Shown: positions 1 through 36,584, numbered from the stretch's first letter. The stretch: 36,584 nucleotides of DNA from Gemmatimonadota bacterium (GCA_003221075.1 QHUF01000281.1:1-36584), one strand, 5' to 3'. Numbers and translations: made by a program. The notes: generated by a model not told the origin, from the letters alone.

Positions 1-296
1 TCGCTGACGCGGTCACGCAGCGGCATGTTCGTCCAGCCGAGGTTGGGCGTGAGCAGCACCACGCCGCTCTTCGTGTTGAGGGGCCCCGGCGAGCCGATCC
101 CCACGCCCTCGACTTTCTTGCCTGACTCGGCAATGCAGGCCTTCGCGAGCTTGACGATGCGGGCAGTGACGGCGTCCGCGCCCTGGGCCGCCATGGTCGG
201 CTCGGAGACGACACCGTGAATCTCGGAGCCGTCCTCAGCGAGGACTCCGGCGACGAGATTCGTCCCCCCAACGTCAACCCCGACGACGTAGCGCAC
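1..296 (-). CDS. ROK-family sugar kinase (glucokinase-like), N-terminal fragment; the 3' end lies beyond the left window edge
   Basis: My own reverse-strand translation from GTG at 296..294 gives VRYVVGVDVGGTNLVAGVLAEDGSEIHGVVSEPT...VEGVGIGSPGPLNTKSGVVLLTPNLGWTNMPLRD. The DxGGT phosphate motif and GIGxPGP block are typical of ROK/ASKHA kinases. It is absent from the ORF track because there is no stop inside the window. Confidence 0.75.
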   Translation of the reverse strand, partial: MRYVVGVDVGGTNLVAGVLAEDGSEIHGVVSEPTMAAQGADAVTARIVKLAKACIAESGKKVEGVGIGSPGPLNTKSGVVLLTPNLGWTNMPLRDRVS

Positions 297-1293
297 CAAG
301 TTCCTCGATGGCCGCGATCACGGCCTCAACAGTGAGCTCACCCATACAGCGGTGATGTCCCAACGGGCACTGCGGTGGACCGTGCGACGAGCACGGTCGG
401 CATGGCAGCTCGTCGATGCCCAGTGCCAAGTCCCCGGGGCGGAGCGGCCCAAACCCGAACTCCGTCACCGTGGGGCCGAACAAGGCGACGATCGGCGTCC
501 CCATCGCAGTTGCCAGATGCAGCGGTGCGCTGTCGTTGGTCACGAGAAGCGCAGCTCGCCCGATCAGTGACGCCGACTGTCGAAGCGTTAGCCGCCCACA
601 GCCATTGACGGCCTGACGGCCCGACGGTCGGACGGCCTGAACGATCTGATCCCCTAATTCGACATCGTCTGGCCCACCGACCACAGCCACGGCGACCCGT
701 TCGGCGAGTCTGGCAGCCAGTTCGGGATAATAGGGCCACCGTTTGCTTCCCCAGATCGATCCCGGCGCCAGCGCCACGAAGGCTTCGTCGATAAGCCCTG
801 CCGTCGCTTGCTCATCGGTGGGCGTTGACCACAGTTGCGGAGGATAGACCCCCGGAGGCTTGTTCGCGAGGGCCAGCAGCCGGTCGCTTTCGTGCCCTAG
901 AGCAGGCTTGGGGCGAGCCTCTGTATAGAGGAAGGACCAAGCGCCCGAAAACCCGATCCGCGTGGGAATCCCGGCGAGTACCCCAAGCGCGGCGGTCCGC
1001 AAAGAGCGATGGGGCAGGTAGGCACGCTCGTACCGCTCGGTCCTCAAGCGCCGCGCGAGATTCCGCAGGCCTGCCCAACCGCGGTCGCTGCTACGCTTGT
1101 CGTAGGGAATCACCTTGCGGACCGCCGGGTGCGTTTCGATCAACGGCGCCGCGCTCGGCGTTGTGACGACATCGACGGGACCGTGATCGGCCGCGAGGGC
1201 GGAAAATAGCGGCGTCGTCAGTACGACGTCGCCCAGAAATGCGGTTTGGATGACGAGGGTGGCCGAGCTCAAGGGAGCTGAGCCACGGCCCAA
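274..1293 (-). CDS. Glycosyltransferase family 9 (ADP-heptose:LPS heptosyltransferase-like)
   Basis: The 339-aa ORF contains LVIQTAFLGDVVLTTPL near the N-terminus and LLVTNDSAPLHLATAMGTPIVALFGPT near the C-terminus, both typical GT9 blocks. The start is TTG at 1293. An alternative TTG at 1272 would form a TTGA overlap with the upstream stop. Confidence 0.8.
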   Translation of the reverse strand: MGRGSAPLSSATLVIQTAFLGDVVLTTPLFSALAADHGPVDVVTTPSAAPLIETHPAVRKVIPYDKRSSDRGWAGLRNLARRLRTERYERAYLPHRSLRTAALGVLAGIPTRIGFSGAWSFLYTEARPKPALGHESDRLLALANKPPGVYPPQLWSTPTDEQATAGLIDEAFVALAPGSIWGSKRWPYYPELAARLAERVAVAVVGGPDDVELGDQIVQAVRPSGRQAVNGCGRLTLRQSASLIGRAALLVTNDSAPLHLATAMGTPIVALFGPTVTEFGFGPLRPGDLALGIDELPCRPCSSHGPPQCPLGHHRCMGELTVEAVIAAIEELGALRRRG

Positions 1294-2081
1294 ACGGGGT
1301 CGTGGTCGCTCGTTCCAAGCGTGTCGCGCACGATCCCGGTGAATCGCGGATCGCGTGCGGGCGTGGTGAAACCTTTCAAGAAAACGTGGTCCCAGTTGAA
1401 GAAGGCCGTGGTAAAGCCGTTGTGCTCCGTCGGCCAGACGAAGCCGTTCGCGACGAACTCCTTCCCAATGCCATGGCTGTTCATATCGCCGGCCACGATC
1501 ACCAAAGCGTACGCCGCCGCATCGGCGAGAATCATGTCCGCCTGATCGCGCCGCTTCGAGGGGCGGATGTCACTCGGCGTCCCAAGGTGGGCGCTGTAGA
1601 CGCGGACTTTGACCGTCCCCACGAGTACGGTCGCCGCGGTCGCGATGCGCTGCGCATGGCGCAATCCGCCGATGTGCGGCAGCATCAGCTTTTCGTCTGC
1701 GACGATCGGCCAACGAGACAACACCGCATTCCCAAAGTCGTGTCCCAGCTTGGGGTGCACCGCGGCAGGGTAATAGACCCAGGACATCCCCAGCGCATCG
1801 GCAATGCGTCGCGTGCCATCAGCATCCATCTCCTGCAGGACCACAATGTCGGCATCCGGCAGCGGGGCGCGCGTCTTGAGCACATTGATCGCGCGGTCGA
1901 TGTGTTTGCCCCACTGGACGTTGTACGTAACGACCCGCAGCACGTGACCGTCGGCGTGCAACGTGGTTGTCGGCGTGGGCGCGCCGGCGTATCGAGGCCC
2001 CAGCGCGCTCGGGTAGTTGAGCACCGCACGGCAGCTCGCGGTGAAACCGATGAGCAGCAGCAGTGAGGTGAGCTTCCTCAA
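1269..2081 (-). CDS. Endonuclease/exonuclease/phosphatase (EEP) family protein, probable lipoprotein
   Basis: The 270-aa ORF has VVTYNVQWG, VLQEMD and GTSDHDPVW blocks typical of the EEP fold. The N-terminus MRKLTSLLLLIGFTASC looks like a lipoprotein signal. The start is TTG, preceded by AGGAG. Confidence 0.8.
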   Translation of the reverse strand: MRKLTSLLLLIGFTASCRAVLNYPSALGPRYAGAPTPTTTLHADGHVLRVVTYNVQWGKHIDRAINVLKTRAPLPDADIVVLQEMDADGTRRIADALGMSWVYYPAAVHPKLGHDFGNAVLSRWPIVADEKLMLPHIGGLRHAQRIATAATVLVGTVKVRVYSAHLGTPSDIRPSKRRDQADMILADAAAYALVIVAGDMNSHGIGKEFVANGFVWPTEHNGFTTAFFNWDHVFLKGFTTPARDPRFTGIVRDTLGTSDHDPVWAVAQLP

Positions 2082-2092
2082 TGTCGCGTCTC

Positions 2093-4261
2093 CTACTGCC
2101 GGCCGGTGGCTCGCGTTTGCGCGGCGCTTCCCTGCAGGAGCTGCCGCTCCAGGAACTCCGCCGTGGCCTTGTCTACCGTCAGAATGTTCGCGTGCCGCAG
2201 GAAATGGTGCGTGTCGTCCGGAATCACCAGCGTCTCAAACCGGACTCCAGCGGCCGCAAGGCGCCGCACGAGATCGGTGCTCTGGCTGAACCTGACGTTG
2301 CGATCGTCGTCGCCGTGAATCAGGAGCACCGGCGACTTCCAGCCCGCGACCGACGAGACGGGAGACGAGTGCCAAGCGGTGGCGACTGCCGTGTCGACGT
2401 CGGGAGCCTGCTCGTAGCGTTGGCGGTCGAATCCGCGCGCGTAAGTCGACCAGTCGTGCACGCCGTGAATATCGACGCCGGCCGCGAACACGTCGGAGTT
2501 CCGCGCCAGCGCCAGCGCGGTCAGGTAGCCTCCGTACGAGCCGCCGTAAATCCCGATCCGGCCCGCATCGACGCGTGGTTGAGCGCGCAGGTAGGCGGCC
2601 GCCGCCTGAATGTCGCGATACTCCGCGGCACCGCGCGCGCCGGAGCTGGGCGGCTGATGAAAGTCGTAGCCGTAGCCGATGCCAAGCCGGTAATTGACCG
2701 AGAGGACGATGAATCCTCGGCTCGCCAAGTACTGATTGAGCGCATAGGCGTTGGAGTAATAGTCCGAGTAGTGCCATCCCAGCAGCATTTGCCGCGGTGG
2801 GCCGCCGTGGACGTAGACGATGGCGGGCTTCCGTGTGTTGCCACCACCGGGTGCTTCGAATAATTGCCCATGAATGGTCAACCCATCCGCTGAGCGGAAC
2901 ACCACCTGTCGCGGGGTGACGAGGCCGGTCGGGAAGCTCGCCGGAATGCGATCGGCCGCGATGGGGCGGATCGCCGCACGCGAGTTGCCGAGCGCCATCG
3001 CCGCCGGCAACGGGGGACGCTGCGGCGTCGCGCTGATGAAGACGAGTGTCGCGCCGTCGCCGGTGATCGTCGGCGACCACTCGAGGCCGCTGCCCGGCGT
3101 CATGACCTGCGGCGCCGCCCGGTCGACCGGCACGCGAATCACGTGGCGCCGATCGATGTCGAGGGAATCGCCTCCATTCATGTTGCCCGCAAACACCAGC
3201 CAGCGTCCGTCGCCGCTGAGCGAGATGTGCTCGGCCATGTAGCGGCCCGGAGTCAGAAGCAGGGCGGCGCCGCCCGACGCCGGCATCGAGTAGAGATGCG
3301 GCCAACCGTCCTGATAAGAAAGGAAGACGACGCGGTCGGAGGCTCCCCAGCCGAGGTTCGTCCCGCCGTCGGTCGTCGGCACGGAGCCCACCAGCGTTTC
3401 GGGCGATTTCCAGAGGCGCTGCGCCGCTCCCGTCGCCGCGTCGCCGGTCCAGATCTCCCACGGATTGGGCCGGGGTGGCAGCAACGAGTCCGGCGCGCCG
3501 CCGGCACCAGGCAGCCGCACGTATGCGATGCGTCGACCGTCGGGAGACCACCGCGGCGATCGGTCGCGCGCGAACGCCGGGGCGATCCAGGTGATCGCGG
3601 TGCTGTCGTTCGTGTAGACGCCGATGAACGAGTGATCGCCGCGATTCGCGACGAACGCGAGCCGGGAACCGTCGGGCGACCAACGCGGGTCGCTGTTCTC
3701 GCCGCGCGCCGTGAACAGCGCCTTGGCGGCTGCCGAGCCGTCGATCGGCGCGGTCCAGATCTGTCCGCCTTTGACGAATGCCACGACGTCGCTGCGCGGC
3801 GAAACGACCGGCTCATCGCCGTCCGCGATCGGTTTCGGATCGCCGCCATCGAACGGAACGCTGAAGATCTGCACCTTCGGCGCGGTGGGGTTCGAGCCGA
3901 CGTTCACCGGGAGCCCGTCGTCCCAATTCGAGCCGTGATCTCCGCCGCGGACGAATACGACCCATTGGCCGTTCGCGGAGACCGTGACGCTGCTCAACTC
4001 CTGGCCGTCGTCGCGGTCGTAATGCGTCAGCTGCCGCGCGGAGAACGCGGGCCCTTCGGCGACAAAGATGTTCCGCCGGCCCTGCTCGTTGAATGCCCAC
4101 GCCACGCGGCTGCCGGTCGCCGCGGCCGCAAGCTCGTTCGGGAATGGATACGACCGCACCTGGTCCAGCGCGAACGGTGCCGAATGCGAGGCCTGAGCGG
4201 CCGCCAGAGAGGATGCAACGAGTGTGAGACCGGCTACCGCCGCGACGATCGTGCTGCGCAT
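2093..4261 (-). CDS. S9-family serine peptidase (prolyl oligopeptidase/dipeptidyl peptidase type) with an N-terminal TolB-like beta-propeller
   Basis: The 722-aa ORF has a signal peptide (MRSTIVAAVAGLTLVASSLAAAQA). Repeated W-SPDG propeller motifs are present (RWSPDGSRLAF, RWSPDGRRIAY). The catalytic blocks are GIYGGSYGGYL (Ser), LLIHGDDDRNV (Asp) and DDTHHF (His). GGAGG precedes the ATG. Confidence 0.85.
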   Translation of the reverse strand: MRSTIVAAVAGLTLVASSLAAAQASHSAPFALDQVRSYPFPNELAAAATGSRVAWAFNEQGRRNIFVAEGPAFSARQLTHYDRDDGQELSSVTVSANGQWVVFVRGGDHGSNWDDGLPVNVGSNPTAPKVQIFSVPFDGGDPKPIADGDEPVVSPRSDVVAFVKGGQIWTAPIDGSAAAKALFTARGENSDPRWSPDGSRLAFVANRGDHSFIGVYTNDSTAITWIAPAFARDRSPRWSPDGRRIAYVRLPGAGGAPDSLLPPRPNPWEIWTGDAATGAAQRLWKSPETLVGSVPTTDGGTNLGWGASDRVVFLSYQDGWPHLYSMPASGGAALLLTPGRYMAEHISLSGDGRWLVFAGNMNGGDSLDIDRRHVIRVPVDRAAPQVMTPGSGLEWSPTITGDGATLVFISATPQRPPLPAAMALGNSRAAIRPIAADRIPASFPTGLVTPRQVVFRSADGLTIHGQLFEAPGGGNTRKPAIVYVHGGPPRQMLLGWHYSDYYSNAYALNQYLASRGFIVLSVNYRLGIGYGYDFHQPPSSGARGAAEYRDIQAAAAYLRAQPRVDAGRIGIYGGSYGGYLTALALARNSDVFAAGVDIHGVHDWSTYARGFDRQRYEQAPDVDTAVATAWHSSPVSSVAGWKSPVLLIHGDDDRNVRFSQSTDLVRRLAAAGVRFETLVIPDDTHHFLRHANILTVDKATAEFLERQLLQGSAAQTRATGRQ

Positions 4262-4269
4262 GTGACCTC

Positions 4270-6069
4270 CTATTCCACTTGGAGCACTGCGAGAAACGCT
4301 TCCTGGGGTATCTCGACCGTTCCCACCTGCTTCATCCTTTTCTTACCTTCTTTTTGCTTCTCTAGCAACTTCCGCTTGCGGGTGACGTCGCCGCCGTAAC
4401 ACTTCGCGGTGACGTTCTTGCGCAGCGGCCGGATCGACTCGCGCGCGATGACTTTGGTTCCGATCGCCGCCTGGATCACCACTTCGAATAACTGGCGTGG
4501 GATCAGCTCCTTCAGCTTTTCGGCGATCTTGCGGCCCCACTCGTACGCCTTGTCCTTGTGGATGATAACGCTGAACGCGTCAACCGCTTCGCCGTTGAGG
4601 AGCATGTCGAGTTTGACGAGGTCACCAGGCCGGTAGGCAAGGAACTCGTAATCGAGCGAGGCGTAGCCGCGCGAGATCGTCTTCAGCTTGTCGTAAAAAT
4701 CGAGGATGATCTCGGCCAGCGGGAATTCCCAGTCGAACTCGACGCGCGTGGGATCGAGGTACTGCATGCCGCCATATACGCCGCGCCGCTCCTGTCCCAG
4801 GTTCATGATGCCGCCGATGTACTCGGACGGCGCGAAGATCCGGGCTTTGACGTACGGCTCCTCGATGCGGTCCACTTCCGAGCCATGCGGCAAGAGGCTC
4901 GGATTCTCGACCAGCTCCATGCTTCCATCGGTCTTGTAGACGTGGTACTCGACGTTCGGAACCGTGCTGATCAGGTCGAGATCGAACTCTCGCTCCAGCC
5001 GCTCGCGCACGATCTCCATATGCAGGAGGCCGAGGAAACCGCACCGAAAGCCGAAGCCGAGCGCCACCGAGGTTTCCGGCTCGTAGTGCAACGAGGCGTC
5101 GTTCAGTTGCAGTTTCGCGAGCGCGTCCCTAAGCTCCTCATACTGCTCGGCGTTGGTCGGGTAGAGGCCCGCGAACACCATCGACTGGATGTCGCGGTAG
5201 CCGGGCAGGAGCTCGACGTCACGATGTTCGGCGTCGAGAATGGTGTCGCCGGGGCGCGTCTCGCGCACGCCGCGCACGTTGGCGACCACGTAGCCGACCT
5301 CGCCCGCCTCCAGCTGCTCGGCGGGCTTGTGGCCCAGCTGCAGATAGCCGACCTCGTCTACTTCATAGAGGTCGTCGCGGTGCGCGCCGAAGGCGATCTT
5401 CATCCCGGGGTGAACGACACCATCGACGACGCGAATCGAGGGAATGGCGCCACGGTAGCGGTCGTAGTAGGAATCGAAGATGAGCGCGCGGAACGGGGCT
5501 TCATGGTTGCCGCGCGGCGGCGGCACCCGCGCGACGACGGCCTCGAGCAGCTCCGGCACGCCGCGACCCTCTTTCGCCGAGATGCGGAGGATCTCCCCGG
5601 GCTTCGTGCCGATCAGGTCGTGGATCTCGTGGGCGCGCTTGTCCGGCTCGGCGCCCGGCAGATCGATCTTGTTGAGGACGGGTATGATTTCCAGGCCGGC
5701 GTCCATCGCCAGCAGTAAATTGGACAATGTCTGGGCCTGAATTCCCTGCGACGCATCCACGACCAGAATCGCGCCTTCGCAGGCAACCAATGATCGTGAC
5801 ACTTCGTAGGTAAAATCGACGTGTCCCGGCGTATCGATGAGGTTGAGCTCATACAACTGGCCGTTCTTCGCGTGATAGCTCATCCGCACCGCATTGAGCT
5901 TGATCGTAATGCCGCGCTCGCGCTCCAGGTCCATCGTGTCGAGGACCTGCTCGCGCATCAGCCGCTTGTCGAGTGTCCCCGTCAGCTCGATGAGCCGGTC
6001 GGCGAGGGTCGACTTCCCATGATCGATATGGGCGACGATGCAGAAATTGCGGATATGGTCCTGGCGCAT
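4270..6069 (-). CDS. lepA: Elongation factor 4 (LepA)
   Basis: The 599-aa ORF shows [21 protein letters not shown] (G1), DTPGHVDF (G3) and NKIDL (G4). The characteristic LepA C-terminal region is present ([25 protein letters not shown]). Confidence 0.97.
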
Positions 6070-6111
6070 GCGGCGCTAAATATAGCGTGTAGCTTTAGTC
6101 AGCCTTCCTAA
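6070..6111. promoter_or_regulatory. 42-bp divergent lepA/rho intergenic region with an AT-rich core and a small palindrome
   Basis: This is the only non-coding DNA between the two divergent starts. It contains CGCTAAATATAGCG (5-bp inverted arms CGCTA/TAGCG around AATA) with -10-like TAAATAT. The promoter assignment is inferred, not demonstrated. Confidence 0.3.
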
Positions 6112-7179
6112 ATGCCTCCCATGACCGGTTGGTTTGATCCTTCGCAGAAAGGCGGCGCGCTCCGGCTCGCCGCCAACAGTTATCTGCCCGCCAAAGGCGA
6201 TCCTGCCGTGCACCTGCCCGGTCTCCGGCGCGGGGATCTGATCGTACTCGACAATGGTCGCGTGACGACGGTGAACGGCGAGCCGGCAGGCCAGCTCGAT
6301 GGGCGGCCCGATTTCGCGAATCTGGGCGCCGTCCACCCCAACCGTCCGCTGACGCTCGAGACGCCCAAGGCATCGAGTCCCCGCACCGCGGAGACGCAGC
6401 GCGTCGTAGATCTCATTTGCCCCTTCGGCTTCGGCCAGCGGGCGCTCATCGTCTCGCCGCCCAAAGCCGGGAAGACGATGATGTTGCAGGCGATCGCGGA
6501 GTCGGTGGCCGAGAATCACCCCAAAGCGATTCTGCTGATCCTGCTCGTGGACGAGCGGCCGGAAGAAGTCAGCGAGATGATCGACTGGGGTCGGGGGGAA
6601 GTGATCGCCTCGAGCTTCGACTTGCCGCACGAGCGGCACGTGGCCGCCGCCGACATGGTGTTCGAGCACGCCCGCCGGCAAGTCGAGCTGGGACGCGACG
6701 TCGTCATCGTCCTCGACTCGCTCACGCGGCTGGCACGCTCGCACAATACGACGGGGCGGGGCACCGGGCGCACCATGTCGGGCGGCCTCGACGCGAATGC
6801 GCTGGCGAAGCCCAAGGGGCTGTTCGGCGCCGCGCGGGCCGTGCCTCCGAAGGATGGGGGCGGCTCCCTCACGGTGATCGCCACCGCCCTCGTCGAAACC
6901 GAAAGCAAGATGGACGACATCATCTTCGAGGAGTTCAAAGGGACCGGCAACGCCGAGCTGCGGCTGACGCGTGCGCTGGCGGACCGGCGGATCTATCCGG
7001 CGGTGGACATCGCCGCGAGCGGCACACGCCGCGAAGAGCTGCTCGCCGATGCGAAGACGGTCGAGGCGAAACAAAAGCTCCGGCGGGCCCTGGTGGACCT
7101 CCCGCCGGAGCAGGCGATGCAGAGTCTCCTGCAACAGATTAAGCGCGCGAAGACGAACGCCGAGTTGCTCAGCGTTTAG
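6112..7179 (+). CDS. rho: Transcription termination factor Rho, short form lacking the N-terminal helix bundle
   Basis: The 355-aa ORF has Walker A (SPPKAGKT), LLVDERPEEV, SLTRLARSHN and ALVETESKMDDIIFEEFKGTGNAEL, which are collinear with E. coli Rho. An in-frame TAA lies immediately 5' of the ATG. Confidence 0.9.
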   Translation: MPPMTGWFDPSQKGGALRLAANSYLPAKGDPAVHLPGLRRGDLIVLDNGRVTTVNGEPAGQLDGRPDFANLGAVHPNRPLTLETPKASSPRTAETQRVVDLICPFGFGQRALIVSPPKAGKTMMLQAIAESVAENHPKAILLILLVDERPEEVSEMIDWGRGEVIASSFDLPHERHVAAADMVFEHARRQVELGRDVVIVLDSLTRLARSHNTTGRGTGRTMSGGLDANALAKPKGLFGAARAVPPKDGGGSLTVIATALVETESKMDDIIFEEFKGTGNAELRLTRALADRRIYPAVDIAASGTRREELLADAKTVEAKQKLRRALVDLPPEQAMQSLLQQIKRAKTNAELLSV

Positions 7180-7477
7180 TGCTCTCACGCCGCACGGCGA
7201 TGACGTGACCAGTAGCGGCATTTACCTGGACGTCAGTCAAACCCGGCCGGCCTTTCCGTTGAACCTTGAACGTATACACCAGGCGGGTTTTCATCTTCGC
7301 GAGCGTAATCCCCTGGACGTCGCCGGGGACGCGCTTCAGCGCGATAGCCCTGGCCGCGTCTTCGCTGATTTTCGCTTTAGCAACGAGGCTGTCAGGAACG
7401 TTGCGATCCTGAGCGGCGAGATTTCCGGCGGCGAGGGAGAACGCGGCCGCCAGCATGAGTGAGGTAAGCAGGCGCAT
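7169..7477 (-). CDS. Small secreted PepSY-domain protein
   Basis: The 102-aa ORF has a signal peptide (MRLLTSLMLAAAFSLAAGNLAAQ). It is followed by ISEDAARAIALKRVPG...VYTFKV...VQVNAATGHVI, the PepSY pattern. It is the last gene of the efflux module, and its 3' end overlaps the rho 3' end by 11 nt (convergent). Confidence 0.7.
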   Translation of the reverse strand: MRLLTSLMLAAAFSLAAGNLAAQDRNVPDSLVAKAKISEDAARAIALKRVPGDVQGITLAKMKTRLVYTFKVQRKGRPGLTDVQVNAATGHVIAVRRESTKR

Positions 7478-7536
7478 ATTTCAGGCTCCTGAGAGGGTGA
7501 TCGTCGCTTGTTGAGACCATTCCATAGCCGGAGCCG

Positions 7537-10500
7537 TCACCGCAGCCGGTAGTCCCCTCCCCGGATCGCCACGAGCAACGTCGGTACCGCAAACAGGGTG
7601 ATGGGGGTGGAGAGGACTAAGCCTCCGATAACGGCCAGCGCCAGCGGCCGCTGCAGCTCGCTGCCTGCACCAATCCCGAGCGCCAGCGGCAGCAAGCCGA
7701 ACAGCGTGCACAGCGTGGTCATCAGGATAGGCCGGAGTCGCACACGTGCCGCCTCGCGAATCGCCACCTCGAGCGGCACACCTTCGTCACGCATGCGCAG
7801 CCGGGTGAAGTCGAGCAGGATGATCCCGTTCTTCACGATCAGCCCGACGAGCAGGATCAGGCCCATAAACGACGCCACGTTCAACGCCGTCCCCGTGAAG
7901 AGCAGCAGCGCCAGCGACCCGACGAACGACACCGGCGCGACGAGCAGCACGATCAACGGCTCGACGAAGGACTCGAACTGCACGACCATGACGGCGCACA
8001 CGCTCACCGCCGCGAGCGCCAGTACGAGCAGCAGCGCGCGGAACGCCTCCTGCTGGCTCTCGTATTGGCCGCCGATTACGACCCGGACACCCGCCGGGGC
8101 AGGGTGCGCGCGGAGCACCCGCCGTACGTCGATCATCACGCCGCCGAGCGAGCGGCCGCTGACGTCGGCCGTCAGGGCGATCATCTGCTGCTGGTTTTCG
8201 CGTTCCAGACTGATCCGTGATTGTGTGGGCGTGAACGTCGCGAGGCTGCCGAGAGGCGTGACGCGGCCCGTTCCGGTCGCGACGACGGGCAGCGCGCGCA
8301 ACCGCAGCGGATTGTAGCGCACGGAGTCAGGGGCGCGAACTCGCACGCCCACCGGCCGGTCCTCCGCGCGGATCTCCCCCGCCTCCGTCCCGAGTAGCGC
8401 GGCGCTCACCGTGCTTCCCACATCCTCCGGGGTCATGCCAATGCGATCCGCCTCGGCCTGGTTCACGCGCATCATGAGCTCGGGAGACGGCTCGGCCACG
8501 CCGTTGTATAGGTCCTCGAGGCCCGTGACGCCCTCCAGGTCTGGCGCGAGGCGCTGCGCATACGCTTCGAGCGTATCGAGCCGTTCGCCGAACAGCTTGA
8601 TCTCGACCGGTTTCGGGTTGCCCGCGAGATCATTGACCACGTCGGAGAGAATCTGCACGAACTCGATCCGGAGGCGGGGAACCGCTGCGTTCACCTCGTC
8701 CCGCACGCCGTCCATCACCCCGAAGATGTCGCGTGACCGCTCATTGGAAGGCTTGAGCCGGGCCACCAGGTCCCCCGTGTTCTGCGCCGTGGCGAACAGT
8801 CCCAGCTCGGCGCCCGTCCGTCGCGACGTCCCCGAGATCTCGGGTGTGGCGGCCAGGATCTGCTCCACGATACCGACCTGGCGGTTGGTCTCGGCCAACG
8901 CCGTTCCACCGGGCGTCCAGTAATCCAGCACGAACGCACCTTCGTCCATCTCGGGCAGGAAGCCCGTACCCACGAGACGCATGAGGATGATGCCCGCCAC
9001 CACAAAACCCAACGCAAGGGCGCCGATGCGCCGCGCGTGGTGCAGCACTGCCGCCAGCGCCCGCTCGTAGCGCGATCCCAGTGCATCGAGCGCGCGCTGC
9101 GCTCGCGCCAGCGGCCCGGTAGTGGTGGACTCGACCTCGTGCGCGGTCACGAATTGCTCGGCGAGCAGGGGAATGATGGTCAGGGCAAGCACCAGCGAGA
9201 CTAGTACAGCCACGGTGAGCGTTGTCGCGAGGGCCGCGAAAAATTGTCCCACAACGCCCTGCAGCAAACCCAGCGGCAGGAACACGACGACCGTCGTCAG
9301 CGTCGACGTGGTCACCGGCCAGATCAGCTCCTGCACCGCCGCGCGAATCGCCTGCAGACGATCGGTCGTGAGCCGCAGGTGGCGGGCGATGTTCTCCGTG
9401 ATGACGACAGCATCGTCGATGACGAGGCCGATGGCGATCGCCATCGCGCCGAGCGTCATGAGATTGAAGGTCTGACCGATCATGCTCATGATGAACACCG
9501 CGATCGCGAGCGTGAGCGGGATGGATGCGGCACTGATGGCCGTGATGCGGCCGTGACGGAGGAAGACCAGCAGCACGATGACCGCGAGCGTCGCGCCGAT
9601 CAGCATCGCGTCGCGCACCGAGCGGACGGCTTCGCGCACGAGCTCGGCCTGGTCGTACACCGGCTTGAGGTGCACGCCGGGAGGTAGCGAGGGTGCGACG
9701 GTCGCCATGATTCGCGCGACACTGTCGGCGAGCGCCAGCGTGTTGCCGCCGACCTGCCGTGTCACGTTGATCAGCGCCGCGGGTTTGCCGTCTCCCGCGA
9801 TGATCCGGACATGGTCCTCGGTGCCCAACTGCACGCTCGCGACGTCCCGGACGCGCAGCCCGCCGCGGATGACCACTGCGCCGATGTCGTCGGGCGCATG
9901 CGCTTCCTGATCCGTCACGATCAAGTACTGCCGGTAGTCCTGCGCGACCCGCCCGACCGCCTGTACGGTGATGGCGCGCCGGATTGCGTCCGCCAGATCG
10001 GCGTAGGTCATTCCCTGCGACCCGAGACGGCCAGGGTCGGCGATCACCTCGAGCTCGCGCACGTCGGAGCCCTGCACGTCGACGCGTCCGACGCCGGGCA
10101 CGCGGGAGATCAACGGCTTGATCTCGTAGCGTGCGAGGTCGTACAGCGTCGCTGGCTCTCCGCCCTCGACGTTGTAGGACACGATTGGGAACAGGGATGG
10201 TGTGAGCTGTTCGACCTCGATGCTCAGATTCGGAGGGAGCGCGCTCTGGACCTGGTTCACGCGGGCGCGCACCAGCTGCAGCGCCTGATCCATGTTGGTC
10301 CCGGGCGCGAACGTAATCGAGATCTCGCTGGCGCCGCGGATCGAGTGCGAGCGGACCCGCGTTACGCCGGGCACGATGCTCACGGCTTCCTCGAGCGGCC
10401 GTGTGATGCTGAACACGACCTGGCGTGCACCGAGAGTCGAGCCCTGGGCCACAATCGTGATGCGCGAGAACCGCAGCTCCGGATAGATGGCGGATGGGAG

Positions 10501-10593
10501 CCGCAGGGCCATCCAAATCCCGGCGGCGCTGAGCAGGGCAACCACCAGATAGACGAGCCGCTGTTGGCGGCTCAGGATGTCGAAGAGCTTCAC
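7537..10593 (-). CDS. RND efflux transporter, inner-membrane permease subunit (AcrB/HAE-like)
   Basis: The 1018-aa ORF has a 12-TM architecture with two large loops. The TM4 motif AIAIGLVIDDAVVITENI is present. The GTG start forms a GTGA overlap with the adaptor gene stop. Confidence 0.93.
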   Translation of the reverse strand: MKLFDILSRQQRLVYLVVALLSAAGIWMALRLPSAIYPELRFSRITIVAQGSTLGARQVVFSITRPLEEAVSIVPGVTRVRSHSIRGASEISITFAPGTNMDQALQLVRARVNQVQSALPPNLSIEVEQLTPSLFPIVSYNVEGGEPATLYDLARYEIKPLISRVPGVGRVDVQGSDVRELEVIADPGRLGSQGMTYADLADAIRRAITVQAVGRVAQDYRQYLIVTDQEAHAPDDIGAVVIRGGLRVRDVASVQLGTEDHVRIIAGDGKPAALINVTRQVGGNTLALADSVARIMATVAPSLPPGVHLKPVYDQAELVREAVRSVRDAMLIGATLAVIVLLVFLRHGRITAISAASIPLTLAIAVFIMSMIGQTFNLMTLGAMAIAIGLVIDDAVVITENIARHLRLTTDRLQAIRAAVQELIWPVTTSTLTTVVVFLPLGLLQGVVGQFFAALATTLTVAVLVSLVLALTIIPLLAEQFVTAHEVESTTTGPLARAQRALDALGSRYERALAAVLHHARRIGALALGFVVAGIILMRLVGTGFLPEMDEGAFVLDYWTPGGTALAETNRQVGIVEQILAATPEISGTSRRTGAELGLFATAQNTGDLVARLKPSNERSRDIFGVMDGVRDEVNAAVPRLRIEFVQILSDVVNDLAGNPKPVEIKLFGERLDTLEAYAQRLAPDLEGVTGLEDLYNGVAEPSPELMMRVNQAEADRIGMTPEDVGSTVSAALLGTEAGEIRAEDRPVGVRVRAPDSVRYNPLRLRALPVVATGTGRVTPLGSLATFTPTQSRISLERENQQQMIALTADVSGRSLGGVMIDVRRVLRAHPAPAGVRVVIGGQYESQQEAFRALLLVLALAAVSVCAVMVVQFESFVEPLIVLLVAPVSFVGSLALLLFTGTALNVASFMGLILLVGLIVKNGIILLDFTRLRMRDEGVPLEVAIREAARVRLRPILMTTLCTLFGLLPLALGIGAGSELQRPLALAVIGGLVLSTPITLFAVPTLLVAIRGGDYRLR

Positions 10594-11663
10594 CGCCGCG
10601 CGCCGCCGATTCTGGCACTGTCCTGTACACCGTAGGCGCCCGTCGTCACGACGGTCTCGCCGGCAGCGACGCCGGACAGGATTTCGGCAAGCGATTCCGT
10701 GCGGCCACCGACCGTGACCGCTCGCGCGTGCGCGATGCCGGCGGAGTCGACGACGAAGACCCGGTAGCCATCCCCTTCCGGGACCAGCGCGTCGACGGGA
10801 ATCACGACCGCGCGGGGATTCTCGCCCGTGACGATGCGGCCGACCACGGATTCGCCGATTCGCAACGCCCGCGCCGGCACCGTCAGCCGGGCCCGCACCG
10901 CGACCGCGCGTGACGCCGAGTCGACCGCGACCCCGATGCTCGTCACGATACCCGGCCCGAGCGCTTCGCTTCCCCCGCCTCCGCGTGCCGTCCCTTCACC
11001 ACTGGTGACGGTGGCCGTGTCTCCACTGTGGATGCGGCTCGCTTCGGCCGGCGACACGTTGAAGACGATGTCCAGCGCCATCGGGTCGGCGACCTCGACC
11101 AGCGTCTGGTTCGCATCGACGGACGCACCCAACACGGCGCTCATACGTGTGACGACGCCTCTCAAGGGAGCGCGCAGCGTGGACAATTCCTGCGCCCGCC
11201 GTGCCGTGACTGCGGCCGACTGGGCCGCAGCGAGGTCGGCAGCCGCTTGGCCGCTGTCCTTCTGCGCCAACACTCCCGCCTGGACGAGCCGTACCGCGCG
11301 CGCGTAGGCGCGCTCGGCGTTTGCCAATGCGGCGGCGGCGCTCTGCGCCGCCGCGTCGAAGGGCGCGTGCTCGAATTCGATCAACGCCTCGCCCGCGGCG
11401 ACGGGCTGCCCCGCGACCACGAAGATCCGCGCCACGCGCGTCTGCCCCGGTGGGGCGAGCGCGGCAAAGCGGTCCGGCCGCGGCGTCACCGTCCCGATCG
11501 CGCTGACCACGTGCGGAAACGGGCGGGTCGTTGCGACACTGGTGGAGACGCCGAGCACTCCGGGTTCGTGGGACACATCCTGCGCGCTTCCATCTCCCGA
11601 ATTGCCGCCCCCCCTGCACGCCGCGCCTGCCATTACGAGGGAGAGCCACGCCGCCCGTTTCAT
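10590..11663 (-). CDS. RND efflux periplasmic adaptor (membrane fusion protein, HlyD family)
   Basis: I chose the start at ATG 11663 (MKRAAWLSLVMAGAAC, a lipoprotein-like signal), which forms an ATGA overlap with the TolC-like gene stop. The product has an alanine-rich coiled-coil hairpin region and beta-barrel blocks (GESVVGRIVTG, AVVIPVDALV). The ORF-track start at 11690 is probably too early. Confidence 0.85.
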   Translation of the reverse strand: MKRAAWLSLVMAGAACRGGGNSGDGSAQDVSHEPGVLGVSTSVATTRPFPHVVSAIGTVTPRPDRFAALAPPGQTRVARIFVVAGQPVAAGEALIEFEHAPFDAAAQSAAAALANAERAYARAVRLVQAGVLAQKDSGQAAADLAAAQSAAVTARRAQELSTLRAPLRGVVTRMSAVLGASVDANQTLVEVADPMALDIVFNVSPAEASRIHSGDTATVTSGEGTARGGGGSEALGPGIVTSIGVAVDSASRAVAVRARLTVPARALRIGESVVGRIVTGENPRAVVIPVDALVPEGDGYRVFVVDSAGIAHARAVTVGGRTESLAEILSGVAAGETVVTTGAYGVQDSARIGGARR

Positions 11664-12859
11664 CGCTCCTCCGGAGGGGTTGTGAGCCACCGCAATGCTC
11701 TGAGCGCCGCGTCCGCCGCCGCCAGGTCCTCGATGTAGCGCGCGAGGATTTCGCGAGCGTTGCGCTCGGCTTCCAGAACGTTCGCCAGCGCGACGGCGCC
11801 CTCTCCGTAGGCCTGCAGCGACATGCTTGCGATGCGATCGGCGCTGGCCACAAGTGCCGCGGAACGGCGCACCCGCGCCCGGGCAGCCACCAGCTCGCGA
11901 CGGGCGCGCGCCACGGCGGCGTCGGTCTCTCGGCGAGTCAGATCGAGCTCGGCACGTGCACGATCGCGCTCGGCGATCGCGCGCGTGACCTCGCCGCCGC
12001 TGCGATTGAAGAGCGGAAAGGGAAGCGAGAATCCGATGACGGGGAGCAGTTGATTGGGCCTCGCGCTCCCAGGGTCGCCCTTGTCCACCCCAAACTCGAT
12101 GCTTGGCGCGAACCGACTTGCGCGCGTAAACGTGAGCGTGCGCTCGGCCGAGCGAAGCCGCGCCGCGGCGGCCACGACCGGCAGATAGCCGCCTGCCGCG
12201 ACGTTCGTGTTTAAGCTGTCAGCTGGAGACGCCAGGGAATCGACGAGCGCGATGGTCGGGTCGTCGCCTGTCAGTCCCATTTGCAGCTGCAATGACAGCA
12301 GTGAGCCGAGCGCCGCGAGAGAATCATCGATGGCGGTGTTTTCGAGCTGGCCGGCATTGACCGCGGCGAGCCGCACATCCAGCTCGCTCACGTCGCCGAC
12401 GTCGCGCCGAAGCCGCGCGATCTTCAGGAGACTGTCGGCGTCCTGGGCGGTGCGGCGCGACAGCCGCGCATGCATTGTGGCCGCCAGGGTCCTCGTGTAC
12501 GTCGTATCGACGTCGAAGACAAGCGCGGCCCGGTCAAACGCAAACTGATACCGCGCGGCGTCGCGTGCCGCCTCGGCCGCGCCGATGCGAGGCGCACGCA
12601 GCCACGGCAGGTCCAGCGGCAAGTCGCCGAGCGCGTGATAGTTGGGCGTGTCCTTCGTGTAGCTCCCGGAAATCGTGGGATTGGGAAACGCTCGCGCCGC
12701 GCGCACGGCGCCCAACGCGGCGGTCGTGTCAGCGCGCGCGAGCGCCACGCGCGCGCCCCGGGCCAGCGCGGCGGCGACGGCGTCGCCGCGCGTGACCTGC
12801 TGCTGAGCGACCAATACGAACGGGAACAGCACCGGGGTCAGGAGTGACACGAGGCGCAT
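11660..12859 (-). CDS. TolC-family outer-membrane efflux protein
   Basis: The 399-aa ORF has a signal peptide (MRLVSLLTPVLFPFVLVAQQQ). It shows a two-fold repeated alanine/arginine-rich helical pattern typical of OMF proteins, and it sits upstream of the adaptor and RND genes. Confidence 0.85.
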   Translation of the reverse strand: MRLVSLLTPVLFPFVLVAQQQVTRGDAVAAALARGARVALARADTTAALGAVRAARAFPNPTISGSYTKDTPNYHALGDLPLDLPWLRAPRIGAAEAARDAARYQFAFDRAALVFDVDTTYTRTLAATMHARLSRRTAQDADSLLKIARLRRDVGDVSELDVRLAAVNAGQLENTAIDDSLAALGSLLSLQLQMGLTGDDPTIALVDSLASPADSLNTNVAAGGYLPVVAAAARLRSAERTLTFTRASRFAPSIEFGVDKGDPGSARPNQLLPVIGFSLPFPLFNRSGGEVTRAIAERDRARAELDLTRRETDAAVARARRELVAARARVRRSAALVASADRIASMSLQAYGEGAVALANVLEAERNAREILARYIEDLAAADAALRALRWLTTPPEER

Positions 12860-12894
12860 GGCCCCGAAGCTAGCGATCCTACCTTACAAGAGGC

Positions 12895-14063
12895 TTACGC
12901 GGCAGGAAACGCGATCTCGACGCGGGTTCCCGTTGCGTCGGATGCAACGGTAATCCGGGCGCCATGCAGGTCGGCGATCCAGCGGGCAATGGGAAGCCCG
13001 AGTCCCGAGCCCTCGGCATGGCTGCGGGCGCTCTCGCCGCGGTAGAACCGCTCGAAGATCCGGGGCAGCTGGTCGGACGGAATGCCGATGCCGCTGTCCG
13101 AGACGATGACGGAGCGCGCGCCGTCGCGCGCGGTCACATCCAGTCGCACGCGCCCGCCCTCGGGCGTGTATTTGATGGCGTTGTCGAGGACGATCAGGAC
13201 CAGGCGCTCCACCAGTCCCGCGTCGCCGATGATTTGCGCCTCCTCGAACGACCCGACGACCAGCGCTACGCTTTTCCGCTCGGCCAACGCCCGGGCTGAT
13301 GCGACGACCTGCGAGACGATGTCGTCCAGGTACAGCGACGCGCGGACGACCTTCCGCTCCCCGGCATCGGCACGCGCGAGGGTGAGCAGGTCGCCCACGA
13401 TTCCGCCCAACCGGTCGGCCTCCCGCTCGATCGCCTGAAACGCGGCGGTGTCACTCGTGGCCTCCCGCGGCTGAGCGAGCGCGAGTTCCGTCCGAGTACG
13501 CAGAATCGTGACCGGCGTGCGGAGCTCGTGCGCGGCATCAGCCATGAAGCGACGCATCTGCTCCATCGAGCGCTCGACCGGAATCGTGGACTGCCGGGCG
13601 AGCATGAAGCCGCCGCCCGCCACGAGCAGGAGCGCCGCCAACGCCGCCGCGCCGAAGATTCCGATCAACGATGCGTACTGCTCCCGGAGATTCGGCCGAT
13701 CGGCGACCGCCACCGCGACGTACGCCTTGCCCGAGCCTCCGGTGAACGCGCGGCGTCGACGATCCAGGGGTCAGCCTGGGTTGGGGTGATCGGTCGCCCA
13801 TTCGCGTCGAAGAGGAAGAGCTCGCGGTCGGGAATGTGGAGCTCTTCCACCGCGTCGGCCGCCCCGCCCGCCGCCTGCTCGGCCTCGAGGTCGTGGGTCG
13901 CACCCTTGATCGCTTCCGTCGCCGATACGAGCGAAGCGTCGAGACGCCGGGATACCTGCGTCCCAATCGCCAGGAACAGACCGGCGCCGAGCAGCAACAG
14001 GATGAGCGCGAGCGTCGCCGCGTACCACAGCGTGAGGCGAACGCGCAGCCGGCCAAGCGTCAT
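12895..14063 (-). pseudogene. Two-component sensor histidine kinase (CusS/CzcS-like topology) with the reading frame broken by an apparent 1-nt deletion near 13748..13755
   Basis: The N-terminal frame runs from ATG 14063 (ATGA overlap with the regulator stop): MTLGRLRVRLTLWYAATLALILLLLGAGLFLAI...PWIVDAAR. It then runs into out-of-frame text. The C-terminal frame reads ...RAFTGGSGKAYVAVAVADRPNLREQYASLIGIFGAAALAALLLVAGGGFML (TM2), the H-box FMADAAHELRTPVT, the N-box LDNAIKYTP and the G-boxes DSGIGI and GSGLGL. The total span is 1169 nt, one short of a multiple of 3. Confidence 0.75.
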
Positions 14064-14737
14064 CCCGGGAGCCCCAGGCGATAGCCGGCGCCGCGCACAG
14101 TTCGAATCAACTTCGGCTCGAAGCCGTCGTCGATTTTGCTGCGCAGCCGCCGCACCAGTACTTCGAGAACGTTGGCGAACGGATCGTGGTTGTTGTCCCA
14201 CACGTGTGCGGTTATGGCCGACCGGTCGACGACCTGGTCACGGTGGCGCAACAACAACTCGAGCAGCGCGAATTCCTTCGCGGTGAGGTCGATCGATCGG
14301 CCCGCGCGGCTGACGTGGCGGGCGCCGAGGTCCACCTCCAGATCCGCGACACGCATGATGGTGGGGGTGAGTGCCAGGGCGCGCCGGCGTGCCAGTGCCT
14401 GCAGCCGCGCGACCAGCTCGCGAAACGCGAATGGCTTGGTGAGGTAATCGTCGGCACCCACCGCCAGGCCGCGGACGCGATCGTCGACGGCGTCGAGCGC
14501 TGTCAGCATCAGCACCGGCACGGCGACGTTCTGCCGCCGCAGATCGGCACAGAGCTCGAATCCGGTGCCGCCCGGCAACCGGACGTCGAGGATCACGACG
14601 TCATAGTCGCCGATCAGCGCTTGCTCGCGTCCGTCGGCAAACCCCGCGGCCAGCGTCGGGTCGATACGGTGCTCGCGTAAACCGTCCCGCAAGAGACCCG
14701 CGAGCTCGGGGTCGTCTTCTACGATCAACACTCGCAC
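14060..14737 (-). CDS. OmpR-family response regulator (receiver plus winged-helix DNA-binding domain)
   Basis: The 225-aa ORF reads VRVLIVEDDPELAGLL...DVVILDVRLPGGTGFELC...LMLTA...DYLTKPF, with a C-terminal LTAKEFALLELLL...IRTVRGAGYRL. The start is GTG. Confidence 0.92.
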   Translation of the reverse strand: MRVLIVEDDPELAGLLRDGLREHRIDPTLAAGFADGREQALIGDYDVVILDVRLPGGTGFELCADLRRQNVAVPVLMLTALDAVDDRVRGLAVGADDYLTKPFAFRELVARLQALARRRALALTPTIMRVADLEVDLGARHVSRAGRSIDLTAKEFALLELLLRHRDQVVDRSAITAHVWDNNHDPFANVLEVLVRRLRSKIDDGFEPKLIRTVRGAGYRLGLPG

Positions 14738-14753
14738 GAGCCTAAGATAGGCG

Positions 14754-14787
14754 CGCCCCCGCCCGGGGTCATCCCGGGTCGGGGGCG
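14754..14787 (-). terminator. GC-rich hairpin downstream of the M28 peptidase gene (possible intrinsic terminator; also upstream of the regulator gene)
   Basis: CGCCCCCGCCCGGG-gtcat-CCCGGGTCGGGGGCG forms 14 bp with one bulge and a 5-nt loop. On the minus strand it is followed by only a weak T-rich tract (CTATCTT). Confidence 0.4.
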
Positions 14788-14805
14788 TTCCGTGACCTGA
14801 AGCCG

Positions 14806-16293
14806 TTAGTTACCGCTGACGATGCGCTTGTAGCTGTCCGGATTCCACTTCGGCCGCTCGGCGGCGTTCGCGATGTCAACTCCGAGGTAGAAGATCAGCC
14901 GCGCGACCCGCGACTCCTTTTCGGCGTCGATCTTGTCGGGCGAATCGCTCACCTGATGGTAGTCCGCGTGCGTCCCGCTGAAGAAGAAGAGGATCGGGAC
15001 GCCCTTCCGCGCGAAGTTGTAGTGGTCGGACCGGAAGTAGAAGTTCTCATCGGGCCAGATGTCGTCGATAGGCCGCATGTTCAGCTCGGGGTGCGCGGCG
15101 CCGACGCGGTTCAGCGTCGCGCCGAGATCCGAATGCTCCTTACCGATCGCGACGATCGTGTCTTTCCAGTTGCGGCCAATCATGTCGATGTTGAGGTCGG
15201 CCACGATGCTGCTGATAGGCACAGCGGGATGGTCCGAGAAGTACTCGCTGCCCCACAGTCCCTTTTCTTCACCGCTCACATTCAGGAAGATGATCGACCG
15301 TTTGGGCCGGGGATTCATGCCGGCGAGCGCTTCAGCAATCTCCACGACCGCCACGGTTCCCGATCCATCGTCGTCGGCGCCATTGCAAATCGAGTCTGCT
15401 CCCTTTGCGCGGCAGCCACCGCTGCCACGCGGTCCCGCGACACCGACGTGATCCATGTGGGCGCTGAAAACCACGTATTCGTTCTTGAGTGTAGGATCAC
15501 TGCCCTCGAGAATGCTGACGACGTTTGGTGCGGAGTTTCGCTCGACGGCCTGAATCCGGGCGTGCAGGTGCAGTTGGGCGCCGGTCAGTGGTTTTGCCTC
15601 CAGGGTCGTCGCGTTCTGAGCCACCGAGAGATCCTGACCGAGGCGACCTAAGACAGGCTGCAACGAGACCGCCCGGACCGCCAGCACGACCGGAGGACCG
15701 ACGGACCGGCTCGGATCGCGGAGTTGGGGCCGGGTACTGCGCTCCACGTTCCGCCTCCAAACGGAATCCGGGGCCGTGCCCACGAACACGACACCCTGTG
15801 GCTTCCACGCCAACACGCGCTGGAACTCGCCACGATTTCGCGGACGGTTTGCGATAAGCATTTTGCCAGCTAGGGAGGCGCTGTCTCCCGCGAGAGTTCC
15901 CCCTAAAGGTCCCGAGAGCAGCACCAGATCCCCGGCGTAGTCACCACTGTCGAAACTGTTGTCCACGAAAACGAAGTCGGTGCCGTACGAGAAGGTGACG
16001 TCCGCGCCGCCATGGATGAAGGCAACGGAGCTTTCGGCAACGACCTGCACGCGATCAATGGAATAACGCTGGAGAAACGAACCGTTTTCGCCTCCGGGCT
16101 TGAGCCCGAGGCGGCGATACTCGCGAGCGATATACTGTGCCACCTTGTCAAGCTCGGGGCTGGGCGTGTCGCGGCCGCGCATCGAATCGTCGGCGATGAT
16201 ACCGATGCGCCGGCGGATGTCTTCGGAGGAAATCGTTTGCGCGGCGCGCTGCACGGGCGCCTGCGCTTGCAGGAGCAGTAGAAAAGCGAGCAA
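14806..16293 (-). CDS. M28-family metallo-aminopeptidase with a protease-associated (PA)-like insert
   Basis: The 495-aa ORF has zinc-ligand blocks SAHMDHVG, NGADDDGSGT, SGEEKGLWGSEYF, NIDMIG and RSDHYNFARKGVPILFF. The start is TTG at 16293, with an in-frame TGA two codons upstream. Confidence 0.85.
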   Translation of the reverse strand: MLAFLLLLQAQAPVQRAAQTISSEDIRRRIGIIADDSMRGRDTPSPELDKVAQYIAREYRRLGLKPGGENGSFLQRYSIDRVQVVAESSVAFIHGGADVTFSYGTDFVFVDNSFDSGDYAGDLVLLSGPLGGTLAGDSASLAGKMLIANRPRNRGEFQRVLAWKPQGVVFVGTAPDSVWRRNVERSTRPQLRDPSRSVGPPVVLAVRAVSLQPVLGRLGQDLSVAQNATTLEAKPLTGAQLHLHARIQAVERNSAPNVVSILEGSDPTLKNEYVVFSAHMDHVGVAGPRGSGGCRAKGADSICNGADDDGSGTVAVVEIAEALAGMNPRPKRSIIFLNVSGEEKGLWGSEYFSDHPAVPISSIVADLNIDMIGRNWKDTIVAIGKEHSDLGATLNRVGAAHPELNMRPIDDIWPDENFYFRSDHYNFARKGVPILFFFSGTHADYHQVSDSPDKIDAEKESRVARLIFYLGVDIANAAERPKWNPDSYKRIVSGN

Positions 16294-16384
16294 GGAACCT
16301 CAACACAATGAAGAGGGGAAGGAAAACTAACGCGCCCGACCGTGTGGGACTACGATCGAGCGCGTCAGGTTTCAGTCTGAACGT

Positions 16385-17794
16385 TTACGGCTTGCGACGA
16401 CGCACCTCAGGCTCGGTGCGCGGCTTCGACGCCTCACGTGGCGGCGGATCACGGCGCGGCTCGGCGTGTGGTTGTGGCTGGCTGCGCGGCTCATTCTGAG
16501 GCTCGGCTCGCCGCGGCTCGCTACGCGGTTCATTGCGCGGCTCGACGCGCCTGGGCTCGTCACGCCGCGGCTCCGACCTGGGCTCCACGACGCGGGGTTC
16601 TACGCGCCTTGGCTCGTCACGGCGTGGTTCCGACCTGGGCTCCACGACGCGGGGCTCCCCACGTCGTGGTTCGTCACGGCGCGGCTCCACTCGAGGCTGA
16701 TCAACGGGCGGCTGGACCATTGGCGGGTCTGAGGGCTGACGGCGCCCACCGTTGCCACGATCGTCATTGCCGCGGTTGCCACGATCGTCGTTGCCACGGT
16801 TGCCGTGGTTGCCCCGGTCGTTGCCGTTGTTGCCGCGGTCGTTGCCGTGGTTGCCGCGATCGTTGCCGTTATTGCCACGATCGTTGCCGCCGTTGTTGCG
16901 GTCATCGCCGGAGCGACCGCGACGATCGCGCACGTTGGGGGGCGGCACGCTGCCGAGCCCGCCGATATCCCGACCCGTGACTCCGCGACGCGTGTTGTCG
17001 TTGACCGGCCGCTCGCGCTCGCGAGAGACGAACGCTTCGCGGCTGGGACGATCGGTGCCCCAATCCTTGAAGATGAAGCGAGGCTGCGGACGGAAGGGCC
17101 GCACGAACACGACGCGGCTGCCGCCGTAATAGCGGTACGGATAGTACCAGGGATCGTCGTAGACGAACATGCGGAACCGAACGCACGAGTCGTAGTAGGG
17201 ATCCCAAGACGAATAGCTCACGTAGCTGTGGCAATCGTAGCAAAGGAAACGGGGATAGTCGTAATGCTGCCCGACGTTGTACGAGACGACATCGTAGTCC
17301 CAGTCGGTGTATCCTTCCGGGACGATGCGCTGCGAGAGGTCGGTCATCGCGACATACGGGTCGCCCCGCACGCGGCCATCGGCGATGACGCGATAATCCC
17401 AGTGGTCACCGCTCTCGATCTGGTCGTAGACGAAGGCATCTGCCGATGCGACACCGAACAGGTAGCCGACGCCGGGCTGGTCGTCGATCGTAAACGCATC
17501 GCTGCCCAGCACCCGACCATCGACCTCGAAATCCCGACCACCACGCGCGAAGTTGTCTTCCCACGGATCGCGAGGGAAAAGCACCCGGACGCGACCGTCG
17601 GTATCGACACGGAAGATCGTGACGTAAGCGTCCTGATCGAGGCGGAAGTACACCCGGACGCGCTCACCGCGGGTAAAAACGGCCGCGTCGTCCCGGTTGG
17701 TCCACACCTCGATACGCGGACGGTAGAGGCTGGCGTGCCGCGCCGAAGGGGCGGACACGACGGCCAAGCTGAGCAGAGCGATGGTTGTAAGCAT
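16385..17794 (-). CDS. Secreted DUF4384-like protein with a Tyr/Trp/Cys-rich middle segment and a long charged tandem-repeat tail
   Basis: I chose the start at ATG 17794, which is preceded by GGGAGG and gives a signal peptide (MLTTIALLSLAVVSAPSA). The block RVRVYFRLDQDAYVTIFRVDTDGRVRVLFP fits the DUF4384 pattern. The C-terminal ~170 aa are NDRGN and EPR(R/S) repeats. The ORF-track start at 17902 is probably too early. Confidence 0.7.
   Translation of the reverse strand: MLTTIALLSLAVVSAPSARHASLYRPRIEVWTNRDDAAVFTRGERVRVYFRLDQDAYVTIFRVDTDGRVRVLFPRDPWEDNFARGGRDFEVDGRVLGSDAFTIDDQPGVGYLFGVASADAFVYDQIESGDHWDYRVIADGRVRGDPYVAMTDLSQRIVPEGYTDWDYDVVSYNVGQHYDYPRFLCYDCHSYVSYSSWDPYYDSCVRFRMFVYDDPWYYPYRYYGGSRVVFVRPFRPQPRFIFKDWGTDRPSREAFVSRERERPVNDNTRRGVTGRDIGGLGSVPPPNVRDRRGRSGDDRNNGGNDRGNNGNDRGNHGNDRGNNGNDRGNHGNRGNDDRGNRGNDDRGNGGRRQPSDPPMVQPPVDQPRVEPRRDEPRRGEPRVVEPRSEPRRDEPRRVEPRVVEPRSEPRRDEPRRVEPRNEPRSEPRRAEPQNEPRSQPQPHAEPRRDPPPREASKPRTEPEVRRRKP
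16448..16897 (-). repeat. In-frame coding tandem repeats: a 21-nt unit (GN[NH]GNDR) at about 16745..16897 and EPR-rich units at 16448..16699, including a 2 x 57-nt near-identical duplication at 16535..16648
   Basis: The DNA shows gttgccgcggtcgttgccgtg / gttgccgcgatcgttgccgtt and similar units. The protein reads GNDRGNNGNDRGNHGNDRGNNGNDRGNHGNRGNDDRGNRGNDDRGNGG and then VVEPRSEPRRDEPRRVEPR twice. Confidence 0.85.
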
Positions 17795-17868
17795 GATGCC
17801 TCCCGCCCCACGTAAGGCAGAGACTATGCCAGCGGCATGATGTACGTAAATTATATTGTTATAATGAC
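17795..17868. promoter_or_regulatory. AT-rich divergent intergenic region with back-to-back -10 elements
   Basis: This is the locally lowest GC in the window. The plus strand carries an extended -10, TGTTATAAT (17857..17865). The minus strand carries TATAAT (17855..17850). The promoter function is inferred. Confidence 0.4.
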
Positions 17869-18795
17869 TTGGCAGGGTTGTCAGCCATTCCAGCTGTCCC
17901 ATTGCAAGGACATTTCTTGGCTCAGCGCCTAGACCTGCTGGATCCGGCGGAAGTTGCGCGTCTCGGCGGGATTGAGATCGTAGCCGAGGGCGTGGTCGAG
18001 GGATACCTCGCGGGGCTCCATCGGTCGCCTTTCCGCGGGTTTTCGGTGGAGTTCACCGAGCACCGCGCCTACCAGGCAGGCGACGAGCTGAAATACCTCG
18101 ACTGGCGGATCCTGGGCCGTTCCGATCGGCTGTTCGTAAAACAATTCGAAGAGGAAACGAATCTCCGCTCGATGATCCTGGTCGACGCCAGCCGGTCGAT
18201 GGCCTGGCAGGGCGCGCCGGAGCGCTTGACGAAGCGCGCCTACGCGGATCGCCTGGCTGCGGCGCTCGCGTTGATCCTGTTGCGGCAGCGCGATGCGACT
18301 GGACTCGTGACTTTCGATGACCAGGTTCGTCAAGTGATTCCCGCGCGCGTGAAAACGGGTCAATGGACTCGCATCGTGCGTGGCCTTCTCGATACGCCGG
18401 ATGGGCAGGGGACGGCGGCGGATGCGGCGCTGCAGCGCCTGACCGCTTTGCTCGCGCGCCGTGGCATGGTGGTCCTCATCTCGGATCTATTGTTCGATCG
18501 CGAGCTGGCACTCGCGGCATTGCGTTACTTGCGGCATCGCGGCCATCAGGTCGTCGTATTCCACCTGATGGACCCCGCGGAGGTAGAGCTCAGTGGTCCG
18601 CCGGAGGTGCGGTTCAAGGATCCCGAATCCGCGGTGAGCGTCGTGGTACGTCCTCGTGAGTTGGCCCGCGCGTATGCGGACACGGTGCGCCGCGAGATCG
18701 CCGCGTGGCGGAAGGCCTGCCGCCGACACGGCATTGCGTACCATCACGTGCAGACCGACATGCCGTTCGGCCTCGCGCTCCGCTTGTTGACGTGA
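17869..18795 (+). CDS. DUF58-family protein (vWA-like, usually MoxR-associated)
   Basis: The ORF reads GLHRSPFRGFSVEFTEHRAYQAGDELKYLDWRILGRSDRLFVKQFEEETNL, followed by ILVDASRSM (DxSxS). The start is uncertain: TTG at 17869 or an in-frame TTG at 17917. Confidence 0.8.
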   Translation: MAGLSAIPAVPLQGHFLAQRLDLLDPAEVARLGGIEIVAEGVVEGYLAGLHRSPFRGFSVEFTEHRAYQAGDELKYLDWRILGRSDRLFVKQFEEETNLRSMILVDASRSMAWQGAPERLTKRAYADRLAAALALILLRQRDATGLVTFDDQVRQVIPARVKTGQWTRIVRGLLDTPDGQGTAADAALQRLTALLARRGMVVLISDLLFDRELALAALRYLRHRGHQVVVFHLMDPAEVELSGPPEVRFKDPESAVSVVVRPRELARAYADTVRREIAAWRKACRRHGIAYHHVQTDMPFGLALRLLT

Positions 18796-20564
18796 GCTTC
18801 ATTCATCCGTTGGCACTGCTGGGACTCGCCGCCGCGGCGATCCCGGCTTTGCTCCACCTTTTGCAGCGGCGCATTCCACCCGAGTTCGATTTCCCTCCGG
18901 TCCGGTATCTCAGCGCGGCGGAACGGGAGAGCGCTCGACGGTTGAAGCTCCGGCACCTGCTGCTGCTGATTCTGCGCACGGCGTTGATCGTCGCGATCGT
19001 GCTCGCGGCCGCGCGGCCGCTGGTGCCGCTGCGGGGGGGCGGTGCTCACCAGCCGACCGCCGCCGTCTTCGTTCTCGATAACTCTCCATCGTCGGGAGCG
19101 ATCGTCGACGGCGGACTCGTGCTCGACCGGCTGCGTGTCGTGGCGCGCGCATCCCTTGGGCGCACCACGCCCGCCGATCGCGTGTGGCTGATGCTGTGCG
19201 ACGGCGTGCTGCGCGGCGGCACCCGCGAAGCGCTGCTGGCGACGATCGACAGCACGCGTCCCGGCTGGCTGCGGCTCGATTTGGTCCAGGCCGTCGAACG
19301 CGCCGCTCGCATCGTGAATGCACAGCCGCTGGTGGGCCATGAAGTGCACGTGCTCAGCGATTTACAACGCACGGCGCTGGTGTCGGGTCACGCCGATGTA
19401 CCGGCCGGCGTGAGGGTGCTGGCGCTCGCTCCTGGGCGCGGGGCACCCAATCGCGGAATTGCCACGGTCACGGTCTCCGAGGGTGCCGCAGTCGTCGAGT
19501 TGAGCGGCTCGCTGCTGGGGAGCGGCGGTACGCCGCAACCCGTGCCAGTGACAATCCGCATCGGCGCTGGCCGGCGCGACCGCGGAGAAGTCACGGCCCG
19601 TGGATTGGCGACGCCCGGCAGCGACCGCGCCGGCGGAGCGATCCGTTCAGCGGTCACCGTGTCGCTGCCGGCGCAGTCGCTCGCACCGGGGTGGTGGCTG
19701 GGCGAAGCGGCGCTCGAACCTGACGAGCTGCGCGCCGACGATCAGAGGCCGTTCGCGTGGCGCGTCGCGCCACCCGCGAGGGTCATGGCGACTCCCGGTG
19801 CCGGATCGTTCGTGGCGGCGGCGCTCGCCGTACTCCAGGAAGGCAGGCGCGTCGTCGAAGGCCGAGAAGTCGTGATCAGCGGAGGTGAACTGCCGACTAC
19901 TCCTCACGCCATCCTGCAGCCGCCCGCCGATCCGGCGCTCGTCGGACAGGCAAACCGTGCGTTGGCGTCGCGCGGCGTGCCGTGGCGGTGGGGTCAATTG
20001 GGAACTCCCGGAGCGCTCGCGTCGGCTGAATTGCCGGTGCTCAACGGCGTGCCCGTGGTGCGTCGCTACCGGATCGAGGGAGCGGCGAGCGGGGAGCAGG
20101 GTGGAGGTGACGTGCCGGCGACGGTGAATGGAGAACCGTGGCTCGTTAGGTCAGCAGGCATCGTGCTGCTCGGCAGCCGCCTCGATACCACTTGGACCGC
20201 GCTGCCGGCCGCGCCGGGGTTCGTGCCCTTCGTCGATGCGCTCGTCAATCGGATCGTGATGGGCGAAGCCGAAGTCGCGGCGGCCGAAGGGGCGCCGCGC
20301 GTGGAGTTTCGGACGCGCGGCACGGATACGATCGGAGCGACCGTGTTCGGTCCTGACCCACGCGAATCCGACCTCACGCCCGCCACGATAGCGCTCGTCA
20401 CGACCGCGCTAGGCGGAAAGGATCGAACGGCGGTGCTGGGTGCCGATCGATTTGCCGCCGAGGGTTTCTCCGGCACGCGGCGCGCCGACGCGAGCGGGAT
20501 CCTGCTGCTCCTGGCGTTGCTGCTCGCCGCCGCTGAGTTGGGGGTCGCGACCCGAACCCGCTGA
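18792..20564 (+). CDS. BatA-like membrane protein: N-terminal double-TM aerotolerance-type domain, vWA-like region and a C-terminal TM anchor
   Basis: I chose the start at GTG 18792, which forms a GTGA overlap with the DUF58 stop. The N-terminus VSFIHPLALLGLAAAAIPALLHLLQRR...LLLLILRTALIVAIVLAAARP matches the BatA N-terminal pattern. FVLDNSPSS is a DxSxS MIDAS-like motif. The C-terminus contains ILLLLALLLAAAELGV. Confidence 0.7.
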   Translation: MSFIHPLALLGLAAAAIPALLHLLQRRIPPEFDFPPVRYLSAAERESARRLKLRHLLLLILRTALIVAIVLAAARPLVPLRGGGAHQPTAAVFVLDNSPSSGAIVDGGLVLDRLRVVARASLGRTTPADRVWLMLCDGVLRGGTREALLATIDSTRPGWLRLDLVQAVERAARIVNAQPLVGHEVHVLSDLQRTALVSGHADVPAGVRVLALAPGRGAPNRGIATVTVSEGAAVVELSGSLLGSGGTPQPVPVTIRIGAGRRDRGEVTARGLATPGSDRAGGAIRSAVTVSLPAQSLAPGWWLGEAALEPDELRADDQRPFAWRVAPPARVMATPGAGSFVAAALAVLQEGRRVVEGREVVISGGELPTTPHAILQPPADPALVGQANRALASRGVPWRWGQLGTPGALASAELPVLNGVPVVRRYRIEGAASGEQGGGDVPATVNGEPWLVRSAGIVLLGSRLDTTWTALPAAPGFVPFVDALVNRIVMGEAEVAAAEGAPRVEFRTRGTDTIGATVFGPDPRESDLTPATIALVTTALGGKDRTAVLGADRFAAEGFSGTRRADASGILLLLALLLAAAELGVATRTR

Positions 20565-23500
20565 TGCCGCTCGACTTTCTGCTCGAGAGGTTCCACGACC
20601 TTCCCGCCACGCGCGCGCTCATCGAGCGCCTACCGTCGCCCGGAAAGCGCATCGGAGTCGGTGGCCTTCCCGGCTCGAGCCCGGCGGTGTTGGTCGCTAC
20701 GCTCGCCCGCGCGTTGCCGCAACGCGTCTTTACCGTCGTCGCTCCCACTCCCGCGGACGGGGAGCGCTGGCTCGCGGATTTGCAAACGCTTCTGGGACCA
20801 GACACGACGGCGCTGTATCCACAGCGCGAATCGCTCGGTGCCGAGGAGCCGCATTACGAGCTCGCGGGCGAGCGCATCGAGACCCTCGAGGCGCTGCTGC
20901 GCGGGGCAGTGCGTGTACTGATTACGACGGCGCGGGCCAGTGCGGAACGAACGGCGGTGCCGGCGGCACTGGAGCAGGCGCGGCTCGTGATCGGCACTAA
21001 CGAGAAAAGGAGTCTCACCGACACGACGCAGCGCCTCGTGGAGATGGGGTACGAGCGTGTCCCCACTGTCACTGAAGTCGCGCAGTATAGCGTTCGTGGC
21101 GGAATTCTCGACGTCTACGGATTCGGGATGGCGACGCCGGCACGCATCGAATGGTGGGGCGACGACGTCGCCTCCGTTCGCAGCTTCGATCTCGATACGC
21201 AACGCTCGGGCGACACGGTCGATCGTGTGACCGTTCTGCCCGTGCGTGCGGAGTCGGTGCAGGGCCAGGTAGGGGCGCAGCATGCTGCGCCCCTTCGAAC
21301 GAACCTGTTGGCACTTCTCCCGACCGACACGGTCGTGGTCACCGATCAGGAATCCGCGGTGCAGCGCGAAGTCGAGCGCGCCTGGGCCGATGCCGCGCAC
21401 CATCTGGAGGTCGCCCGTCGGATGGGAGAAGAGCCGCCCCCGCGGGAGGAGCTGCTCATCGAACCCGGGGTGTGGCGGGCGCGACTTACCGCTCTCGCCC
21501 GCATCGCAGTCTCGGATGCCGAAACTGAGCAGCGCTTTCCACTCGCCCCGCCCGAGCATATCGACCGGGACTTGAAGCGACTGCGGCAGATCGTCGCGCA
21601 GCCCCCGCCGACCGTGATTCTCTGCGACAACGAAGGGCAGCTCGAGCGATTGGAGGAGCTGCTCGGGACCGATCGCGCCACGCTCGCGGTGGGGGCGCTC
21701 GATGGCGGATTCATCATGCCAACGCTGCGGGTGCTCACCGACCATGAGATTTTCCGCCGAGCGCGCCGCCTGCGGCGGCCGCGGCGCTATCGCAGTGCGC
21801 TGACGACCGCCGCATCGCGGCCGCTGACTCCGGGTGGGTACGTCGTACATCTCGAGCACGGGATCGGCATCTACCGCGGCTTGCAAACGATTGCGGTCGG
21901 GGCGGATGGAGCGACCCTCGAAGTCGCGGTCGTGGAATACGAAGGCGGTGACCGTCTGAACGTCCCGCTCTATCGTATCGATCAGCTCGAGCCGTATCGC
22001 ACGGCGGGCGATGGCGACGCGCCCCCGCCGCGTCTGCATCGCCTCGGCGCCCCGACGTGGCAGCGGCAGCGCGACAAGACGCGGGCCGCGATCCGCGCGA
22101 TGGCGGCCGAGTTGCTGGACCTGTACGCCCGGCGGCAGCTCGCCACGGGATTCTCGTTCCCTCCCGATACGCCGTGGCAGCGCGAGCTCGAGTCCGCCTT
22201 CCTTTATGAAGACACCCCGGACCAGCGGCGTGCATCGGACGAGGTCAAACGGGACATGGAGCGCGCCCGCCCGATGGACCGGCTGCTCGTCGGCGATGTC
22301 GGATACGGAAAGACCGAGGTCGCCGTGCGCGCGGCATTCAAGGCGGTGCAGGCGGGCAAGCAGGTCGCCGTCCTCGTGCCCACGACGATCCTCGCCGAAC
22401 AGCATGGGCGCACTTTTCGCGAGCGTCTCGCCGATTACCCGGTCCGCATCGAGGTGTTGTCCCGCTTTCGCAGCGCCAAGGAGACCGCGCCGCTGGTACA
22501 ACGCCTCGCCGCCGGCGAGGTCGATATCGTCATCGGCACCCACCGGTTGCTCTCCCCGGACGTAACGTTCAAGGATCTTGGCCTCCTGGTCGTCGATGAG
22601 GAGCATCGCTTCGGCGTGCGGCATAAGGAGCGCCTGAAGGCGCTCAAGTTGAGCGTTGACGTGCTGACGCTGACGGCCACACCGATTCCGCGAACCCTGC
22701 ACCTGTCCCTGGCCGGTCTGCGCGACCTCGCGCTGCTCGAGACCGCACCGAAGGACCGCTCACCCGTCCTCACATTCGTCGAGCCCTGGGACGACGCGCT
22801 GCTCGAGGAAGCGATGGCGCGCGAGCTCGATCGCGGTGGGCAGGTCTATTTCGTGCATAACCGGATCGAGACGATCGATACGGTCGCCGCGCGGGTGCGG
22901 GCACTCGCGCCGCGCGCGCGGCTTGCGCTTGCACACGGGCAGATGCGCGAGACCGATCTCGAAGCCGTCATGGGCCAATTCGTGCGGGGCGAGGTGGACA
23001 TCCTCGTGTCCACGATGATCGTCGAATCGGGCCTCGACGTGCCCAACGCCAACACGATGATCGTGGATCGCGCCGATCGGTTCGGCCTCGCCCAGCTTTA
23101 TCAGCTGCGCGGGCGGGTCGGGCGGAGCCACCGGCGGGCATTTTGTTATTTGCTCGTGCCCGATCAGGTAGAGCCCCTAGCGGAGGAACGTTTGCAGGTG
23201 CTGGAGCATCACACTGATCTAGGATCGGGCTATCGCATCGCACTGCGCGATCTGGAGCTGCGGGGGGCCGGGAACCTGCTGGGCGGCGAGCAGTCGGGGC
23301 ATGTGCAGGCGGTCGGCTTCGACATGTACCTACGATGGCTCGAAGAAACCGTCCGTGGGCTGAAGGCGGGGGACGGGGGACGGGGGACGACGAAAGAGTG
23401 GACGCCGCCGGATGTGACGCTGGACGCGCCGGCGCATTTGCCCGATGAGTACGTCCCCGACGATGACGCGAAGCTCGATCTGTATCGGCGGCTGGCGCGG

Positions 23501-23851
23501 GCTGAGCAACCAGGTGAGATTCAAGCCGTTCGTGACGAGCTGCGTGATCGCTTCGGACGATTACCGGCGGCCGCTGAGCGGCTCCTGCTCGTCGCCGAGC
23601 TGCGCGCGCTGGGTGCCCAGGCCGGTCTGGAGACGGTCTTGATCAAGGGCGACGAAGCGCGGCTCACATTCCGGCGTGACGCGTCGCCCCGTTTGGCGGG
23701 CCTGCAGGTGGCCCTCGAGGCGGTCCAGTTCGAGGCCGACGTGCGGCGCGCGATGCCGCTCTCCCTCAGGCTCCGCCGGCTCGGCGGAGAGTCGATCGGC
23801 CCCGGCCTGGTCCGGGCGCTCACGGCCGTTCTGCGGGACCATCACGGTTAA
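20564..23851 (+). CDS. mfd: Transcription-repair coupling factor Mfd
   Basis: The 1095-aa ORF has a UvrB-homology N-terminus and a CarD/RID block (GGYVVHLEHGIGIYRGL). The helicase motifs are GDVGYGKTEVA, VVDEEHRFG, LTLTATPIPRT and QLRGRVGRS. A TRG region is also present. The ATG shares one nucleotide with the preceding stop (TGATG). Confidence 0.95.
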   Translation: MPLDFLLERFHDLPATRALIERLPSPGKRIGVGGLPGSSPAVLVATLARALPQRVFTVVAPTPADGERWLADLQTLLGPDTTALYPQRESLGAEEPHYELAGERIETLEALLRGAVRVLITTARASAERTAVPAALEQARLVIGTNEKRSLTDTTQRLVEMGYERVPTVTEVAQYSVRGGILDVYGFGMATPARIEWWGDDVASVRSFDLDTQRSGDTVDRVTVLPVRAESVQGQVGAQHAAPLRTNLLALLPTDTVVVTDQESAVQREVERAWADAAHHLEVARRMGEEPPPREELLIEPGVWRARLTALARIAVSDAETEQRFPLAPPEHIDRDLKRLRQIVAQPPPTVILCDNEGQLERLEELLGTDRATLAVGALDGGFIMPTLRVLTDHEIFRRARRLRRPRRYRSALTTAASRPLTPGGYVVHLEHGIGIYRGLQTIAVGADGATLEVAVVEYEGGDRLNVPLYRIDQLEPYRTAGDGDAPPPRLHRLGAPTWQRQRDKTRAAIRAMAAELLDLYARRQLATGFSFPPDTPWQRELESAFLYEDTPDQRRASDEVKRDMERARPMDRLLVGDVGYGKTEVAVRAAFKAVQAGKQVAVLVPTTILAEQHGRTFRERLADYPVRIEVLSRFRSAKETAPLVQRLAAGEVDIVIGTHRLLSPDVTFKDLGLLVVDEEHRFGVRHKERLKALKLSVDVLTLTATPIPRTLHLSLAGLRDLALLETAPKDRSPVLTFVEPWDDALLEEAMARELDRGGQVYFVHNRIETIDTVAARVRALAPRARLALAHGQMRETDLEAVMGQFVRGEVDILVSTMIVESGLDVPNANTMIVDRADRFGLAQLYQLRGRVGRSHRRAFCYLLVPDQVEPLAEERLQVLEHHTDLGSGYRIALRDLELRGAGNLLGGEQSGHVQAVGFDMYLRWLEETVRGLKAGDGGRGTTKEWTPPDVTLDAPAHLPDEYVPDDDAKLDLYRRLARAEQPGEIQAVRDELRDRFGRLPAAAERLLLVAELRALGAQAGLETVLIKGDEARLTFRRDASPRLAGLQVALEAVQFEADVRRAMPLSLRLRRLGGESIGPGLVRALTAVLRDHHG

Positions 23852-23869
23852 CGGAGAAAGAGGAAACGG

Positions 23870-25345
23870 ATGAGACGTTCGAGTCTGGTGTTGCTGGCGC
23901 TGACGTCACTGACGCTGTTCGGGTGCGACGCGCTCCGCGACGCGTTCTCGCCGCGCGCGGACGTGGTCGCGCGCGCCAATGACCAGACCTTGACGGTCGA
24001 TCGGCTCGCCGGTTGGGCGGGTGAGAGCAAGCAGGTCCCGCTCGATCCGCTCACGCTGAGCCGGGTGTCGCGCTACTGGGTGGAATACACGCTATTCGCC
24101 CAAGCGCTGGCCGACGGGAAAAACCTGCGCGATTCGGCCACGGCGGCCGCGGCGATGTGGCCCGTCGTGTCCCGGCTCAAGTGGCAACGGTTCCACGACC
24201 GGATCGTCACGGGGCATGACCTGACGCCCCAACAACTGGATTCGGCGTATCAGAGCGGACCATACCGCGTGTTCCAGCACATCCTGTTCCGGGTCATGCC
24301 GGCCCAGGGCGCCAAGGCGACTGATGGGAATGCACTCATCAGACTCGATGCGCAGAAGCATAGTCAGGCCGACCAGCTGCTGCCGCAGGCGCGCACGGCG
24401 GGCGCTCGCTTCGCACAGCTCGCCTCACGGTATTCGGAGGATCCGGGATCGAAGGTCGCAGGCGGATCGCTCGGTCTCTCCACAAGAGGTCAGTTCGTGG
24501 GAGAATTCGATGACGCGGCCTGGCAGCTCGCGCCCGGCGCGGTCAGCGGGGTCGTGAAAAGCCAGTTTGGGTATCACATCATTCGCCGTCCGCCGCTGGC
24601 CGAGGTCCGGGATTCGTTCCGCCTCGGCCTGCAGGAGCGGATGTCGCAGCACGGCGACTCACTGTACGTCGATAGCCTCGTCATCAAGCGGAAGATCGAG
24701 CCGGTGAGCCGGGCGCCCGCCTACGCGAAAGCCGCGGTGCAGGATATGGACGCCGCGCGGTCGAGCAACCGGGTGCTCGTGAAGTATCGCGGCGGATCGC
24801 TGAAGGTCCGGGACTTCGCGCGCTGGCTGAACGCGCTCGATCCGCAGATCCTGAGCGCATTGCCGCAGGCGAACGACGAGCAGATCAACCAATTCCTGAA
24901 GTCGCTCGCGCAGCAACAGCTGATGCTGCAGCAGGCGGACTCCGCCAAGGTCACGCTGACCGCGGAGGACTGGCAGCGCGTGCGCGACGAGCACGACTCC
25001 ACGATGGTTCAGATCACGACGCTCCTGAACTTGTCCGCCGCGGTGCTCCACGATTCGGGCGGGCCGTCGCCCGAAAAACGCACCAATTTCGCGATGGGAC
25101 GCGTCAACGACTACTTCGATCGCGTGTTCCACGGACGGGCGCGCTTCTTTCCCTTGCCCGCATTCCTGGCCGATACGCTGCTCGCGGACGCGCGGTGGAA
25201 CGTGGATGCGGCGGGCGTGCGGCGCGCAGTGGAGCGCGGCCAGGAGATTCGGGCCGATTCGGCCCAGGCGTCCAATGCGCCGCGCATGACGCCCGCGCCG
25301 GGACCGGCACCGATCGACACGACGAAGAGGCAGGCACCGAGATGA
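23870..25345 (+). CDS. Parvulin-type peptidyl-prolyl isomerase lipoprotein (PrsA/PpiD-like)
   Basis: The signal MRRSSLVLLALTSLTLFGC carries a lipobox. The rotamase block is ASRYSEDPGSKVAGGSLG...FDDAAWQLAPGAVSGVVKSQFGYHIIRR. AAAGAGGAAA precedes the ATG. Confidence 0.8.
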   Translation: MRRSSLVLLALTSLTLFGCDALRDAFSPRADVVARANDQTLTVDRLAGWAGESKQVPLDPLTLSRVSRYWVEYTLFAQALADGKNLRDSATAAAAMWPVVSRLKWQRFHDRIVTGHDLTPQQLDSAYQSGPYRVFQHILFRVMPAQGAKATDGNALIRLDAQKHSQADQLLPQARTAGARFAQLASRYSEDPGSKVAGGSLGLSTRGQFVGEFDDAAWQLAPGAVSGVVKSQFGYHIIRRPPLAEVRDSFRLGLQERMSQHGDSLYVDSLVIKRKIEPVSRAPAYAKAAVQDMDAARSSNRVLVKYRGGSLKVRDFARWLNALDPQILSALPQANDEQINQFLKSLAQQQLMLQQADSAKVTLTAEDWQRVRDEHDSTMVQITTLLNLSAAVLHDSGGPSPEKRTNFAMGRVNDYFDRVFHGRARFFPLPAFLADTLLADARWNVDAAGVRRAVERGQEIRADSAQASNAPRMTPAPGPAPIDTTKRQAPR

Positions 25346-26670
25346 GACTTCTCTTTGGTCTTCTGACGGCGTGTGCCGTCACGACCGCTGCCGCGCAGCA
25401 ACGCGCTCCCACGCCGGCCGCGGATCAGACACTCGATCGCATCGTGGCGATCGTGGGGACGCGTCCGATTCTGGCGTCACAAATCGAAGAAGAAATGGTC
25501 CAGCAGCAGGCCCAGGGCCAGGCGCTGCCGACCGATTCCGCGGGCCTGGCCACGATGCGGCGGCAAATCCTCGACCGTCTGGTCGAGCTGGAAATCCTGG
25601 TGCAGCAGGCGGAGCGCGACACCACGATCAAGGTGACGGACCAGGAAGTACTCGATCAGGTGGAGCAGACGTACCAGAACGTCCGCAAGCAGTTCAGCAC
25701 GGAGAACGATTTCCGCGATCAGATCCGTCAGGCGCGGTTTGGGTCGGTCGAGGAGTGGCGCCGCTGGCTGGCGGATGAGCAGCGTCGGCAGCTGTACGCG
25801 CAGCGCCTGATCGAGGCGCAGCGACAGAAGGGAAAGCTGCGCCCGATTCCGCCGACCGATGCGCAGATGCGCGAATTCTGGGAGCAGAACAAGGAACAGC
25901 AGCCGAAGCGCCCCGCGACGGTTTCGTTCCGGCAGATCGTCCTCAAGCCGGTGCCCGATTCGGCCTCCCGGCAGCGTGCGCTGCAGCTCGCCGAGTCGCT
26001 CGTCGTGGAGCTGCGGCATCCAGGCGCCGATTTCGCGGCCGCGGCGAAGCGGTTCTCCCGCGATAGCGCCTCCGCGGCCCAGGGCGGCGAGCTTGGCTGG
26101 TTCCGGCGCGGCGTCATGGTGAAGGAATTCGAGGATGTCGCGTTCCGGGTCCGGCCGGGGGAGATCGCGGGCCCGGTCGAGACGTCGTTCGGATTCCACA
26201 TCATCAACGTCGAGCGCACACAGCCGGCCGAGATTCTGGCCCGTCACATCCTCATCACCCCCGAGATCAGCGCGGGACAGATCGCCATCGCCCGGCGCCG
26301 GGCCGATTCGCTACACGACGCCCTCGGCCGTGGGGGCGTGCACGCATCCTTCGACTCCCTGGCGAAGATCTACGCCGATCCGCTGGAGCCCAAGCTGGCT
26401 GAGGATGCCCCGTTCACGGACCTGTCGCCGGAATACCAGAAGGTTCTTGCAGGCGACACGACGACCGGGTTGAAGCCGGTGATCGTGGAGGGGGCCGACG
26501 CGCCGCGCACCAAGTTTGTGGTCCTCGAAGTGACCGGCCGCCACGACGCAGGCGAGCTGGCGTTCGAGGACGTGAAGCTGCGGATCCGCCAGTCGCTCGG
26601 GGACCAGCTCGCGATCCGGCATTTCATCGATCAACTGCGGCGCCAGATTTACATCAACATCAGACTCTAG
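25342..26670 (+). CDS. surA: SurA-like periplasmic chaperone / parvulin PPIase
   Basis: I chose the start at ATG 25342, which forms an ATGA overlap with the upstream stop and gives the signal peptide MRLLFGLLTACAVTTAAAQQ. A SurA-N-like helical region is followed by FSRDSASAAQGGELGWFRRGVMVKEFEDVAF...SFGFHIINVER. It sits immediately upstream of pdxA, as in E. coli. The ORF-track start at 25195 overlaps the previous gene and is rejected. Confidence 0.75.
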   Translation: MRLLFGLLTACAVTTAAAQQRAPTPAADQTLDRIVAIVGTRPILASQIEEEMVQQQAQGQALPTDSAGLATMRRQILDRLVELEILVQQAERDTTIKVTDQEVLDQVEQTYQNVRKQFSTENDFRDQIRQARFGSVEEWRRWLADEQRRQLYAQRLIEAQRQKGKLRPIPPTDAQMREFWEQNKEQQPKRPATVSFRQIVLKPVPDSASRQRALQLAESLVVELRHPGADFAAAAKRFSRDSASAAQGGELGWFRRGVMVKEFEDVAFRVRPGEIAGPVETSFGFHIINVERTQPAEILARHILITPEISAGQIAIARRRADSLHDALGRGGVHASFDSLAKIYADPLEPKLAEDAPFTDLSPEYQKVLAGDTTTGLKPVIVEGADAPRTKFVVLEVTGRHDAGELAFEDVKLRIRQSLGDQLAIRHFIDQLRRQIYINIRL

Positions 26671-26672
26671 CC

Positions 26673-27554
26673 TTGGTGCCCTCCCCGCCTCCTGCTCCCC
26701 GGCCGCGTCTCGCGGTGGCCGTGGGCGATCCGCGAGGAATCGGCCCCGAAGTGGTGCGCAAAGCGCTGCGGCAGCCTCTCGAGGCGGATGTCCGCATCGT
26801 CGGCGGCTGGGACGACGGGGCGAAGGCGCCGAGCGATCTCGAAGCCGGCCGGGCGGCCGCCCAGAACATCGAGGCCGCCGCGCGGCTCGCGCTCTCAGGT
26901 GAAGCCGACGCCATCGTCACCGGGCCCGTCAACAAGCTGGCGCTGCACGCCGCCGGCTATCGCTTTCCGGGCGTCACGGAATTCCTCGCGCACATCGCCG
27001 GTGACATTCCCGTGGCGATGATGTTGACGACGGGGCGGCTGCGCGTCGTGCTCGTGACCACGCATCTCTCGTTGCGGGACGCGATCGCGTCGGTCACGAC
27101 CGAGCGGGTGGTGGAGGCGGGCCGCATCGCGACCGATGCGCTGCGCCAGTGGTGGGGTATCGCCTCGCCGCGACTGGCGCTCTGCGCGCTGAACCCGCAC
27201 GCGGGCGAGAGCGGGTTGTTCGGCGACGAGGACGACCGTCTGCTCCGGCCGGCGGCGACGGCGCTCGACGCCGCGGGGCCGCTCCCGGCCGACACCGTGT
27301 TCGTGCGCGCGTTGCGCGGCGAATTCGACGCGGTGCTCGCGCCCTATCACGACGTGGGAATGACGGCGGTGAAAGTCTCGGGGTTCGGCACCGGCGTGAA
27401 CGTGACCTTAGGCCTGCCGTTCATCCGCACGTCACCCGATCACGGGACGGCGTTCGACATCGCGGGGAAGGGGATCGCCGATGCGGGGTCGATGCGGGCG
27501 TCGTTGGAGCTGGCCGTGCAGCTGGTGGGCGCCCGCCGGCAGCCAGGCGACTAG
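26673..27554 (+). CDS. pdxA: 4-hydroxythreonine-4-phosphate dehydrogenase PdxA
   Basis: The 293-aa ORF shows AVAVGDPRGIGPEVV, ITGPVNK, LNPHAGE, PADTVF, YHDVGM and LGLPFIRTSPDHGTAFDIAGKG, all collinear with E. coli PdxA. The start is TTG at 26673 or GTG at 26676. Confidence 0.88.
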   Translation: MVPSPPPAPRPRLAVAVGDPRGIGPEVVRKALRQPLEADVRIVGGWDDGAKAPSDLEAGRAAAQNIEAAARLALSGEADAIVTGPVNKLALHAAGYRFPGVTEFLAHIAGDIPVAMMLTTGRLRVVLVTTHLSLRDAIASVTTERVVEAGRIATDALRQWWGIASPRLALCALNPHAGESGLFGDEDDRLLRPAATALDAAGPLPADTVFVRALRGEFDAVLAPYHDVGMTAVKVSGFGTGVNVTLGLPFIRTSPDHGTAFDIAGKGIADAGSMRASLELAVQLVGARRQPGD

Positions 27555-28891
27555 CTCGACGGCTCCGGTACGTGCGCAGTCGTCGGCCACACGCGCACCC
27601 GCCCCACGCGCCGGCCGTCCATCTCGAGAATCTCGAACGTCGCGTCCTGCAGATTGACGCGGTCCCCCACCTTGGGCAGGCGGCCGAGCTGCCCGAACAA
27701 CAGCCCGCCTATCGTCGTGTAGTCGGCGTCGTCGAGGTGGAGCTTGAGCATCCGATTGATGTCGCTGATCTCGGTGCTGCCGGGCAAAATCGGGACGCCG
27801 CTGCCTGCGCTGCTCGTCGCGCCCGCCGGCGCTGCCGCCGGGACTTGGTCGTACTCGTCGTAGATCGGGCCCACGATTTCTTCGAGCAAATCTTCCATCG
27901 TCACGAGCCCCGCCGTCCCGCCGAATTCGTCGAGTACGATGGCGAGATGTACCTTCTGGCGTTTCATGTCCGCCAACACGTCTTCCACTTCGCGCGTCCC
28001 CGGTACGAAGAAGGCTGGCCGAGCGATGTCCTGCACGGGCGCTTCCGCGCCGGACAGCAAGCCGCGGAGGATATCCTTGGCGTGCACGGTGCCGACGACG
28101 TCGTCGAGCGATTCGCCGGTCACGGGATAGCGTGAGCGTCCCGCGGCCGCGACGCGGTCCGCGGCCTCGGCGAGGGACGCCTCGGCGGGGAGGGCGACCA
28201 TTTGGGTGCGCGGCGTCATCACGTCGCGCGCATTCTTTTCGCTGAACTCGAACACGCCTTCCAGCAGGCGCGCGTCGCCCGCGCCCAGGCCGCCCGTCTT
28301 GCGGCTCTGCTGGACCAGCATGCGGATCTCTTCAGGGGAGTGCACGCGATCGAGTTCAGGACTCGAGCTTTTGATGCCGAGCAGCCGGAGCACGATGCGC
28401 GCGCTCACATTCAGCACGAAGTTGAACGGGCGCGTGATCCACGAAAACATGATGAGCGGTGATGCGACCCAGCGGCTCGTGGCTTCCGGGTGCGTGATCG
28501 CCCATGTCTTCGGCACGAGTTCGCCGAACACCACGTGCAGGAAGGAGATCGTGCCGACGGCAACGACGGAGGCGATGCCGCCGCGGGTCAAGAAATCGAG
28601 CGCGGGCGGCAAAGCCCGAAACCAGTCCCGAAACAGGTGGGCGACCGTATCCTCGGCCACGTAGCCGAGCAGGATGGATGTCAGCGTGATGCCGAGCTGC
28701 GTCGCAGATAGGAGCCGGTACAGATCGCCGAGGGCTTTGCGCACGACGCGCGCTTTCCGGTCGCCGCGCCGCACCATCGCTTCGATCCGTGTGCGCCGGG
28801 ACGCGACAAGCGCGAATTCCGCCGCCACGAAGAAGGCGTTGGCCAGGACGAGCGCGACGATGGCCAGCAGCCGCAAACCCAGGACGTTCAC
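27551..28891 (-). CDS. CNNM/DUF21 - CBS pair - CorC_HlyC family transporter (hemolysin-family/CorC-like)
   Basis: The 446-aa ORF reads LANAFFVAAEFALVASRR (DUF21), then a CBS region (ARDVMTPRTQMVAL...VHLAIVLDEFGGTAGLVTMEDLLEEIVG) and a C-terminal CorC_HlyC block (TIGGLLFGQLGRLPKVGD...FEILEMDGRRV). It overlaps pdxA convergently by 4 nt. Confidence 0.88.
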   Translation of the reverse strand: MNVLGLRLLAIVALVLANAFFVAAEFALVASRRTRIEAMVRRGDRKARVVRKALGDLYRLLSATQLGITLTSILLGYVAEDTVAHLFRDWFRALPPALDFLTRGGIASVVAVGTISFLHVVFGELVPKTWAITHPEATSRWVASPLIMFSWITRPFNFVLNVSARIVLRLLGIKSSSPELDRVHSPEEIRMLVQQSRKTGGLGAGDARLLEGVFEFSEKNARDVMTPRTQMVALPAEASLAEAADRVAAAGRSRYPVTGESLDDVVGTVHAKDILRGLLSGAEAPVQDIARPAFFVPGTREVEDVLADMKRQKVHLAIVLDEFGGTAGLVTMEDLLEEIVGPIYDEYDQVPAAAPAGATSSAGSGVPILPGSTEISDINRMLKLHLDDADYTTIGGLLFGQLGRLPKVGDRVNLQDATFEILEMDGRRVGRVRVWPTTAHVPEPSS

Positions 28892-28928
28892 GGCCTAATA
28901 GTATTAGATTTGCGCCGAGGATACATCC

Positions 28929-29816
28929 GTGCTCCCCGCTGAAGCCCACTGCACCTATCGCGCGCCAATCAACGTCGAGACTCGACGCCGCCTGACGTTG
29001 GCGCTGGTAATTACCGCCATCGTCATGCTGGTCGAGCTGATCGGCGGATGGCTCTCGGGTTCGCTGGCGCTGCTCGCAGACGCTGCGCACATGCTCGCAG
29101 ACGTCGCCGCACTCGGCCTGGCGCTCGTCGCCGCGTGGATCGCGCAACGCCCGGCGACCCCCGAGCGGTCATTTGGGTTCATGCGCCTCGAGATTCTCGC
29201 GGCGCTCATCAACGGCGCGGTGTTGTTCGCCATCGCGGTCGGCATCGGCGTCGAGGCATGGCACCGGCTCCGTGTCCCGCAAATCGTGAATGGACCCTTG
29301 CTCCTCGCCGTCGCGGCGGTCGGCTTCGTCGCGAATCTCGCGGCCGTCATCGTCCTGCACCGCGGGCATGAACACTCGCTCAACCAGCGCGGCGCGTACC
29401 TGCACGTCCTGGGCGACTTGCTGGGGTCGGTGGGCGCGCTCATCGCCGGGCTCATCGTCATCACGTCAGGCTGGGTGTTGGCCGATCCCCTCATCTCTGT
29501 GCTGATCGGCGCGCTGGTCCTGATCAGTGCCTGGCGGTTGGTAAAGGAAAGCACCGATGTGCTGCTCGAAGCCGCGCCGCGGCACATCGCGCTCTCGGAT
29601 GTCCACGACCGTATTGCGTCGGTGCCGGGCGTCGAATCCGTGCATGACTTGCACCTCTGGACCGTGACGAGCGGCGTCGTCGCCATGAGCGGGCATCTCG
29701 TGGTCAAGAACCCGAGCGACAATCAGCCGGTGTTGGAGGCCGTGCAGGACCGGATGCGGGCACTCGGGATCGCCCATGTGACGGTGCAGGTGGAGAAGGA
29801 GCCCACGTGCGACTAG
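28929..29816 (+). CDS. Cation diffusion facilitator family metal exporter (CzcD/ZitB-like)
   Basis: The 295-aa ORF has six TM segments. The CDF signature metal sites are LLADAAHMLADV (TM2) and AYLHVLGDLLGSVGAL (TM5). A C-terminal cytoplasmic domain is present (VESVHDLHLWTVTSG). The start is GTG. Confidence 0.9.
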   Translation: MLPAEAHCTYRAPINVETRRRLTLALVITAIVMLVELIGGWLSGSLALLADAAHMLADVAALGLALVAAWIAQRPATPERSFGFMRLEILAALINGAVLFAIAVGIGVEAWHRLRVPQIVNGPLLLAVAAVGFVANLAAVIVLHRGHEHSLNQRGAYLHVLGDLLGSVGALIAGLIVITSGWVLADPLISVLIGALVLISAWRLVKESTDVLLEAAPRHIALSDVHDRIASVPGVESVHDLHLWTVTSGVVAMSGHLVVKNPSDNQPVLEAVQDRMRALGIAHVTVQVEKEPTCD

Positions 29817-29886
29817 GGCGGCAATAGGCGGCAATGGGCGGCAAAGGGGTTTGACTGTTGCCGCCTTGTGCCGCCCTATGCCGCCC
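29816..29886 (+). terminator. Long segmented hairpin built from 3 direct plus 3 inverted copies of a 10-nt GGCGGCAA-type unit; probable terminator of the CDF gene
   Basis: The sequence is GGCGGCAATA GGCGGCAATG GGCGGCAAAG ...13-nt loop... TTGCCGCC TTGTGCCGCC CTATGCCGCC. It folds into helices of 8, 7 and 7(+1) bp separated by 3x3 internal loops. It starts in the stop codon and is followed by CATTTAT. Confidence 0.45.
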
Positions 29887-29924
29887 ATTTATACTGCGCC
29901 CCTCATTAAGGGGACCGTAACTCA

Positions 29925-31775
29925 GTGAAGATTCGTAACATCGCCATCATCGCCCACGTCGATCACGGCAAGACGACGCTCGTGGATCAGATGCTCCGTC
30001 AGGCCGGTGTGTTCCGCGCCAATCAGCAGGTGGCGGAGCGCGTCATGGATTCGAATCCGCTCGAGCGTGAACGCGGAATTACGATCCTGGCCAAGAATAC
30101 TTCGGTTCGCTGGAGCGATACGAAAATCAATATTGTGGACACGCCGGGGCACGCCGATTTCGGCGGTGAAGTCGAGCGCATCCTGCGGATGGTGGATGGC
30201 TTCCTGCTCCTCGTCGATGCCGCCGAGGGACCGATGCCGCAGACGCGGTTCGTGGCGGGGAAGGCGTTGGCGCTCGGCCTGAAGCCGATCGTGCTGGTCA
30301 ACAAGATCGACCGCCCGGACGCGGAGCCGATGCGGGTGCACGACGAGGTGCTGGAGCTGCTGATGGACCTCGAGGCGACGCCGGAGCAGTTCAACTGTCC
30401 TTTCCTTTATACGTCGAGTCGACTGGGCACGGCGACACTGGAGCTCGACGAGCCGGGGACGACGTTGACGCCGCTGTTCGACACGATTCTGGGAACGATT
30501 CCGCCGCCGAAGGCAACCGAGGCCGGTCCGTTCCAGATGTTGATCTCGACGCTCGATTATTCGTCCTACCTGGGACGGATCGGGATCGGGCGCATCGAGC
30601 GGGGGCAGGTGCATGTCGGGGATACGGTTGCGTTACTGTCGATTGGCGAGCCAGGTCCTGTGGGTGACGGGTTGTTCGAACAGGCCAAGATCGTGAAGCT
30701 TTTTGCTTTTGAAGGTTTGGAGCGCGTCGAGCTTGAGACGGCGGCCGCCGGCGAGATCGTCGCCGTCGCGGGGCTGGCAGGGGTCGAAATTGGGAAGACG
30801 GTGACCGCACCAGATCACCTCGACCGGCTGGCCGGTATCGCGGTCGAAGAGCCGACGATCTCGGTGGACATGCTGGTCAACAATTCGCCGCTCGCGGGTC
30901 GTGAGGGGAAGTTCGTGACCGGCCGGCAGCTGCGAGAGCGGCTGTACCGCGAGCTGGAGCGGAACGTCGCGCTGCGGGTCGAGGACACGGACACGCCGTA
31001 CGCCTTCACGGTCTCAGGGCGCGGCGAGCTGCACCTCGGCATTCTGATGGAGACGATGCGTCGTGAAGGATACGAGTTTCAGGTGAGCCGGCCGCGGATC
31101 ATTCCGCGGGAAGGTCCCAATGGCGAGCGGCTCGAGCCCTATGAGGAGCTGATGATCGACTGTCCCGAAGGGTACGTCGGGGTGGTCATGGAGAAGCTGG
31201 GGCCGCGGCGCGCCACGATGCTGGACATGAAGAACCCCGGCCTGGGAATGGTGCGGATGCGGTTCAAGATCCCCGCCCGCGGGCTGCTGGGGTATCGTTC
31301 GGAGTTCCTGACGGATACGCGGGGGACGGGAATCATCCACCACCGCTTTTTCGAGTACGATTTGTGGGCCGGCCCGCTCTCGGGCCGGAACCGGGGTGTC
31401 ATGGTGGCGGACCGGGAGGGGGTAGTCGTGGCGTTCGCCCTCTTCAATCTTCAGGAGCGCGGTACGATGTTCGTACAGCCGGGGGATCCGGTCTATGAGG
31501 GGATGATCATCGCGGAGCACGTCCGGCCTGGCGATATGGACGTGAACGCGACGAAGGAAAAGAAGTTGACGAACATGCGCACGACGGCGGCGGACGAGAT
31601 GATTATCTTGGAGCCGCCACGCCAGATGACCTTGGAGCTGGCGTTGGAGTACATCGAAGACGACGAGCTGATCGAGGTGACACCGACCTCGTTGCGGCTG
31701 CGTAAGCGTCTACTCGGCGCGACGGAACGCCGCAAGCTGGCCCGCAGCGAGAAGCGGGCGTTGTCGGAGGAGTAG
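29925..31775 (+). CDS. typA: Translational GTPase TypA/BipA
   Basis: The 616-aa ORF shows IRNIAIIAHVDHGKTTLVD, DTPGHADFGGEVER, NKIDR and the BipA-specific C-terminal region. The start is GTG. Confidence 0.96.
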   Translation: MKIRNIAIIAHVDHGKTTLVDQMLRQAGVFRANQQVAERVMDSNPLERERGITILAKNTSVRWSDTKINIVDTPGHADFGGEVERILRMVDGFLLLVDAAEGPMPQTRFVAGKALALGLKPIVLVNKIDRPDAEPMRVHDEVLELLMDLEATPEQFNCPFLYTSSRLGTATLELDEPGTTLTPLFDTILGTIPPPKATEAGPFQMLISTLDYSSYLGRIGIGRIERGQVHVGDTVALLSIGEPGPVGDGLFEQAKIVKLFAFEGLERVELETAAAGEIVAVAGLAGVEIGKTVTAPDHLDRLAGIAVEEPTISVDMLVNNSPLAGREGKFVTGRQLRERLYRELERNVALRVEDTDTPYAFTVSGRGELHLGILMETMRREGYEFQVSRPRIIPREGPNGERLEPYEELMIDCPEGYVGVVMEKLGPRRATMLDMKNPGLGMVRMRFKIPARGLLGYRSEFLTDTRGTGIIHHRFFEYDLWAGPLSGRNRGVMVADREGVVVAFALFNLQERGTMFVQPGDPVYEGMIIAEHVRPGDMDVNATKEKKLTNMRTTAADEMIILEPPRQMTLELALEYIEDDELIEVTPTSLRLRKRLLGATERRKLARSEKRALSEE

Positions 31776-31835
31776 GAGCAGGGAACGGGTTCCGGAGTTC
31801 GGTCGTTCGACGTAAACCTCACCCGGAGGTGGGCA

Positions 31836-32081
31836 ATGCTGGCCCGCGAGACGTCGGCGAACTGGTCGCTCAAGCGCAGGAGCGACGACGTCGACGAGGA
31901 GTTCGGAGAATTCGAAGAGGACAAGGAACTCGACGAAGACTTCGATGATGATCTGGATGAAGACGAGCTCGACGATGAGGATCTCGACGAAGACGATTAC
32001 GACGACCTCGACGATGAGTTCGACGAGGGGGAAGAGGACGACTTCCGGCCCAAGAAGGGACCGAAGAGGGAATGGGAATAG
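31836..32081 (+). CDS. Hypothetical hyper-acidic small protein (81 aa)
   Basis: The ATG is preceded by GGAGGTG with 4-nt spacing. By my count, 42 of 81 residues are Asp/Glu. The core pattern is DEDF DDDL DEDEL DDEDL DEDDY DDL DDEF, and the C-terminus is short and basic (RPKKGPKREWE). Repeat-rich hairpins follow the stop. No family is recognised. Confidence 0.55.
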   Translation: MLARETSANWSLKRRSDDVDEEFGEFEEDKELDEDFDDDLDEDELDDEDLDEDDYDDLDDEFDEGEEDDFRPKKGPKREWE

Positions 32082-32084
32082 GCT

Positions 32085-32160
32085 AGAGGCCGAGAGGCAC
32101 AGAGGCCGAGCGGCTGAGGCAAACTCAGCCTCTCAGCCCCTTGGCCTCTCAGCCGCTGAG
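32085..32160. repeat. Cluster of short direct and inverted repeats between the acidic ORF and the tRNA
   Basis: AGAGGCCGAG occurs twice (32085, 32101). The hexamer GCTGAG/CTCAGC occurs five times (32113, 32124, 32132, 32148, 32155). GGCTGAG-gcaaa-CTCAGCC forms a hairpin at 32112..32130. CTCAGCcGCTGAG is a palindrome at 32148..32160. Confidence 0.6.
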
Positions 32161-32162
32161 TG

Positions 32163-32236
<74 letters not shown>

Positions 32237-32249
32237 TGGACAGAGACAG

Positions 32250-32283
32250 AAGCCCCGTAACCAGTTGCGCGGTTACGGGGCTT
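32250..32283. terminator. Strong hairpin between the convergent tRNA-Ile and epimerase genes (candidate bidirectional terminator)
   Basis: AAGCCCCGTAACC-agttgcgc-GGTTACGGGGCTT forms a perfect 13-bp stem with an 8-nt loop. It is followed by TTGTG on the plus strand. Confidence 0.6.
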
Positions 32284-32298
32284 TGTGATGCTCAAGGG

Positions 32299-33160
32299 CT
32301 AGACCGCGATGCGTAAGCGTGCGGGCGCGGACGCGGGCGTCTGCAAACGCTTGCGGAAATGTTCGATCGTGCGGCTGAGGCCTTCGTCGAGATTCATTTT
32401 TGGCATGTAGCCGAAGTGCTCGCGCGCTTTGGCGATCGAGGCGAGCGAGTGGCGCACGTCGCCCGCGCGTGGGGCGTCGTGTTGCGGCTCCAGGTCGATG
32501 CCCACGATGTCCGCGATGCGTCGCCACAGGTCGCAAATGCTGGTTGCCGCGCCGCACCCGATGTTGAAGACTTCGCCGGCGACCTGCTCCCTGGGCGCGT
32601 GGCACGCGAGCAGATTCGCGTCCACGACATTCGTGACGAATGTGAAGTCGCGCGTCTGCCCGCCGTCTCCAAAGATGCCCATGGGTTCGGAAGAAGGCCT
32701 GGCAGTACGCCTCGCCCGCAAGTTTGGCCGCCGCGTAGGTGGAGAGCGGGCGCGGCAGGAGCAGCTCGTGAGTGGGCAGCTCAGCAGCGTCCCCGTATGC
32801 CGCGGTGGATCCGGCGTACACAACGCGACGCACTTTGGCTTCCTGGGCTGCCACGAGGATGTTGAGCGTGGCGGTCACGTTGGCATGATGGGCGCCGAGC
32901 GGGTTTCGCGTGGCCTTGGGCACGGATGTCACGGCGGCTTGATGGAAGACACATCCGACGCCCTGCATCGCCCGGCGACAGACCTCGAGCCGCACGGCGT
33001 CGCCCCGAATGAATCGGATCCGATCGCGCACGGCACGCAGATGCTCGCGCTGGCCGGTCGACAGGTCGTCGAGCACGGTGACCTCCGCGCCAGTGCGCAC
33101 AAGGCGCTCGACGATATGGGAGCCGATGAATCCGGCGCCGCCGGTAACGAGGTATCGCAC
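32299..33160 (-). pseudogene. NAD-dependent sugar epimerase/dehydratase (extended SDR) with an internal deletion plus frameshift
   Basis: The N-terminal frame from GTG 33160 reads VRYLVTGGAGFIGSHIV...VFHQAA...STYAAAKLAGEAYCQAFFRTHG. A different frame then continues as GIFGDGGQTRDFTFVTNVVDANLLA...FNIGCG...GDVRHSLASIAKA up to the stop at 32299. The roughly 40 residues normally lying between these blocks (the LRYFNV[FY]GPRQ... region) are absent. The junction is at about 32675..32685. Confidence 0.75.
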
Positions 33161-33248
33161 GCCACCCGCTGAGGCACGAACCGGGCCACCGGAGCCGGTG
33201 TATATCTTGCCGCTGGCGAGGCACCGCGGGCGCGACCGGCGCGTCAGC

Positions 33249-33264
33249 GTTGCAGCGCTGCAAC
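33249..33264. promoter_or_regulatory. Perfect 16-bp palindrome in the divergent epimerase/phosphatase intergenic region (candidate operator)
   Basis: GTTGCAGCGCTGCAAC is exactly self-complementary. It lies 53 nt upstream of the phosphatase ATG and 89 nt upstream of the epimerase GTG. Confidence 0.25.
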
Positions 33265-33316
33265 CACACCGTGTCGACATAGCGCTGCCCGTCTTCGTTT
33301 CCCAGGGAGTAGCGAC

Positions 33317-33763
33317 TTGATGACTGACCTTCTCATGCGTGTACGCCGCACCCCCGAACGCCTGCTCCACCCGTTTCGACGGCGGAAGGCCCTCGAAGCG
33401 CTGCGCGGGCGGGCGCGGCCGAGAACTCTTCTGGTCGTCTGTTACGGCAACATCTGCCGCAGCCCCATGGCTGCCGCACTGCTTGACCGAGATCTCCGGC
33501 CGCTCGGCATCGAGGTGCAGTCGGCCGGCTTCATAGGCTTTAACCGGCCTCCGCCGACCGAGGCGGTAGACGCGGCCAAGCGCCACGCAGTGAACCTGTC
33601 CGACCACCGGTCGCGGCCCGTGACGGCCGATGGCGTCCGCACCGCCGATCTCATCGTGGTGATGGACGCGAGTCAGCGCCGTCAGATCTGTGAACGCTTC
33701 GGGCGACCGCCGAGCGATGTCATGGTCTTGGGCGACTTCGACCTTGACCGCCGCGCCGGCTAA
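33317..33763 (+). CDS. Low-molecular-weight protein-tyrosine phosphatase / ArsC-like family, C-terminally truncated (possible pseudogene)
   Basis: The P-loop LLVVCYGNICRSPMAAALL matches CxGNxCRS. The ORF continues SAGF...ADLIVVMD...VMVLGDFD and then stops (LDRRAG*) just where the DPY general-acid loop and the last helix are expected. An unusually long ~37-aa basic N-terminal extension precedes the P-loop. Confidence 0.65.
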   Translation: MMTDLLMRVRRTPERLLHPFRRRKALEALRGRARPRTLLVVCYGNICRSPMAAALLDRDLRPLGIEVQSAGFIGFNRPPPTEAVDAAKRHAVNLSDHRSRPVTADGVRTADLIVVMDASQRRQICERFGRPPSDVMVLGDFDLDRRAG

Positions 33764-33919
33764 TCCTGACGCGCTGGCGCGGCATCCTTTTGTTGCAGCA
33801 AGGCCATAAGCCGTTGAGGGGGCGCCTCAGCGATGCCCCTCCGTCCGAATGTGCGAAGCCCCCCCTTCTGCTGGGGTCTTGGTCCGAACCTTGCCGACCA
33901 AGCGCCGCAGGAGGATTCC

Positions 33920-35107
33920 ATGCGCACTCAGACCACGATCACGAACCTTTCAGTCTTTTTGGCAACCGCCTTGCTGGCGACGGCGTGCAGCGAGTCCGCT
34001 GGACCCGCGGGCAGCGAGCCTGTTGGATCCCCGAACAAGCCGTTCCAGTGGACACCCTCGTTTGCCACCGTTGCCAACGGCTCTTCTGGGATCGCTCTCG
34101 ATCAGCAGAACGGCACGCTGGGCGAGATCGGCACGCTGATCATCAAGGGATTTAACCCGACGAACCCGCACCGCGGCGACGCGATCGTCGCGACCTTCTT
34201 CTGGGTCGGTTCGACCAACATCATCGACTCGGTCGTCGATGTCTTGACGACCGCTCCGACGTATACGCCCGTCGGCAATCGGTACACGCTGGTCGACTAC
34301 GTGACGTCCGGCGGCTACTCGATGGCTACGTATGTCGCGACGAACGTGCAGGGTTTCCCTGATCCCAACACCGATCCTTTCCAGGGCGACATTCTTGCCG
34401 TGGGCGCGTACTTGTCACAGCCCGTCACTGAAGGCGGAGTAGCCATTTCCGCCTGGACCGGCGTGAACACGGTGGCGGGGCAGTCGCTGGGCGCACACCG
34501 CACCGCGTCGGGTTTGGGCTCGGGCATCACGCCCGCGGGTCCCGGCTCGATTTCGATTGGCGCGGGTGCGCTGGCGTATGCAATGACAATGTCGAACGCT
34601 CTGGCAGGCCGCGATCCGCCGCCTGGGTTTACGACCTTGGGCGTCGGGTCCGACGCGATGATGGTGATCGAGAACGACTTTGCGCTGCAGGCCGCGATCG
34701 GCACCGTCAATCCGCAGTGGACCTGGTACTTCGCCGACAGTCCGCCGAGCACCTGGCTCGCCACGGTGCTCGCGCTCAACCCGCCGCTGCACCTCGCGTT
34801 CACCGTCCAGCCGAGTACCACGCTACCGCTGCTGGCTATTCAGCCAGCGGTGCAGGTCACGGCACTGGACGCAGGAGGCAACCGGGTCACCAGCTTCAAC
34901 GGATCGGTGACTATCGCCATCGGCCACAACGGGGGCACGGTCCTCCCCGGCACGCTGTCCGGCACAAAGACGGTGACGGCCGTCAACGGCGTGGCGACGT
35001 TCTCGGATCTGAGCATCGACCAGCTGGGGAACGGCTACACACTGGTGGTCAGCGCCTCGAACGTGTTCGGCGCGGAGAGTGCTCCCTTCAACATCGGAGC
35101 GTTCTAA
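33920..35107 (+). CDS. Lipoprotein paralog A: unassigned ~280-aa beta-rich N-domain plus a C-terminal Ig-like domain
   Basis: The ATG at 33920 is preceded by GGAGGA with 5-nt spacing. The signal MRTQTTITNLSVFLATALLATAC is followed by SESAGP. The C-terminal ~100 aa read LAFTVQPSTTLPLLAIQPAVQVTALDAGGNRVTSFNGSVTIAI...VTAVNGVATFSDLSIDQLGNGYTLVVSA, the pattern of bacterial Ig-like repeats. The ORF-track start at 33833 is rejected. Confidence 0.75.
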   Translation: MRTQTTITNLSVFLATALLATACSESAGPAGSEPVGSPNKPFQWTPSFATVANGSSGIALDQQNGTLGEIGTLIIKGFNPTNPHRGDAIVATFFWVGSTNIIDSVVDVLTTAPTYTPVGNRYTLVDYVTSGGYSMATYVATNVQGFPDPNTDPFQGDILAVGAYLSQPVTEGGVAISAWTGVNTVAGQSLGAHRTASGLGSGITPAGPGSISIGAGALAYAMTMSNALAGRDPPPGFTTLGVGSDAMMVIENDFALQAAIGTVNPQWTWYFADSPPSTWLATVLALNPPLHLAFTVQPSTTLPLLAIQPAVQVTALDAGGNRVTSFNGSVTIAIGHNGGTVLPGTLSGTKTVTAVNGVATFSDLSIDQLGNGYTLVVSASNVFGAESAPFNIGAF

Positions 35108-35108
35108 A

Positions 35109-36245
35109 ATGCACAAGCGAGCTGGACTTGCGGCAGCCGCGTTCCTTGTCGCGGCGTGTAGTGAGTCCACCGGCCCTCAGCGCGTCGGTCTCCGACCTCC
35201 TGCGTTTGCCGCGGGTGAGGGGACGGGCGTTGTCCTCGACCAGTTTGCCGGCGTGATGGGCGAGACCGGTATCGAGATCGGTCAGGGGTTCAACCCGACG
35301 AACCCCCACCGCGGCGACGCGATCGTCGCAACATTCTTCTGGCGCGGGTCGACGAATACGATCACGAAGGTGTTCGACCACCTGTCCGACGGCGACAACG
35401 GCGCTGCGACGGTGGTCGGGAATACCTACACGCTCGTCGAGTACGTCACGGCCGGTGGTTACTCGATGGCCACGTATGTCGCGACGAACGTGCAGAACTT
35501 TCCCGACCCGAACCCCGACGATGCCACGGTTCTCAATGTGGATGCGGTCTTCTCGTCCCCAGTTACCGACGCCGGGTGTCTGCTGTCCGCGTGGTCCGGC
35601 GTCAACGCCGTCGCGGCGCAAGCCGTGGGTGCGCACCGCTCCGCGTGGGGGTCCGGCTCGGGCACGCTGGCTGCAGGTCCGGGCTCGATCGCGACCGGCC
35701 CCGGTGCACTCGCCTATGCTGTGACGTTGGGGGACGGGTTGGTCGGCCGCGATCCCCCAGCAGGTTTTACGCGCTTCGCCGACGGGGCCGACACGTTGAT
35801 CGTCACTGAGGGCGACTACGCCCTTCAGGGCGCGACCGGCTCGGTCGATCCGCAGTGGACCTGGTATTTCGCCGAGAGTCCGCCACGCACCTGGCTCGCC
35901 ACGCTGCTCGCGCTGAACCCGCCGCTGCACCTCGCGTTCACCGTTCAGCCGAGTACGACGCTACCGCTGCTGACTATTCAGCCCGCGGTCCAGGTCACGG
36001 TACTGGATGCAGCAGGCAACCCGATAACCAGCTTCAACGGCTCGGTGACCATCGCCATCGGCCACAACGGCGGCCTCCTCCTCCCCGGCAAATTGTCCGG
36101 CACAACGACGGTGACGGCCGTCAACGGAGTGGCGACGTTCTCGGATCTGAGCATCGATCAGCTCGGGAATGGCTACACGCTCGTGGTTAGCGCTGCAGGG
36201 GTGACTGGGGCGGAGAGCAGGACCTTCAACATCGGAGCGTTCTGA
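35109..36245 (+). CDS. Lipoprotein paralog B of the same family
   Basis: The ATG lies 1 nt after the paralog A stop. The signal MHKRAGLAAAAFLVAAC carries a VAAC lipobox and is followed by SESTGP. It shares blocks with A: GFNPTNPHRGDAIVATFFW, GGYSMATYVATNVQ.FPDPN, GALAYA, GRDPP.GF, PQWTWYFA.SPP.TWLAT.LALNPPLHLAFTVQPSTTLPLL and the Ig-like C-terminus ending FNIGAF. Confidence 0.75.
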   Translation: MHKRAGLAAAAFLVAACSESTGPQRVGLRPPAFAAGEGTGVVLDQFAGVMGETGIEIGQGFNPTNPHRGDAIVATFFWRGSTNTITKVFDHLSDGDNGAATVVGNTYTLVEYVTAGGYSMATYVATNVQNFPDPNPDDATVLNVDAVFSSPVTDAGCLLSAWSGVNAVAAQAVGAHRSAWGSGSGTLAAGPGSIATGPGALAYAVTLGDGLVGRDPPAGFTRFADGADTLIVTEGDYALQGATGSVDPQWTWYFAESPPRTWLATLLALNPPLHLAFTVQPSTTLPLLTIQPAVQVTVLDAAGNPITSFNGSVTIAIGHNGGLLLPGKLSGTTTVTAVNGVATFSDLSIDQLGNGYTLVVSAAGVTGAESRTFNIGAF

Positions 36246-36261
36246 CCACGGAGGCAGGAGC

Positions 36262-36584
36262 ATGAAGAGGACAAGGGTTGCGTGTCGTGCTGGGCTGGCA
36301 GTCGTGCTGATCGCGATCGCGTGCACTGAATCCGTCGGCCCGGAGCGGCGCAATCCTGGTGTCCCCCTGTTTTCCTACTCGGCGAACGGCATCGCGCTTG
36401 ACAAGGAGACCGGCACTCTCAGCGGCAGCGGGAGACTACTCATCAAGGGTTTCAACGTGGGGAACCCGCACCACGGCGACGCGATCATCGCCACGTTCTA
36501 CTGGCTCGGCTCGAGCAACATCATCGACTCGGTGCGGGACGTCCTGACCACCGCGCCTTCGTATACGCCGGTCGGCAACACGTA
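36262..36584 (+). CDS. Lipoprotein paralog C (5' part only; runs off the right window edge)
   Basis: It is not in the ORF track because it has no stop in the window. My translation from ATG 36262, preceded by GGAGGCAGGAG, is MKRTRVACRAGLAVVLIAIACTESVGPERRNPGVPLFSYSANGIALDKETGTLSGSGRLLIKGFNVGNPHHGDAIIATFYWLGSSNIIDSVRDVLTTAPSYTPVGNT. This is clearly homologous to A and B. Confidence 0.7.
   Translation, partial: MKRTRVACRAGLAVVLIAIACTESVGPERRNPGVPLFSYSANGIALDKETGTLSGSGRLLIKGFNVGNPHHGDAIIATFYWLGSSNIIDSVRDVLTTAPSYTPVGNT

What the first reader, a model, noticed from the sequence alone, without database searches (positions are those of the whole stretch)
33920..36584. Head-to-tail array of at least three paralogous lipoproteins with an unassignable N-domain and a C-terminal Ig-like domain
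Three co-oriented genes are separated by only 1 nt and 16 nt. Each has its own Shine-Dalgarno-like sequence and a signal peptide ending ...AC(S/T)ES.GP, which indicates lipoprotein-type processing.

The mature proteins share strongly conserved blocks:
- KGFN..NPH.GDAI.ATF.W.GS.N
- GGYSMATYVATNVQ.FPDPN
- SAW.GVN
- GAHR
- GPGSI
- GALAYA
- GRDPP.GF
- PQWTWYFA.SPP.TWLAT.LALNPP

These blocks have alternating hydrophobic, strand-like periodicity. They are followed by a ~100-aa segment with the look of a bacterial Ig-like domain.

I cannot place the ~280-aa N-domain in any family I know. The array is cut by the window edge, so more copies may follow. It sits directly after a tRNA gene and two decayed genes, which is typical accessory-genome context.

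This is the most plausible place in the window for an undescribed surface or periplasmic system. No function can be claimed from sequence alone.
Basis: partly seen in the sequence, partly recalled or inferred. Interest (0 to 1): 0.7.

Follow-up and report, generated by a model that had tools for sequence, protein, structure and literature searches.

The report
Tail-fibre-like lipoprotein array in exopolysaccharide locus
Three adjacent genes in an uncultured soil Gemmatimonadales bacterium encode lipid-anchored proteins whose main domain matches no described family by sequence, folds like the tip domains of phage tail proteins, and sits in a sugar-polymer (exopolysaccharide) gene cluster, so they most likely bind cell-surface sugars, although this has not been proven.

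Summary
Genes A (33920-35107), B (35109-36245) and C (36262 to the window end, cut) are co-oriented, 1 and 16 nt apart. Each has a Shine-Dalgarno-like sequence and a signal peptide ending in a lipobox cysteine that is invariant in 48 homologs.

The roughly 235-residue N-domain has no significant hit in Pfam, NCBIfam, PHROGs or PDB sequences. An exhaustive profile search of 1.84 billion representatives finds only 220 clusters. Nearly all named carriers are soil Gemmatimonadales MAGs.

AlphaFold gives a confident all-beta model (pLDDT 88.6). Foldseek finds no PDB relative but 61 predicted phage proteins, mostly "minor tail proteins" (best E 7.6e-10, TM 0.68). The C-terminal domain is Ig-like.

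The context is not a random island. In the closest complete relative (L008) the array is exactly N-Ig, N-Ig, N-PKDx8. It lies between an epimerase/Wzb-like phosphatase pair and XrtA/PEP-CTERM-system exopolysaccharide genes (TIGR03006, TIGR03019). About half of 75 loci share this layout.

Best reading (inferred): envelope-anchored, lectin-like proteins that bind or organise the locus's polysaccharide. This is an undescribed domain family of moderate interest, and its function is unproven.

The parts
32163..32236 (+). tRNA-Ile(GAT). It marks a conserved junction after typA.
   Evidence: ARAGORN and Rfam. The same typA-tRNA-Ile junction occurs in L004-L008, L013 and L028.
32302..33232 (-). Disrupted NAD-dependent sugar epimerase/dehydratase (TviC/GalE-like).
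   Evidence: tblastn with the intact L008 ortholog places residues 39-223 in frame -2 and residues 260-384 in frame -3. About 36 codons are missing near 32678-32688. The intact ortholog hits Pfam Epimerase at 2.6e-64.
33317..33763 (+). Truncated low-molecular-weight phosphotyrosine phosphatase (Wzb-like).
   Evidence: Pfam LMWPc 6.7e-22. It is 91% identical to residues 1-142 of the 185-aa L008 ortholog but lacks the C-terminal ~43 aa, including the RDP loop. There is a deletion of about 110 nt relative to L008.
33909..33914 (+). Shine-Dalgarno-like AGGAGG upstream of gene A.
   Evidence: Read directly from the sequence.
33920..35107 (+). Gene A, a 395-aa lipoprotein with N-domain + Ig-like domain.
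   Evidence: ORF. Homologs at 1e-249. dN/dS against the L008 ortholog is 0.215.
33920..33988 (+). Gene A signal peptide and lipobox (LLATA-C23).
   Evidence: Cys23 is invariant in 46 and 48 homologs. A helix is predicted at residues 10-20.
33989..34084 (+). Gene A disordered tether (residues 24-55).
   Evidence: pLDDT is below 50 for residues 1-55 of the full-length model and for 1-11 and 17-31 of the domain model.
34085..34783 (+). Gene A N-domain: an all-beta domain with a phage-minor-tail-protein-like fold.
   Evidence: AF2 pLDDT 88.6, pTM 0.84. Foldseek BFVD best E 7.6e-10, TM 0.68. No PDB hit at E<=1e-3. No Pfam, NCBIfam, PHROGs or PDB-sequence hit.
34784..35104 (+). Gene A C-terminal Ig-like beta-sandwich.
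   Evidence: Eight strands at pLDDT around 90. Local Foldseek hits have prob 0.96-1.0 to Ig-like/CBM modules (8wae, GH2 Ig domains). Relatives P0022 and P0069 carry precomputed Pfam Big_1 hits.
35109..36245 (+). Gene B, a 378-aa lipoprotein (Cys17) with N-domain (35160-35927) + Ig-like domain (35922-36242).
   Evidence: ORF. Identified with database entry P0074, 'DMD58_13100 Gemmatimonadetes bacterium', by its length (378 aa), its 68% identity to A and its contig length of 36584, equal to the window; direct identity to the window translation was not checked. Domain map. The last ~130 codons are about 90% nt-identical to gene A.
36262..36584 (+). Gene C, 5' part only: lipoprotein signal (Cys21) and start of the N-domain, cut by the contig end.
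   Evidence: Translation. The N-domain HMM matches 36325-36582. The ortholog in L008 is a 965-aa N-domain + 8xPKD lipoprotein.

Best explanation
SHOWN
- The three genes encode members of a compact protein family. In the genome scan, all but two of its carriers are uncultured soil Gemmatimonadales.
- Each protein has a lipoprotein signal peptide, a ~30-residue disordered tether, a ~235-residue all-beta N-domain, and distal Ig-like (A, B) or PKD-repeat (C ortholog) domains.
- The N-domain has no sequence relatives in the curated libraries. Its confidently predicted fold matches domains of phage minor tail, tail-fibre-type proteins.
- The genes are under purifying selection. They typically occur as co-oriented, near-abutting arrays.
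- In about half of the loci, including the closest relatives of this window, the array sits inside an XrtA/PEP-CTERM-type exopolysaccharide (EPS) biosynthesis locus. It lies between an epimerase/Wzb-like phosphatase pair and the XrtA-system deacetylase, FemAB-like, DegT, FkbM and PL14-like genes.

INFERRED
- After Lgt/LspA processing, the proteins are lipid-anchored in the cell envelope of this diderm bacterium.
- The N-domain acts as a lectin-like module. Its conserved loop residues (N82, H84, D87, N120, N142, Q144, D148, D245) would form a sugar- or metal-assisted binding site.
- That site would bind the polysaccharide made by the neighbouring genes, or another envelope glycan.
- The Ig/PKD domains would act as spacers or additional contacts.
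- The net role would be to tether or organise the EPS layer at the cell surface.
- Adjacent paralogs may work as hetero-oligomers. This is suggested by natural N-N fusion proteins and by the multi-protein assemblies that phage tail proteins commonly form.
For: - Architecture and lipobox.
- Family size and taxonomy: at least 1285 hits; only 220 50%-identity clusters among 1.84e9 representatives; 68 genome loci, almost all in Gemmatimonadales MAGs.
- Fold: AF2 pLDDT 88.6, pTM 0.84. There are 61 BFVD hits at E<=1e-3, and the listed top 50 have TMq 0.47-0.68 over about 245 columns. They include Mycobacterium and Gordonia phage minor tail proteins and phage proteins fused to CenC-like carbohydrate-binding, glycerophosphodiesterase or Ig-like modules.
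- Tweety gp21, taken to be BFVD hit A5YJY9 because both are 296 aa, belongs to PHROGs 2106/553/382, 'minor tail protein'.
- Literature: baseplate accessory proteins of mycobacteriophages carry CBM-like beta domains thought to engage host glycans (PMC13252515).
- EPS linkage: L008 and L001 gene order. TIGR03006 scores 336 bits (cutoff 276) and TIGR03019 scores 300 bits (cutoff 260). tblastn synteny holds in about 35 of 75 loci.
- Arrays are the rule.
- Purifying selection: dN/dS 0.2-0.4.
- Conserved polar residues lie in loops.
- Multi-N-domain proteins exist, with N-N fusions and up to 3 copies per protein.
Against: - No binding or ligand data exist, and no experimentally solved homolog was found.
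- The fold match is to predicted models of uncharacterised phage proteins. 'Glycan-binding' is therefore transferred by analogy only.
- Homology to the phage proteins is not demonstrable by sequence (hhalign prob 3.7%).
- About half of the family's loci are not next to EPS genes.
- The N-domain is membrane-proximal and the Ig/PKD domains are distal. This is the reverse of the usual anchor-stalk-binding-head order.
- In this window, the EPS-side neighbours that can be seen (epimerase, phosphatase) are disrupted. The downstream EPS genes are beyond the contig end, so linkage in this genome is inferred from relatives.
- No exosortase and no PEP-CTERM protein was seen in any fetched flank.
- Subcellular side (periplasmic or surface) is unknown.
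Confidence: 0.42

Rival explanations
1. The N-domain is an enzyme, such as a glycanase, lyase or esterase, that trims or releases the EPS. It would be the counterpart of the periplasmic or outer-membrane hydrolases and lyases encoded in many EPS operons. The Ig/PKD domains would serve as substrate-binding appendages.
For: - The array lies in an EPS locus next to a deacetylase and a PL14-like protein.
- Invariant or near-invariant His and Asp residues are present (H84, D87, D107, D148, D245).
- PKD arrays are common on secreted glycanases and proteases (general knowledge).
- Weak Foldseek PDB neighbours include jelly-roll glycosidases (GH172, GH11).
Against: - Those PDB matches are noise-level (TM about 0.2, E>4e-3).
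- There is no invariant Glu and no recognisable catalytic motif.
- Most conserved polar residues are in loops rather than in a strand-lined cleft.
- Multi-copy arrays and N-N fusions are more typical of binding modules.
- The strongly matching phage proteins are annotated as tail proteins, not enzymes. Where an enzymatic name appears it belongs to a protein two to three times longer than the matched ~245 columns, so it may come from another domain.
Confidence: 0.2
2. These are general surface adhesins or nutrient-capture lipoproteins, analogous to the SusE/F-type glycan-binding lipoproteins of Bacteroidota. They would not be functionally tied to the EPS pathway, and the EPS-locus position would be a historical insertion site.
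For: - Roughly half of the loci are elsewhere in the genome, next to unrelated transporters and enzymes.
- There are up to 10 N-domains in 5 loci per MAG.
- The organism lives in soil, a polysaccharide-rich habitat (record titles).
- Domain partners vary (Ig, PKD, other C-terminal regions).
Against: - The insertion point between LMW-PTP and TIGR03006/TIGR03019 is conserved across divergent MAGs (50-90% identity), with tight or overlapping gene spacing. This suggests co-transcription.
- No TonB-dependent transporter or SusC/D-like partner was seen next to the arrays in the loci examined.
Confidence: 0.2
3. The N-domains are oligomerising structural units that build a lipid-anchored envelope scaffold, for example a hetero-trimeric base carrying long PKD/Ig arms. 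They would not be ligand-binding lectins.
For: - The N-domain is membrane-proximal and the Ig/PKD domains are distal.
- Three-gene arrays recur with two short members and one long one.
- Natural N-N and N-x-N fusions exist.
- Phage tail distal domains usually oligomerise (general knowledge).
- Mycobacteriophage accessory proteins form heterotrimers of beta-sandwich domains (PMC13252515).
Against: - No multimer prediction could be run.
- Arrays vary from 1 to 5 genes.
- Conserved polar loop residues look more like a small-ligand site than an interface.
Confidence: 0.1
4. The array is a remnant of, or cargo from, a prophage or tailocin, or a phage-derived decoy or defence element placed next to a tRNA gene.
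For: - The fold matches phage minor tail proteins.
- A tRNA-Ile lies 1.7 kb upstream, and the content just after the tRNA varies between relatives.
Against: - No other phage genes (integrase, tape measure, capsid, terminase) are found in the window or in 75 related loci where neighbours were examined.
- The proteins carry lipoprotein signals, which is atypical for virion proteins.
- GC content matches the flanks (0.65-0.67).
- There is no sequence similarity to any of 50,697 phage records or to PHROGs.
- The chromosomal position is conserved across species-level diverged MAGs.
Confidence: 0.04

Closest known systems
Phage minor tail proteins of actinobacteriophages and uncultured Caudovirales (PHROG 2106/553/382; e.g. 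Mycobacterium phage Tweety gp21)
   Same: They share the overall all-beta fold across the whole ~235-residue domain (Foldseek E down to 7.6e-10, TMq 0.47-0.68 among the listed hits, rmsd about 3-5 A for most listed hits and up to 11 A for some). Both occur fused to Ig-like or carbohydrate-binding modules. Both end in a similar W-x-A...L-N-P strand.
   Different: There is no significant sequence similarity (PHROGs none; hhalign prob 3.7%; tblastn none). Here the domain is N-terminal, lipid-anchored and chromosomal, in an EPS locus. In phages it is a C-terminal virion domain. The phage domain itself has no solved structure or assigned function.
SusE/SusF-type surface glycan-binding lipoproteins of Bacteroidota (general knowledge)
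   Same: Both are lipoproteins built from tandem beta-sandwich and Ig-like domains. Both are multi-paralog and are thought to bind polysaccharide at the cell surface.
   Different: There is no sequence or detected fold relation. The domain order is reversed (putative binding domain proximal, Ig distal). No SusC/D-like partner is present. The context is an EPS biosynthesis locus rather than a polysaccharide utilisation locus.
PEP-CTERM proteins of XrtA (exosortase) systems
   Same: Both are multi-paralog secreted proteins encoded in or near XrtA-type EPS loci. Orthologous loci carry TIGR03006 and TIGR03019 above their cutoffs.
   Different: The proteins here have no C-terminal PEP-CTERM motif or transmembrane tail (A and B end in ...FNIGAF). 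Anchoring is through an N-terminal lipobox instead. No exosortase was seen in the fetched flanks.
Invasin/intimin-type bacterial Ig-like domains (Pfam Big_1, PF02369)
   Same: The C-terminal ~105 residues form an Ig-like beta-sandwich. Longer relatives P0022 and P0069 carry precomputed Big_1/Invasin_D3 hits.
   Different: The window proteins score far below the Pfam cutoff (12.5 bits against 34.9). There is no outer-membrane beta-barrel anchor.
EPS-operon accessory proteins such as Wza (lipoprotein exporter) or matrix lectins (general knowledge)
   Same: The genes sit next to a Wzb-like phosphatase, where wza often lies. The size (~380 aa) and lipoprotein signal are similar to Wza.
   Different: There is no Poly_export/SLBB Pfam hit. 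The proteins are all-beta and lack the Wza C-terminal helix.

Membership tests
Bacterial lipoproteins (Lgt/LspA substrates) | N-terminal signal peptide with a positively charged n-region, a hydrophobic h-region and a lipobox [LVI..][ASTVI][GAS]-C | tested here: met
   A: MRTQ...LLATA-C23. B: MHKR...LVAA-C17. C: MKRTR...IAIA-C21. The Cys is invariant in 46 and 48 homologs. A helix is predicted at residues 10-20.
Bacterial lipoproteins (Lgt/LspA substrates) | Actual diacylglyceryl modification and signal peptidase II cleavage | not testable with these tools
   This requires biochemistry (globomycin sensitivity, mass spectrometry). SignalP and LipoP were not available.
Pfam Big_1 (PF02369) bacterial Ig-like domain | HMM score at or above the gathering threshold (34.9 bits) | tested here: not met
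   B scores 12.5 bits (E 0.16). A has no hit. Relatives P0022 and P0069 do have precomputed PF02369/PF09134 hits.
Ig-like beta-sandwich fold (structural class) | Seven to nine-strand two-sheet sandwich of about 100 residues that superposes on known Ig-like modules | tested here: met
   Residues 289-395 form 8 strands at pLDDT around 90. Local Foldseek hits have prob 0.96-1.0 (8wae TMt 0.58; GH2 Ig domains).
Phage minor tail protein families (PHROG 2106/553/382) | Sequence-profile match | tested here: not met
   PHROGs scan of 40 N-domains gave nothing below E 0.03 and no tail family. hhalign of A2 against the Tweety gp21 family gave prob 3.7%.
Phage minor tail protein families (PHROG 2106/553/382) | Shared three-dimensional fold | tested here: met
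   Foldseek BFVD gave 61 hits at E<=1e-3, with best TMq 0.68 and rmsd 2.9 A. Both sides are predictions.
PEP-CTERM / exosortase-sorted proteins | C-terminal PEP motif + TM helix + basic cluster | tested here: not met
   A and B end in ...FNIGAF. The C ortholog ends in ...KVVSVLLL. A regex scan of about 8600 ORFs in 75 loci found no credible PEP-CTERM tail.
XrtA/PEP-CTERM-type EPS locus (as genomic context) | Neighbouring TIGR03006 (XrtA-system deacetylase) and TIGR03019 (FemAB-like) above trusted cutoffs | tested here: met
   This was met in the orthologous locus L008: 336 bits against a cutoff of 276, and 300 bits against 260. Homologs flank the array in about 20 further loci. In the window itself the downstream side is beyond the contig end.
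XrtA/PEP-CTERM-type EPS locus (as genomic context) | Presence of the exosortase XrtA/EpsH itself | tested here: inconclusive
   None was found among 10 polytopic membrane ORFs in fetched flanks. Only +/-10 kb was available, and whole genomes were not searched.
Wza / Poly_export outer-membrane polysaccharide exporter | Pfam Poly_export (PF02563) + SLBB domains | tested here: not met
   There is no such hit at E<=1. The model is all-beta without the C-terminal amphipathic helix.
Known CBM / ConA-like lectin / jelly-roll glycosidase folds in the PDB | Significant structural superposition | tested here: not met
   The best PDB hit has E 4.4e-3 and TM 0.25. There are no hits at E<=1e-3.

The most novel reading that the evidence does not exclude
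A fold otherwise seen only in phage tail or receptor-binding proteins may have been adopted by a soil Gemmatimonadales lineage as the membrane-proximal module of hetero-oligomeric lipoproteins. These would replace PEP-CTERM proteins as the protein partners of an XrtA-type exopolysaccharide pathway, forming a new kind of EPS-anchoring or EPS-organising envelope apparatus. They might double as decoys that occupy the glycan receptors used by phages.
Probability: 0.1. Interest if true: 0.75.

Novelty: new variant of a known kind. Interest (0 to 1): 0.45.

Why it matters
Gemmatimonadota are abundant in soil but barely studied, and nothing is known about how they build or hold their extracellular matrix.

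This family is a lineage-specific, highly expanded, uncatalogued domain. It has no Pfam or NCBIfam model. It is genetically wedged into an exopolysaccharide locus.

It also supplies a cellular counterpart for a fold that is common in phage tail proteins and itself unsolved. Characterising one member would therefore annotate more than 1000 metagenomic proteins. It could also shed light on a class of phage receptor-binding domains.

If the function turns out to be ordinary glycan binding, the finding is a useful new domain family rather than a new principle.

Tried and rejected
1. Sequence placement of the N-domain failed everywhere.
   - Pfam was tried with single proteins and with 40 members, as were NCBIfam and PHROGs.
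   - PDB sequences were searched by phmmer and by profile, and phage genomes by tblastn.
   - Nothing was significant.
2. Foldseek against the PDB with the domain model and with the full-length model gave only noise for the N-domain. The weak double-jelly-roll hits (PR772 P3, bicupins, PHM) were considered and rejected (TM about 0.2).
3. An internal duplication of the N-domain was tested with hhalign on the two halves. The result was prob 1.3%, so it was rejected.
4. Remote homology to the Tweety gp21 family was tested by profile-profile comparison and was not significant.
5. Wza identity, suggested by the position next to a Wzb-like gene, was rejected because there is no Poly_export hit.
6. 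PEP-CTERM identity was rejected because there is no such C-terminal tail.
7. A prophage or genomic-island reading was rejected on context and composition.
8. A search for an exosortase in the flanks found none: ten polytopic ORFs were scanned against Pfam. This is uninformative because of the short flanks.
9. Promoter and terminator scans gave nothing useful.
10. Literature searches for this family, or for Gemmatimonadetes PEP-CTERM systems, found nothing.


Full report
**Observation**

The region 33920-36584 holds three co-oriented genes on the + strand.
- Gene A spans 33920-35107 (395 aa).
- Gene B spans 35109-36245 (378 aa).
- Gene C starts at 36262 and is cut by the window end after 107 codons.

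The intergenic gaps are 1 nt and 16 nt. Each start is preceded by an AGGAGG or GGAG motif.

Each product begins with a basic n-region, a hydrophobic stretch and a lipobox: LLATA-C23 in A, LVAA-C17 in B and IAIA-C21 in C. The cysteine is invariant in alignments of 46 and 48 homologs.

**Origin of the window**

A database entry (P0074) matching gene B's length (378 aa) comes from a contig of exactly 36584 bases. It is named "DMD58_13100, Gemmatimonadetes bacterium". The window is therefore a whole MAG contig that ends inside gene C.

The rest of the contig is ordinary chromosome. It carries lepA, an RND efflux operon, a Bat/DUF58 cluster, mfd, two surA-like genes, pdxA, corC, a CDF transporter and typA. 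tRNA-Ile(GAT) follows at 32163-32236. GC content is even at about 0.65-0.67 through the array.

**The protein family**

Gene A has at least 1285 relatives at 90% clustering. All are unnamed or "hypothetical", and the named ones come from Gemmatimonadetes or Gemmatimonadales MAGs.

A profile of the N-domain was read against 1.84 billion 50%-identity representatives. It finds only 220 clusters at E<=1e-3, of which 192 are at E<=1e-10. The family is therefore compact, with no twilight-zone tail of relatives.

A scan of 185,579 species-representative genomes returned 68 loci in 34 assemblies. All are soil Gemmatimonadales or Gemmatimonadetes MAGs except two contigs of 2-3 kb that are probably mis-binned. 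Up to 10 N-domains in 5 loci were counted per MAG.

Domain mapping with HMMs built here shows that co-oriented arrays of 2-5 N-domain genes are the rule. The architectures seen are N+Ig, N+N, N+Ig+N, N+Ig+Ig and N+PKD repeats, with up to three N-domains in one protein.

**What the domains are**

By sequence the N-domain is unplaceable.
- Pfam gave no significant hit, whether queried with single proteins or with 40 members individually.
- NCBIfam and PHROGs gave no significant hit.
- PDB sequences gave no significant hit by phmmer or by profile.
- 50,697 phage genomes gave no significant hit.

AlphaFold2 with a 40-sequence alignment gives a confident all-beta model of about 17 strands (pLDDT 88.6, pTM 0.84). 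It is preceded by a disordered tether of about 30 residues. No internal duplication is detectable.

Foldseek finds no solved structure at E<=1e-3. The best PDB hit has TM 0.25.

Foldseek does find 61 predicted phage proteins in BFVD at E<=1e-3.
- The best hit has E 7.6e-10, TMq 0.68 and rmsd 2.9 A over about 243 columns.
- Many hits are "minor tail proteins" of Mycobacterium and Gordonia phages.
- Some are stand-alone domains of 200-250 residues.
- Some are fused to CenC-like carbohydrate-binding, glycerophosphodiesterase or Ig-like modules.

One hit is a 296-aa Tweety protein (A5YJY9). I took this to be Tweety gp21, the 296-aa gene in the tail region. gp21 belongs to the PHROG 2106/553/382 tail families and has no Pfam domain. 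Profile-profile comparison with that family is not significant (prob 3.7%), although both domains end in a similar W..A...LNP strand. The relation is therefore one of fold and is not demonstrably one of descent.

A recent preprint reports that beta-rich, CBM-like domains of mycobacteriophage baseplate accessory proteins probably engage host glycans (PMC13252515). That supports a glycan-binding inference for this class by analogy only.

The full-length model of A (pLDDT 83.8) shows the C-terminal ~105 residues as an Ig-like sandwich. It has local Foldseek hits with probability 0.96-1.0 to Ig-like and CBM modules. The Pfam Big_1 score is far below threshold.

**Genomic context**

The evidence says otherwise.

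In L008, the closest relative with both flanks (92% identity), the gene order is as follows:
1. typA.
2. tRNA-Ile.
3. A 526-aa N-domain protein on the minus strand.
4. An epimerase on the minus strand.
5. An LMW phosphotyrosine phosphatase.
6. N-Ig, then N-Ig, then a 965-aa lipoprotein with an N-domain and eight PKD repeats.
7. TIGR03006, the XrtA-system polysaccharide deacetylase (336 bits, cutoff 276).
8. TIGR03019, the FemAB-family XrtA/PEP-CTERM-associated protein (300 bits, cutoff 260).
9. A DegT aminotransferase, an FkbM methyltransferase and a PL14-like protein.

A 440-kb contig (L001) shows the same core. It also carries a sigma-54 response regulator, a priming sugar transferase and GT4 genes.

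tblastn with these neighbours finds the epimerase/phosphatase pair and/or the deacetylase/FemAB pair flanking the array in about 35 of 75 loci. These loci span 50-93% N-domain identity. Genes in the block abut or overlap.

The remaining loci are dispersed among unrelated genes.

The typA-tRNA-Ile junction is conserved in seven relatives, but what lies immediately after the tRNA varies.

Gene C of the window is therefore almost certainly the N-PKD protein. The array probably ends there and is followed by EPS genes beyond the contig end. Many family loci end at contig edges, which suggests that the repeats break assemblies.

**State of the genes**

A and B are under purifying selection. dN/dS against the L008 orthologs is 0.215 for A and 0.375 for B.

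The last ~130 codons of A and B are about 90% identical at the nucleotide level, and third-position identity is about 0.85. The corresponding figures in the N-domain are 0.5-0.8 for nucleotide identity and 0.2-0.8 for third positions. This indicates gene conversion.

The two upstream genes are damaged.
- The epimerase is split between two frames, with about 36 codons missing.
- The phosphatase lacks its last ~43 residues, including the RDP loop.

Whether these lesions are real or MAG artefacts cannot be decided here.

**Mechanism**

The following are shown:
- lipoprotein-type signals;
- a tether, N-domain, Ig/PKD architecture;
- a tail-protein-like fold;
- array organisation;
- residence in an EPS locus;
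- purifying selection.

The following are inferred. The proteins are lipid-anchored in the envelope. The N-domain binds a glycan, most plausibly the polysaccharide made by the adjacent genes. The binding site would be built from the conserved loop residues N82, H84, D87, N120, N142, Q144, D148 and D245. The proteins would thereby tether or organise the EPS layer. I give this reading a confidence of about 0.42.

The rival readings are:
- an EPS-trimming enzyme (0.2);
- a general adhesin or nutrient-binding lipoprotein unrelated to EPS (0.2);
- an oligomeric structural scaffold, suggested by the membrane-proximal position of the N-domain and by N-N fusions (0.1);
- a phage remnant or defence element (0.04), disfavoured because no phage genes are present and the chromosomal position is conserved.

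Several things weigh against the favoured reading.
- All functional transfer is by analogy to uncharacterised predicted structures.
- Half of the loci lack EPS neighbours.
- The domain order is unusual.
- No exosortase or PEP-CTERM protein was seen in the limited flanks.

**Novelty and verdict**

The N-domain is an undescribed, lineage-restricted domain family. It has no curated model and no solved structural relative. Its fold links it to an equally uncharacterised class of phage tail domains.

The overall kind is familiar: multi-domain envelope lipoproteins with Ig/PKD modules, probably glycan-binding, in a polysaccharide locus. I therefore rate it a new variant of a known kind, of moderate interest (0.45).

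No AlphaFold DB search was possible. Cellular fold relatives cannot be excluded.

Noticed in passing
window 32302-33232 (-): The NAD-dependent sugar epimerase is disrupted. Residues 39-223 of the intact L008 ortholog align in frame -2 and residues 260-384 in frame -3. About 36 codons are missing near 32678-32688. This is either a pseudogene or an assembly error.
   Followed up: partly
window 33317-33763 (+): The Wzb-like LMW phosphotyrosine phosphatase is truncated to 148 aa, against 185 aa in L008. A deletion of about 110 nt near 33743 removes the C-terminal RDP loop. The related contig L004 also has a shortened copy (70 aa).
   Followed up: partly
window 34700-35104 vs 35840-36242: The last ~130 codons of genes A and B are about 90% nt-identical, with third-position identity about 0.85. 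Their N-domains show nucleotide identity of only about 0.5-0.8 (third positions 0.2-0.8). This is a sign of recent gene conversion between the tandem paralogs.
   Followed up: partly
window 32163-32236 and loci L004-L008, L013, L028: The typA / tRNA-Ile(GAT) junction is conserved, but the DNA right after the tRNA varies between relatives. The window has nothing extra. L008 has a 526-aa N-domain protein on the minus strand. L007 has two N-domains. L004 has a 1141-aa DUF3857/transglutaminase protein. L005, L006 and L013 have an N-N fusion gene.
   Followed up: partly
window end 36584; many loci: The contig ends inside gene C, and many related loci also end within or next to the arrays. The repeated paralogs seem to break metagenome assemblies, so copy numbers are lower bounds.
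   Followed up: no
L019 (VBAL01000209.1) and L069 (DASRJA010000199.1): Two family members sit on 2-3 kb contigs binned to 'Bacillati bacterium ANGP1' and 'Mycobacterium sp.'. This is probably binning contamination rather than true occurrence outside Gemmatimonadales.
   Followed up: no
L008 6238-7818 (-): This is a 526-aa lipoprotein with an N-domain. It continues with a Pro-rich linker (a PPPPPPPPPPPP run) and a different C-terminal region of about 140 aa that has no Pfam hit. It represents another architecture of the family.
   Followed up: no
L042 15056-17107 and 17197-19260: In this locus the array continues with a 683-aa protein carrying two N-domains. A 687-aa TolB-like beta-propeller protein follows (TIGR02800, 341 bits, just under the 343 cutoff).
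   Followed up: no
window 17869-20564 (+): This is a DUF58/VWA gene plus a BatA-domain gene, resembling the Bacteroides aerotolerance (Bat) cluster. A DUF4384 protein lies next to it at 16385-17902 (-).
   Followed up: no
window 6076-7221 (-): This 381-aa ORF lies between lepA and the RND efflux operon and has no Pfam family at E<=1e-5.
   Followed up: no
window 23870-26670 (+): Two consecutive SurA/PPIC-type rotamase genes (491 aa each as listed, overlapping ORF calls) lie between mfd and pdxA. The same pair occurs in L005.
   Followed up: no
L075 (Mycobacterium phage Tweety) 12144-13034: gp21 is annotated 'hypothetical protein' in GenBank, but it belongs to PHROG 2106 (minor tail protein). 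It has the same length (296 aa) as A5YJY9, the Tweety protein among the fold matches of the N-domain. The neighbouring gp25 carries Pfam Gly_rich_2.
   Followed up: partly
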